64,000 nucleotides of DNA from Blastocladiella emersonii ATCC 22665. Taxonomy: Eukaryota; Fungi; Blastocladiomycota. How positions within the stretch are numbered: position 1 is the stretch's first letter; every line of letters begins with the position of its first letter. The notes beneath the pieces were generated by a model, which was given only the letters and a program-made list of their open reading frames with translations, was not told where the DNA came from and did no database searches. Position numbers and translations under genes: made by a program. Of this stretch, positions 1-64,000 are shown piece after piece. The DNA is taken from NCBI GenBank assembly GCA_025594325.1, contig JANHCV010000001.1, forward strand, positions 2,046,001 to 2,110,000. Direction: 5' to 3'.

Positions 1-1487
1 GCTACGTCCCCGGCCAGGCCCAGCAGGCGTCGCAGCCGCAGCAGCCGCAGCAGCCGCAGCAGCCGCAGGCCGGAGCGTTCGGCCCGCCCGTCCCCATGCC
101 GCCGCTCCCGCCGCCGCCGCCGCACGGGTACCCGTCGCCCCAGCAGCCGCAGCAGGCCCCGCAGCAGCAGCAGACCGACCTCGCAGTGTCGCAGGAACCC
201 GTCCCCGGCGGCGGTGGCGCGCCCGGCTACCCCGCCGTCCCGCCCGGCATGGTCCCCGTCTACGGAATGGGCGTCCCTGTGCACGGGATGAATGTCCCCG
301 TCGGCGTCGTCAACCTTGGCATGCTCATGCACCAGCAGCAGCAGCAGCACGGCGCGCACCCGATGCACCCGTCGTCCTCGCTCATGTCCGCCGGCGCGAG
401 TAACATTCCGCCGCCGCCGCCGCCGCCTGGCCTCGGGATGCCGCCTTCCGCTGCCGCCGGGTCCGAGTGGGCTACGTCGCCCGTTCCTGGCCCCGTTCCG
501 CACGCGGGTGGGCCGCGCGGGAGCGGTATGGTCGCGGCGGCGACCCCGTCGTCCTCGGGCACCGCCCAGCCCGCCGTCGCCACGACCACGACTGCGAGCG
601 GCGGCCCGTCGTGCCGCTACTTCATCATCAAGAGCCTGTCGCTCGAGGACCTCGAGCTGTCCATGAAGCACTGCATGTGGTCGCCCCAGGTGCACCTCGA
701 GGCGATCCTCGACCAGGCGTTCAAGGTACGACTGTGCCGCGTTTTTGCGGTGGTTGAGCAGTGACTGACGGTGCACCGCGGTGTAGACGACCGAGTGCGT
801 GTACCTCGTGTTCAGTGTCAACAAGTCGGGCGAGTTCTTTGGATTTGCTCGGTACGTTCGTCGTCGGTGTCGCTGGGCTCGTGTGCAATGCTGACCCGTT
901 CCTCGATCTGTAGCATGACCACGCCCGTCGGCCCCGGGCCCAAGCTCAACTGGTCGATCCAGGAGAGCTCGCGCAAACAGCAGTCGCTCGGCGGCGTGTT
1001 TGGTCTCCAGTGGCTCATGATGTACGCTTTTCTCGCACCGACCGAGCCCCGCCCTCGATCGTGACTGACCCGCGCTTGCGACTCACGTGTCTAGCCAGCG
1101 GCTCCCGTTCAGCCAGGTGCGCCACCTGCACAACCCGTGGAACGCGGGCAAGGAGGTCAAGGTGTCGCGCGACGGGACCGAGCTCGAGCCGCACGTCGGG
1201 CACGCGCTGCTCATGGAATTTTACCAGTTCCACCGCGCGCAGCTCGCGCTGTCCATGCAGGGGGTCGCGCCGCAGTACCCGGTGCCCAAGTACGTTGACG
1301 TCGCCGCTGGTCTTGGGTGAGCATGCGCTAACTTGCGTTCCCTGCGCGCTCATGTAGACGCTTCGCCGCGTACATCCACCCGTACCCGGGGGCGGGCATC
1401 CCGGTCCCCATCCCCGCGCCTATCCCGGTCCCGCATCCGCAACACCAGCACTACGACCCGCACGGTGCCGCGCCGGGCCCTTACTAA
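1..1487 (+). CDS. YTH-domain RNA-binding protein (5' end outside window; 4 introns at about 726-786, 852-913, 1022-1094 and 1290-1357)
   Basis: Spliced translation gives RYFIIKS...WSPQVHLEAILDQAFK/VYLVFSVNKSGEFFGFAR...GGVFGLQW...VRHLHNPWNAGKEVKVSRDGTELEPHVG, which are YTH core motifs. The N-terminus is Pro/Gln-rich, donors are GTACG, and the stop TAA is at 1485-1487. Confidence 0.9.
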
Positions 1488-1532
1488 GCCCGATCCACGA
1501 CAAGACACGGCTGCACCCGCTCGTTTGGCTGG

Positions 1533-1825
1533 ATGATACCCCCCGACTACCGTTTACCAGCCCGACACGGTGCAGCCGCCGCAGGTCCACGACGCGCGCA
1601 TGGCCATCATCTCCACGCTGCCTTTCCCTCCCTCTTTTCTTACCCTCCTAGCGCCAGCTCACTGCAGCGATGGCCCGACCAGCCCGTGCGCGCGCGCGTG
1701 GATCTCTCTCTTCCGCCCTCTTTCAACAGCAACAACATCGTCTCATTTTTTCCTTCGCTTTTCGTTTCCCGTTCGTGTGTGATGATACCCCCCTCCCTCC
1801 TCACTTTTGATGCGATGATACCCCC
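1533..1825 (+). repeat. Three copies of the motif GATGATACCCCC downstream of the YTH stop codon
   Basis: The ATGATACCCCC core is read directly at 1533, 1782 and 1815. Confidence 0.8.
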
Positions 1826-2478
1826 TCTCCCTGATCGCTCCGAGGAACAAGAATACTACAGCACGCTTTTTTGACGTCTATACATCGACGCGCTCGCGGC
1901 CGCGAGGGCGACGATGGCCATGGTCATCGTGGCGACCATGGCCACGGCCACGGCCACGGCCGTCACTGTCGCACAACGAGAGCGGCCACATCAGGGGTCC
2001 ACAGGACGCTGCTCGATCCGAACCGATAAGTTCAGCGCGAGGAAAGAACGAGGCTGCTGAAGCGTAGCTGCAGGTATTTATACTTGGCGGACGCGCGCGC
2101 CGGACTCGTGGGAGTCGTGGCCGTGGCCAAGGAAAGGACAAGCAAGGCTCGCGTCGTCGCGTTTGGCTCGCGACCGCGAGCGCGTCGCACTGCTGGTCCC
2201 GAGCAGGGGTCGATCACGCCGTAGTCCAAGGCGTGCTTGAGAGGGGCGAGACGTGGGACAAGGTTGAATGAGATACAAAAGGAGGGCGAGTCTATTGAAG
2301 GTGCAGCAGCGGCACGAGGACGGGAGCAGAAAAATAAGCGTGTTTCACAGCGGTTGGACAGGAGGGACGAGGGAGAGGAGGTAGAACAAATCACAGAAGG
2401 ACAACAGAGAAAGGGAGGGAGGGTGAGGCGGCGCGCGCGGTGGTGGCGAGGCGCGCACGCGGTCCCAGAAGCCAGCGC

Positions 2479-3138
2479 TTAGCAGATGATGCACTTATTC
2501 TTCTTGGGCTTCTTGGAGACGGCGGGCGGGGTGAGGGCGGCGACGATGGCCTCGTCAAAGACGTTCTTGAGGCCGCGCTGGGTGAGAGCCGAGCACTCGA
2601 CGTACTTCTCCATGCCGAGCTCGCGGGCGAGCGAGTCGCCGAGGTCGGCGGTGATGGGCTTCTGGCGCTGCTTGGCGAGGCGGTCGAGGGTGGCGGGGTC
2701 GTCGCGGAGATCGACCTGGGTGCCGACGAGCAGGCATGGCACCGAGGGGCAGTGGTGGTGCACCTCCGGGTACCACTTTTCCCGCACGTTTTCAAACGAC
2801 GAGGGGGACACGACCGAGAAGCACACGAGGAACACGTCCGTCTGCGGGTACGACAGCGGGCGCAGGCGGTCGTAGTCCTCCTGGCCGGCCGTGTCGAACA
2901 GGCCGAGCGTGTAGGGCTCCTCGCCGATCATGACCGTCACGGCGTAGTTGTCGAACACGGTCGGCACGTACTCGGACGGGAACTTGTTGGTCGTGTACGA
3001 GATGAGCAGGCACGTCTGCGGGGGAGTGCGGGGTTGCAGGTGAGTCGCGGAGTTCACGGGTGGCGCGACTGGGCGCGGGAGTGCACGCACCTTACCGACG
3101 GCACCGTCGCCGACAACGACACACTTGATGGTCTGCAT
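2479..3138 (-). CDS. CDC42: Rho-family GTPase Cdc42 (one 75-nt intron, 3016-3090)
   Basis: [40 protein letters not shown]...[22 protein letters not shown]...ECSALTQ, followed by a polybasic tail and the CaaX motif CIIC. Confidence 0.98.
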
Positions 3139-4436
3139 GGTCTAGGGATCGCGTGGGGAGGGGTGGTGGTTGCGGACTAGAGGTGCGGACGTGTGGCGAG
3201 TGAGCACGACCGTGTCCGAGATGGTGGAGGCGGGGGTGAGCTGCCCACGAGTCTGCCGCTGCTGCTGCTGGTGCGACTGCTGCTGCTGCCGCGATGAAGA
3301 TCGGAAATGACGTCGCGAAGGACGCGACACGCGCCCGGGACGGCCCAAACGAGCGGCAAGGCGCAGCCGCCACCGTGCCGTATTGGCTTTGCAGCACGGG
3401 CGGCGCCCGAACCCGAGCGTGATGCGCCTCACTCGCGCTCATCGACTCACCCGGCGCGAGCACGAGCACGGGGAGACGTTCGGCGAGAGATGAACGCGTC
3501 CGCTCGTTGGGGGCAGGGCGGGCGAACGAGGACTGCGCGCGTGTGGCCCAAACAGGAAGGCGGCGAGGGGGAGGGACGCATCGTCGGCGATCGCGCGAGC
3601 GTGTGGTGTGGCCGAGCGCCAGGGGGCAGCGCGGTCTCAGGGCCGCCTCTCCATGGACGCGGGAGTGGGTGGCGGCGGTGGGATGGCGACGGGTCTCGGC
3701 GCCATGCGGAGGGCGATAGTCGGGGCAGCAGCAGCAGTCGCAGTCGAGGAAACAGCAGCAGCGGGCAGAGACAAGTGCAATGACCTCACGGTACAGCCCG
3801 TCGGCGGAAGGCGGACACGGACTTGCTGGCGGGCAGAGGGAGCAGAGGTGATCCCGTCGAGTGATGACGATGGCGCAGCGGTGGCGGTGGCGGAGGCGGC
3901 GCGGCCGGTGTCGATGCGTTGCAGGGAGTCGTGGGTGTGGGGAGCAAGGGCAGGCGTGCGGGGAGCGGCGACTGAGAGCGACACGGCGGAGAGAGGAGGG
4001 CGGTCAAGGTGGCGCGCCCGCCGACCGCGAAGGGGGCGACCGCTCGCCGCCACACTCCTCCACGCCGACGCCGACGCCGCCTTCGCTATCTCTGCGCCCC
4101 GCCCGCATGGGCACGCCTGCCGCGACCGCGATGCGTTCCCTCTCGCGGCACCCTTCGCGCGAGCGGACGCGTCTCAGATGAGCGGCTCGCCTGCTCCCTC
4201 GCCGACCACACGACAGAGTTCGCCGCGACCGACTGCCGACCGCTGAGCGCTGTGAGTGGAGCGTGGCGGCCCATTGGCCCGGTGAGGCGAAACGAGCCCG
4301 AGGCCGTGGTTTTCTCTCCTCACGTGCGAGTTTTCGCGCGTCTCGCTCGCCCGTGTCGTCATCGGCCGCGCCTGCTTCGCCACCATGCCCCGCGACAAAA
4401 TTCATGCATGTGTGAGTGTATGATCTGGCTCCGAAT

Positions 4437-7400
4437 TCACGCCTCGCCGCCGTGCCTGCTGCTGCGCTGCGACGCGCCCAGGGATGATGATGGCGCGATC
4501 ACCGTGCCGGCCGGCGACGCGGCCGCGGCCGCCCACGACCCGCTGTTGCCGCGGTGATGGTGCCGGTGGTGGTGCTCGCTCGACTCCCCGCCGTGCATCA
4601 CCTGCTCGAGCTCGTGCAGCACCGCCGTCTCGGACGTCAGGTCCGCGTACGCCTGTGCCCAGTACGGCTCGGCCCGCCCCGCCGCTGCCGCGATCGCGTC
4701 GTAGTCGTGAACGTCGCTGGTGAAGCTCCCCATGCTCGGGACCGGGAGGAACTGGTGGTGCTGCTGCTGCGGTCGCTGCTGCTGCTGGGCCTCGCTCGGC
4801 CGCGGCGCCGCATGGCCCGGATCCGACCACGCGACGGGCTGTACCCGCGGCGTGGATCCCACCGACGGTGACGTGGCTGCCGCCGACCCGCCCCGCGCCC
4901 GCCGCGGCGCCTGTTGCTGTGCGGTCGACGGCGGCGGGGTCGCGCCGCGCGCCATGATCTGCTGTAGCGACCTCTCCATGCGGCGGTACCGCGCGGGCGC
5001 GTCGGCGCGGTCGGCGGCCGAGATGGGCACGCGGTCGAGCACCTGGAGCGACGCGCGCAGGTGGTACAGCAGCGCGGTCCGGTAGCACGTGCGCTTGACC
5101 TGCGTCGAGTCGTTGAGCGTCACCAGGTACCGCGCGTCGAGCGCGTTCCACTCGGCGTCCGTCATCCCGCCTGTCGCGCCCGCGTCCGTTGCCGTGGACC
5201 CGAACCCCCGCGCCGACGCAGACGCCGCGGCAGGCGGCGCTGGCGCGGGCGCGCTGCCGGGCACATTCGGGTAGAAGAGCGCCGTGAGTGGGTTCTGCCG
5301 GACATCGAGCCACTCGAGCCGCGTGAGGTGCCCAAGGAACGCCGCGACGTGGAAGAAGTCGGCCACGTCGTTCCCGCGCAGCGACAGCCAACGCAGCCGC
5401 GCCACCTTGCTGAGCGGGGACACGTCGTGCACGCAGTTCTGCGACAGGTCGAGCGTGCGCAGCGAGGGGACGTGCCGCCCGAACTTGGCGGGCAGCGCGC
5501 GCAGCCCGCACCCCGACAGGTCCAGGTGCACGAGTTGGTACATGTGCTGCATCGGGTCGAGCGACGCGACCACGTTGCCCGCGAGCGAGAGGCGCGACGC
5601 GGACTGCAGCCCGACAAAGTCGACCGCGTCGAGGTCCTCGTCTTCGACGTCGCCGCGGTGATGCTGCGGAATTGGCGACGCGCCCGACCCCGTCGACGAC
5701 CCGGACACGGACCGGTGCCGCCGCCGCGCTCCGTCGCGCTCGCGCCGCGCCGCGGCCGCCGGCGACAGGTGGCCCTGGTGCGCGTAACTGACGTCGACGG
5801 CGCCGTCGATCGCCTCGAGGTCAATGCGCCGCACCGCGTTGCCGTCGAGCCGCACCACGCGGATCGCGGGGAACCGGCGCGCGTCGAACCCCGTCAGCAG
5901 GTTGTCGGTGACGTCGAGCGCCTCGAGGTGCGGGTGGAACCCGGGCATGTCGCCAACGAGCGCGTTGGCGTCAAGGACCAGCGACTTGAGCTCGGGCAGG
6001 TGGTCGAGGTTCGCGACCAACGACACGGTGTTGTGCGCGAGGTCGAGGTGCCGCAGCGACGGGAGCCGGCACGCGGCGCCGTCAATGGACGTGATGTTGT
6101 TGTCGCGCAGCGACAGCGTCTCGAGCGACTCGATGGCGGGGACCGCGAGCCACGACCCGATCCCGTTGTTGTCGGCGACCAGCAGCCGCAGGTGGCGCAG
6201 GCATGACAGCCCGATCAGGTCGTTGACGTGGTTGTGCGAGATGTCGAGCGAGTGCAGGTGCTCGAGGTGGTGGAAGCTCGTCAGCGTCGACAGCCGGTTG
6301 TGCGCCGCCCACAGGTGGCTGACTGTCGTCGGCACGCCGGCGAGGAACCGCAGCTCGTTGTCGTGGCACTGCAGCGAGTCGACCACGGGCGTGTACTGGT
6401 CCAGGCCCTCGAACGACTCGACGTGCTGCCCGCTCAGGTCCAGATCGTGCATCTCGGCCAGCGTGCGCAGCGGACGCCCGCCCGCCGCCGCGAGCAGCGC
6501 CTGCATGAGCGACGGGTGCGCCGTTTCCGCGGGTTCGAGCGGTGGCGGCGGCGGTGGTGCTGAGACGGCCGTGACGCTGGTCCGCGGGGCCACGGGCGTC
6601 TCGGGCGGCACTGAGTACGGCCGCGCGTACCCGTCGTCGCCCGCGTCATGCGACACGTCGAGTGAGGCGTCCGATCCGCGGCGCGCGGGCGAGGCGGCTG
6701 CGCCGTCGAACGTCTGGAGGTACTCGTCCGTCTCGTCATAACGGGGCTCGTCGCGCAGCTGAGCCGGCTGCTGCTGTTGCTGTTGCTGCTGACCGTCGGG
6801 CCCCCACGATACGGCGTGCCGGTCCATCGCCGGCGACTGCTGCTGCTGCTGGTCAGCAAGCTTGCGGTCGCGCTCGTGCTGCCACTGCTGATGGCTGATG
6901 AGGCGGTCGACGAACGGGACCGGCTTCTCGAGCCGCCCCGGCACGGCAGGCGGCCGGTCGTCGATACGAGGCAACATCGAGTCATCCTCGTCGCGTGAGA
7001 CACTGCTCCCGTACGGGCGGCTTGCAGGATCACCGCTGCCGCCGGTCGCGACGGGCCGCGACGGCGACTCCTGGATCGGGAGCAGCGCGGGTAGGTACGA
7101 CATGTTGAGCAGGCTGTCGAGCGCGCTGCCGAGCCCGAGCGGGGTGTCGGTCGTCAGCCGGTCGTGGATCTCGCGCTTGCGCGCCGTCATGGTAATGCCG
7201 GGGGTCGTCGGCACCTGGGACGACGAAGGAGGATGCGGCGACGCTTGCGCAGCGGGATCGGCGGTCGCAACCAGTGGTGGTGGCGAGCGAGGCGGCGGGG
7301 TAGTGGACCAGCGCCCGCCGCGGTCGGTCCCGGGCGTCAGCGGGATGGCGCTGTCGCGGCCGCTACTCGGGCGAGGCGGCGGCGGCGGTTCCTGCCGCGA

Positions 7401-9077
7401 CCGGCCGAACGCGAGGATGGCGTCGAGGTCGCTCGTGTCGTCCGAGTCGACGTGCACCGAGGCCTCGGTGAGCCCGCCAATATACGCCTCGCCGTCGTCC
7501 TCGACGTCGACGGGGCTGAGCGGCGAGTCGGCGGCCGAAGTGGGCTTCGTTGCGAACGACAATGGGCGCAGGGCGGGCACGGACGACGACGAGGACCGCG
7601 AGAGCCAATCCCGCTCGCGCGAGCTCACCGCGGGGATGTTGCCAGCGACGGAAGCGGGAGTCGGTGCGACGGACGTGCCGAGGCCCGACGACCCGCCGCG
7701 CGTCGCGCTCCGGTTGCTGCTCGTCGACGGCGGCGTGCGGATCGTAGCGGCGGGATCCAGTGCAGCCGGCCCACGGCGCGGCGTGTTACGAAGGCTGCTT
7801 GCCGACTGTGGCGTGCGGATCGTCGCGGCAGGGTCAAAGTTGCGGTCGGCTCGCGGCGATGCAGCTGCTGACGCCCGCGACCGAGAGGTAGACGTAACCG
7901 GCGACGCGCGAACCACCGGCGCAGCAGCCGTCGCCGACGCGAGGTTGAGCCGCGGCGGCGGGGCCGGCGAGTGCTCGCCGTCGTCGGCCATGAGCAGGCG
8001 CATGAACGGCGTGTCCGGCTCGGCCGCGGTCCCGTCGCTCGGCCGGTGCGGCGTCATGGCCGTCGACGCTAGCGGGGTCGACGAGGCGTTGCTTGACGCG
8101 TAGCCCGCGTTCGGCGCGCGGACCGTTTCGGCCCCGCTCGACACGGAGCCGGGCGTGCTGGCCGTGGCCGAGTGGTTCCACGTGCGCGAGCTCGGGGGCG
8201 TGTGGAGCGCAGTGGCGGCAGACGAGGAGGAGGATGGCGCGGTGAGCGGCGGCTGGCTCAGCTGGCTCCGGCGGAAGCTGCGCGACATGGACGCGGCGAG
8301 CACGGTGGACCGCGCGGAACGACCGAGGGTGGACGTCGACGACTCGGCGCGGGAGTGTTCGGGGCCGTGACTCGCGCCGGCCGCGATGCTCGCCCGGCCG
8401 CCCGTTGCAACCGGGAGGCCCAGCCGGCTGCTGGTCTCGGTGACCTCGTCGATGGCCGAGAGGTGGCCCGTCGGGTGGCGGCTACGCATGGCAAGCTTGT
8501 TAGCCACGAGGACATTGCGCCATTTCGCGTCAACGTACCCGCCAGTGAACCGGGACGTCGGCGCATCCTCGCCGGCCGCGGGCGCATGGTGCGACGACAT
8601 GAACTCGCCGTCATCGCCGAAATCGCCGATAAAGTGCGACTCCTCGTGCTCGAAGATGCTCTCGAGAATGTCCGAGACGTTGCCAATGTCCGCGCCGGCG
8701 GCGGCGCCGAACAGGATCTCGGCGCGGGACCCGGGGACGAGCTCGGCCGCGCTCTCGGCGGCGGGCGGGAACGCAAACTCGGACATGTTGCCGAGGCCGA
8801 GCGACGAGAGCGAGTTGCGGGACTCAGGGGCCGGCGGTTCCCGCGCGGGCGTGACGGACGGCGCACTCCCGCTGGGCGGCGCAGGCGACTCGCCCGCAGG
8901 CTCCACGTCTGGCTCGGCAGAGGTCTTCATGGGCGTGGCGACGCTGGCGTCGAGGACCCGCCGGCCAGAGTCCGAGAACCCCTGGGCAAGGAAGAAGTTG
9001 ACGAAGCTGCTGTTGTCGGGCACGCCGCCGAGCGAGGGGCGGCTCGAGACATTGGATTCATTTCCTGGGTCCGACAT
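4437..9077 (-). CDS. Leucine-rich-repeat spindle-pole scaffold, Nud1/Cdc11(centriolin)-like
   Basis: A 1546-aa ORF with a long disordered Ser/Pro-rich N-half and a C-terminal SDS22-like LRR block (LDLSGQHVESFEGL, HNRLSTLTSFHHLEHLHSLDISHN, LDVRQNPLT) ending in an LRR cap (YRTALLYHLRASLQVLD). This architecture matches Nud1/Cdc11. Confidence 0.75.
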   Translation of the reverse strand: MSDPGNESNVSSRPSLGGVPDNSSFVNFFLAQGFSDSGRRVLDASVATPMKTSAEPDVEPAGESPAPPSGSAPSVTPAREPPAPESRNSLSSLGLGNMSEFAFPPAAESAAELVPGSRAEILFGAAAGADIGNVSDILESIFEHEESHFIGDFGDDGEFMSSHHAPAAGEDAPTSRFTGGYVDAKWRNVLVANKLAMRSRHPTGHLSAIDEVTETSSRLGLPVATGGRASIAAGASHGPEHSRAESSTSTLGRSARSTVLAASMSRSFRRSQLSQPPLTAPSSSSSAATALHTPPSSRTWNHSATASTPGSVSSGAETVRAPNAGYASSNASSTPLASTAMTPHRPSDGTAAEPDTPFMRLLMADDGEHSPAPPPRLNLASATAAAPVVRASPVTSTSRSRASAAASPRADRNFDPAATIRTPQSASSLRNTPRRGPAALDPAATIRTPPSTSSNRSATRGGSSGLGTSVAPTPASVAGNIPAVSSRERDWLSRSSSSSVPALRPLSFATKPTSAADSPLSPVDVEDDGEAYIGGLTEASVHVDSDDTSDLDAILAFGRSRQEPPPPPRPSSGRDSAIPLTPGTDRGGRWSTTPPPRSPPPLVATADPAAQASPHPPSSSQVPTTPGITMTARKREIHDRLTTDTPLGLGSALDSLLNMSYLPALLPIQESPSRPVATGGSGDPASRPYGSSVSRDEDDSMLPRIDDRPPAVPGRLEKPVPFVDRLISHQQWQHERDRKLADQQQQQSPAMDRHAVSWGPDGQQQQQQQQPAQLRDEPRYDETDEYLQTFDGAAASPARRGSDASLDVSHDAGDDGYARPYSVPPETPVAPRTSVTAVSAPPPPPPLEPAETAHPSLMQALLAAAGGRPLRTLAEMHDLDLSGQHVESFEGLDQYTPVVDSLQCHDNELRFLAGVPTTVSHLWAAHNRLSTLTSFHHLEHLHSLDISHNHVNDLIGLSCLRHLRLLVADNNGIGSWLAVPAIESLETLSLRDNNITSIDGAACRLPSLRHLDLAHNTVSLVANLDHLPELKSLVLDANALVGDMPGFHPHLEALDVTDNLLTGFDARRFPAIRVVRLDGNAVRRIDLEAIDGAVDVSYAHQGHLSPAAAARRERDGARRRHRSVSGSSTGSGASPIPQHHRGDVEDEDLDAVDFVGLQSASRLSLAGNVVASLDPMQHMYQLVHLDLSGCGLRALPAKFGRHVPSLRTLDLSQNCVHDVSPLSKVARLRWLSLRGNDVADFFHVAAFLGHLTRLEWLDVRQNPLTALFYPNVPGSAPAPAPPAAASASARGFGSTATDAGATGGMTDAEWNALDARYLVTLNDSTQVKRTCYRTALLYHLRASLQVLDRVPISAADRADAPARYRRMERSLQQIMARGATPPPSTAQQQAPRRARGGSAAATSPSVGSTPRVQPVAWSDPGHAAPRPSEAQQQQRPQQQHHQFLPVPSMGSFTSDVHDYDAIAAAAGRAEPYWAQAYADLTSETAVLHELEQVMHGGESSEHHHRHHHRGNSGSWAAAAASPAGTVIAPSSSLGASQRSSRHGGEA

Positions 9078-9510
9078 GGGAGCGTTGCATGGAGCCGATT
9101 TATGCGAGATTCATGGATGGCCGAGGCGGTGATGGAGCAGCGACCGTCCCGGGACGCGCGAGCTTGCTGGCGGGACGGCCGCTCCCGGGTATGCGCGACA
9201 TCTCCCCCTCAAAGATTACTCGGGCGATTCGTGCTCCAGCACAAGCCGGACATATTGAGACACCTCGCAATACACTTGGTGAACACTTCAAAGTGAAAGC
9301 GCGTCGATCGCACCGGTGGCGACGGATCGCGTGACCCCACGGGACCTCAAATACACGAGCGCGCGCGCGGCGTCGCCTCCGCGGGCGCGCCGCCGCCGCG
9401 TCGAGGCCTTGCGCGCCCTGCCAAGTCGAATTGGGCCAGGACGACGAACACGACTGCACCGTCGCGTCGAACCCACTGCAACGCATCAACAACCGCCACG
9501 CATCACCACC

Positions 9511-10531
9511 ATGGATGTCTCGGGCCAGATCGCTCAGGCCATGTCGCAGTAGTACGCATCGACGGAGTCCATTGGACGCATGCCGTCCGTCCCATGAGGA
9601 TCACAGGCTGATCCCTCCCGAATCTCATAGCAAGCCGGTGACGGTGGAGCGCATGGTGCCACCAACGTTCGACCTCGGCCACCTGGCCATCTTCGACGGG
9701 TCGGCGATTGACGCGCCCAAGGCGGCGGGCGAGCTCGAGTCGCTGCTGGCGTCGCTGGCGCGCGACTCGGCGCAGATGCTGTACAACGAGGTGTTCGGCC
9801 TGGAGACGACGGCGGACGAGGACGGCGTGTTCGTGGAGCTCCCCGCGCCCAAGCTGCAGGTGCCGCGCGAGAAGCCGCTGCCCAAGGACCAGCCGCAGAC
9901 GCGGTGGGAGAAGTTTGCCAAGGAGAAGGGCATCCAGAACCGCAAGAAGTCGCGCATGGAGTACGACGAGGCCACGGGCGAGTACCGCCCGCGCTGGGGC
10001 TACGGTTCCGCCAAGAACGACGCGGCCAACGACTGGCTCATCCCCGTGCCCAAGAACGCGGACCCGTACGCCGACCAGTACGAGCTGCGCCGCGAGGAGA
10101 AGAAGGAGCGCATCGACAAGAACAAGAAGCAGCAGATCCGCAACTCGGCCGAGGCCGCCGCCGTCGCCCGCGGCGAGGACCCGCGCGCCGCCCGCAAGCG
10201 CGAGCTCGAGGCCAAGCTGCGCGCCTCCAAACAGGCCACCGCGTCCGCCGGCAAGTTCGACCGCAAGCTCGACGGCGACGTCAAGGTCAAGGGCGTCAAG
10301 CGCCAGTTCGACGCCATGGTCGGCGACCGCGACCGGGAACGCGCCTTTGCCGGCGAGCTCGCCGCCAAGGTCATCAAGAAGCAGGAGTCCGGCGGCGCCG
10401 GCCAGATCAAGACCCAGAAGGCCACGGGCATGCTGCAGCGCGCCGAGGAGCGCAAGGCCCGCTTCGAGAAGCAGAAGCGCAGCGCCTCGGACGACAAGCG
10501 CGGCGGCAGCAACAAGAAGCGCAAGCTGTAA
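9511..10531 (+). CDS. RRS1: Ribosome biogenesis regulatory protein Rrs1 (intron 9552-9630)
   Basis: Motifs FDLGHL, PREKPLPK..PQTRWEKFAKEKGIQNRKKSRMEYDEATGEYRPRWGY, and the ASAGKFD motif. Confidence 0.95.
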
Positions 10532-10724
10532 GCTGTGCTACGCTGTCTATTGTCCTCCCTTTCCCTTCCGATAATGTAGATTAATACTCTTTGTTCACTT
10601 CAGTCTGTCTTGCCGCGGGAGGGAGGTCGCAGTCCGAGTCGGTGGCGACCGCGCGAACGTGTTGCGACTCGAGCGCGCCGCTCCTCTCTCCCCCATCGCC
10701 CAACACAGCCTCACTCACCCCACC

Positions 10725-12397
10725 ATGGAAGCATCCTTGCGCGACCAGCTAGACCGCGCAACGCGCGAGTCGCGCGCGCTCAAGGCCAAGGCCGACCAGC
10801 TGGAGAAGGAGAACGCGGCGCTGAAAAAGTCTATCTACGAGCTGTCGGTCAAGTACAACATGCTCGCGTACCAGCACCACGCGAGCCCACAACCGCTCGA
10901 TCTGTCGGACGGCGGCACGTCCGCCAAGCCCGGCGCGCACGCTGCGCAGGCGTTCGAGGGCGGCGTCGGCGGCGTGGCGTCCGCCGCGCACCAGGTCTTG
11001 CTCGAGAACATGACGACAAGTACGCGATCTCGGGGTGCCGAGGGGTGGCAGGGATGATATTGACGCCGCAGTGTGTGTAGCGACGCGGGAAAAGCACAAG
11101 GACGGCAAGTATTTCACGCTCAAGACGGACCTCAAGGGCCACACGGGCGCCGTGTACACGGTGCAGTTCTCGCCGTGCGGCCGGTTCCTCGCGTCGGGCT
11201 CGTTCGACAAGACGGTCCGCATCTGGGACGCGACGTCGGCGCCCAAAGAGGTACGCGTATCCGCAACCGCCTCCCGCCGCGCGTTGCTGACCGTCCGATC
11301 CATAGCTCCACGTCCTAAAGCGGCACACGGTCAACGTTTCCGAAGTGTGCTGGTCCAACACGTCGCGCGAGCTCGTGTCCGCGGCGTACGACCAGACGTG
11401 CAAGACGTGGGACACGGAGACGGGCAAGCTGACGGGCTCGTACGAGTGCGAGGGGTTCGTGCAGTGCGTGCAGTTCAACCCGGCCGACAACCAGGTGTTT
11501 GTGCACGGGTCGACGCGCAAGGTGCTGGGGGTCGTGGACCGCCGCCTCGACGCGACCGCCCTGACGATCCGCACCGACGCCATGGTCAACGCCGTCCACG
11601 TCTACCGCGACGGCACCTTTGTCCTGTCGGGCGACGCCCTCGGCCAGCTCAAGCTGTGGGACCTGCGCAACATGGGCGCGTGTGTCGAGACCGTGCTCAA
11701 CGAGCCCGCCAGGAAACCCATCAGTCACCTCACGGTCAGCAAGAGCGACGACGATGACGAGCCGCGGTTCATGGCTGTCAACTCGTACGACAACGGTACG
11801 TCCTTCATCGCGGAAGATTGGCGCGTGTGGCTAGACTTACGAGTTTGATTCGTGTACGCGTAGTGATCCGCGTGTACGATCGCGGTTTTGCGCCGCCGCG
11901 GTCGCAGACGCGGCTGCTGCACTCGCTCAAGGGCCATAAGAACAAGAACTGGCCCATCAAGAGCGCCTTTTACAACGGCAACGACTGTACGCTCCCCCCC
12001 CCCCCCCCCCCCCACCGTACCACCCCTTACCCCTACTCACCCTCCCTCCCCTCGCTCCGTAGTCGTCATGTCCAGCTTCCCGCGCAACCACAGCGTGGCG
12101 ATGCCGGACGCGGACGTGCTGGACGCGAGCGCCAACGACACGGGCAAGCTGGTGCAGGACGAGCCCGAGCCGTGCATGCTGCTGGCGACGGGGAGCGCCG
12201 ACCCGTTCGCGTACCTGTACGCGGTGGGCACGTCCGAGGGCCAGACCGAGATGGTGCAGCGGCTCGAGGGCCACTCGGACCGCGTCTACTCGGTCGCGTT
12301 CCACCCGACCGAGGCCATCTTGGCAACGTGCTCGGCCGATTTCACCGTCAAGGTGTGGTCGTCGACGGGCAAGGGACGGCGCATGTTCCCGTTGTAG
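10725..12397 (+). CDS. WD40-repeat protein with N-terminal coiled coil (4 introns)
   Basis: Repeats LKGHTGAVYTVQFSPCGRFLASGSFDKTVRIWD and LEGHSDRVYSVAFHPTEAILATCSADFTVKVWS. The N-terminal heptads are LKAKADQLEKENAALKKSIYEL. Confidence 0.9.
11994..12013 (+). repeat. C20 homopolymer inside a WD40-gene intron
   Basis: 20 consecutive C are read directly. Confidence 0.9.
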
Positions 12398-12483
12398 CGG
12401 ATGAGATTGGGTCATAGGAGATGTATTCTGGAAATCGAGACGAGACGGCGCGGCACCGTCGCAGGGATGAGGAGGGAGGAGCT

Positions 12484-13604
12484 CTAGTTCTTCTTGGAGT
12501 AGTCGTAGAAGCCGGCGCCCGACTTGCGGCCGAGCTTGCCCTCGGCAACGAGCTTGTTGAGCAGGGGCGAGGGAGCGACCAGCTCCTTGCCCTTGAGGCC
12601 GTCGCCATTGGTGTACCAGCCGTCGATGATGAACTTGGTGGTGTCGAGCCCGACAAACTACGCGACACGCGGACAGTGTGAGCGATCGAACACGGGAACT
12701 GGATCCCAAAAACGACGTACGTCAGCGAGCTCAAAGGGACCCATGGGGTAGCCGGCGCCGAGCTTCATAGCGGTGTCGACGTCCGCGACCGAGGCCTCGC
12801 CGCGCTCGACGATGCGCACGGCCTCCATGAGGTAGGGGACGAGGAGGCGGTTAACGATGAACCCGGGGGTGTCCTTGCACGAGACGGGGGCCTTGCCGAG
12901 GTCGCGGCAGAACTGGAGGAGGGCGGCGTTGGTAGCGTCGGCGGTCTCGGCGGTGCGGATCACCTCGACGAGCTTCATCTGCGGGACGGGGTTGAAGAAG
13001 TGCAGGCCGGCGAAGCGGTCGAGGCGCTTGGTGGCGGCGGCAATGTCGGCGATCTTGAGCGACGAGGTGTTGGAGGCGAGGATGGCGTGGGCGGGGGCGG
13101 CCGCGTCGACGGCGGCGAACAGCTTCTGCTTGACGGCGAGGTTCTCGACAACGGCCTCGACGACGAGGTCGGCGTGGTCGGCGGCGGCGGGGCCGGCCGT
13201 CGACTTGGACACGTTGGCCATGACGGCGTCGACAAAGGCCTTGGCCTTGGCCGGGTCGTCGGCGTGCTTCTTCTGCGCGGTGCGCGTCAGCGACTTGAAG
13301 ATGATCTTCTCGCCCTTATCGAGCGCCGCGTCCGTCACGTCGACCATGGTCACCTTGCACCCAGCCTGCGCCGAGACCTGCACGATGCCGGCGCCCATGA
13401 GGCCTGCGGGGCGGGACTCGGTGTCAGCTTGTGCGGGGCGAGCGCGATCGCGGCGTATCAAGTACCGGAGCCGAAGACGGTCACGTTGCGGATCTTGGCA
13501 GCGGGGGCGGCCGTCGAGAAGGCGGCAGCCGAGGCGCCGAGCGCGGCGCGGCGGGCGGCCTGCTGGGCGGCGAAGGTGGGCGCGAGGCGGGCGAGGGAGG
13601 CCAT
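12484..13604 (-). CDS. HADH: Mitochondrial 3-hydroxyacyl-CoA dehydrogenase (2 introns)
   Basis: A targeting-like N-terminus, Rossmann motif [61 protein letters not shown] and [14 protein letters not shown]. Confidence 0.95.
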
Positions 13605-14144
13605 TGCAGCAAGAGTCGTTGATACGTGAGTGGAGCAGTGCGTATGCCGAGTCGGCAAGGAGGGCTGGGAGAGAGCGAGGTACGAAGGCGGCGAGCGGGA
13701 ACGGGCGGGGAGATCGGCGAACGGCCGACTGTTTTCAACGGAACGCGTCGTCCACCACGCGTGGGTGATGTCACTCGCCGCTTCCGCCCATCCGTGTACC
13801 GCGCCGATACGCGATGATACTACGAAATGAGGTTCAAGTGGGTTGAGCAACCTCGAGTGATCGTGGAGTGTAACTGAGGTGGTTTGACGCGTATGAGCGT
13901 GAAGCGGTGCGGAATCCGTCTCGCGACGCGGGCGGTCATCGCTGCAAGGCCGCGGCAGCGCCGCGGTCCGTGTCGCTGTTCACGTCACTGTTACAGTCGC
14001 GTGGCCGTCACCGCCCGAGAGGGAGCGACACGAGCCAGAGGCCGAGTGTGGCGCGACACGACTTCACAGGCAACCGTGAGATGGCGGGGGCGCGGAATGG
14101 ATAGGATGTATAGTGTAGACAGGGGCACGCGCGCGCGCGAGGGC

Positions 14145-14579
14145 CTACTGGCGCCAGAGGTAAAAGTACGTGAAGAAGAGGACAAACGTGACGAAAACCG
14201 TCATGTAGCACCACAGGTTGGCGTTCCCGGACCGGCCGAGGTCGCGGAGGCGGCGCGACGCGGACCCGAGCAGGCCCTCGGTGCTGACAAACGACGTGTG
14301 CATGGTGTCGAGCAGCTTGTTCGAGTCCTGCACCTCGTCGCCCATGCTGATGGCCAGGTGCTTGAGCATCCCGACCTTCTCGTACAGCCGGTCGACGTGC
14401 GCGTCGTTTTGCCGCTCCAGCGTGTACGCCCCGGTCGCCGCTGCATCGGCCCCCGATAGTGGCGCGCTCGCGTACGGGTACCCCGGCTTGCGGTTCGTGA
14501 CGCCCGGCGACCCGCCCGTGCTCGCCGCTGCGCCCGCCGCCGATGGGTAGCCGCTCGGGTAGCTTGGGTACGCGGACAT
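14145..14579 (-). CDS. BET1: Bet1-like Qc-SNARE
   Basis: SNARE motif LERQNDAHVDRLYEKVGMLKHLAISMGDEVQDSNKLLDTM followed by a C-terminal TM anchor. Confidence 0.85.
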   Translation of the reverse strand: MSAYPSYPSGYPSAAGAAASTGGSPGVTNRKPGYPYASAPLSGADAAATGAYTLERQNDAHVDRLYEKVGMLKHLAISMGDEVQDSNKLLDTMHTSFVSTEGLLGSASRRLRDLGRSGNANLWCYMTVFVTFVLFFTYFYLWRQ

Positions 14580-14810
14580 AGCTGGTTCCGTGCGATTACG
14601 TTGCAGAGAGTGTGTGCAGTGGCCCGTCGTGAGGTCCAGGATGCTTTCGGGAGCGAGGACCGAGCAGGACAGGAACAGGCAGAAGAAAGGAGCACGTCGC
14701 CATTTCACTGTGGCGCATTCAAATCACATGCGCGCGACGCCACACCCTGGACCCCAAGACCCCGGCCTGGCCGATGACTGATCCCCTCTCCTCCCCTCCC
14801 CTCTCTTGCA

Positions 14811-15660
14811 ATGAACGCCTCGCACTTCCGACCGTGCATCGACCTGCACCACGGCGCCGTCAAGCAGATCGTCGGCGGCACGCTGACCGCCGACGACGAC
14901 CTGGCCGCCCTCAAGACCAACTTCGTGTCGGCGCACCCGGCCAGCTACTACGCCGACCTGTACCGCACCCACGACCTGCGCGGCGCCCACGTCATCAAGC
15001 TCGGGCCCGGCAACGACGAGGCGGCGCGCAGCGCGCTCGCGGCGTGGCCCAGTACGGCTCTCCCTGCCGCCGCGATCGAGATGATGGCAACCCTGACCCG
15101 CATCCGCTCGTGTAGACGGCCTGCAGGTCGGCGGCGGGATCAACCTGACGAACGCGGCCGAGTGGCTGGCGGCGGGCGCGTCGCACGTCATTGTGACGTC
15201 GTGGCTGTTCGAGGACGCCAAGTTCCAGCGGTCCCGCCTCGCGGCCCTGGCGCGCGCCGTCGGCCGGGACCGCGTCGTCGTCGACCTGTCGTGCCGGCGG
15301 CAGGGCGACGCGTGGGTCGTGGCCATGGACAAGTGGACAAAGCTGACGGACCTGACGCTGTCGGCCGCGGTGCTGGCGGACCTGGCGACGGACTGCGCCG
15401 AGTTCCTCGTGCACGCGGCCGACGTCGAGGGCCTGTGCCAGGGCGTCGACGCGGACCTGGTGCGCGCGCTCGGCGAGTGGTCGCCGATCCCCGTCACGTA
15501 CGCGGGCGGTGGGCGCACGCTCGCGGACCTCGAGCTGGTCCACGACCTGAGCGGCGGCCGCGTCGACCTGACGATCGGCAGCGCGCTCGATATCTTTGGT
15601 GGGACGGGCGTCACGCTCGACGAGTGTGTGGCGTGGAACCGCGCGCACCCGCGCGCATGA
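14811..15660 (+). CDS. HIS6: ProFAR isomerase, histidine biosynthesis (one intron, about 15052-15115)
   Basis: Motifs [65 protein letters not shown] and [13 protein letters not shown]. Confidence 0.95.
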
Positions 15661-17496
15661 GTCGGCTGGCTCGCTTTATTGTGCTCATGCGGGGCTTTGC
15701 CCAAGCCATAGGCGCTGCGACCTTGAAGCTCTCGTTTCGTCACGCGACCAGATCACGTTGCTCCCAATGACATCACTCCTGTGTCGCGTTACGCCACTTC
15801 GCTTCGGCTCTCGCTTCCGCTCTGCTCCCCTCCCGTATGCTCTCCTTATTCAATGAAGCTGAATAACTCTATGCAATGAATCTCATAAATCATGAACTCG
15901 ACGGCAGGCTGGTCCCGTCTCTCCTTCAGCGCTTTTAGTGGCCCTCGTCCGGCAGCGTGGTGTTCTCGGCTCGACCGGTGACTTGAGTGCTCCGTTGGCA
16001 TCGCTTTCGCACTCTGTTCTTGCTACTGCAGGAGCGCTGCTTAGGCGAGCTCGTGAGCGGAGAAGCATGCCGCAAGATGCTTTCACGTTGCCTGAGCTTG
16101 CAGTACCTTGTCCTCTGAGGTGACCCAAGCTCGAAATTCTTGCTCATTGTGTCCTTATCCTTCCCCTGCTGTAGATGGACTCGCTATTCGTGCGCCGCCG
16201 CCGCCGCCGCTATTACTACACTGCCGTTGTCCCCGCCAGGCCTAGCGTCGCGTCGCGTCTCGTCCTGGTTACTTGCCGCGGGACTTTGCGCTGAGCGACG
16301 CGGAGCGACGAAGCCGCGTGAACCCTCGCGACGAGTAGCTACTCGATATCTCCTTCTCGGCGGTATGAGGTGCGAGCTATGTTCCGAGCAGAGCGCGCAG
16401 CTGATTTCGTTCCAGCGCAAGCATGCGCGGCTCCATCGGCTGTGCTGCTCACCGGTTTTGTTCATGATCGCTGCAACCTGGCCGGTGGCGGAACGCGCTA
16501 TTGGCTCGCTAGAACACCTTGTCGGCGAGCTCTATTTGATGCGCGCTGCGAATCATCATGACGTTCGACATCGTTGATATGCTTTCCACGCAATTTGTGC
16601 ACGTCGACCACCGCGCAGCTGAAGGCGAGCGAAAGTTGGCTGAGCAGGCCGTCGCGGCCGCTGATGCCAGCTTCTCACCAACAGGCGTGCGTCAGCACGA
16701 GCTTGACAGTCCTCCCGTTCTCGAGGTTTCACGTATTGCTGCATGGGCAAGTTTTGCCAGGTGGGGACGAGCGAGACGAAGCGCTTCGCCCATGCGTGCA
16801 TCATGATGCACACGATGTTGATTAGCGCTGACGCGTCCCACGTCGCAACGAACGTCATCCCATGGTCCGCCCTATCGCGCGTCGACCTTGCGCAACCGTT
16901 CCACAGTAGGCCCGCTTCATCTGAGCGCTCTTGGTCCGTTTCTGAGAAACCAAACTTGCTCGAGGTCTAAATCTAGGTTGTGGCATGCGATGCGCACGGT
17001 CACATTGTCGGCTGGTCTCTTAAATGAAAGCTCGTCGCGTTGCGGGAGACCACGGGGAAGTTGAGTCGCTGGAAGCGCGCGCTAAGTGAAGGAAGTAAAA
17101 GCGACCCGGTTGGCAACCTTCAGTTTGCTCCGTCCCGTCCGTAGTCGACTTAATCCAGCTCAACAGCAGGAAGGCGAGCAAAAGTGAGAGAAATAGGCGT
17201 GTCGGGACAGCTCCAACGCGCGATACTGACGCGTTGCGACCCTTTCTCTCGCGAGCCCCTCTGCGTTGTACGGGTCCGAAGCACGATCTCAGTCAGCGCT
17301 GTGCTTGATGCGAGTCCCGCGTCTCCCACTTCATAAGTCATGCAGTTCCTTGCATCACGCGTCAATCGCGCGTCTGTTGTGCAAGGTGATTGTGGCGAGA
17401 GGGCACTTGGGCAAAGCCCCGCACAGTTGACACCCGAACGAAGTGAGCGGTGGAGGTACTGGCAATATACAATGCTCTCGTGCTCTCGCTCGCGTG

Positions 17497-20110
17497 TCAC
17501 GCATCGGCACCACTGCCGCCCGCGACAGGCTGCTGCGACTGCTCGTAGAACCCGCGGATCCGGTCCGACAGCCGCTTGACCTCGAGCACCTCGGACGTGA
17601 GGCTGAGCATACTGCTGGTCGCGGTGCGGTTCTCGTGCGACGCGCCGAGCGCCGCCAGGGACCGCTGCTGCCCGCCGCCTCTCCGCTCCTCACCCTCCTC
17701 CTCGTCGCCGTCGCGGAGCGGGACCCGCTCACCCGCAACGACGGGCGTGTTGAGGTCGTCAAGCGACGCGTCGCCCGACGGCAGGTTGGACGTCGACTCG
17801 TGCGCGAGGTGCACCTCAAACTCGGCGTCGGCGGCGGACCGCGCGAGGACCGCGGCGACGAGCGGGAGGAGCGGGCGGAGCGCCGGGCCCGCGACGCGCG
17901 GGTGCGCGTCCAGCAGCACGTCGACCGTGTGCATGGCGAGGTGCACGAGCGTCCAGTCCTCGTGGTCGCGGTGGTCCTGCGCCTCGGCGGGCGGCGCGAG
18001 GAGGGCGACGAGCGTCGAGACGAGCGTGGACTCGGCGCGCAGCGCGCGGGAGAAGGCGCGGTCGGCGGCGTCGAGTTCGGCGGGCGTCGCGGTCGCGGGG
18101 AGCGGCGCGGCGAGGTTGGCGAGCGCGGCCATGGCGTTGGCCGTGACCTCGACCGCGTCCACGTCCGCGCACAGGTGCTCGAGGAAGACGAGCGCGGGCT
18201 GGACCATGGTCGCGCGCACGCCGTCGTCGGTCGCGAGGACCGCGACGCACGCGCCCATCTCGGCGCGCACCGCGTCGCTGGCGAACGCGAGCGCGGGCGT
18301 CGGCAGGCCCGGCGAGCGCCACCCGGGCACCGAGCGTTCCCAGTACTCCTGGTCCTGCGCCTCCTTGTCGTCGTCGTCATCGCTGACCTCCTTTTGGTAC
18401 CGGCTCGCCTGGCTGTTGCGGCCCGACGACATGGACAGGAGGCCGGCCGTGGACCCGTTCACGTCATTGTCCTCGTCACCGTCGCCATCTATGCCGAGGC
18501 CGTGGTACACGGACTTGTCCGAGTCGCCGCTCGGGCGTGGTCCGCGGGCCACGGAGCTGGACATGGCGGCCTGGGCGCGGGTCGCGACCCACTGGAACGT
18601 GACGAGGGCGCCGCGGTCGAGGACGAGCTGCTTGTTAGCGGCCGAGCTCGCGGCGAGGTTGCGCAGGGTCGACACGGCGTGCAGCTGGACCTCGTCGGTG
18701 ATATCGCGGGTGAGCACGGTGCCGTCGGTGGCGAGCAGCTGCTGGACCATGGGCGACCGCACGGTGCCGGCGTACCGGACGAGCGGGAGCAGGCGGTCGA
18801 CGAGCGCGACGTGCAGGCCCAGATTTCCCAGACGCAGCGACAGGTCCTCGCTGATCGACAGGTTGCGCAGGCACGCGACGGCGGCGAGGAGCAGCGGCGG
18901 GTACTCGGACTGCAGGTGCGCGACGAGCGTCGGGAGCGCCGGGCTGTGGATGATGAGCTGCTGGAAGGTCGGCGAAGAGGCGAGGTTGCGCAGCGCGAGC
19001 GCGGCCTGCGTCTGCAGGCGCAGCGGGGTCGGCGGGCTCAGGTGCTGCACGAGCATGGGCAGGAGCGAGGGGAAGTCGGCCAGGTCCGTGAGGCGGTCGC
19101 GCGATGATGCGTCGACGGCGAGGTTGGACAGCGCCGTGGTGGCGTAGTAGACGACGTCCGCGTCCGGGTGGCGCAGCAGGTCGACCATGGTCGACAGCGT
19201 GGTCGGCAGGGCGGCGAGCGGCGCGCGGTGCATCTCGGCGTGCGTCAGGTTGAGCAGCGCGCCCGTGGCGTTTCGCGCAACGCGCACGTCGGCCTCGTGG
19301 GTGAGCACGAGCAGGCGCTCGAGCAGCGGGCGCGACGCGATGGCCGACTTGGTCGCGTCGTCGGTGGCGAGGTTGGTGATGCAGCCGACCGAGTTGCAGA
19401 TGACCTCCTGGCTCGGCGACATGGTGAGCTGCAGCAGGCGGTCGAGCGTGCGCAGGGCAACGATCGCGTCCTTGTTCCCGGCGAGCACGGCGAGGTTGCC
19501 GAGGGCGGCGCTCGCGGCGCGCTGCACCTCCTCGTCGGACGACTCGAGCAGCTCGCGGATGGGCTGCAGGACGGCGAGGTCGACGACCTGCGGGTCCGAC
19601 TCGGTGACCTCGGCGAAGATGAGGGCGGCGGCGCGCACGCCCTGCATGTCCGAGTCCTGGGCCAGCGCGGTGAGCAGGCGCAGCAGGTCGCCGTGGAGGA
19701 AGTCGCTCGGCCCGTAGGCGGACAGCGGGCCGAGGAGCTGCTGGAAGTACATGCGGTAGACGGGTCGCGCTACGGTTGCCGTGATAAGGTTAGCTTGGCC
19801 CCATGGCGCGATGGAGGCAGCGCGAGACGAACGCACTCTCGATGAAAGAGGCCATGTCGGTGATGACGGAGCGGTGCGGCTCGCGCTCGACGGCGATGGG
19901 GTCGTACAGCGTGCGTTTCCGCTTGCCGGCGGCCAGGCAGCACAGCGGCCCGCCGGCGCTGCACCACCTTGGCGGGGCGGCGGGGCCTGACTCGGGCCAC
20001 AGCGGATCGCTCTCCGGGTCATGCTGCGAGCCGCCAAGCCCGGCGCAGGTGCAGCAGTAGGCGCAGCACCGGTACGGCGCGCACACGACGGCGCTGAGGG
20101 TCTGGCCCAT
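17497..20110 (-). CDS. VAC8: Vac8-like armadillo-repeat protein (intron 19770-19836)
   Basis: An MG start with Cys clusters and LYDPI...DMASFIE, then ARM repeats [52 protein letters not shown] and [11 protein letters not shown]. Confidence 0.85.
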
Positions 20111-20720
20111 TGTGCGGCGGGGGTGGTCGGTGATGATTCGTCGTCAAGTCCGCGAGCGGCGGTCAGCGATGCATAGAGTTATTTCGTGCCGTGTCTCAGA
20201 GATGAGCGAGCGGGAGGGAGAGGGAGCGCCGGGTGCGAGACACGGCACCTGCGGGAAGCAAGGCAAGCCAAGACGCGTGGCGAAACGCGTGCGCGTGGGG
20301 TCACGTTCAGGTTTTGGGCGCCGTGTCACTCGCGTGGTGGGCGTCGCGCCCACGCTGCCCCGCCGCGCTGCCCGCCCACCCTCCGCCCTCCCTCTCCGCG
20401 GCCGCCCCCACCTTCTCGGGCGACCAGTGGACCGTTGCTGTTGGCTGCCGTACTCGTTGTCGTCGCCGTCGTCGCCCGAGCACCGCCGCACGCACCGCCT
20501 GCTCCCCCTCCCTGCTACGGATCTCGCGACGCACCTGCTGCCTCTGCCCCCACGCATCAACTTGTATGTCAGTCAGCTACTCTGCTCCATGAAACGACGC
20601 CGGACAACGCGCCCAGCCGCACACGCGAACGGGCCGGCCCGCTGATGTGAGAATGATGATGATCCGCTAACCTTGTTCCCTTGCGCTCGACAGTCACCGA
20701 CTCACACGGTTACCGTCACC

Positions 20721-22733
20721 ATGGCTCTCGACGCGGTGCTCCTCACCGCCTACGTGGCCCTGCTGGTCATGGCCGTCGTGCCCATCTACATTGGCGCGCG
20801 CAAGTCGGTCGACCTGATCGAGGTCAACGCGGCCACAGGCGCGCCCGAGCGCCGCTCGCAGTCGTCGGGCGTCGACAAGGAGGTCTTCTCCTCGTCGGAC
20901 GCGTACTGGTTCCCCGTCACGGGCTCGGCCGTGCTCTTCGGCCTCTACCTCCTGTTCCGCTTCCTCGACAAGGACCACGTCAACACCCTGCTCACCGTCT
21001 ACTTTGCCCTGCTCGGCCTGCTCGCCGTCGCCTCGCTCTTCGCCGACGCCGTCTCGGGCATCGAGCGCGCCCTCGGCCTGACCCACTACGACCTCGCCCT
21101 CACCAAGGACGTGGCCGGCGCAAAGTCCGCGGGCAAGAAGGCCAAGGCCGCCGCCTCGCTCTTTGCCCTGCGCTTCACGGTCCTCACCGTCGTCACCTCG
21201 GCCATCGCCGCCCTCCTCACCGCCGCCTACGTGCTCACCAAGCACTGGATCCTCAACAACCTGTTCGGCTTCGCCTTCTCGGTCTCGGCCATTGCCCTCA
21301 TGGACCTCGACTCGTTCAAGACGGGCATGATCCTCCTCGCGGGTCTCTTCGCCTACGACGTGTTCTGGGTCTTTGGCACCGACGTCATGGTCTCGGTCGC
21401 AAAGTCGTTTGACGCCCCCGTCAAGATGCTGTTCCCCAAGGGCACCGGCTTCACCATGCTCGGCCTCGGCGACATTGTCATCCCCGGCATCTACATTGCC
21501 CTCGCCCTCCGCTACGACTACCACAACCACCTGCTCAAGCTCCAGTCGGCCGCTGCCGCCGCGACCCCCGCCGCCACCAAGGGCAAGAAGGCCGCCGCTG
21601 CCGCCCCCGTCACCGTCAAGTACTCGACCTCGTTCAGCACCCCCTACTTCACCGCGGGCTTCATTGCCTACATTGCCGGCCTCGTCACCACCGTCTTTGT
21701 CATGCACACGTTCCAGGCCGCCCAGCCCGCCCTCCTCTACCTCTCGCCCGCCTGCATCCTGTCCACGCTCCTCACCGCCCTCGTCCGCGGCGAGCTCGGC
21801 GCCGTGTTCGGCTACTCGTCTGACACCGACAAGGACCTCAAGGACACGCTCCTCGGCGTCGCGTCGGAGTCTGACGCGTCGTCGGATGAGGAGGGGGAGA
21901 AGGTTGCCACCGCCACGACCACCAAGTCGCGCAAGGCCCCCGCCGCCGCCACCAAGAAGCCCGCCACGGCCGTCACGTCGGGCGACGAGACCGAGGACGA
22001 GACCCGCAAGAACGCGGCCGCCGGCGGCAAGCGCAAGCGCCTCGAGGCCGAACGGTTCGATTTCGTCGAGCAGGCCGCCCAGCCCGTCGCCAAGCGCGTG
22101 CACTCGGACGCGGACCTGACCGCTACCGCCAACCCCGCGCCGCTCCCCGCCGTCCCGCGCTCGCGCGACCTCGCCTCGACCGGCGCCAACGACGCGCCCG
22201 TCGCCGCAACCACCACGGCGTCGATCGTCGCGGCCACGTCGAGCGCCCCCGCCGCCGTCGCTGCCGCGGCCGCCGTGTCCAAGGGCAAGGCCGCCAAGGG
22301 TAAGGCGGCCAAGGCGGCCAAGGCTGCTGCTGCCGCCGCTGCTCCGGTCGTTGCGGCCGAGCCCACCCCCGCGCCTGCTCCCAAGGCCGTGGCTGCCGCG
22401 CCCAAGAAGGCCGCCGAGCCGACGCCGGCCCCCGCTCCCGCTCCCGCCAAGGAGACGAGCCCCGTGCGCAAGCCCGCTCCCGCGGCCGCGCCGGCTCCGG
22501 CCTTCACCCCGGCGCCCATCCCCGCGCCCGTGGCGGCCGCCAACGACGACGAGTTCACGGTCGTGTCGCGCCGCTCGCGCAAGAACAACAAGCGCGCCGC
22601 CGCGGCCGCGGCTGTCCCCGCGTCGGCGACGTCGTCGGCCCGCGACGCGTCCCCGTCGCACGCGCGCGCGTCGGGCAACGGGTTCGGCGATCTCAGCAGA
22701 ATGGTGCTCCCCGACCTCGACGACTTTGAGTAA
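20721..22733 (+). CDS. Signal peptide peptidase (A22B GxGD aspartyl protease) with long low-complexity C-terminal tail
   Basis: A multi-TM ORF with HWILNN, the catalytic YD (LFAYDVFWVFGT), LGLGDIVIPG and QPALLYL. Confidence 0.95.
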   Translation: MALDAVLLTAYVALLVMAVVPIYIGARKSVDLIEVNAATGAPERRSQSSGVDKEVFSSSDAYWFPVTGSAVLFGLYLLFRFLDKDHVNTLLTVYFALLGLLAVASLFADAVSGIERALGLTHYDLALTKDVAGAKSAGKKAKAAASLFALRFTVLTVVTSAIAALLTAAYVLTKHWILNNLFGFAFSVSAIALMDLDSFKTGMILLAGLFAYDVFWVFGTDVMVSVAKSFDAPVKMLFPKGTGFTMLGLGDIVIPGIYIALALRYDYHNHLLKLQSAAAAATPAATKGKKAAAAAPVTVKYSTSFSTPYFTAGFIAYIAGLVTTVFVMHTFQAAQPALLYLSPACILSTLLTALVRGELGAVFGYSSDTDKDLKDTLLGVASESDASSDEEGEKVATATTTKSRKAPAAATKKPATAVTSGDETEDETRKNAAAGGKRKRLEAERFDFVEQAAQPVAKRVHSDADLTATANPAPLPAVPRSRDLASTGANDAPVAATTTASIVAATSSAPAAVAAAAAVSKGKAAKGKAAKAAKAAAAAAAPVVAAEPTPAPAPKAVAAAPKKAAEPTPAPAPAPAKETSPVRKPAPAAAPAPAFTPAPIPAPVAAANDDEFTVVSRRSRKNNKRAAAAAAVPASATSSARDASPSHARASGNGFGDLSRMVLPDLDDFE

Positions 22734-22954
22734 GTTGCTGGGTCGATAGCTGCGGCCCTCCCGTTTGTTGTTTTTCGTTCCTTGACAGTTTTTGGTTTCT
22801 CACGCACCACCACCACGATCAGCCTAAATATCACACGATTATTCCAAAACGCTTCCGGAAGGCTTCTGGAACCCTTCCACGGCTCACCCGCTCGCTCTTT
22901 CTCTCCGGCGAGCACTCTCTCTCCCTGCCTCGCGACTGAATGCAACAGTAGCCC

Positions 22955-24591
22955 ATGTATCGCGAACCCTCGATCGGCCAGCTAGCGCTCCTCGGCGGTT
23001 TCCTCGTCGGGCTCAACGCCGTGCACGCGGTCGCCGAGCATCTGGCGTACGCCGGGCTCACGGCGCAGATCGCGCTCGGGTTCCTCGTCGGGTCGCCGCT
23101 CGCGGGCGCGCTCGAGCCCGCGTGGGAGGCCACGCTCGCGGTCCTCGGCGAGCTCGGGCTGTTGTGGCTCCTGTTCCTCGGTACGGCGGTTGGTTGATGG
23201 AAGAGGGTGGACCTGAGAGCTGATACAAGTAGCAAGGGTAGGTGGCCTCGACGTCGACGCGGTACAGCTCCTACCGAACCTCGGCCTCGCGACCGCCGCG
23301 GGCGTGACGGGCGTCGCGCTGCCCGTCGCCCTGTCGGTCCTGGTGCTCCACGCGGCGCTCGGGTTCCCGCTCCTCGACGCGGCCACGGCGGGTGCCGCGC
23401 TCGGGTCCACGAGTTTGGGGACCACGCTCGTTGCGCTGTCCGGCGCGCTCGGCGTTGAACGGGCCGAGGGCGATGCCGACCCGATGCGGTCCCGCGTCGC
23501 GACCGTGCTCGTGTCCGCGGCGCTCATCGACGACGTGATCGCGCTGATCCTGCTCGCTGTCGTCCGCTCGCTCGGCAGCGGCGGGGACACGGGCCGGGTT
23601 GACGCGTGGACCGCCGTCGGCCGGCCCCTCGCCGCGAGCGCCGGGCTGACGCTTGCCGCCGTCCTCTTCGCGTCGCGCGTCGTGCGACCAGCGCTAACCC
23701 GGTCGCTCGCGTGGCGCAAGTTCCTCCGCGCGGCGCGCTCGCCCGAAGCGCAAGCAAGGCGGCACGCGTGGGTGCACGCGGGGCTCGCGGTCGGGTGCAT
23801 CGCCCTCGCGGGCTTGCTGGCGGCGGCGGCAGATGCGCTGGGCGCGTCGCGGCTGCTCGGCGCGTTCCTCGCAGGGCTCGCGGTGCGGCTCGCGACGCCG
23901 GATGAAGTCGTGGGGACGGTGCTGGATCCGGCGGGTGCGGCGAAGGAGACGATAGGCGCGGTGCATGCGCGGGTCCTGGTGCCGGTCTTCTTTGCATCCA
24001 TGGGCTTCGGTATGTCACGGCCGTGGCCGGTCTCTCGCGACGGTTGACTGACTACAGGACCATGTAGCGATCCCGATCCGCGACATGTTCGCGCCGACCA
24101 TCGTGTGGCAAGGCCTCGTATACTCGCTCGTGATGGCGGCGGCCAAAGCCGTAGTCGGCCCGCTGGTCGTATACGCCGTTGACGGGCCGTGGCAAGCGCT
24201 GCGTGCCAACCGGTCCAAGCACGCGACGGGCAACGAGCGCGGGCGGTTCGGCGCGGCGGCGATCCTCGGGCTCGGGCTCGTGGCGCGCGGCGAAATCGGG
24301 CTCGTCATCGCTGAACTCGCCGTGTCGTCGGGCGCCATGGGACAGGACGCGTTCCTCGTCAGCGTGTGGGCGATCCTCGTGTGCACGGCCGTCGGCCCGC
24401 TCGTGCTCGCGGCTGTCGCAAGGCGGACGTGGCCGCGGGTCAGCGGTGGGCCGTGGGGGATGCCCGGCGGCGGTAGCGGCGGCGGCGCCGTGGCCGTTCC
24501 TGCCATGTCGCAGGCCGGCCTGGCGACCGTGTCCGCGGACGAGGCGGCGACGCGTTGGGGGTACGCGAGGCAGGACTCGACGGCAACGTGA
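22955..24591 (+). CDS. Cation/H+ antiporter, CPA2-like (2 introns)
   Basis: Many hydrophobic helices with LGELGLLWLLFL/GGL, AGAALGSTSLGTT, AALIDDVIAL, LLGAFLAG, PVFFASMGF and GLGLVARGEIGLVIA. Confidence 0.85.
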
Positions 24592-24978
24592 GTGGCGCAG
24601 CGGCGTCGGCTAAAAAAGATGGGTAGATTTTATCTGACAAGGTCGATCACGCCACGGGCCAATCTGATCCGCGCCGCTGATTGGCCGGGTGTGCGGGAGG
24701 GCGGGAGATAACGGGACGCGTCGTGATCGTGATCCGTTGCCATGTGAATGGCGGGCGGGTTTGTCTCGTCCCCGGGAGACAAACCCGCGTCGCTTCGTGA
24801 CGAAAGCGACGGCGAGGAGACCCGTCCGCGACGAGTACAAGTACTGCGCGCGCCCGCCGCGCCCTCTCTCTCGCGCCCCGAACCGATCCCACTCACTCTT
24901 GCTACGAACGCATCTGCTGGCCCTCGACTCTTGCCCAGGCGGCCGCGACCCACTTGATCTTCAGATACCACCGCCGTC

Positions 24979-27688
<2,710 letters not shown>

Positions 27689-27745
27689 AGACAGCGGATG
27701 GGATCAATTTTTACGAATTAGACTATATATTTTGAGTCTTGTGCA

Positions 27746-28822
27746 TCACCGCTTTGGATCCGCCCCGCCCTGCTGCTGCCCCGGCCGACCTCCTCCTCCC
27801 GCCGCCGCTGCCGCAGCAGCAGCAGCAGCCGCGACCGCCGTGACGCCGAACAACCACGGCGGGCGACAGACTTCTTGCCATAGCGTCGCGTCGCTCGACA
27901 TCTTCTCGAGGTCAGCGGGGCCGAACGTGGGCGCCGCGTCCCACGCGTCGTCGAACTGCGCCACGAGCGGCTCGTCGGGGGCGCGGATCCACGCGTCCTC
28001 GCGCGCGCGCTTGTGCCGCTCGCGGTCCTGCTCCATGCGCCGCAGGATCTCCTGCCGCGCGGCGCTGTCGCGCGTCGAGCTGCCCGCGTTCCCCGCGGAC
28101 GACGAGGTGTCGGTCGCGGCGACGGTGTCAGAGTTGAGGGACAGGTTGGTGTTGTTGTTGGCGGTGGATGGGCGCGAGACCGAGGCGGGCGCGGAGGGAG
28201 CAGAAGACGCCGTGGTGGGCCAGTCGGGGTGCTGGGCGGGCGGGAAGCTGAGCTGGTGCGGCTGCTGCAGCGGCTGTTGCTGCTGTCCAGCGGACCGCAT
28301 CGCGCGCGTGGGCGACGTGAGCGCGGACGCAGCGGCCGTCGACGGCGCTGTGGTCCTGCTACTCGCGGCGCCGCTCGCGGACCCGCGCAGCCCGTCGAGC
28401 AGACCCTCGATCTCGCCAAACAGCTTGGAAGAGACGACCTTCTTGCGCTTCCAGGTAGCGAGGATCGACTGGACGGCGGGCACGTTGGCGAGGCCGAACT
28501 GCGACTCGGCCGAGCACACGGCGGCGACAAGGCGCGGCAGGTCCGCGACGATGCGCGCGTGGTACCCGAGAAAGCCGTCGGACATGGTCGCCTGCAGGAT
28601 GTGGTCGCACAGGCTGAACAGGTTGATGCGCTGGTTGGGCGACACGCTCTCGAGGGTCTCGAGGACCACGGCGTACAGCACGTCGGCGTGCGCGCGCCAT
28701 GTGCTCGCGAACCGCGCCGCCTTGACCAGCGACTCGTTGGACGCCGTCAGGCGCCGCAGCATGTCGTGGAACTCGAGACGCAGCTCGAACGGGTCCGGGT
28801 GGTCGTGCTCCGTGTCGGACAT
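27746..28822 (-). CDS. CTK3: CTD kinase gamma subunit Ctk3-like (CID-like N-domain plus C-terminal CTK3 motif)
   Basis: DPFELRLEFHDMLRRLTAS at the N-terminus and RRMEQDRERHKRAREDAW...FDDAWD at the C-terminus. Confidence 0.8.
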   Translation of the reverse strand: MSDTEHDHPDPFELRLEFHDMLRRLTASNESLVKAARFASTWRAHADVLYAVVLETLESVSPNQRINLFSLCDHILQATMSDGFLGYHARIVADLPRLVAAVCSAESQFGLANVPAVQSILATWKRKKVVSSKLFGEIEGLLDGLRGSASGAASSRTTAPSTAAASALTSPTRAMRSAGQQQQPLQQPHQLSFPPAQHPDWPTTASSAPSAPASVSRPSTANNNTNLSLNSDTVAATDTSSSAGNAGSSTRDSAARQEILRRMEQDRERHKRAREDAWIRAPDEPLVAQFDDAWDAAPTFGPADLEKMSSDATLWQEVCRPPWLFGVTAVAAAAAAAAAAAGGGGRPGQQQGGADPKR

Positions 28823-29188
28823 GGTGGTTGCAGTAAGTCGTTACGTCGTGCGGTGCGGACTGCGTTGCATGGGAGTCGGCGTGAGGGAGAGCAGCGGGAA
28901 AAGCGCTCGTCTGCGAAGCGGGAGGGCGATCACCCGGCGCACATCACCTGATGCCCGCGCGTGGCGCAACACGTCCCGCGCGGCGGCGTTGGGCGTCGGG
29001 GGAAGCGACCCGGTGGCGTCTTCAGTTTAAAAGAAGAGCGCGTACCTTCGTTTTAAGCGCAAAGATGGGAAGACATCCGCTGCAGCGAGTAGCGCGTCGA
29101 CCAGCTTGCTTGACTTGCGGCGCTTGCGCGGCACGGCAGGAGCGAGGGTCGCTCAGGGTGACGCACACGCTCCGTCCGGCATTTTACG

Positions 29189-29836
29189 ATGCTTGCGCTC
29201 AGCCCTGACTCGTGCTTCACAACAGGCAACCATGCAATCCAGCAACCCGAACACGCTTGGCCTCATGGTGCTCTGTGCCGCTCGTGTTGCCGCCGGACTT
29301 GGTGTCCGAGTATCCTGGCCTGCGTGATCCCGAGTCGCCGCATGCTCTTTATCGCTAAGCACGTCCGCGTCGCGTCGACTTTTTCCGATCGCGGCGTGTT
29401 CAAGCTCCGCCTTCCCTTCAGCGCATCGCACCGTGACGACAAGCTCGTTGACTGCACCTACAACATTGTCCGGTTTCCCGGCGGTCCTATATTGAACCGC
29501 CCTGAGCTCGCCCAAGTCGATATTTTGCCGCTCTTGGCCGACGACTCGTGCGATCTGTTGGGAATGCCGCAGTGCGACGTGCTGTACGACTACGTCAGCC
29601 ACCCACGGCATCAGCGACCGGCGGGCGAGCACAGGAAACCAGAAGCCCGCTCTCTCGCGAACGTCTTGAGGCATGCATTCATGTACGGAGTGACTCGCGT
29701 CTATCATGCGGTCCATCACCGAACGCGTGGGTGTGACTCTCGCGCCGATGCGTGGGACGATGTCCGGTCGCTGCTGCACCTGGCGCTTGCGCGATCCGCA
29801 CACACGAGCGTGCTGCTGCCGGACCCGACTACCTAA
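29189..29836 (+). CDS. Hypothetical 215-aa ORF, no family recognised (may be a relic)
   Basis: An open frame in lower-GC sequence with non-repetitive composition. It lies head-to-head with CTK3 and no motif is recognised. Confidence 0.3.
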   Translation: MLALSPDSCFTTGNHAIQQPEHAWPHGALCRSCCRRTWCPSILACVIPSRRMLFIAKHVRVASTFSDRGVFKLRLPFSASHRDDKLVDCTYNIVRFPGGPILNRPELAQVDILPLLADDSCDLLGMPQCDVLYDYVSHPRHQRPAGEHRKPEARSLANVLRHAFMYGVTRVYHAVHHRTRGCDSRADAWDDVRSLLHLALARSAHTSVLLPDPTT

Positions 29837-30098
29837 CCCGCAGGACATTGGCGTCGTCACGGGCATCGCCGCCCACTCTGAGTAGCTTTGATCCCTTCTC
29901 TCTTGCCCGCACGTCTTGAATGAATCGAATGATGTACTTGGCCGCCATTTGTGCCATCGTGGCTGATGGTCAGATTGATGAATTCGTCTACCGCTCACTA
30001 AATAGAACATGTAGTCCGATCCGCAGGTCCCAGCAATCGAGCGTTCACGAAAAAGCGACGTCGCTTTCCCAACTCCCGATTCTTGTTGCCCGTCGCGC

Positions 30099-30224
30099 CC
30101 TTTGCGTTCACGGGATCGCGTGGGAGCATCGCTGGGGACATCAATTTCTACGGCAAGAGCGGTGTCCAGTTCTTCACGCAGATCAAGACCGTCACCGCGT
30201 CGTGGAAGTCCGAGGACGCTGTCG
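30099..30224 (+). pseudogene. 126-bp inverted duplicate of the 3' coding end of the neighbouring MMSDH gene
   Basis: This segment is the exact reverse complement of 30672-30797 and encodes [41 protein letters not shown]. Confidence 0.93.
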
Positions 30225-30633
30225 CGCGCCGTGGCGGTGGCCATGGTCAGAGCCACAGCATCATTGCGAATGCCACGGCCATGACCACGGGAAACGATGG
30301 CCACAGCTCAAGCAGCATGATTTTGGACGGAAGCAGCTCAATACGCTTCGATCAAGCGGTCTTTGATACACTCTCGAGCCAGTGGCCGCGGCGGCCGCGA
30401 GGCCGCCGTGGCCACGACCATGGTCAACTTGCCATGTTTGAGCCTTTCAAGCTCAGTTGCGTCACTCCTAAGCTTTAAGTTACACCCAGGAGGAGCAAGA
30501 AATACCCATTATATAATCCACAAGGGAGGCGGGGGGTGACTGGCGCGAAAAGCAGCGACTCTGAACGGCTCGCGACCAAAGTTGATTAAGTCCGTTGTAT
30601 ATACGATATTTGACCACTCAAACACGAGCGGGC

Positions 30634-32371
30634 TTACTTGAGCGTGGGCATGACGACTGCGGCCTTGGAGCCGACAGCGTCCTCGGACTTCCACGACGCG
30701 GTGACGGTCTTGATCTGCGTGAAGAACTGGACACCGCTCTTGCCGTAGAAATTGATGTCCCCAGCGATGCTCCCACGCGATCCCGTGAACGCAAAGGACG
30801 GAATGGGTACCGGGATTCCGAGATTGATACCAATCTGGCCGACGTCAATGTCCATCGAGAACTTCCGGGCAGCCGAACCCGAGTTGGTGAAGACGGCTGT
30901 GCCGTTGCCGTACGGGTTGGCGTTGATCAGCTCGATGGCGTCCTCGAGCGACTCGGAGCGCATGGTGATGAGCACGGGGCCGAAGATCTCCTCCTTGTAG
31001 CAGGGCATGTCGGTCGTAACGTTGGTCAGGATGGTGGGGCCGAGGAAGTTGCCCTTGGGGTACTTGGGCACCTTGAGGCCGCGGCCGTCGAGGACGACCT
31101 TAGCACCCATGGCGACCGAGTCGGCGATGATCTTCTCGGCACGAGCGACGGCCTGGGGCGAGATCATGGGGCCGACGTCCGTGTTCTCCTCGAAGCCGCC
31201 GTTGACCTTGAGCGCCTTGGTGCGCTCGATGAGCTCGGGGATCAGCTTCTCGGCGGCACCGACAAAGAGCACAGCAGGCAGAGCCATGCAGCGCTGACCA
31301 GCAGCACCGAAGGCGGCACCGACGATCGAGTTGAGCGTGGTGTTCACGTTGCAGTCGGGCAGGACGACACCGTGGTTCTTGGCGCCGAGGTTGGCCTGGA
31401 CGCGCTTGCCGTTGGCGGTACCGCGGGCAAAGATGTGCTTGCCGGCGCGGTCGCCGCCGACGAACGAGATGGCGCGGATGGCGGGAGCGTCGCACAGGTA
31501 GTTGACAGTGTTGTGGGTGCCGTGGACGATGTTGAGGGCGCCCTTGGGGAGACCGGCCTCCTGCGCGAGAGCGGCGAGGTGGAGGGCGGCCGAGGGGACG
31601 CGCTCCGAGGGCTTGAACACCATGGTGTTGCCGACAGCCGTGGCCATGGGGAACATCCAGAGCGGGATCATGGCTATATGAAGCGTGGTGTGGGGTCAGT
31701 TTGGAGCTGAGCGACCGGGTCGGGTCAGCATGCGACCGTACCGGGGAAGTTGAAGGGGGCAATGCCGGCGGTGACGCCGAGCGGGGCGCGGATCGTGTAC
31801 GTGTCGATGTCGGTACCGACGGGCAGGTGCTCGCCCATCTGGAGCGTGGGCATGGAGGCGGCGTGCTCGACGACCTGGAGGCCGCGGAACACGTCACCGC
31901 GGGCGTCGGGGAGGGTCTTGCCCTGCTCGCGGGTGATCATGGCGGCGATCTTGTCCGTGTCGCGGCGGACGAGGGCGGCAAGGTTGAACATGACCTGCTG
32001 GCGGGTCAGGACAGAGGTCTTGGACCACGACTTGAAGGCCTCGGAGGCGCTGCGGGTGGCGGCCTCGAGCTCCTCGGGCGTCGACTCGGGGACGAGCGAC
32101 ACCACCTCCTGCGTGGCGGGGTCGTGCACGGGGATCCACTGGGTCGAGGCCGACTCGAATAACTCGCCGTTGACGAGCGACTTGATCTTTGTGGGCGCGC
32201 CCGTGGCGGCCGCCGACGCGAGCGTGCGGCGCTGGCTCATGGCCTAGACGCATAGTAGTAGCATTCATAGAGTGCTCGAGAGTCAGGCACTGATGGTTTC
32301 TCTCTGGTCGCAGCGAGCTCGAGCCCGCGTACCATCATCGGGCGGGACAGGGAGAGGAGTCGCGAAGCCAT
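30634..32371 (-). CDS. ALDH6A1: Mitochondrial methylmalonate-semialdehyde dehydrogenase, CoA-acylating (introns 32244-32332 and 31674-31741)
   Basis: Motifs [57 protein letters not shown], catalytic [29 protein letters not shown] and GQIGIN. Confidence 0.97.
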
Positions 32372-32959
32372 GGTTGGTTGGACCGTTGTCTGTTGATACG
32401 TTGCAAATTCGTGGAGGGAAGCAGTATACAGCAGAGCGCCAAGGGGAGAGGGAGTCGGGTCGGCGGGGCGGCGGGCGGTTTTGAAGGCGGGCTCGGGTTC
32501 AAGGGCAGAACGGCACCCTGCGAGCTTGCACGCGCTAAGGCGGCGCCGCCCGGGTCCATTTTCCCCAACGGATCCGGCTTCTCGGGCCCACGTGGCCATC
32601 AGCGACGCGTGTGCACGCACCGGTCGGCACCAACAAGGGCAGGTTGCCGGGAGGGTTGCCTGTCCTGTCAGAGGCGTTGGGGAAGCAACTGATGGGCAAC
32701 TGATCCCGACAGGCGGAGACATCGCGTGACTGCGAAACACGACGCGTTTTATTATGCGATACAAGAGTGCCATCACTCACGCAATCATCCCGAGCCTAGC
32801 TTGAGATCACCAAGCGCGTCACGGTCCTTGCTTGATCGATCCGCGACTTCGCGCACGCGCCAGAGACGCGCTGCCGACTCGAAAACCTCCCATGCCGTAG
32901 CTACGCGGTGCCCGTCCTTGCTAGCATCCCCGCGGTGCCCGTCTCCCTCGCCCGGGTTA

Positions 32960-33690
32960 TCAGAGGGCCGGTGAGGCGTGCAAACGAGCGAGAGAGACAC
33001 TCGGAATGATGGCGCAAGTCGGTGAGGACGCGTCAGTTGCGAGTGACGGGGCGGCCAAAGCGGAAAGCATGGTGTGCGAGCCGGGCGCCGACGCGTGCAC
33101 GAAATCGCGGACCGAGCTCAAGAAGTGATTCAACGATGGATGAGCTTTTGATGAGGGGAGGTTGGGTTTAAGCTTGATCTTGACAGGAAACTGCATGGCC
33201 GGCCGTGTGCGCCCCGGGCGTACGGCGCTGAGTGGCGATGAATGTTAGGCGTACGCGAGAATCCCGAGTGTAGGCTAGGTCTAATTTGACAGAGCAGTTT
33301 GGTCTCTGGAGCGAATTCGCCAGCTTCAACGCAGGTCCTGCCGTCAATCCGACGTTCGCGAATTGAACGAGGGCGAGTTGAGGTGCCACAACGCTTCGCG
33401 CGCCAAGTCCGTGGTATAAGCGTCGGCAGGTCCGTACTGTTCACGCTTGAAAAGCTGCGAGAACTTCGGCTGCTGATGATGCCGTACTGCGCAAGTCGCG
33501 ATGCCGAGTTGCACACGTACGTGAATTAGCAATGATTCGGTTTCCCTTGAGGCGGCACAAGATCTCTCGAGCCAAGTCGGATTCCCAGGCGGTTGCGGCG
33601 GGACCAACGGCGAACGAGCTGGGCAGGCCACCGTGGCGCAGAAAGCCGTGCAAGCAGAAGCTCGCGCTGAACGAAGGATATTGCAAGATG
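32960..33690 (-). pseudogene. Possible decayed RNI-type LRR gene fragments
   Basis: A lower-GC interval with stop-broken frames containing LKGNRII...SAAEVLAA and LALVQFANVGLTAGPALKLANSLQRPNCSVKLDL, which resemble LxxLxLxxNxIxxxGAxxLAxxL repeats. Confidence 0.3.
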
Positions 33691-33903
33691 TTTGATTCGT
33701 CTATATTGCTACATGGCGTCGAAGCTCAGGTGGTGGGGGAGCGAGAGCGCCGAAGAGGAGTCAGCCGCAATGATGAATGAAACGCGCTGCTGCGAGCTTT
33801 GCGGCGCAGCGGCGCCACCATCCCGTGCGCGCTCTTCCTCTCTCTCTCTTCCCTTGGCCATCTCTTGCACCCACCAACTGCCCATGAATTGCTAAGCGAC
33901 TCG

Positions 33904-34815
33904 ATGCATTTTCCACGGATCGTCCTGCTCGTCTCCGCCATCGTCGTCGCCATCGCGCTGTGCGGGACGTCGCCCGCAGCAGCGCAGGCCGACCGTGCCG
34001 GCCGCCCCGCGCACTGCCACCCGGTCCCCGCCGACACCGCGACCACGGCGCCCTTCTGCGGCTCGCTCGTTGCCGGCCGCTGGGTCGCCCTCGCACCGCC
34101 GCGCAACGCCTCGGCGCTCGCGAGGAAGGGGCTCAACGAGTCGGCCGTGGTCGACGCCACGCTGCTGTCGCTCGACACGTTTGCGCGGGCCGCCGTCGGC
34201 AACTGGTCGCGCGCGCTGCTCGCCGTCGACTGCCGCGAGGACCATCACCGCTACTCGCTTTTCCGCACCTGCACCGACTGCGTGCACGCCTACCGCGTGT
34301 GGGCGTGCCGCTCGCTGTTCCTCGAGTGCGCCGCCAACGCGACCGTCTCCGACCCGAAATCGACGGTCCCGGGCGCCTTCCGCCCGCTGCGGTCCGACGC
34401 GCCCGACGCGTTCCGCGGCCTCGGCATGCAGTACCTCGCCAAGGGCAAGCCGCCGCTCGACGACCTGGCGGGCGACATCAACCCGCGCCTGCTCGCGTCG
34501 ACCAACCCGGAGCACCTCGGCATGCGCACGCTGCCGTCGCCGCCGGTGAAGCTCGACCGCGGGCTCGCCGAGCGCGCGGCCGCGGTCCTCGCGCGCGCCG
34601 AGCTCGCCGACACGGTGCCCGAGTACCCGAGCCGCCCGCCGTGCCTGTCAACGTGCAACCGCGTTGTGCAGGCGTGCCCGAGCTCGCTCATGTTCGCGTG
34701 TCCCCGCGACCACGACGAGGTCTGGACCGCCGTCATCGGCGACGGCGAGGACACGGCCGCCGCGGCGGCGCTGTCCGTCGTGTTCCCCGACTACCAGAGC
34801 AACTGCGAGGACTAA
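33904..34815 (+). CDS. MID1: Mid1/FAM155-like secreted Cys-rich Ca2+-channel accessory subunit (303 aa)
   Basis: A signal peptide, then DC...YSLFRTCTDCVHAYRVWACRSLFLEC and PCLSTCNRVVQACPSSLMFACP...NC, which match the Mid1 Cys-rich pattern. There are 12 Cys in the mature part. Confidence 0.8.
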   Translation: MHFPRIVLLVSAIVVAIALCGTSPAAAQADRAGRPAHCHPVPADTATTAPFCGSLVAGRWVALAPPRNASALARKGLNESAVVDATLLSLDTFARAAVGNWSRALLAVDCREDHHRYSLFRTCTDCVHAYRVWACRSLFLECAANATVSDPKSTVPGAFRPLRSDAPDAFRGLGMQYLAKGKPPLDDLAGDINPRLLASTNPEHLGMRTLPSPPVKLDRGLAERAAAVLARAELADTVPEYPSRPPCLSTCNRVVQACPSSLMFACPRDHDEVWTAVIGDGEDTAAAAALSVVFPDYQSNCED

Positions 34816-34876
34816 TTGCCGTCTGCTACCCATTCATAATAGACCATTTCCCTTGTTTTCATGCACCGACTGCACA

Positions 34877-36562
34877 CTACCCGAGCCGCGGGAGCCCGAA
34901 CCCGAGCATGTTCACCTGCAGGAGATTCTTGGACCCGCCCGCTCCCGCCGCTGCCCGGCCCGCGGGCGGCGTCAGGAGCCCCGCCTGCCCCGCGTGCGAC
35001 GGTGCGCTCGAGTTGCCGCCGTGAATCTGCATCGCGAGCCCGCTTGTGACGTGCTGCGGGAGGTGCAGTGCGGACCCGCTGTTCTTGCGGCTGCTGGACC
35101 CGCCTGCGTCGAGCGCGAGGCGCGACCCGCCGCCGCCCGCGAGCCCCATCTTGGACCCGCGCGAGCCGCCGAGGAACGCGGCGCGCGAGTTGCCGAGCTG
35201 GAAACCGAGCTTGGACCCGAGCATGCTCATCCCGCCGAGCGCGCCCGTGCCGAGCTTGGACCCGTAGAACAGTCGCGACCCGCCGTTGCGCAGCATGTCG
35301 CGCTCGCGCTTGCGCTTGGCCTCCTCGGCCGCGAGCCGGGCTATCTCGGGGGAGGGTCAGTGCGAGTCTGGTGAGACTATTGCGAAGAGTGCCGTACCCA
35401 TCTCGGCCTCGAGCAGCTGCAGCTTGTAGTGCACCTTCTTCATGAGCCCGCGCACGTCCTCCATGCCGTCGCCGCTGCCGCCGCCCTGCGACGGGCCGTG
35501 GACCTTGACCTTGCGGCGGAACTTGGCCGGCAGCCCTCCGCCGCCACCGGCACCGCCCATCCCGCCAACGGCGACCACACGTACGCCACGAATCGGCCCG
35601 TTCCCGCCATGCCGCTTGCCCGCGGCCGCGCGCGCGCTCGGCGCGTCGCCGAGCGACCCGTCCGACCACGTACTGTGCGCGGGCGACCTGAGCCCGGGAT
35701 CTTCAGCGAGGGCCTCCTCGAGCTCGCGCTCCTCCTCCTCCTCGCGTGCGCGCTCGGCCTCGGCCTCGGACGTGGCGCCGTTGCCGAACAGGAACCCGGC
35801 GCTGCTGGCGTTGGTCGCGTTGAGGTTCGTGGACCGCAGCGGCAGCGGGGACCCGCCCGTGACGCGGCGGCCGTACGTGGCGTCGAGGAACGCGCGCTTC
35901 CACGACGGTCGCGTGCGCGCCTTGCTGGCGGCGGTCGCGCGCGCGAAGCCCGGGTCGACGACGCGCCAGTAGTGCGCCGGATGGTGCAGCGCGAGCCGCA
36001 GCAGCCGCGTCGTTGTCTGGATGTCGTCCGGCAGCGGCGCGTCCCACTCGCTCGGCCCGCCGGGCATCCGGAACTCGGCAAAGTACCGCTCGAGGTCTAG
36101 GTCCTCGAGCTCGGGCGGCGGTGGCGGGACGGGTTCCACGATCTGCGTGCCCGTCAGGAACGTCGCGGTCGCGTCCGCGGGCCCGTGGCTCAGTCCGAGC
36201 CCTGCACCACTTTCCCCCGCCTCGCTCTCGTCGTCGTCATCCTCGATCTCGAGCAGGCGGGACAGGAGCGCCGCCTCGCGCTGCTGCTGCTGTTGGACCG
36301 AGATGTTGGACGCGGTCGACAACCTGCGCCGCTCTGCATCCCCCAGCGCCTGCTGCAGGAGCTGCTGCTGCTTCTCGTTCTCGTGGTGCTCGAGCGCGCT
36401 GGTGATGATCGGGCCCTTGGACCGCAAAATGTCCCATGGCTCACGGATGTGCGCGAGTTTGCACTGCCGCGCGTTCGACACGTAGCGGTGGTGCGCCGCC
36501 GCATACTTTTTCGCGCGCACGCGGTTGTCCGAGGTCAGGTCGATGCGTGGACTGGTTGGCAT
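34877..36562 (-). CDS. Hypothetical protein (intron 35341-35397); Gly-rich C-terminus with GS[KR][LM] repeats
   Basis: A 5' ORF of about 390 codons splices in frame (GTACGG...ATAG) to the 34877-35340 frame and has GC3-rich codons. No family is recognised. Confidence 0.7.
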
Positions 36563-36736
36563 CGCAGTGGTTTCATTTGTTTGCGTCGGTGCTATGGGTG
36601 GGCGCAAAGGGGGTTGCGGCAACGGAAAGTGTGATCGCGAACGGGCGACGCGACGCGGTTGGAGACGCGTGTGCGAGACGCGTCGAGGAATCAGGTGATC
36701 GGGAATGATGCAAAAAAGTCGCTGATTTATAACGTC

Positions 36737-39700
36737 TCAAGAGTCGCCGTCCTCCACGTTGCCCAGCTCGAGGATCCTCTTGCGCCGGACCTCGATCACC
36801 GCGAGCGCCGCCTTCACTCGGTTGCGGAACTGGGCCTCGCGCAACGAGTTCAGCTGCTCGAGTAGGCCGTGAAGCGTGACGATGGACGAGCCGTCGGGGT
36901 ACAGCGTTTTGGCGCCGTTGACAATGAACTTCGTGTCCGGGCTGGGCAGCTAGTCGGCGATCGAGGTGATCAGTGGGGGAAGTTCGCGAGGCGGGACTAC
37001 AAGTCGAGCCGTACCAAGTCGAGCGCGCGTAGTGGGTCGCGGATCGGCGGGCTGACCGCGCCGATCACCTTGCCGTTGAGCTGGTTCGTTGGGAACGCGG
37101 GCACGGTGTCGTCGACCTGCATTGCGTCCTCCTCAAACGTCTCGTCGAAAGTGGGCGCGGGTCGAGGAGACGGCGAGGAAGGTGCGAGCGGCGCAGTCGT
37201 CGCCGTCGCATGCGTCAGCGAAGCACGCGTCGACGGAACGCGCGGGGAGGAAGCGATCGGCGAGGCGACTCGAGGAGTAACGGCGTGCGACGGGGAAGCT
37301 TCCAGTGCACGCTTCGGCGATGCAGGTCGAGAAACGAGTTCCTGCGGCGAGGGTTCACGCGGCGACCGCGCCGGCGAGCCGTGGATGCGAGCGAGGGACG
37401 GCTTTCGGGGCGACGATACGCGGGGCGAGAGTGCGCGGGGCGAGGACTGCTGCTGCGGGGAGGGTTCATGAACAGGCGACACGCGAGATGGCGGCGGCGA
37501 CGGAGACCGAGGAGCGGGTGCCGGCGGAGATACCACGCGGGGAGAAGGCTCACGGGGCGACAGGACGCGGGGTGCGAACTGCTGCGGAGAGGCTGCGCGA
37601 GCAGGCGGCGCGCGGGGCGACGGCGAGCGATGAACGGGTGTGGGTACGGGCGGGGAGACCGCGCGTGGAGACGACATACGGGGCGATGGCTCGCACGGAG
37701 ACTCAACGCCTGGCTCGCGCGGAGACTCAACGCCCGGCGAAGGTGCGCGAGGCGATGATGCGCGAGGGGATTGTGCGGCGGGCGATGCCGCGCTGGGAGA
37801 CGGTGCACGAGGCGATGGCGCTCGCGGCGACGATGCGCGCGAAGATGGATCACGAGGCGGTGCCGCGCGCGGTGGCGAAATCTGCGGCGAGGGCGCGCGC
37901 GGGCTCGGCACCCACGGCGACGGCACGCGCTCGACCACCGCGCCCTTGGCGGGCGTCTTGACGGCAGCGAGCTCCTCGGCAACCACGCTGGCCGCGAGAC
38001 GGCGAGCGGCCACGGAGATGGTGCGCGTCGCGCGCGCGGGTGACGACGACGGCGTCGTTGCCGTCGGTTTCGCGGCAGCAGCAGCAGGCGTTGCGGTGGT
38101 CGAGTCTGCAGCCTTGTCCGAGGCCGAGGTCGTCGTCAGCAGCGTGCTGAGTCGAGCGCGAGTGCGCGTCGAAGGGCCGGCTTCTGCCGCGGCAGCGGCG
38201 GCAGCGGCAGAGCTATCGGCGCTCGGGGTCGCGGCGGACGCCGTCGAGTCGGCCGTAGTCTTTCCGCGGCGCCCCCGCGGGCGCGACGGGGTGGGTTCGG
38301 CCGTCTGGGGCTGCTGCTGCTCGCCGGACGGGATCTCGTCGAAGTTTTCGATCAGGGACGCGCGGCGCCGGGCACGAGCTGCACGCGCCGAGAGCGGCGG
38401 ATGAGGCGTCATCGTCACCTCGGTGGTATCGTCGCTGTCGCTCACGTCGACCAGGACGGCTTTCGCCGCAGCACGACTCGGGCGCTTTGAGGATCGGCGC
38501 GCAGCAGGTGCGGGCGTCGGTGCCTTGGCAACCGGTCCGTCGGCGTCGGGCTGCGGGGCCGCCGAGAGAAAGGAACCGCGGCGCGAGCGCTTGGAGCGGC
38601 GCAGCGGAGCAGCGGGCGACGACGGCGCAGCTGGTTCGGTTTCGGCTTCACCGGCCGCAGACGTGGAGCGAGAGCTGCGCGTCTTGCGAACAGGTTCGGC
38701 GGGCTCGGGCTCGGGCTCAACGGCGGCGGGAGCAGACAAGGAGGATGGCGGGCGGGGTGGACGAGATCGGCGACGGGCAGGCGAGGACTGAACCGCTGCG
38801 ATATGCGATGGCGCGGGGACTGGCGATGCGCTCGGGAGCGGCGGTGAGGACTCGGCAGCGGGGAGAGGTGGAGACGAGTGCTCGAGGCCGTCGGTCGCGA
38901 GAAGCGATGACAGCGGGGACGTGGACGGGAGAATTCCCAGTTGCGGTGGCGCGGGAAGAGCGGGTGGAGTAGTCGCGCGTGGAGGGACTAGCGCAGGCGA
39001 ACGCGAGTAAGTCATTCGTGCTAAAGCGGAGCGACAGTGGCCAACGTACCTGTCTCGGTAGAAGCAGCAGGAGCAGCTACAGCAGCGGGAGCAGCAGGAG
39101 AAATGCCGATGATGTCGACCGGCGCGTCGTCCTGCTGCATGGCCTCCTGCTCGGCGGGCGTAGGCGTACGCTTGGCGGCACGTCGAGTCCGCGGCGCAGG
39201 GCGACCCTTGGCGGACGGAGGCGCGCTCACCTCGCTGCGCGCGACGGTTGACGTTGCTTTCGGACGCGACGCAGCGGGAGCCGCCTTTGCGGCGCGCTTC
39301 TTAGGCGGCGCCTTGCTCTCAGCGGGCGGCGGGGCGGGCCGCTTCTTGCGGGGTTTCGCGAGTTGCACAAAGAAGGGGCAGTCGGGTTGGCGCTTCTTGT
39401 GCTCGATTCTATGCGTTCGAATACTGTCAGTACGCAATGGACCGCCGTACGTCGATCGCAGCCGGAGCGTACAGGGGATTGTCGTCGGGCGACCAGCCGT
39501 TGAGCGACACGCCGCAGTAGATACAGGTCGCGCCGTCGTCGCCGAGCGCTAACGGATCAAAGAAGAAGCCGGCCTTGGCCATCTGCGCGGGGTACACGTC
39601 GAGCATGGTCAGATCACGCGGAACCCCACGAGTAGTGCAGCGCCAAAACGTACTCGGTTCTTGGTGGCAAAGAACTTGCGCTTGCCCTGGTGCGGCCAGC

Positions 39701-40153
39701 GGCCGGTGAAGGTGCCCTCGCGCGCCTGCTCCATGTCCTTGGACATGGGGAACGTCGAGTAGTCGTCGGCGACATGGAACACGGGGTTCTCCGGGTCGCG
39801 CGCGGCGAGCGAGGTGGGCAGGCACACGGCGCGGGCGTAAGCGCAGTACGAGGCGTGCGAAAAGTGCTCGGCGAACGGATCGTCGTCGGGGTCCCAGCCG
39901 TTGAGCGACTTCTCGCACAGGAAGCACCGGACCGCGCAGTGATCGTCGGGCTCCGGGCAGTAGAAGAAGCCCGCCTTGGCCATCTGTTAAGGTCGGCCGG
40001 AGGGCGTGAGCAAGGGTGGCCGCGTGCGTGTCCCACGGCGGCACGAGTGGGGCATACCGCTTCGGCGGTCGGCGTTGCTAGCGGCCAGTCGGTGAAGGTG
40101 GCGAGGCGCTCCGCAGTCGATCCATAGCGTTGTAGCGGGTTGTCTAGTTCCAT
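36737..40153 (-). CDS. BIR1: BIR-domain protein, Bir1/survivin-like chromosomal passenger subunit (multi-exon)
   Basis: Two BIR domains (RLATFTDWP...MAKAGFFY...CFLCEKSLNGWDPDDDPFAEH...C and TFTGRWPH...MAKAGFFF...CIYCGVSLNGWSPDDNPL/IEHKKRQPDCPF), a long SP-rich linker and a C-terminal helix (LEQLNSLREAQFRNRVKAALAVIE). Stop at 36737-36739. Confidence 0.92.
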
Positions 40154-40343
40154 GGTGGCCCGATGCAAGCGAGGCCCTTGGGAACCAGAGAGAGAGGGGA
40201 CCGGGCGCGGAGAAGTCGGGTCCTCACGTCTCCGGGGCAACGTGATCAGTCGTCCCGCGCGCCACGACCACGCGCCGCGGCTGCTGCCCTCGCGCTCCAC
40301 TGCAACCGCGTATGAAGTAGCCCATGCATCGGAATCCGCCACC

Positions 40344-41118
40344 ATGTCCATGAAGTTCCGGTTACTCGACGGGGAGCACTACCCGCACAACATCGCCTTC
40401 TACGGCTTCGGCATCGGCGCCGTGTTCGGGGCGGGCGCCCTGTCCATCGCCCTCGTCCCGCAGCATGCGTGGCTCGGCGGGTTCCTGTCGGCGCTCGCCA
40501 TCTTCCACCTGACCGAGTACCTCGTGACGGCCATGTACAACTACCCGAAGCTCGAGCTCGGATGTCCGTTGCCGCCGCGCCGCCCACCGCGTTCCTTGCG
40601 ACCCGTTAGGCTGACCCGACGCATGCGCGCACACACGTCTAGCCTTCCTGATCCCGCACAGCCGAAGCTACGTGGCCGCGACCGCCGCGGCGCTCACCGA
40701 GTACACGGTTGTGTCGATCTGGTTCCCGTGGATCCACGCGTCCACGTCGGTCTGGGTGCACGTCGCGGGTCTCGTGCTCGTGGCCGTCGGGCAGCTGGCG
40801 CGGAGCGCCGCCATGATCCACGCGAGCACCAACTTCTCGCACCAGATCGAGTACCGGAAACGGCCCAACCACGAGCTCGTCACCACGGGCGTGTACGCGT
40901 GGACGCGCCACCCGTCGTATTTTGGCTTCTACTGGTGGGGGATCGGGTCGCAGCTGATGCTCGGCAACTTCGTGTCGACGGCCGTCTACGCCGCCGTCCT
41001 GACCCGCTTCTTCCTCGACCGCATCGACTACGAGGAGGAGCTGCTCGTCTTCTTCTTTGGCGAAAACTACCGCGAGTACCGCGCCAAGACGCGCGTCGGG
41101 ATCCCCTTCATTCGCTAG
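40344..41118 (+). CDS. STE14: Isoprenylcysteine carboxyl methyltransferase (intron 40564-40642)
   Basis: Motifs FHLTEY, GQLARSAAM...NFSHQI, HELVTTGVYAWTRHPSYFGFY, RIDYEEELL..FFG..Y..Y and GIPFI. Confidence 0.96.
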
Positions 41119-41162
41119 TTTGGCGGTTGGGACTGGGTCAAAAATCATTGCGATATAGCTGC

Positions 41163-42113
41163 TCACTCTGGATTCACAAACCGCAAATACGGCTTCACGA
41201 CGCGGACCTGCCCGAAGCGGGCCTTGGCCTCCTCGGTCGTCATAGCTACGAGACGAAAGTGCGCGAGAGTGAGCGGTAGTCCTTGGGAGTGAGACCGAAC
41301 AGTCGGCGTACTCGGCGGGACGATACAGTCCATGCCTGGCCGCCAGTCGGCCGGCGTCGTCACGTCGTAGCGGTCCGACATCTGCAGGCTGTCCACGACC
41401 CGCAGGATCTCGTCAAAGTTGCGCCCGCACGTTGCTACACGCAGACTCAAGACGTCAGCTGCTGCACTCTGACTCCCTGAATCGCGCACTCCGTACAAGG
41501 ATACATGATGATCAACCGGATCACGCGGTTCGGGTCGATGACGAACACGGACCGGACCGTGAACGGGTCGTACTGCTTGGGCGGCGACGCCTTGCTCGCG
41601 TCGTGCCGCGGCGCATCGAGCATCCCGTACAGCGCTGCGATCCTCCGTGACTTGTCGGCAATCTACCGCGGAGACGGTCAAGCGCCATGTCCTGGTCGCG
41701 AACTAGCACGGAGCAGAGGCGTACCACGGGGAAATCGACATACGTGTTGTACGTCTCGTCCACGTCAGCGAGCCACTCAGTGTGAGACTCGAGCGAGTCG
41801 CAGCTGAGGCCAATGACCTTGACGTTGCGGTCCGCCCAGTCGCGGCTGTGCAGCGCCGCGACGCCGAGCTCGGTCGTGCACACGGGGGCTGAGTGTGGCG
41901 GACGGTGAGCGCGCATCCGCTCCCGTCTCGGCGTGCAAGAGACGTACTGAAGTCCTCGGGATGCGAGAAGAGGATGCACCACGACGACCCGATGAACTCG
42001 TGGAAGCTCTCGAAGCGGCCGTGCGTGGTCTCTGCCCAAAAGTCGGGCGCCGTGTCGCCGAGCTTGAGGTGGCCCTGCTCGTACGCCGACGGCTTCGTTC
42101 CATTGGATTCCAT
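41163..42113 (-). CDS. PRX1: 1-Cys peroxiredoxin (Prx6 type; several introns)
   Basis: LGDTAPDF, WCILFSHPEDF/TPVCTTELG, TVRSVFVIDP, GRNFDEILRVVDSLQ, TPADW and PYLRF. Confidence 0.95.
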
Positions 42114-42323
42114 TGCGGTGAGTTACTCAATGTTTGAAGCAGAGGGTGGGTCTAAGCTGGGGTTGGCGAAGGGAGCGGCGGCCGCCGAGGGCGCCCGAGG
42201 CGAACCGCGCCCGCTGCTTCGCGTATCTCACACCACGTGCCTCGTTTTAGCATTGTCGCGCCCGGTTGTCTCCCCGCTCTCGCAATTGAATACACCTGCA
42301 ACGCATGGAATACACTACGCACC

Positions 42324-43420
42324 ATGGATAAGAATCGACCGAGGGCAAGCACCACCGATCTGTCCGCGCGGCCCCTCGCGGCCGTGGCCGTGGGCGTTGA
42401 CCGCCAGCGGGTACCGAGCGCGCCCGCCGAGTCGGCCTTGCTCGGATCCCTTGTGCGCTCGCGGTCGCAGTCGAGCGAAACCGCCCCTGTCCTAGCCCGC
42501 GACCTGGTCGCCTTCGATGGCCACGGCGTGAACGGGACCGACGCGAACGCAGTGGTCGGCCGCGCGCGCCAAGTCGCCGAAGAGCTCGCGGCCCTGATCC
42601 GCCACCAGGAGAGCCTCGCCGAGAGCCTGAACACGGCCCTGCAACCCGCTCCGGGTACCGCCCGCCCGTCGACCCGCGAGCTCGCGTCGAAGATCACCGA
42701 CTGGATGGTCGTGCAGGGGTCCATCAACAAGACGACCACGGCCATGACCATGGCCAACACCATGGCGGCGATCGGATCCCGCGCCCAGGCGCACAAGCTG
42801 ACGCGGGCGCTCGACGAGTCGCGGCTCGTCGTGTCGCGGCTGCACAACCAGATCGAGCAGCTCGAGACGCAGCTGGATGCGGTATCGGCCGAGGTGACGG
42901 TCGCGCACAGCGACAACCGGCGGCTCAAGACGAGCGTCGACTCGCTGCGCAAGACGTGCGAGGAGGCCATCCTCCATGTTCGCATGTTCCTGATTCTAGG
43001 TAATCTTTGACGTCGTTGACGGTTGTACCGCGCTGTAGTACCGCCGCGAGGTCGAGCTGCAGCGGCAAGTCCTGGAGCGGCACCAGATGTCCATCTCGGT
43101 GCGCATCCTCTATCGCTCTTCACCGAACGGGTCACGACTGACACCCCATCCTGTTGTAGCGGTTGCAACAGCAACAGGTTGGCCAGCGGTCCCTCGCCGC
43201 GTTCCTCGTGTTCGCGTGCACGTACGCGATAGCGGGGGTCGCGAACCCAGCAGTCCAGCTGGTGCTCACGCTCCTGTCGCTGAATCGGCGGCGGCGCCGG
43301 ACCGCGGCGATCCTGATACGGCTGAGCATTGCGGTCCTCACGGCCGTCAAGGTGGGCTCGTATACGGGTTGGATCGGCGAGACGCTCGGGCGATTGCTCA
43401 AACAGGCATCGCTGAGCTGA
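42324..43420 (+). CDS. Hypothetical coiled-coil protein with C-terminal hydrophobic helices (2 predicted introns)
   Basis: Heptads LHNQIEQLETQLDAVSAEV. The spliced tail contains LAAFLVFACTYAIAG and ILIRLSIAVLTAV. Confidence 0.65.
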
Positions 43421-43457
43421 GGATTGAGGGTTGTGCGACTACATTAATAGTTTGTAT

Positions 43458-44303
43458 TTATGTGTCCTTTCGCGGTGCCGACTCCGACTCGGCCACGGGC
43501 TCTGACTCGACGCGGCGGTTCGGGAGCGGCGCGATCTGCTTGAGAAGGGCGCGCTGGGTGAGCTCGGTCATGGTCAGGAGGCGGTACTTGCCCGACATGA
43601 ACGACAGCACGTTGCGCATCTCGGTGGTCATGCCGCTCTTGCGCAGGAGGATCATGAACCGGTTGTACGGGTTCGCCTTGCGCCACTGCGCCTCGTCGGC
43701 GCCCCCGGGCACGGCGGCCTCCCAGGTGATGGTCGCTTTGGGCGAGTACGCGAGCTCCTTCATCTGCAGCGTCGTGTACCGCTTCTGGTTCAGCAGTGTG
43801 AGCGTCTCGATGGACAGCGTCGTGTTGGGCGTGATGGGGTCCGTCGGGCCCGGCCGCGTGCCGTCGGGGCCTGGGAGGAGGAACACGCGCGTGACGTAGG
43901 GCGCGAGGAACTTGTGAGCGGCGAGCGTCGACAGGCTCGAGAAGATGGTGACGCCGATCATGACGTTCGGGCTCAGCATGAAGGCGGCGGCGGCGCTCTT
44001 CTCCAGGATGGCCGAGTCGATCATGGTCATGGACAGCGGGAGGCCGATGCTCGAGAGTCCGAGCGAGCTGACCGAGAAGAACTTGAGCACCTTAACGGCA
44101 TTGTTCATGGCGCCGCGGTAGATGGGCTTGGGCACCGGATCCGTTTCGGGGAACTCGCGCGCCGTGTGGATCGGGCGCAAGGTCAACGACGACGTCCCCG
44201 CAACCCGCCCAGCACGCGAAAGCGACGCCCGTGCGACCATTCCACCGAGTCCTGGCGCGGTGCGCCGTCCCGCCGTCGCGGCTGCGGTCGTAAAATGATG
44301 CAT
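43458..44303 (-). CDS. TMEM70-family mitochondrial inner-membrane protein (ATP synthase assembly)
   Basis: A presequence-like N-terminus, IYRGAMNNAVKVLKFFSVSS, two TM helices, STLAAHKFLAPYVTRVF and SIETLTL. This follows the TMEM70/186/223 pattern. Confidence 0.75.
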   Translation of the reverse strand: MHHFTTAAATAGRRTAPGLGGMVARASLSRAGRVAGTSSLTLRPIHTAREFPETDPVPKPIYRGAMNNAVKVLKFFSVSSLGLSSIGLPLSMTMIDSAILEKSAAAAFMLSPNVMIGVTIFSSLSTLAAHKFLAPYVTRVFLLPGPDGTRPGPTDPITPNTTLSIETLTLLNQKRYTTLQMKELAYSPKATITWEAAVPGGADEAQWRKANPYNRFMILLRKSGMTTEMRNVLSFMSGKYRLLTMTELTQRALLKQIAPLPNRRVESEPVAESESAPRKDT

Positions 44304-44498
44304 GATTGATTCGTGAGGGAGCGGGAGCAGTCAGGTGATGGCACGCTCGAGTGCCTAAAAGTTTAACGGCGCAGCGACCACCGCCACCCCGACCGCTGCC
44401 GGGCCCGGCGACCCCATCGACGCTGACGGCGGTCCTTCGAGCACGACGACGTTGCACCACTCCACGCATTGCCGTAAGAGCGCCGCCTACTGTTTGCC

Positions 44499-44874
44499 AT
44501 GATCGCCTCCGCCCTCCGCTCGTCCGCCCTGTCGTCGCGCGCCCGCGCCCTCACCCGCGGCGGCTTCAACCCCTCCAACGACAACTACGGCGTACGGATT
44601 GATGCTCCACCGAGAGTCTAGCGCGGCTCGCTGCTGGTCGTCGTGCATGCGTCACGCTCGGCCAGCGATGGACCGCCAGCGAATCGACCACAGAAGTGCG
44701 TGGCTCAGCTCGGTCGCTGACGACCCGCTGTGGCCGGACGTCGTGTAGCACCTCCCCTTCTCGATCAAGAACAAGTACGCCTTCGGCCTGAAGCTGTCGC
44801 TCTACCTCGGCATCGGCTTCGGCGCGCCCTTCTTCGGCGCCTGGTTCCAGCTCAAGAAGTCTGGCGCCATCTAA
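44499..44874 (+). CDS. COX7C: Cytochrome c oxidase subunit VIIc (yeast Cox8-like; intron 44592-44748)
   Basis: A presequence, then NYG/HLPFSIKNKYAFGLKLSLYLGIGFGAPFFGAWFQLKK, matching the subunit VIIc NLPF...GF..PF....Q..K pattern. Confidence 0.88.
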
Positions 44875-45372
44875 GGTGCTCGGCCTCGTGCGTCCGAGGG
44901 CTGCCGGGTCGTGAGGCCGTGGCGTGGTACGTCTGATCTGCTTCTGTTCTTGCCCGGATCGTCCGCTCACTGGCCTCCTTGCTCGCTTGCTCGTAGTCGT
45001 GCACCTTCATCGTCGCGACCTGCGTCCCATGAACGCTGCGCTCTCTCCCTCCCGTCTGTTCTCGGCGTGTTCTCCTGCTTCCATTTCCCCAACCCCGTTC
45101 GCTCTCTCCCTTTGACGTGTCCGCTCGTCCGCGGCCCTACTACATTGTTGTTCGTTACTCCCTCTGTGTCTTCTTCTTCTCTCTCTACGCTCGGCCGGTG
45201 AGCACGCCCCTCGCATGGGGTCGTCCATTTCCGCGCGGGCCGCACCGACTAGCTCTCAAAAAACGTGGAATCTCCTCTGAATACAACCTCCCTCCGCTCA
45301 TCCACGACCATGCCTCGAGTCTCAACCAAGCGAGCAGCGAACGGGTGCCAAAAACTGCTAGCTGCTATATTT

Positions 45373-46826
<1,454 letters not shown>

Positions 46827-47146
46827 TGAGGAAGGCTGGCCGGTCGATGACGGTGGAGTGGTTGCGCCAAGTGACGGGTACATGGGAAGTCGTTTAGTCC
46901 ATTGCGTAAACCAGCGCGGGGTAGCGCAAACGATGGCGAGGCCGCGCTGGGTCGTGCCATAAGCGGTGGCGGCCACGGCCGCGGGTGGCGCAGGCGGGCG
47001 CAAAACGGCGATCGGGGAGACGGCCGACCATCACGTGCGAAATGTGAGACGCGTTGTGAGACGTGTCGCGATCCCATCGCCCGGCTCATTCTAGACTGAG
47101 AGGCGCCACGCACAAACGATCACACTTTTCGCCCAACTCACAAACC

Positions 47147-48697
47147 ATGGAGCTCCAGCAACTTGATGATCCCGGCCGGCAGTCCAAGGCCGCGGGCCGC
47201 CGAATGAGCCGGTTCCGCGAGGGATCCGAGGTGAACCTCCTGCGCCTTTCCGGGTCGAGCACAACACTAGGTTCTCTCCCTCCTGATGACTTCCGCGGCA
47301 GCATTGCCTCGCTGCAAATCGATACACGGGCTCCTCCCGCGCCGAAGGGCGAACCTCGCTCGGCGCGACCAAAGAAACGTGCCGAGTACCTCGACCGCCT
47401 CACTCAAACTGTCCCACCCCGCGCGTTTCTGCACCGTGACCCCGACAGTATCGGCGCAAACGAGAAAGGTTCGTTCATGACCTCGCCCGTCTCCGCCTCG
47501 GCCTGGTCGCCCGCGATCATCTCGCCGATGCGCGAGTATCTCGACCAGCTGCAGCTCTTCCTTCTCGCACGCGGACCGTATCCCGGACCAGGAGTGACAG
47601 AGGACACGATCCGGTCTCCCGATCGGCCGTTTGACCCGCTCAAGCTCTCGCCCGAAGCCAACAAGCTTCGAGGACGCGAGCCCGGGCTCAAGGAGCGCTT
47701 CCTCTTCGTTCTCTACCAGGTCGTGACCATCCGCTACGTCGTCCTTCCGCCTACGCACCCCGAAAAGGGCGGCCCGAAGCGGATCGAAGCTTGCGCTCAA
47801 GGCGGGTCGTGGCCCATCTTCACCCGCGGCCTCGCGGTCATCCAGATCGCGCTTCTCGTATACATTTGCGTACAAGAGGGGCTCGCGCCCTTGGACGAGA
47901 ACGGTCTCATCGGGCCGTCCTTTCTCTCGCTCATCAACTACGGCGCGCCGGTTCCGAGGTACGAATGATGCATCTCGAGCCTTGGACACGCCGCTCATTT
48001 TGCCCATCGTCTAGCCTCGTCAAGGAGCAGTTTGAGGCGCAGAGCTGGCGCCTGCTCACCCCGCCATTCCTTCACGCCGGCTTCCTCCATCTCCTCTCAA
48101 ACTTGTCATGGCAGCTCACGTCGGGCGTCATGCTGGAGCGCGCGTGGGGCTCGTGGCGGCTCGCATTCATCTTTCTCGTCAGCACCCTGTTCGGCACTCT
48201 CTGCTCGGTCCAGATCCGGTCCATCGAGGTCGTCATCGTCGGTGCGAGCGGCGGCGTTGTCGGGTACGGCTTTGCTTCTATTTCACGCGGGTCGCGCGAA
48301 CTGACCTCCCTGTGCGAGCAGAATGATGGGCTCGACGTTCGCCGACCACCTCATCAACCGCCGCATCATCTACCAGGCGCGATGGCAGCTCGTCTTCTGG
48401 GTCTTCAGCACCGCGCTCATGCTCGGAATCGGCCTGCTCCCGATCTTCGACAACATCACGCACACGGCCGGATTCTTTGCCGGGGTCGGAGCAGGCCTCG
48501 TCGCGATCCCGGACCTTACGGCATTCGACCGGGTCGGGCGGCGGAATCTCTGGGCGTACCGGATCGCGGGCATGATCATCCTCGTCGCCCTGGTCGGCAC
48601 GTCGCTCGCCACGCTCATGCACTCGATCCCGTGGCAATGCGGGTCGGCGTTCGACCGCGCGTGGTGCTGCTACCTGTTCCTCTCGCTCAAGTGTTGA
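47147..48697 (+). CDS. Rhomboid intramembrane serine protease (2 introns)
   Basis: WRLLT..FLHAGFLHL..N, catalytic VGASGG and DNITHTAGFFAG, with a long cytosolic N-terminus. Confidence 0.92.
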
Positions 48698-48735
48698 TGA
48701 GGGAAAGAGAGCCGTGGCACGCGCGAATGTGTATT

Positions 48736-49482
48736 TCATGTCGACCCAGTATAACCGCCTTCCCCGCTCCCGAGCCCGTACGCGCCGGCCCACAGCTGGA
48801 CGAGGATCCACAGCAGCGAGGCGCCCGTCGTGGCCATGAGCTCAAGCTGGGTGCCCGAGGCCGCGACGAGGCGGTCGTACATGTTGTTGATGACGTTCGG
48901 GTCCGCCTCGTAGAAGACCTTGTCTACGGCGCGCGACACGGCACCGTGGTTGATGAGAACGAAGAAGCCGGCGATGACCACGGTCACAAACTTGAGGGCG
49001 AGACACCCGATCCACCACACGACGCGCGCCGGGTCCCACCTCCACACCTCGACGAGGATCGGGGTGTGGTCGTCATCATGTGGTACGACCGACTTGCGGC
49101 TGCGGAACCCAAAGAGCGGGGACGTCGGCCGGATCTTGGCGCTCCAAGTGCGCGAGGTGAAGGCGACCGCGGCGAGCGACCACGCCCACCGCGTCCACGA
49201 CCACGCGACGGGCGCGAGCAGCGGCACCGCCTCGAGTCCGGCCGAGAGCGCAAGAAGGGCCCGGCCGATCCCGAGCAGCGAGCGCGTGAACGCGTCGACC
49301 GAGGCGACGTAGGCCGCGTCGGCGGCGAGGGCGTCACAGGACCCGATCGCTGCGAGGTGAAGCACGAGGTCACCCGCGAGGAGCAGCGTGACAGGGATGG
49401 AAGGTCGAGAAGCGGTCTCCTTCATGATTTCATGTAGTTCATTAGCGCCAGGCCGTGAGTGGGTTGCACCGAGCGAGAACAT
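48736..49482 (-). CDS. Hypothetical multi-pass membrane protein (start uncertain; alternative ATG at 49425)
   Basis: An open frame with 4-5 hydrophobic segments and GC3-rich codons. No family is recognised. Confidence 0.55.
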   Translation of the reverse strand: MFSLGATHSRPGANELHEIMKETASRPSIPVTLLLAGDLVLHLAAIGSCDALAADAAYVASVDAFTRSLLGIGRALLALSAGLEAVPLLAPVAWSWTRWAWSLAAVAFTSRTWSAKIRPTSPLFGFRSRKSVVPHDDDHTPILVEVWRWDPARVVWWIGCLALKFVTVVIAGFFVLINHGAVSRAVDKVFYEADPNVINNMYDRLVAASGTQLELMATTGASLLWILVQLWAGAYGLGSGEGGYTGST

Positions 49483-49747
49483 GAATGAAACGCGGCGAGT
49501 GGCACGGGCTCGCGAAGGACGCGCGGAACTCGGGGCACACGCGCGCGTGGCACCTGACGCGTGGGCGCGCTCCGCCACCGCCTCAGCCACCGCCACTTCA
49601 GCGATCGCCCAGTCAGAAGCAAGAGCCCCCGCATCTCGGGAGCATCGAAAAAATAGCACCGTAATCACGTCGAGCGTTGCTCCATGCGTTGTCTTGCGGC
49701 GAGATCGGTTGATGGAGTGCTCGGAGGAGCCGAGGAGCGCGGCGCGG

Positions 49748-49753
49748 TATAAA
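49748..49753 (+). promoter_or_regulatory. TATA-box-like TATAAA upstream of secreted paralog 1
   Basis: TATAAA lies about 205 nt upstream of ATG 49958 in GC-rich context. A similar TATAAG is at 51589-51594 before paralog 2. Confidence 0.45.
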
Positions 49754-49957
49754 ACGAAGGCGGGCCCCGGCCTCCGCCTCGACCAGCTCCGTACGCTAGA
49801 CGTCCTGCCCTAACCTCCCATCCGCTATCGCACTCGCTTCGTTGATCGAACCGAGCTCTAGAACCGTAGACGATACGCTGGTCATCGCAGCAGCAAGTCC
49901 TCGATCGCGGTCGATCGCTCACACTCGCGTCGATCCCCCCGTCCAGGTTTCTCCACC

Positions 49958-50965
49958 ATGAAGTCCAACACCGCCATCCTCCTCCTCGTCGCGCTGATCG
50001 CGCTGTGCGCGCCTGCCGCCGAGGCCCACTTCCGCCTGCTCTCGCCGCCGCCGCGCAACCCGGGCTTCTGCGGCGCCTTTACGACGGGCGACTGCCCCTT
50101 TGGCGGTTTCGACAAGTCTCGCGCCAACCCCAAGACCAGCACGTTCCGCCGCGGGCAGTCGGTGGCCGTGACATGGCCGCGGAACAACCACCCGGCCGGG
50201 TTCATCAAGCTCGCCATCATCCCGTTCGGCTCGCCCGAGACGCTCGACAACATTGACAAGAACATTGTGCAGTTCTCGTGCCACGAGGCGACGTGCAAGT
50301 CCGGCTTCCCCAACGATCCGCTCGGCGGTGACAACAAGCCCGAGGACACCAACATCTGCTCGACCTCCGTGACCATCCCGTCGTACCTCCCCGACGGCGA
50401 GTACTCGCTCTTCTGGTCCATCTACGGCGCTGGATCATTTTTTGGACGAATCTTCCAGGGACAGACTGATTATTACATGATGTCCGACTTCACGCTGTCG
50501 GGCGGAGCGGCGGTGGACCCGTCGTTGCGTCCGGCGTGCCCCAAGTTCATCCCGGGCGACGCGCACAACCCCGCGTCCAAGGGCGTTTGCAAGTTTTTCG
50601 GCACCGGTAAGGCCATGTCGTGCCGTCCTGACGGTTGCAGTGGGTCGTACCGCGACGGTATCCCGGTCGAGCTCGCGCAGTGCCTCGCGGCGAACCCCGG
50701 CGCGGGCAACGGCGCCAAGCCCGCTCCCCCCGCCCCGACCTCGTCCGCCTCGGCTCCCGCCCCCACCTCCCTCGCTCCTCCCGCTGCTCCTCAGCCCACG
50801 TCTGCTGCACCTGCCCCGAAGCCGACTGTCTCTCCCCCGGCCCCCAAGCCGACGTCGGCCGCGCCCGCGCCGAAGCCCAAGCCGACCATCCCCGCCGGCT
50901 GCCCCAAGCGCAAGACCGTTACGGTGACCAAGACGGTGACGCGCGCCCCGCGCTCGACCGTCTGA
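49958..50965 (+). CDS. Secreted histidine-brace (LPMO-like) protein, paralog 1
   Basis: A 23-aa signal peptide ending AEA, then His24 at mature position 1. WPRNNH78, TIPSYLPDGEYSLFW and D-Y172-Y173 follow, then a Cys-rich module and a Pro/Ala/Thr linker. Confidence 0.7.
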   Translation: MKSNTAILLLVALIALCAPAAEAHFRLLSPPPRNPGFCGAFTTGDCPFGGFDKSRANPKTSTFRRGQSVAVTWPRNNHPAGFIKLAIIPFGSPETLDNIDKNIVQFSCHEATCKSGFPNDPLGGDNKPEDTNICSTSVTIPSYLPDGEYSLFWSIYGAGSFFGRIFQGQTDYYMMSDFTLSGGAAVDPSLRPACPKFIPGDAHNPASKGVCKFFGTGKAMSCRPDGCSGSYRDGIPVELAQCLAANPGAGNGAKPAPPAPTSSASAPAPTSLAPPAAPQPTSAAPAPKPTVSPPAPKPTSAAPAPKPKPTIPAGCPKRKTVTVTKTVTRAPRSTV

Positions 50966-51758
50966 TGGTGAGTATGACGATGTGTTTGTGAACATATAGC
51001 TCGTTGTCCCCTCAATACTTCAACCATCCGTCAACTTTGCTTGAGCGAAGGAAGCGACGCGTTCGCTCTAAAATGTGCTCGTTGAGTTAAGCTTCGTCGA
51101 GAGTTGGAAACGAGTTCCTTCCGAAGGACCAAGATGATTCCCACGCTTGCATCCAGCACCTTGTGAACCGCGCGAGACTTGCTGGCACTCGCAGCTCAAC
51201 GACGCGATGGCTGGTGCCGCTCTGAACCAGGCTCTGAACGCTGACGCTCGCCGGACACACGTTTAAGTCGGAAATTTCATCACTCGTTGATCCTCGAGGT
51301 GAGAGCCGAGAACAGCGCGACTCGCACGCTCGCGACGGCGAGTGGGAGACGCGTCGCGATATCAGGTGACGGCGGTTTCAAGCCTGAGGCGCCAGGTGAC
51401 ACCACGCGCGGTGATTGGCTGGATCAGCCCGGCCACGCTGGTCCACTCACCACGCGTCGATCATCCCGCCTCGCCGCCACCGAGCGAACGAAAAAAGAGA
51501 AGGTCGCTGTGCCACCGACCGCGGCCGCGCAACACAACACAGCACAAGGGTCCCTCACCGCTCCGCTTTCCTCGAAAACGGCGACTGCTATAAGAGGCGC
51601 GCGCTGCTGCGGAAGCCATCCACGCTCCCGACCCACTCAAGACCTCCACTAGAAGCCCGTACGTCCTTGTGGCGCCGTTGCAACGGTGTTGCATGACGTT
51701 GCTCGTGAGCACAGATAGACTGATAGGACCCGACGATCCGGCGTGTAGTGCTGCGACC

Positions 51759-52721
51759 ATGAAGAAATCGCTCACCCTCTCGATCCTGGCGCTGGCCGTC
51801 ATCCTCGCCCTGACCGCGACGGCGCCCACGGCCGAGGCCCACTCGCGCCTCCTGTCGCCGCGCCCGCGTTACGGCGCCTACTGCTCGTACCACTCGTTCG
51901 CCACCGACGAGGTGTGTCCCGCCGCCGGCTACGCGCCCAAGGAGCTCGCCAATCCCGACGCGCTCGTGTACAAGCGCGGCACTGCTGTGCCGATTGTCTG
52001 GCCCCGGAACAACCATCCTGGCGGCTTCATCTCGCTGTCGATCATCCCGTTCGACATGGAGGAGACGTTCGAGAACTTCGAGGCCAACGTCGTGCAGTGG
52101 TCGTGCCACGAGGCGACGTGCAAGTCGGGCTACTCCAACGACCTGCTCGGCGAGGACGCTCCCGGCACGCCCGAGGACGGCAACCGGTGCTCGACGACGC
52201 TCACGATCCCGACCTACCTCAAGGACGGCAAGTACACGGCCCGCTGGGCCTGGAGCAACGGCGGCGGCTTCCGCGTCATGGAGCGGGGGCACGTCGACTA
52301 CTACTCTGCCTTCGACTTCACTGTTTCTGGTGGCTCGTATGACGCCTCGTCGCGTCCGGCGTGCCCCACGTTCATCCCCGGCGACGCCCACAACCCGGCC
52401 TCCAAGGGCGTGTGCAAGTTCTTCTCGACCGACGGCAGCAACTTTGGCTACCCGCGCGTCTGCAACCCCGACGGCTGCAGCGGCGAGCTGCGCGACGGCC
52501 AGCCCGGCCCGCTCCGCGACTGCCTCGCCAAGACCGGCACCTCGCTCAACGCCCCCGCTGCCCCCGCGCCCGCTGCTCCGGTCCCGAGCGTGACGGCCGC
52601 CCCCGTCCGCGGCGCCCCCGCCGTTCGTGAGCCCGACTGCTCGCCCACGGCCACGGTGACCGTGACCAACACCGTCACGGTCACCGTCACCGTGACCCCG
52701 GCGGTCGACGACGAGGAGTAG
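51759..52721 (+). CDS. Secreted histidine-brace (LPMO-like) protein, paralog 2
   Basis: A 27-aa signal peptide ending AEA, then His28 at mature position 1. WPRNNH86, TIPTYLKDGKYTARWAW and D-Y181-Y182-SAFDF follow, with the same Cys-rich module as paralog 1. Confidence 0.7.
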   Translation: MKKSLTLSILALAVILALTATAPTAEAHSRLLSPRPRYGAYCSYHSFATDEVCPAAGYAPKELANPDALVYKRGTAVPIVWPRNNHPGGFISLSIIPFDMEETFENFEANVVQWSCHEATCKSGYSNDLLGEDAPGTPEDGNRCSTTLTIPTYLKDGKYTARWAWSNGGGFRVMERGHVDYYSAFDFTVSGGSYDASSRPACPTFIPGDAHNPASKGVCKFFSTDGSNFGYPRVCNPDGCSGELRDGQPGPLRDCLAKTGTSLNAPAAPAPAAPVPSVTAAPVRGAPAVREPDCSPTATVTVTNTVTVTVTVTPAVDDEE

Positions 52722-53036
52722 TGTATTTGTATTTGTATTTCATTGTGACCCCGTAGTATTGCAACATGTAGAGCACACTTGATTCCACTCTTCTTAGTTC
52801 TGCTTGCACCGCCAATGTACGATAGATCCGCTTGTTAGCCATCATGTATAATAGCCATCACGCAGGTTGATCGTCGTGATGGAACAGCGACCAGGTCTCA
52901 ATCACATCAGATTTGAGACGAGGAGGACGCGTCCCCCGCACACGTTCCCTTGAACTCCCGAGCGCTGCGAGAACTTGAGCTTTGGGAACCTGCGCAGGCA
53001 AGCCTATTCGCTTTCAAGGCGAACTCCTTAGACCAC

Positions 53037-54125
53037 TCGGACACGCCATCTTTTTTTGGTTTCCCATACCTATTACCCGCTGCCGTTCAATGTATACCCT
53101 TGTGCCACTCATCCGGTGCCGTATCGTGCCCTTCCGGCCGGTCTTTGGGTCGGGAGCGCGGGAATCTTGCGGCCTCGGAACGCGATGCCCGCTGATGGCC
53201 CAGCGTGATCTCATGCGCGATTCTTGTCGACCCGGTTGCCCCTCCTTGCGCAGTTTCGCTACCAGTGAGCATGCCTGGAGCGTGACACATGTGGAATGGG
53301 TCCTCTCATTGCTCAACGTCCGAACCCGAGCCGCGACCGAAGCGAAGCATGTCCGTGGGCGGCGGCGACGCGTCGTCAACCAGGCGCTGGTCACCCGCGC
53401 GAACTGTTTCCTCTCCTTCTCCTTCACTCGCTGTCCCAGATGGTCGGAGAGAAAACATCATCACGTTTATCTAAGGACACTTCGTTCCCCGCCGACGGAC
53501 AGGCTCTCCACCTCGCGACGGCGACCGGTGGAGGGCGAGACAAAAAGTGTCTCGCAGCGGTCACGTGTTTGATCGACGCGTCCTCTCCTCTCCTCCCCTC
53601 CCCTCCGCGTCGCAATATCACGTGCGCACGTCTCGCACGGCTGCAGCGGGTGCGCTGTCCCCCATTTAGGCGACGGCGCGTCAGCATCAAACAGCCACGG
53701 CACAGTCGAGGGGTTAGAGCACGCAGGACCCCGCACCCTGGAATGGGGCTGCCGCCGCCTGCGCAAGCTTGAAGCGCCTTGCTTTTGCTTCGAATCCCGA
53801 TTACTTTTTGGCCCAGTTGTTTGATGCTTGTTCTGCTCTGCTATCGAATGCACTGCATGTTGACGTATCCTTCACAAATTTCGTATTGAGGAACGCAAAC
53901 AAATAGCGTCGCGGACGCGTCGAGATATCACCTGGACATGAACCTCACGTGCGCATGTCTCGCGTGGCTGCAGCGGGAGTGCCGCCGTCCCCCATTTAGG
54001 CGATGGCGCGCCGGAAAACAGCCCCGCACTGAGTCGAGTGAGCTAGAACACGTAGGACACCGGACCCTCACAAGGTGCCGCCGCCTGCGCTGCGTCGGAG
54101 CGCTTAGCTTTTGTTTCGAACCCCG
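53037..54125 (+). repeat. Left arm of a 1,089-bp inverted repeat
   Basis: This arm is the reverse complement of 58155-59243, and the mirrored ORF translations are identical. The only mismatch I found is at 54118 versus 58162. Confidence 0.95.
53618..54125 (+). repeat. Diverged ~180-bp direct repeat inside each inverted arm (about 53618-53800 vs 53944-54125)
   Basis: Shared blocks CACGTGCGCA, GGCTGCAGCGGG, TCCCCATTTAGGCGA, TGCCGCCGCCTGCGC and GCTTTTG.TTCGAA.CCCG. Confidence 0.85.
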
Positions 54126-54209
54126 CCCCCGCTTTTTCTTTTGCCCTAAGTGCGCCGCCACCAACGTATTTGACTGGAGAGCTCGGCTACGTCGTCAACC
54201 GCGAAACTT

Positions 54210-54918
54210 ACAGACAATTCAAATTGACCGCGGCATCACCCGCGATATGGTCGACGGCCTCATCAACGGGTACCAGCTAGCGTCGATCCTCGTCATGATC
54301 GGGACCGCCGCGCCCGCGTTCCTCATGTTCCTCGAGCTGATCGGCCTCGCTTACTCTTCTCTGCCGAACCTGTTCCTCGCGTCCAGCCGCGAGCTCAACC
54401 GCATCGACTCGCTGGCGCGCAGGCTAGCGGACACGTCGGTGATCCGCGCGTACCGCTACGAGACCCGGTTCCTGGCCGAGCTGTACAAGCAAATCGGCCT
54501 CAACCATCGCGCTTTCTTCTTCCTGTGGATCAACAACCGCTGGCTGACCGTGCGGACCGACCTACTCAGCGCCTTTATCGTACTGTCGAAGGGCATGGTG
54601 CTCAAGCTATCGCGCTTGTAGATAGAACCGGCGCTGATGGGAATTATCCTGTCGTCCGCGTTCAACGTCGTCGAATACCCCATGCGGCTGATCTACTCTA
54701 CATGCAGATCATGGTCGAGACATGCGCGCAAGCAGCGTCGAGCGGGTCGACCACTTGCTGCACCACGTCGAGCAGGAGCCCATGAGCGGCCTCGCGTCGT
54801 CGCAGCTCCCGCTCAGCTGGCCCATGCATGGCGCCGTCGAGGTGCACGACCTGAAGGACTAGTACTAGGCGACGGCGGGTCCCGCGTACTGCGGCCGCAC
54901 TGGCGCTAGCAAGTCGAG
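54210..54918 (+). pseudogene. ABCC/MRP transporter fragment: end of TMD2 to Walker A, with stops and frameshifts
   Basis: SSRELNRIDS...VIRAY...AFFFLWINNRWLTVRTDLL; ERVDHLLHHVEQE...SWPMHGAVEVHDL; GRTGASKSS (canonical GRTGAGKSS). Confidence 0.85.
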
Positions 54919-54957
54919 CCGCGGGAACGAGGGAACGCGGGAACGCGGATCGGCTGC

Positions 54958-55545
54958 ATGCTCGTGTCGCGTGTGCTCGCTGGCTGCGTCATTCCGCGTA
55001 ATGTGCACCAGTACGTGTTCGGATCAGACAATTGCCCCGTCGTCGTTGAGGTGGTTCCCACGGGAAATTCGGTGTTCGGCCAGTGGACCGAGCTCTCGCC
55101 GCGGTCTGTCAGCGAGGCACCCGAGCTGCGCGCGAGACGCGCGCCCTAGTTTACAGGTCGCGGCGGCCGAGAAGAAGTCGAAGATGCCAGCTCGCGCGCC
55201 CATGAAGCCTGCACCGCGACCGTCGCAAGCGATCCCAGCCACGAAACAGGCCTTGCTCACCGCGTTCCTCGCTCGTCCATAGCCGCCGCCACCTATCGCA
55301 CAACCATCAGCCCAACTGCCAGCGGCCGTCACCGCACCAAAGCCTAACGCCGAGGCGGCGCAAGCCGCGTGGTCGACCGTGTTCCGCGGACCGCCGCCGC
55401 CGCCGCCCGTGTGCAGGCACGGCGAGCCGAGCGTGTCGCGCGTAGTGGGCAAGGCGGATCCGACGCGCGGCAGCACGTTCTGGGTTCGTGCGCAGCTTGT
55501 TGGCGTTTGTGCGAGTCACAGTGCGACCTTCTCATGGTACATAGA
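54958..55545 (+). pseudogene. APN2: 3' fragment of AP endonuclease 2 (Apn2/APE2)
   Basis: YVFGSDNCPV (canonical GSDHCPV), a PIP-box-like QALLTAFL, then AWSTVF and the GRF zinc finger CRHGEP...GSTFWV...FSW. An in-frame stop lies at about 55280. Confidence 0.8.
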
Positions 55546-55718
55546 TCCCGCTGGCTCACATAACCTAATCGCTGACACATTCGCCTATGTAGGAGGACAA
55601 AACAAGGCAGCAGAAGTAAGGGGATGATTGTGCTCGCATATACGTCTGCAAATCCACGTGAAGCGTCGAGAAGTTGTCAGCCGCGATGGTAACGTTCAGC
55701 TGATGCCGTGGCACCCCA

Positions 55719-55925
55719 GAGTCTCGCGACGGCCATATTCCGCCTCGTCGAGTGGAAGTCGGGCGACTGCAGTCGCGTCAACGTGAGCGACGTGGACCTG
55801 CACATGATGCGCAGCAAAATGACCATGGTGCCGCAGGACTCGGTGCTGCTCAGCGGCACGATCCAGTCCAACCTCGATATCTTCGCGCAGTTGGGCGACC
55901 CGGAGCTACCTGACGTGCTGAATCT
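55719..55925 (+). pseudogene. ABCC/MRP NBD2 fragment continuing the first fragment
   Basis: SLATAIFRLVE...DLHMMRSKMTMVPQDSVLLSGTIQSNLD, matching ABCC LFRLVE...LRS..TIIPQDPVLFSGTIRSNLD. Confidence 0.85.
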
Positions 55926-55949
55926 CGCACCTTCCACGTCGTACGCTGG

Positions 55950-57236
55950 ATACGATTATCGACTACAACTATTTGCTCGTCCTCGACGCTTCCGCGGCAC
56001 CGAGCACCGCTCGTGGGAGCCTATCCGCACGTCCACGCTTTTCGGCGAGTCGTGGGTTCAAGAGCTGCTGACGTGCAACAGCGAAACGCATTTTTCGGAA
56101 ATCGCCCGTATGCCCCGCGAGACCTTCAAGGCCATCTGCCGCCTGTTCCGCGACCGTGGCCTTCTCGCCGACGGCCGCGAGCTGTCCGTCGAGGCGCGCT
56201 TCATGGTTTTTCTTGTCATGGCCGGCGAGGGCAGCACCAACCGCAACCTCAGGGAGCGGTTCCAAATCTCTGGCGAGACCGCGTCCAGGGTTCTGAAGCA
56301 GGTGCTCGACGCTCTGTACCGCCTGATGCCCGAGTTCATTGCCCAGCCGTCCGATTCTACACCCGTGCATGAGCGCATCGCCCATGACCCGAAATACGCT
56401 CCGTTACAGAACGCGGTCGGCGCGCTTGACGGAACGCACTTCCCGTTTGTTGTGCCCGCTAAGCTTCACGACTCGTTCCGAAACCGCAAGGGGGACCATC
56501 TCCTCGAATGTTCTCGCTGCCTGCGACTTTGACTTGAACTTCACCTACGTTCTCGCAGGGTGGGAGGGCAAGGCGCACGACTCGCGCGTGCTCTCGAACG
56601 CCTTCGCCCGTAGGTTCAAGATCCCCGCCGGCCGCTTCTACCTCGCCGACGGCGGCTACGCAAACCGCACGTCCATCATCGTGCCCTTCCGCGGTACCCG
56701 CTATCTTCTTCGCGATTTTGCCCGCGGCAAGGATGGGTACGTTCTCACTGCCATGACCATCACGTTGGCGCCATCTCATCTGCTTCACCAACGTACGTAG
56801 AGTTAAGAACCGCGAGGAGCTTTTCAATCTGCGTCACGCGTCGCTCCGCAACTCTGTTGAGCGTATCTTTGGCGTGCTCAAGAAGCGGTTCCGCGTCCTC
56901 TCGATTGGCGCAGCCTACCCAATCAAGACTCAAGTCAAGCTTGTGTACGCGCTCTGCACGCTGCACAACATGATCAACAAGTGGAACCAAGGCGGCGACG
57001 CCTTCTTTCGCGACGCCGAGACGGAGCTCCGGCGCGCGCGGGACGCGGCGCGTGAGGCGCGTGTGCGTGGGCGCGAGCCCCTGAACGACGAGAACGAGGA
57101 GGACGACGAGGCCGCTGTCCTCGAGGCCTCGCTGGACGGAGCTCGTCAGCGCGGTATCTCGCTTCGGAACCGCATCGCAAATGTTCTTTGGACCGAGTAC
57201 AGGCGCGTCATGGCCGCTCGTGGGACCCGTCTTTGA
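55950..57236 (+). mobile_element. PIF/Harbinger DDE transposase, N-terminally truncated, +1 frameshift at 56490-56494, intron 56737-56800
   Basis: RERFQISGET, GALDGTH (D), NVLAACDFDLNFTYVLAGWEGKAHDSRVL, YLADGGY (D), FNLRHASLRNSVERIFGVLKKRF (E) and LCTLHN. Confidence 0.93.
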
Positions 57237-57548
57237 AGGCGCGAAATAATTGTTGTACCCGCATGCATGCTGTAATATACTGATTTGTCAAGTACTATAA
57301 TGTTATATAAGCGATTCCAGATGATTTGACGCGTCGCTGAGGTCAGAACGCATCGGTGGAGACGCGTCGATCAATCACGTGACGTGCGAGACACTTCGAG
57401 AACCACGCGTTTCTCAACGACTCGCGTCATTTTCGAGCGAAGGGTAACGATTGAAGACACGATGGACACAAAGCCAGATGTATTGGACACAAATGGGCGA
57501 GAACAAGGCCAGGAAGCAACGCGAGGGAGGGGGAAGTGTGCGAGAGAG

Positions 57549-58100
57549 CTACTGAATGAAAAACTCGAGGACGCGCTTGCGCTTTGGTTCGGACACGGCC
57601 ATGACGCGAAGCGCTTGATCCTCGGTCAGGCGGGTGGCGACGTCGATCTGGTACTCTTCATTGTCGTTGTACACGTCCTGGACCCATTCAAGTGCGGCGG
57701 TCAGAACGGGCTTGGAGTCGGCGGTCGAGACGCTCTGGATAACCTCCTTGATGCCCATGAGGAACTCCGAGTCCGAGAGGCGACGCGAGCTGCTGTCCAA
57801 AGTGCGGCTGCGCTTGCTGGCGGGGGCCGCGTCGTCTTGACCATCGACACCTTCCACGTCACCAGACTCCTTGCCGTCCTGCTCGAGGTGCGAGTACTCG
57901 CCGGTGGCGGTCGAGCTGCCGAAGGAAAACAGCGTTTATACAGGCCGGGAAGTACAGCCTGAGGGTTTCGGGGGCGAGCAGACGGGCGATTCAGCAACGA
58001 GGGTTCCATTCAGCTCATCCGGGGTTCGAACCAAACCCCGCGATGAACGCGACGGGGTGAAAATGCCACGTTTCAGCTGGGTGAACACTAGACCGTGTAA
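57549..58100 (-). mobile_element. Degenerate second (Myb/SANT-type accessory) ORF of the Harbinger element, C-terminal part
   Basis: It lies tail-to-tail with the transposase and just inside the right TIR. It has an acidic/basic linker then a helical domain ending KRKRVLEFF. The position is typical of the accessory ORF, but the Myb motif itself is not visible. Confidence 0.5.
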
Positions 58101-58129
58101 AATCGATTGATCTACCTGATTCACCCCGG

Positions 58130-58146
58130 AACCAAACGGGCCCTAA
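58130..58146 (-). mobile_element. Harbinger right terminal inverted repeat plus TAA target-site trinucleotide
   Basis: The sequence AACCAAACGGGCCC|TAA reverse-complements to TTA|GGGCCCGTTTGGTT, the typical PIF terminus with a TTA/TAA target. No matching left TIR was found. Confidence 0.8.
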
Positions 58147-58154
58147 AACGAAAT

Positions 58155-59243
58155 CGGGGTTTGAAACAAAAGCTAAGCGCTCCGACGCAGCGCAGGCGGC
58201 GGCACCTTGTGAGGGTCCGGTGTCCTACGTGTTCTAGCTCACTCGACTCAGTGCGGGGCTGTTTTCCGGCGCGCCATCGCCTAAATGGGGGACGGCGGCA
58301 CTCCCGCTGCAGCCACGCGAGACATGCGCACGTGAGGTTCATGTCCAGGTGATATCTCGACGCGTCCGCGACGCTATTTGTTTGCGTTCCTCAATACGAA
58401 ATTTGTGAAGGATACGTCAACATGCAGTGCATTCGATAGCAGAGCAGAACAAGCATCAAACAACTGGGCCAAAAAGTAATCGGGATTCGAAGCAAAAGCA
58501 AGGCGCTTCAAGCTTGCGCAGGCGGCGGCAGCCCCATTCCAGGGTGCGGGGTCCTGCGTGCTCTAACCCCTCGACTGTGCCGTGGCTGTTTGATGCTGAC
58601 GCGCCGTCGCCTAAATGGGGGACAGCGCACCCGCTGCAGCCGTGCGAGACGTGCGCACGTGATATTGCGACGCGGAGGGGAGGGGAGGAGAGGAGAGGAC
58701 GCGTCGATCAAACACGTGACCGCTGCGAGACACTTTTTGTCTCGCCCTCCACCGGTCGCCGTCGCGAGGTGGAGAGCCTGTCCGTCGGCGGGGAACGAAG
58801 TGTCCTTAGATAAACGTGATGATGTTTTCTCTCCGACCATCTGGGACAGCGAGTGAAGGAGAAGGAGAGGAAACAGTTCGCGCGGGTGACCAGCGCCTGG
58901 TTGACGACGCGTCGCCGCCGCCCACGGACATGCTTCGCTTCGGTCGCGGCTCGGGTTCGGACGTTGAGCAATGAGAGGACCCATTCCACATGTGTCACGC
59001 TCCAGGCATGCTCACTGGTAGCGAAACTGCGCAAGGAGGGGCAACCGGGTCGACAAGAATCGCGCATGAGATCACGCTGGGCCATCAGCGGGCATCGCGT
59101 TCCGAGGCCGCAAGATTCCCGCGCTCCCGACCCAAAGACCGGCCGGAAGGGCACGATACGGCACCGGATGAGTGGCACAAGGGTATACATTGAACGGCAG
59201 CGGGTAATAGGTATGGGAAACCAAAAAAAGATGGCGTGTCCGA
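58155..59243 (-). repeat. Right arm of the 1,089-bp inverted repeat
   Basis: This arm is the reverse complement of 53037-54125. Confidence 0.95.
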
Positions 59244-59330
59244 AAGAACAAGATTATATGTAAGAAGCTCATCGAACCGTGAAGGAGGGACAACAGTATG
59301 CGGACACACGCGCTGGAGACGCGTACGAGC
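59228..59330. repeat. ~100-bp direct repeat, copy B (copy A at 61864-61963)
   Basis: The copies share AAGATGGCGTGTCCGA and an identical 34-bp core GAAGGAGGGACAACAGTATGCGGACACACGCGCT (59281-59314 and 61916-61949). Confidence 0.9.
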
Positions 59331-59500
59331 GACCTTGACCGTCGAGGGGCACTCTCCTGCGCGCCAGGCCCATGCGACGCGGCGGCGGCCGGTGGCTCCG
59401 CTGCGGCGGAGCCGCAGTGAGTCGCCGCCGACGTCGCGCCGGGCGAGCTCAGCGATCAGGCGAGCGTGGGGGCCCCCTCGGCGGGCTGACATGAAGAACT

Positions 59501-61858
59501 TCAGAGGTCCACCCGACTTGATTCGATAGTAGTTTCCGACGCGTCGTCTTGCGCAATCGGGCCGTTGATGGTCTTGCGCAGGACCGCCCCGTGGGTCAGG
59601 GAGATCATGCGGCATCGGTCTTGGTTGTGACGGGCGGGCTGCTGCGCGCACGTCCGGCACCGCTGGCGGCGGGTGTCGTCGTCTTCGTCCTCGTCCTCGT
59701 CCTCGTCCTCGTCGCCGGCGTTGCCCGGCTGCGGCTGCAGCTGGGGCTGCTGCGGGCGCGGTCGGCGCCGCTGCTGGCGGGTCTCGGCGCGGGCCTGGCC
59801 CTGCGGCTGGTCGCGGGCCTCACCGCGGCGGCGCTGGCGCGTCGGCGCGAGCGGGCGCACTCGTTCGGTACGGCGGCGGCGGTACCGAGCGTTGCGGTGC
59901 GGCGTCTGGACCCGGGCAATGGTCTGGAGCCCGACGTACGGCACCCACATGCGCGAGCGCAGCAGCGACGCGGCGGCGTCGTACAGCTGAGCGGCGAGGC
60001 GGCGAGGGGACGGGAGCGGGTGGAGCGCGGTCGCGGCGGCGGCGGCGGCCGGGCTGCCCAGGAACTCGCGACACGCATGCACCGCGCCGCGCGTGATGGC
60101 GCAGGCGGACAGGCGGGCCGCGGCGGCGGCGGGGATGTGCGTGGTAGCGGGCGGCAGCGCGTCCTCGCCAGGGATCGGCAGGCCGGCCGCTACTGCCGCG
60201 TGGCGCGAGGCCACCCAGCCGGGGATCGCCGCTACGCGAGCGGCGAGCATCGCGGCGCGGTCGGCGCGCAGCTCGCCGAGGTCGAGGCGCTGCAGGTGCA
60301 GCAGGTCGGGGCCGAGCAGCGCGTCGATCAGCACGCCGGCGGCGGGGTTCAGGGCGGCGTCGTGCTTGGCCGCGCCGACGGACGTGAGCTGGCCGAGCCA
60401 CGACTTGGTGATCTGGTCGAGCGTCTCGACGCGCTTGTCGTCCATGAGCTGGCACTGGAACCAGTGGAACGGCGTGTCCACCTGGCGGCACGAGCAGCGG
60501 GGCACCATGTCCAGCGCTTCGCGGCACGTGCGGCAGCGGGTCTCGAGGTCCTCGCTCGCGATGCACTCGGCCCTGCCGCAGTTGGGCACGGCGATGCGGC
60601 CGACCGAGTGCAGCGACTCGCGGCACGGCAGCTTGTTGGCGAGCGCGCGCAGGCGGAAGGACGTCTCCTTGTTCTGGTCGCGCGAGGTACGGCGCGTGAG
60701 CGGGCGCGTGAGCGGGCGCGACCCGCCGTGGAGCGCGAGCGCGGTCGCCTCCCAGTCGAGCTCCTCGGCCTGGGCGGCGGCGGCGTTCGCGGCTGCTACA
60801 GCGGCGGCTGCAGCATCGGCGGCGACGGGTACGGGTACGGGCTCGGGCGCGAGCGCGAGGTGCGCCACGTTCTCGGCGAGCACCGCGTCGCGGCACTCGG
60901 CCTGCGCGAGATCGCGCATGAACTTGCGCGGGTCGCCGCAAATCTCGTGGTCGAAAAAGGCGGGGACGTGGTGGAGGTCTGACTCGGTGCGCGTGCGTTT
61001 CGAAAAGTACGCGTCCGAGGCGGGCGGCTGGTTCGCCGCGGCCTTGGCGGCGCGGTCGGCGATGTTGTTGGGCGTGGTCGGGTCGTCGGCGTGGCCGCGG
61101 ACCCACGAGAAGGTGACCTTGACGTTGCGGTCGCGCAGCGCGAGGCGGAGCGCGGACCACAGGTCGCTCGACGCGCACCGGACGCGCTGGCGCATCGTCG
61201 CCGTCGGCGAGAGCTGCGTGCGCGCGGCCTCGATGGCGGCCTGCGAGTCCGAGTAGATGTGCAGCGCGGTCCCGGCGGCGACCTGCGACACGGCGAGGAC
61301 GAACGCGTGGATCTCGGCGCGCGTCGACGAGAACGGGCCGGGCGGCAGCTTGGCGGCGGCGATGTGGCCCACGTCGTCGTCCGTGACGCCGTTGGCGGCC
61401 GCGCGGCAGTCAGCGTCGTGGCGCGTGGCCGTGTCGTAGCCGTCGGGCAGCGGGAACACGGCGGCGGAGCCCGCGCGCGCGACGCCCTCGGGGCCCGGGC
61501 GGTCCGCGTAGTACGAGCCGTCCGTGTACGCGACGACGACGTTGCCCGGGGTGGGCATGATCTGGAACCCGACGGCGCGGACAGGATCGGCGAGCGCGGC
61601 GGCGGGGCGGGGGCGGGTGTGGCGGAAGACGAGCGGCGGCGCGCCGGCGGGCGCGGGCGGGTCGTCGTCCATGGGCAGCGCGGGCGGGTACATTTCCTGC
61701 CCGTGGCTGATTTCCGTGATCCGGGCGTGGTTGCGGTTCGCCACGTCGATCAGGATCCGGGCGACGTCGCGGTCGTCGGCGTTCATGCGCGCGTTGCCGT
61801 TGTCCGTGAGCGGGACGCGGAACTCCTTGACGAGCTGCTGCACGTCCCTGGTCGCCAT
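59501..61858 (-). mobile_element. Intact 785-aa RNase H plus zinc-finger ORF of non-LTR retrotransposon type (no RT visible)
   Basis: RNase HI motifs YTDGS, SSTRAE, IYSDSQ and WVRGH...NNIAD, then FRLRALANKLP, CSC...HWFQC and a terminal CX2CX6HX4C. Confidence 0.85.
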
Positions 61859-61863
61859 GCGGC

Positions 61864-61963
61864 AAGATGGCGTGTCCGAGAGAACAAAATTGATATTGGG
61901 AGCTCATCGAACTGCGAAGGAGGGACAACAGTATGCGGACACACGCGCTAGACGCGTACGAGC
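61864..61963. repeat. ~100-bp direct repeat, copy A
   Basis: It pairs with copy B and ends 5 nt upstream of the RNase H ORF ATG on the minus strand. Confidence 0.9.
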
Positions 61964-62030
61964 AACCAAGCGCCGCTCTGGCTAACCGTCAGGCCGGCCG
62001 TCGCGGGGTGTGGCTGTGCAGAACTTCAAC

Positions 62031-63987
62031 CTAGAGCGCCTTGGCGCTCCGGGTCCCGACCGTCACGGTCGCGCTCCCGACACCATCTTGGCGGTCGGGG
62101 GTGGTTGGTGGGTGGGCCGGCGCAGGGGCCGCCGGCGACGTGGCGAGGTGCACCACAGCTGGCGATCCGGCAGCGGCGGCGTGGGCAGCAGCTGCAGGGG
62201 GCAGCAGCGACAGGTAGGGGGCCGGTGGTGGCGGGCCAGCGCGCGCGTACGTGGACGCAGGCGAGGGCGAGGGTGTCGACAGCTTGATGGCGGCCGGCGA
62301 GTAGGCGGGGGTGCGCGAGGATGAGGGCTCCGACAGCCACGCCAGCAGCGACGATGATGACGGTGATGAGGCGGCGCGCTGGGCGGACGCCGACGGCGAT
62401 GGCGAGGAGGGCCCATAGATGGCGTTGATCATGAAGGTCCGGTCCATCTTGCCGAAGCCCATGTCCTCGAGCTTCTTGGTCTCGGCCTTGAGCATGGCCG
62501 CCTCGGCAGCTGCCCCAGCAGCAATCTTCTTGGCGAGCTTGGCGTGTGTGGCGGCGCGCGCGCTGCACATGTTGGCGAGGGTGCAGGCCTGGCCATCAAA
62601 CTGGCCCCCGCAGTCGGCGCAGTCGAGCTGGGCCCCCAGGGCCTGGTAGTCGTCCATGGGCGCGTCCGAGTCGTAGTCGTCCTCAGCGTCGGACGAGTCG
62701 CTGTCGGACGGCACGTAGTCGTCGTCGTCGTCCATGAGGTCCTCGTCGCCGAGGGGCCCGTACCCGTGGATGAGGACGTTGTGGAACACGGTCGCCACGT
62801 CGGCCTGGATGTCCTTGAACTCCTGCTCCACCTCGGGCGCGATTGAGATGCGGCCGTCCTCCACGCCCGCTGCGAGCGCGTTGAACATGCGCCGGATGTT
62901 GCGGCCAAACTCCTCGGACGCGCTGGCGGCGCCTGCCGCGCGCTCGTTGGCGAGGTCGATCTGGTCCACGAGCTTGGTGACCCGCGCCTTCTGGGCCTTG
63001 ATGGTGGCGGCGGCGTCTGCAGCTGCGGAGGCAGCAGCCCTGGCGTCAGCGGCGCCCGCGCGGCGCTTGCCCTTGCGCAGCGTGAGCTCGGCGGCCTTCT
63101 CCTCCTCGGCGAGCTTGTGGTTGGTGGCGGCGAGGGCCTCGGCCTCGGACTTGGCGCGCTCGGCGCGCGAGCGGGCAGCAGCGGCGTGCGACGCCTCGGT
63201 CTTGGCCTCGGCGGCGGCCTGGCGCGCGGCGGCCTCGGCGGCGGCGGCGTTGGCGACCTGGACGCGCGCGTGCGCCTCGGCCTCCTGCGCAGCAGCCTCG
63301 GCGGCGGCGCGCGCGGTCCCGGACAACCTGGGCGGCAGCTGCCGCAATCCCAGCGAGCGCCGCGGCGGCCTCGCCGTCGCTGGCGCTGCCTGCGGGCGGC
63401 GCGGGCGACGCGGCGGTGGCGGACGACGACGCAGCAGCAGCCTCGTCAGTGCTGGGTGCTGTTGCAGTCACGCCCTCCATGGACTCGGCGCCGTCCGCGC
63501 CCTCGGCGGCAGCAGCCGTAGCAGCGGCGGCAGCACGTACCGCGTCAATCGCGTCCTTGGCGGCGGCGTGGGCCGCAGTGCGCTGGGCAATGGCCTCGGC
63601 GGCGGCGCGCTCGGCCGTGGCGAGGTTGATGATGGTGGTCGCGAGCTTGGACGCAGCGGCCGCTTCCGCCGAGACCGCACCCACCTGGCACGCGAGGGTC
63701 TGGAACAGGGCCTTGGCCTCGGCAGAGGCGGGGCCGTCAGGGAGGCAGCCATACCGGCGGCCGAACGCGGCGAGCGGGCCCTCCTCGCGCGCAGCGGCCG
63801 CGGCGAGGTCGAGCGTCATGGGGAGCGTGGCCTTGGCGAGCGACGACGCGAGCGAGACGGCGGCGCTGGCGGCGCGCGCGGGCGCGGGCGTGGGCGCGGG
63901 CGAGGAGGAGGTGACGACCTTGGACCAGGACAAACCTGGACCGGCGCGACCCGCAGGCGAGACAGTCGCCGACGGCGTGACGACCAT
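62031..63987 (-). mobile_element. Ala-rich coiled-coil ORF1/gag-like region, split by a frameshift near 63310
   Basis: Two overlapping frames (63046-63987 and 62031-63347) join at a CGCGCG slip. They contain coiled-coil Ala/Glu/Lys heptads and a CADC...C...C cluster, and lie directly upstream of the RNase H ORF. Confidence 0.55.
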
Positions 63988-64000
63988 GCCGTCGCGCTGG

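Follow-up and report, generated by a model that had tools for sequence, protein, structure and literature searches.

A tandem pair of putative secreted histidine-brace proteins, probably from an uncharacterised LPMO family close to AA11

We observed that the + strand of the window (the whole stretch of DNA analysed, 64 kb) carries two ORFs in tandem whose encoded proteins are paralogues predicted to be secreted. The best explanation, to which we assign a probability of about 0.6, is that they are secreted copper histidine-brace proteins of an LPMO family that is closest to AA11 and has yet to be characterised, likely oxidising a structural polysaccharide (best guess chitin). Removal of the signal peptide would expose His1. 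The amino group and side chain of this residue, together with H55 (gene 1) or H59 (gene 2), would hold copper in a histidine brace at the flat surface of an LPMO-type β-sandwich, with a buried Tyr (Y149 or Y154) predicted to lie beneath the metal. On this account, in which we infer copper binding, catalysis and substrate alike, the proteins would use copper to attack a structural polysaccharide oxidatively, and might in this way remodel the wall of the fungus itself or attack a substrate. The tails would serve as flexible Pro/Ala/Ser/Thr-rich extensions, and the family would represent a eukaryote-wide and giant-virus branch of the LPMO superfamily, roughly equidistant from all solved families.

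The first-pass annotation of this DNA had described a tandem LPMO-like pair, and both ORFs and their motifs were found as it claimed (Table 1). For gene 2, the listed ORF begins with GTG at 51669, and a further in-frame ATG lies at 51693, upstream of the ATG at 51759 that gives the canonical leader. Both genes appear to be intronless, as had been proposed, with uninterrupted ORFs and a catalytic domain that aligns end to end with homologues. The TATA-like boxes claimed for the two genes are also present, as heptamers upstream of each ATG. The two proteins share 48% identity across a 312-residue alignment (E 5e-83), and tblastn detected only gene 1 and gene 2, with no third copy within the 64-kb window.

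Table 1. Coordinates of the two genes, their predicted protein parts and upstream elements (positions in the window; residues numbered from the predicted mature N-terminus)
Feature	Position	Strand	Details
TATA-like heptamer TATAAAA	49748-49754	+	~205 bp upstream of gene 1 ATG; read from sequence
Gene 1 ORF	49958-50965	+	335 aa
Gene 1 predicted signal peptide	49958-50026	+	23 aa, ends A-E-A; hydrophobic core, small residues at -3/-1
Gene 1 predicted LPMO-fold domain	50027-50695	+	mature residues 1-223; AF2 model, structural and profile alignments
Gene 1 H1	50027-50029	+	
Gene 1 N53-N54-H55	50183-50191	+	
Gene 1 D148	50468-50470	+	
Gene 1 putative axial Y149	50471-50473	+	axial role by alignment to AA11/AA9
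Gene 1 Pro/Ala/Ser/Thr-rich tail	50696-50965	+	lone Cys, then T-V repeat, stop codon; translation
TATA-like heptamer TATAAGA	51589-51595	+	~165 bp upstream of gene 2 ATG; read from sequence
Gene 2 ORF from ATG	51759-52721	+	320 aa
Gene 2 predicted signal peptide	51759-51839	+	27 aa, ends A-E-A
Gene 2 predicted LPMO-fold domain	51840-52538	+	48% identity to gene 1; family's conserved columns kept
Gene 2 H1	51840-51842	+	
Gene 2 H59	52014-52016	+	
Gene 2 D153	52296-52298	+	
Gene 2 putative axial Y154	52299-52301	+	
Gene 2 Ala/Pro-rich tail	52539-52721	+	lone Cys, long T-V repeat, acidic end, stop codon; translation

The leaders of the two proteins end in AAEA and TAEA, each followed directly by His, and the predicted cleavage context that would make His mature residue 1 after A-E-A is present in both. 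We further evaluated the leaders of 68 full-length homologues (those with a leader of at most 40 aa). Position -1 was A, G or S in 67 of the 68, and an invariant His stood directly after the hydrophobic leader (median 22 aa), as would be expected if the signal peptide is cut off immediately ahead of that His. The second His, annotated 54 and 58 residues after His1 within WPRNNHP(A/G)GF, corresponds to mature residue 55 (gene 1) or 59 (gene 2), and the TIP.YL.DG.Y...W and DYY...DF motifs were seen in both proteins. In an alignment of 78 homologues, on which all the conservation counts are based, H1 and H55 were invariant (78/78). Since this invariance is accompanied by the leader layout of the 68 homologues, the pattern is not due to chance. 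The family signature reads H1-S-x-L-x-x-P; W-x-R-N-N-H-x-G-G-F-[VI]-R; C-x-E-x-x-C; P-x(4)-D-G-x-Y-x-L-x-W-x-W; and D-[YFW]-x-S-C.

C-terminal disordered extensions, such as the tails seen here may be, are common in LPMOs (PMC8615602). When the translations were inspected, a GPI-type hydrophobic C-terminus was absent from both window proteins, and a GPI anchor was rejected on this ground. We also evaluated the Cys-rich C-terminal 60 residues of the domain as a separate binding module. This too was rejected, as these residues are modelled confidently inside the domain and the AA11 and AA9 structures align across them. No CBM is present on the window's own two proteins.

The AF2 model (pLDDT 94.4, pTM 0.92) gave AA15, AA11, AA16, AA10 and AA9 as its top matches in Foldseek against the PDB. 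In an exhaustive VIA structural search of 48,161 PDB chains, ranks 1-24 were all LPMO or LPMO-like proteins (Z 7.0-10.5), in each of which the N-terminal His aligned to model residue 1, and unrelated Ig-like folds began at Z 6.5. An AlphaFold and Foldseek check for an Ig-like β-sandwich had been suggested at the outset; it recovered the LPMO fold, with only LPMOs and LPMO-like proteins at the top. These searches indicated that the predicted fold of the window proteins is of the LPMO type. By family, the structural Z was 10.3-11.2 for AA11, 10.3 for AA15, 9-10 for AA9, 9.8 for AA13, 9.7 for AA10, 8.7 for AA16 and 8.5 for X325 (LaX325, over 126 residues). The margin of AA11 over AA15, AA9, AA13 and AA10 is at most 1.5, and no family stands out. 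The VIA alignments to AA11 and AA9 cover model residues 1-217. The Phytophthora sojae 'oxidoreductase B' (8S71) reached a Z of only 6.3.

The effector NIS1 was also among the structural matches (Z 7.5), and Ig-like sandwiches are common. One could thus consider that the window proteins are non-metal secreted binding proteins or effectors on an Ig-like LPMO scaffold, like NIS1, with His residues that are structural. We regard this as very improbable: NIS1 covers only ~110 residues of the model, every better structural match is a copper protein, and both His are invariant and the axial residue aromatic (78/78) across 78 diverse sequences.

We then compared the putative copper site with that of AA11. 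The family profile matched AoAA11 in the PDB at 42 bits (E 8e-10), which is a superfamily-level similarity, and the alignment paired H1 with H1, H55 with H60, Y149 with Y140 and C152 with C143. The order H1, second His and Tyr that had been assigned to the copper site is supported at the level of alignment, all three pairing with copper-site residues of AoAA11 and being predicted to play the same part. Position 149 is aromatic in all 78 homologues (Tyr in 63, Phe in 11, Trp in 4). The register given for this Tyr needed correction, however. The D-Y-Y had been set against the E-x-Y and Q-x-Y of AA11 and AA16, a placement shifted by one residue: the axial position falls to the first Tyr, and the Asp is at -1. 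The anchor of this register is the Cys three residues after the Tyr, which aligns to AA11 E-M-Y-M-N-C and AA9 Q-A-Y-P-Q-C.

The slot at -2 of the axial Tyr, where the canonical Gln/Glu would be, has Gly in 33, Ala in 10, Thr in 9 and Pro in 9 homologues, with Glu in 0/78 and Gln in 1/78. Because the Asp is at -1 and the Glu/Gln slot itself is Gly/Ala/Thr/Pro, the difference from AA11 and AA16 exceeds the 'D instead of E/Q' of the first-pass annotation. According to the first-pass annotation, AA16 keeps Gln-x-Tyr. The distal-axial slot, which is Ala in AA10 and AA11, is Asn in 74/78 family members; D148, adjoining the axial aromatic, is conserved in 61/78, and E87 is Glu in 56 and Asp in 10 of the 78. 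A second-sphere Gln/Glu is found in >96% of AA9, AA10 and AA11 sequences and in all functionally characterised LPMOs (PMC10472438). As the canonical Gln/Glu is missing here, another residue (the candidates are N53, E87 and D148) must substitute for it if the protein is catalytic. The second-sphere Gln/Glu may be at an alternative position, as in SmAA10A.

The missing Gln/Glu (E 0/78, Q 1/78, against its presence in all characterised LPMOs) also counts towards a different explanation, which we consider unlikely, namely that these are LPMO-like copper proteins that do not cleave polysaccharides. They would either be of the X325/Bim1 type, in copper acquisition or buffering, or AA16-like H2O2-producing oxidases; the brace would bind copper, while altered surroundings would block or redirect catalysis. 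The presence of D148 (61/78) next to the axial aromatic points the same way, since X325/Bim1 and AA16, like the family, have a conserved Asp near the aromatic residue of the copper site. The fourth copper site of X325 is taken by the carboxylate of an Asp, and activity on polysaccharides has not been found for X325 (PMC10952591; PMC7924993). X325/Bim1 and AA16 also have in common with the family a histidine-brace scaffold with polysaccharide cleavage unproven. Consistent with this are the Z scores of LaX325 (8.5) and AA16 (8.7), the weak matches of 3/78 members to Pfam BIM1-like (PF20238), and the lack of a CBM on the window proteins. However, X325 is structurally a poorer match than AA11, AA15, AA9, AA13 and AA10 (AA16, too, is weaker than AA11, AA15 and AA9), and its domain has ~140-150 aa, whereas the domain here has 220-230 residues with an AA9/AA11-like C-terminal part. 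Bim1 is GPI-anchored (PMC10952591), whereas the window proteins lack a hydrophobic C-terminus of the GPI type. Moreover, the GH18, CBM18, CBM2 and ricin-B fusions seen in relatives fit carbohydrate work rather than metal trafficking. We favour polysaccharide-oxidising LPMOs as the more probable function.

Whether such LPMOs belong to a family already named was evaluated with sequence searches against Pfam and the PDB. Neither window protein (P0001, P0007) matched Pfam AA9, LPMO_10 or BIM1-like even at E<=10, in agreement with the initial view, formed by eye, that no named AA family applied. The sole result of the Pfam scan for both proteins was a spurious sub-threshold match to Orthopox_B11R. 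In phmmer of gene 1 against PDB sequences, no LPMO/AA11 chain was returned at E<=10, and the only match was a low-complexity one in the tail. Among the 78 members, Pfam AA9 (PF03443) gave weak matches in 23, and three distant relatives, two of them from Pythium oligandrum, barely passed its gathering cutoff of 27.8 bits (29.8-32 bits). LPMO_10 (PF03067) matched 0/78 members at E<=0.1, and the family profile matched no AA10/AA15 PDB chain at E<=10. The nearest ESM-Atlas cluster is without any Pfam 38.1 family.

AA11 (AoAA11 4MAH/4MAI, AfAA11A 7P3U, AfAA11B 9EXJ/9HDG) was the best match by both profile and structure, and the likeness to AA11 in order of elements that had been noted earlier holds in that sense, AA11 being the nearest solved family. 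His1, a second His near 55-60, an axial Tyr followed by x-x-Cys, the G-x-Y-x-L-x-W-x-W strand and the Glu in the I-E-G-G-C / C-x-E-x-x-C loop are common to both. So is the C-terminal part of the domain, which aligns; both are fungal and secreted, often with disordered tails. The identity to AA11 structures is only 12-16%, however. In AA11 the residue two before the second His, the distal-axial position, is Ala (PMC8668981), while here it is Asn. The Glu at -2 of the axial Tyr is also missing, with a conserved Asp directly before the Tyr instead. The R-N-N-H motif is specific to the family of the window proteins, and no X278 module was seen in it. AA11 is mainly from Dikarya, whereas the family here is found in early-diverging fungi, Pythium, giant viruses and probably red algae. 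With AA9, the family has in common the LPMO fold over model residues 1-217 and the Y-x-x-C register; it differs in the second His (~55 here, ~86 in AA9) and in lacking the His-Gln-Tyr second sphere of AA9.

These comparisons bear on the possibility that the proteins are divergent members of a family that CAZy already lists (AA11, with AA9 as the choice for the oomycete branch), with the chitin-active function of AA11. The AA11 profile (E 8e-10) and structural matches, the element order and Y-x-x-C register common to AA11 and AA9, the three relatives just over the Pfam AA9 cutoff and the UniRef naming of relatives after LPMO domains all argue for it. The widest taxon of CAZy AA11 is 'Opisthokonta' (PMC10952591), so non-Dikarya entries are possible. 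We nevertheless find it rather doubtful: the window proteins have no Pfam LPMO match at E<=10 and no LPMO by phmmer against the PDB, identity to AA11 is low, the Z lead over AA15/AA9/AA13/AA10 is small, both hallmarks of AA11 (Ala at -2 of the second His and Glu at -2 of the Tyr) are missing, and the nearest ESM-Atlas cluster lacks a Pfam family. A Hotpep/CUPP survey also gives no LPMO for Allomyces or Catenaria (PMC6690862). A new CAZy-level AA family, sister to AA11 and with a different second sphere (distal-axial Asn, no Gln/Glu, conserved Asp-Tyr), is a tentative proposal, for which we would put the chances a little short of even.

AA15 had been suggested by the type-4 names in UniRef, the GH18 fusions and the oomycete/algal range. 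The LPMO core is common to the family, AA15 and AA10; AA15 further resembles the family in its GH18 fusions and its presence in oomycetes, algae and viruses. AA15 was rejected, since there was no LPMO_10 or AA15 profile match and the second His is at 55 here but at 91-96 in AA15. The structural alignment to AA15/AA10 ends at residue ~160, and identity to TdAA15A is 43% for oomycete AA15 but 17% here. AA17, suggested by the Pythium members, was also rejected, as it had no sequence or fold match: chains titled AA17 were absent from the profile search against the PDB (E<=10) and from the structural matches (Z>=5), a rejection that holds if the searched library includes an AA17 chain such as 6Z5Y.

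We count at least 560 cluster representatives for the family at E<=1e-3; tightening the cutoff to E<=1e-10 leaves 410. Word-indexed homologue searches gave few proteins with names, and the taxonomy is drawn from cluster look-ups. The named members are from Blastocladiomycota, Zoopagomycota, Pythium and giant-virus contigs, and red algae are probably additional hosts, judging by organisms inferred from the accession numbers of structure matches. The original proposal of an LPMO family in a zoosporic fungus was right about the host, as seen from 83% identity to a Blastocladiella emersonii protein, but too narrow about the family, which extends to Zoopagomycota, Pythium and giant viruses. A single pattern scan, of limited sensitivity, of 185,579 genomes gave no prokaryotic relatives.

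The chitin suggested as substrate gains a link through fusions among relatives, and AA11 itself is chitin-active (PMC8668981). One relative carries a GH18 chitinase fusion (E 6e-80), two have CBM18 (best E 2e-16) and others CBM2 and ricin-B; the chitin-related fusions occur in only a few family members. The presence of the family in Pythium, and probably in red algae, whose walls are not rich in chitin, speaks against chitin.

In UniRef, the Catenaria/Allomyces relatives are named 'Chitin-binding type-4 domain-containing' and other relatives 'AA9 catalytic domain-containing'. Given these automatic LPMO-type labels in public databases, the LPMO likeness of the family is not unseen, only uncharacterised. 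A literature search on UniProt accessions, on DUF7492/PF27672 and on Blastocladiomycota/Zoopagomycota LPMOs found no description of the family.

This branch, with hundreds of members, is not covered by a Pfam model, and none of its members has been characterised. To our knowledge, LPMOs have hardly been studied in Blastocladiomycota, Zoopagomycota, Pythium, giant viruses and red algae. LPMO families have opened new fields before: AA9/AA10 in biomass, AA15 in arthropod development, AA17 in oomycete virulence and X325 in copper uptake. As the copper site departs from the second-sphere Gln/Glu rule, the family offers a natural test of what that residue does. If the family is active, the 'universal' Gln/Glu of LPMOs would be dispensable, and a new class of chitin- or wall-active oxidative enzymes would be at hand. 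Among zoosporic fungi, it might matter for wall remodelling as the wall-less zoospore becomes a walled thallus, or alternatively for attack on chitinous hosts, e.g. the nematodes that Catenaria parasitises. Two things limit what is gained: neither the fold nor the general chemistry is new, and automated annotation in databases already points to LPMO likeness.

We also evaluated the ancestry of the pair with an ML tree of 23 members. Gene 1 and the B. emersonii database protein grouped together with gene 2 outside (support 100/99), in a tree that leaves the placement of gene 2 itself not settled. From this grouping, and as judged from these sequences, the tandem duplication predates the split from B. 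emersonii.

We observed that the two tandem reading frames, encoding P0001 (the gene 1 protein) and P0007 (the gene 2 protein), were uninterrupted, and that their catalytic part could be aligned end to end with homologues. The two proteins were 48% identical (E 5e-83), and tblastn revealed no third copy in the window. Each N-terminus was a hydrophobic leader ending in A-E-A and followed by His; the first-pass annotation had described this arrangement, together with further motifs at a given spacing and TATA-like boxes, and all of these were recovered. The in-frame ATG upstream of gene 2, if used, would place 22 more residues ahead of the signal peptide and leave the predicted cleavage site unchanged. 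A hydrophobic GPI-like end was absent from both C-termini, and the lone Cys and Thr-Val tails could possibly serve in wall attachment or oligomerisation. The neighbour on the upstream side has a rhomboid-protease domain (Pfam Rhomboid, E 1e-19). Its long ORF runs on past this domain into sequence of low complexity, so that the actual gene is likely to contain introns or to stop sooner.

Features of the tandem pair and its surroundings, and giant-virus members of the family
Feature	Position	Strand	Remarks
Rhomboid-domain neighbour	47791-48500	+	
TATA-like heptamer, gene 1	49748-49754	+	read from sequence
Gene 1 ORF (P0001)	49958-50965	+	335 aa
Gene 1 C-terminal end	50831-50965	+	lone (odd-numbered) Cys, then Thr-Val repeat: C-P-K-R-K-T-V-T-V-T-K-T-V-T
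TATA-like heptamer, gene 2	51589-51595	+	read from sequence
Gene 2 ORF (P0007)	51669-52721	+	320 aa from the sensible start, ATG 51759
In-frame ATG upstream of gene 2 start	51693-51758	+	66 nt before start; no intervening stop codon
Gene 2 C-terminal end	52557-52721	+	lone (odd-numbered) Cys, then Thr-Val repeat: C-S-P-T-A-T-V-T-V-T-N-T-V-T-V-T-V-T-V-T
Giant-virus member	L001:3767-4414		
Giant-virus member	L002:4962-5954		
Giant-virus member	L003:517-1527		

For the mature gene 1 domain, an AlphaFold2 model based on an alignment of 78 family sequences reached a pLDDT of 94.4 and a pTM of 0.92, and Foldseek against the PDB returned LPMOs, in keeping with the fold proposed in the first-pass annotation. 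The VIA-align Z scores were 10.3-11.2 for AA11, 10.3 for AA15, up to 10.2 for AA9, 9.8 for AA13, 9.7 for AA10, 8.7 for AA16 and 8.5 for LaX325. When 48,161 representative chains were searched exhaustively, this family order did not change; ranks 1-24 were all LPMOs or LPMO-like, AA14 scored 7.0, and unrelated Ig-like folds appeared from 6.5 down. In every LPMO row the first aligned residue was model residue 1. The alignments extended to about model residue 217 for AA11 and AA9 (ending near 160 for AA10, AA13, AA15 and AA16), which puts the Cys-rich C-terminal 60 residues in the catalytic domain. A separate module was also considered for these residues, which are like the C-terminal region of AA9/AA11, and rejected. 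Identities in the structural matches were 12-18% with no LPMO family clearly ahead, and P0001, P0007 and their relatives appear to form a separate branch at the level of a family.

No Pfam LPMO model was matched by either window protein with the limit set as loosely as E<=10. Across the 78 members, 23 had AA9 matches (mostly sub-threshold), 14 matched DUF7492, three had BIM1-like matches and none matched LPMO_10. The AA9 cutoff of 27.8 bits was narrowly exceeded, at 29.8-32 bits, by three relatives, of which two are from Pythium oligandrum and the third is unnamed, and this accounts for their UniRef name. When the 78-sequence profile was compared with PDB sequences, AoAA11 (E 8e-10) and AfAA11B (4e-9) were matched over the whole domain and the AA9s (2e-6 and higher E values) and AA16 (0.39) more weakly; no chain of AA10, AA13, AA14, AA15 or AA17 was among the matches. 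The nearest ESM-Atlas cluster (Zoopagomycota) was without any Pfam 38.1 family. The Catenaria and Allomyces relatives P0004, P0005 and P0006 have a C-terminal 4-Cys domain (precomputed Pfam label PF27672) that is missing from P0001 and P0007.

H1 and H55 (mature gene 1 numbering) were invariant in all 78 sequences. In the 68 full-length homologues the invariant His came after a leader with a median length of 22 aa; position -1 was A/G/S in 67 of them and position -3 was V/A/I/S/T/C, a pattern that lends strong comparative support to the predicted signal-peptide cleavage exposing His1. The HMM alignment to AoAA11 paired H1 with H1, H55 with H60, Y149 with Y140 and C152 with C143, and the AA9 alignment set Q-A-Y-P-Q-C opposite G-D-Y-x-S-C. 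Since, in addition, position 149 was always aromatic (Y63, F11, W4) and position 150 variable, the axial position falls on the first Tyr of D-Y-Y, and not on the second as the earlier D-x-Y reading implied. By homology to AA11, H1, H55 and Y149 are predicted to share one site. We consider P0001 and P0007 to be secreted LPMO-fold histidine-brace copper proteins, with a probability of about 0.9. The earlier interpretation was largely right, with three points to amend: the Tyr register, the taxonomic range, and the LPMO likeness, at which automated annotation had already hinted.

All characterised LPMOs, and >96% of the sequences of AA9, AA10 and AA11, have a Gln or Glu two residues ahead of the axial Tyr (PMC10472438). 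In this family the slot held G33/A10/T9/P9, with Gln in 1 of 78 and Glu in none. Asp directly preceded the axial aromatic residue in 61/78, and the gene 1 model placed it in the turn ahead of the strand. Two residues before the second His, AA11 and chitin-active AA10 have an Ala that shapes the distal axial position (PMC8668981); here it was Asn in 74/78, within a near-invariant R-N-N-H. The Glu of C-x-E-x-x-C (E56/D10 of 78) aligned with that of the AA11 I-E-G-G-C loop. If the protein is catalytic, a hydrogen-bonding group must come from N53, E87 or D148; SmAA10A supplies this group from another place in the backbone. Should D148 reach the copper, the site would be like that of X325, in which an Asp carboxylate takes the fourth copper position and polysaccharide activity is not known (PMC10952591; PMC7924993). 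This analogy, and the absence of Gln/Glu from the usual slot, would speak for a non-cleaving copper protein, which we hold to be rather unlikely; a polysaccharide-oxidising enzyme, acting on chitin first, seems the more probable function.

Among 91 longer family members surveyed for fusions, we found a GH18 chitinase on one (E 6e-80), CBM18 on two (best E 2e-16), CBM2 on one and ricin-B on one, with PKD/EGF or P-domains on others. Most members, including P0001 and P0007, had a Pro/Ala/Ser/Thr-rich tail alone, as is typical of LPMOs (PMC8615602). Taken with the affinity to AA11, and with hosts that have chitin walls or attack chitin, these fusions make chitin our best guess for the substrate. 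Other substrates are possible, since members occur in Pythium and probably in red algae.

An eight-sequence profile retrieved 560 proteins at E<=1e-3 (410 at E<=1e-10) from 1.84 billion cluster representatives. The closest relative (83%) was a Blastocladiella emersonii hypothetical protein, followed by others from Catenaria, Allomyces, Paraphysoderma and B. britannica, which assigns the window to a zoosporic fungus like Blastocladiella. The family had been proposed for a zoosporic fungus, and such fungi do hold it, but it extends to Zoopagomycota (Neoconidiobolus and many Coemansia species), Pythium oligandrum and P. brassicae, and giant-virus contigs. AlphaFold-DB clusters matched at TM 0.71-0.79; to judge by their UniProt accessions, they are probably from Conidiobolus, red algae and Pythium. 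The clear viral members, on two IMG/VR UViGs of 412-473 kb and a GVMAG, had a signal peptide, tails rich in Thr/Pro and the motifs H-[ST]-x-L, R-N-N-H and D-F-x-S-C, the last with Phe in the axial slot, and a mostly-Nucleocytoviricota ESM-Atlas cluster was also among the nearest. One pattern scan of prokaryotic genomes, of limited sensitivity, gave no members, and we found no description of this family in the literature on LPMOs of Blastocladiomycota and Zoopagomycota.

C26 and C152, the latter three residues after the axial Tyr, were present together in 74/78 members. Both were missing only in the three Blastocladiella sequences of the alignment (P0001, P0007 and the B. emersonii protein), which had a local C15-C23/26 pair instead. 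The co-occurrence in 74/78 points to a C26-C152 disulfide adjoining the axial Tyr that the Blastocladiella lineage would have given up. In the tree, gene 1 paired with the B. emersonii protein (support 100/99) with gene 2 outside, and the duplication is therefore older than that species split; gene 2 itself lay on a long branch of unsettled position. Paralogue arrays were also seen in Paraphysoderma, where three accession numbers run consecutively on one 58-kb contig, and in Allomyces, with two genes on one contig.
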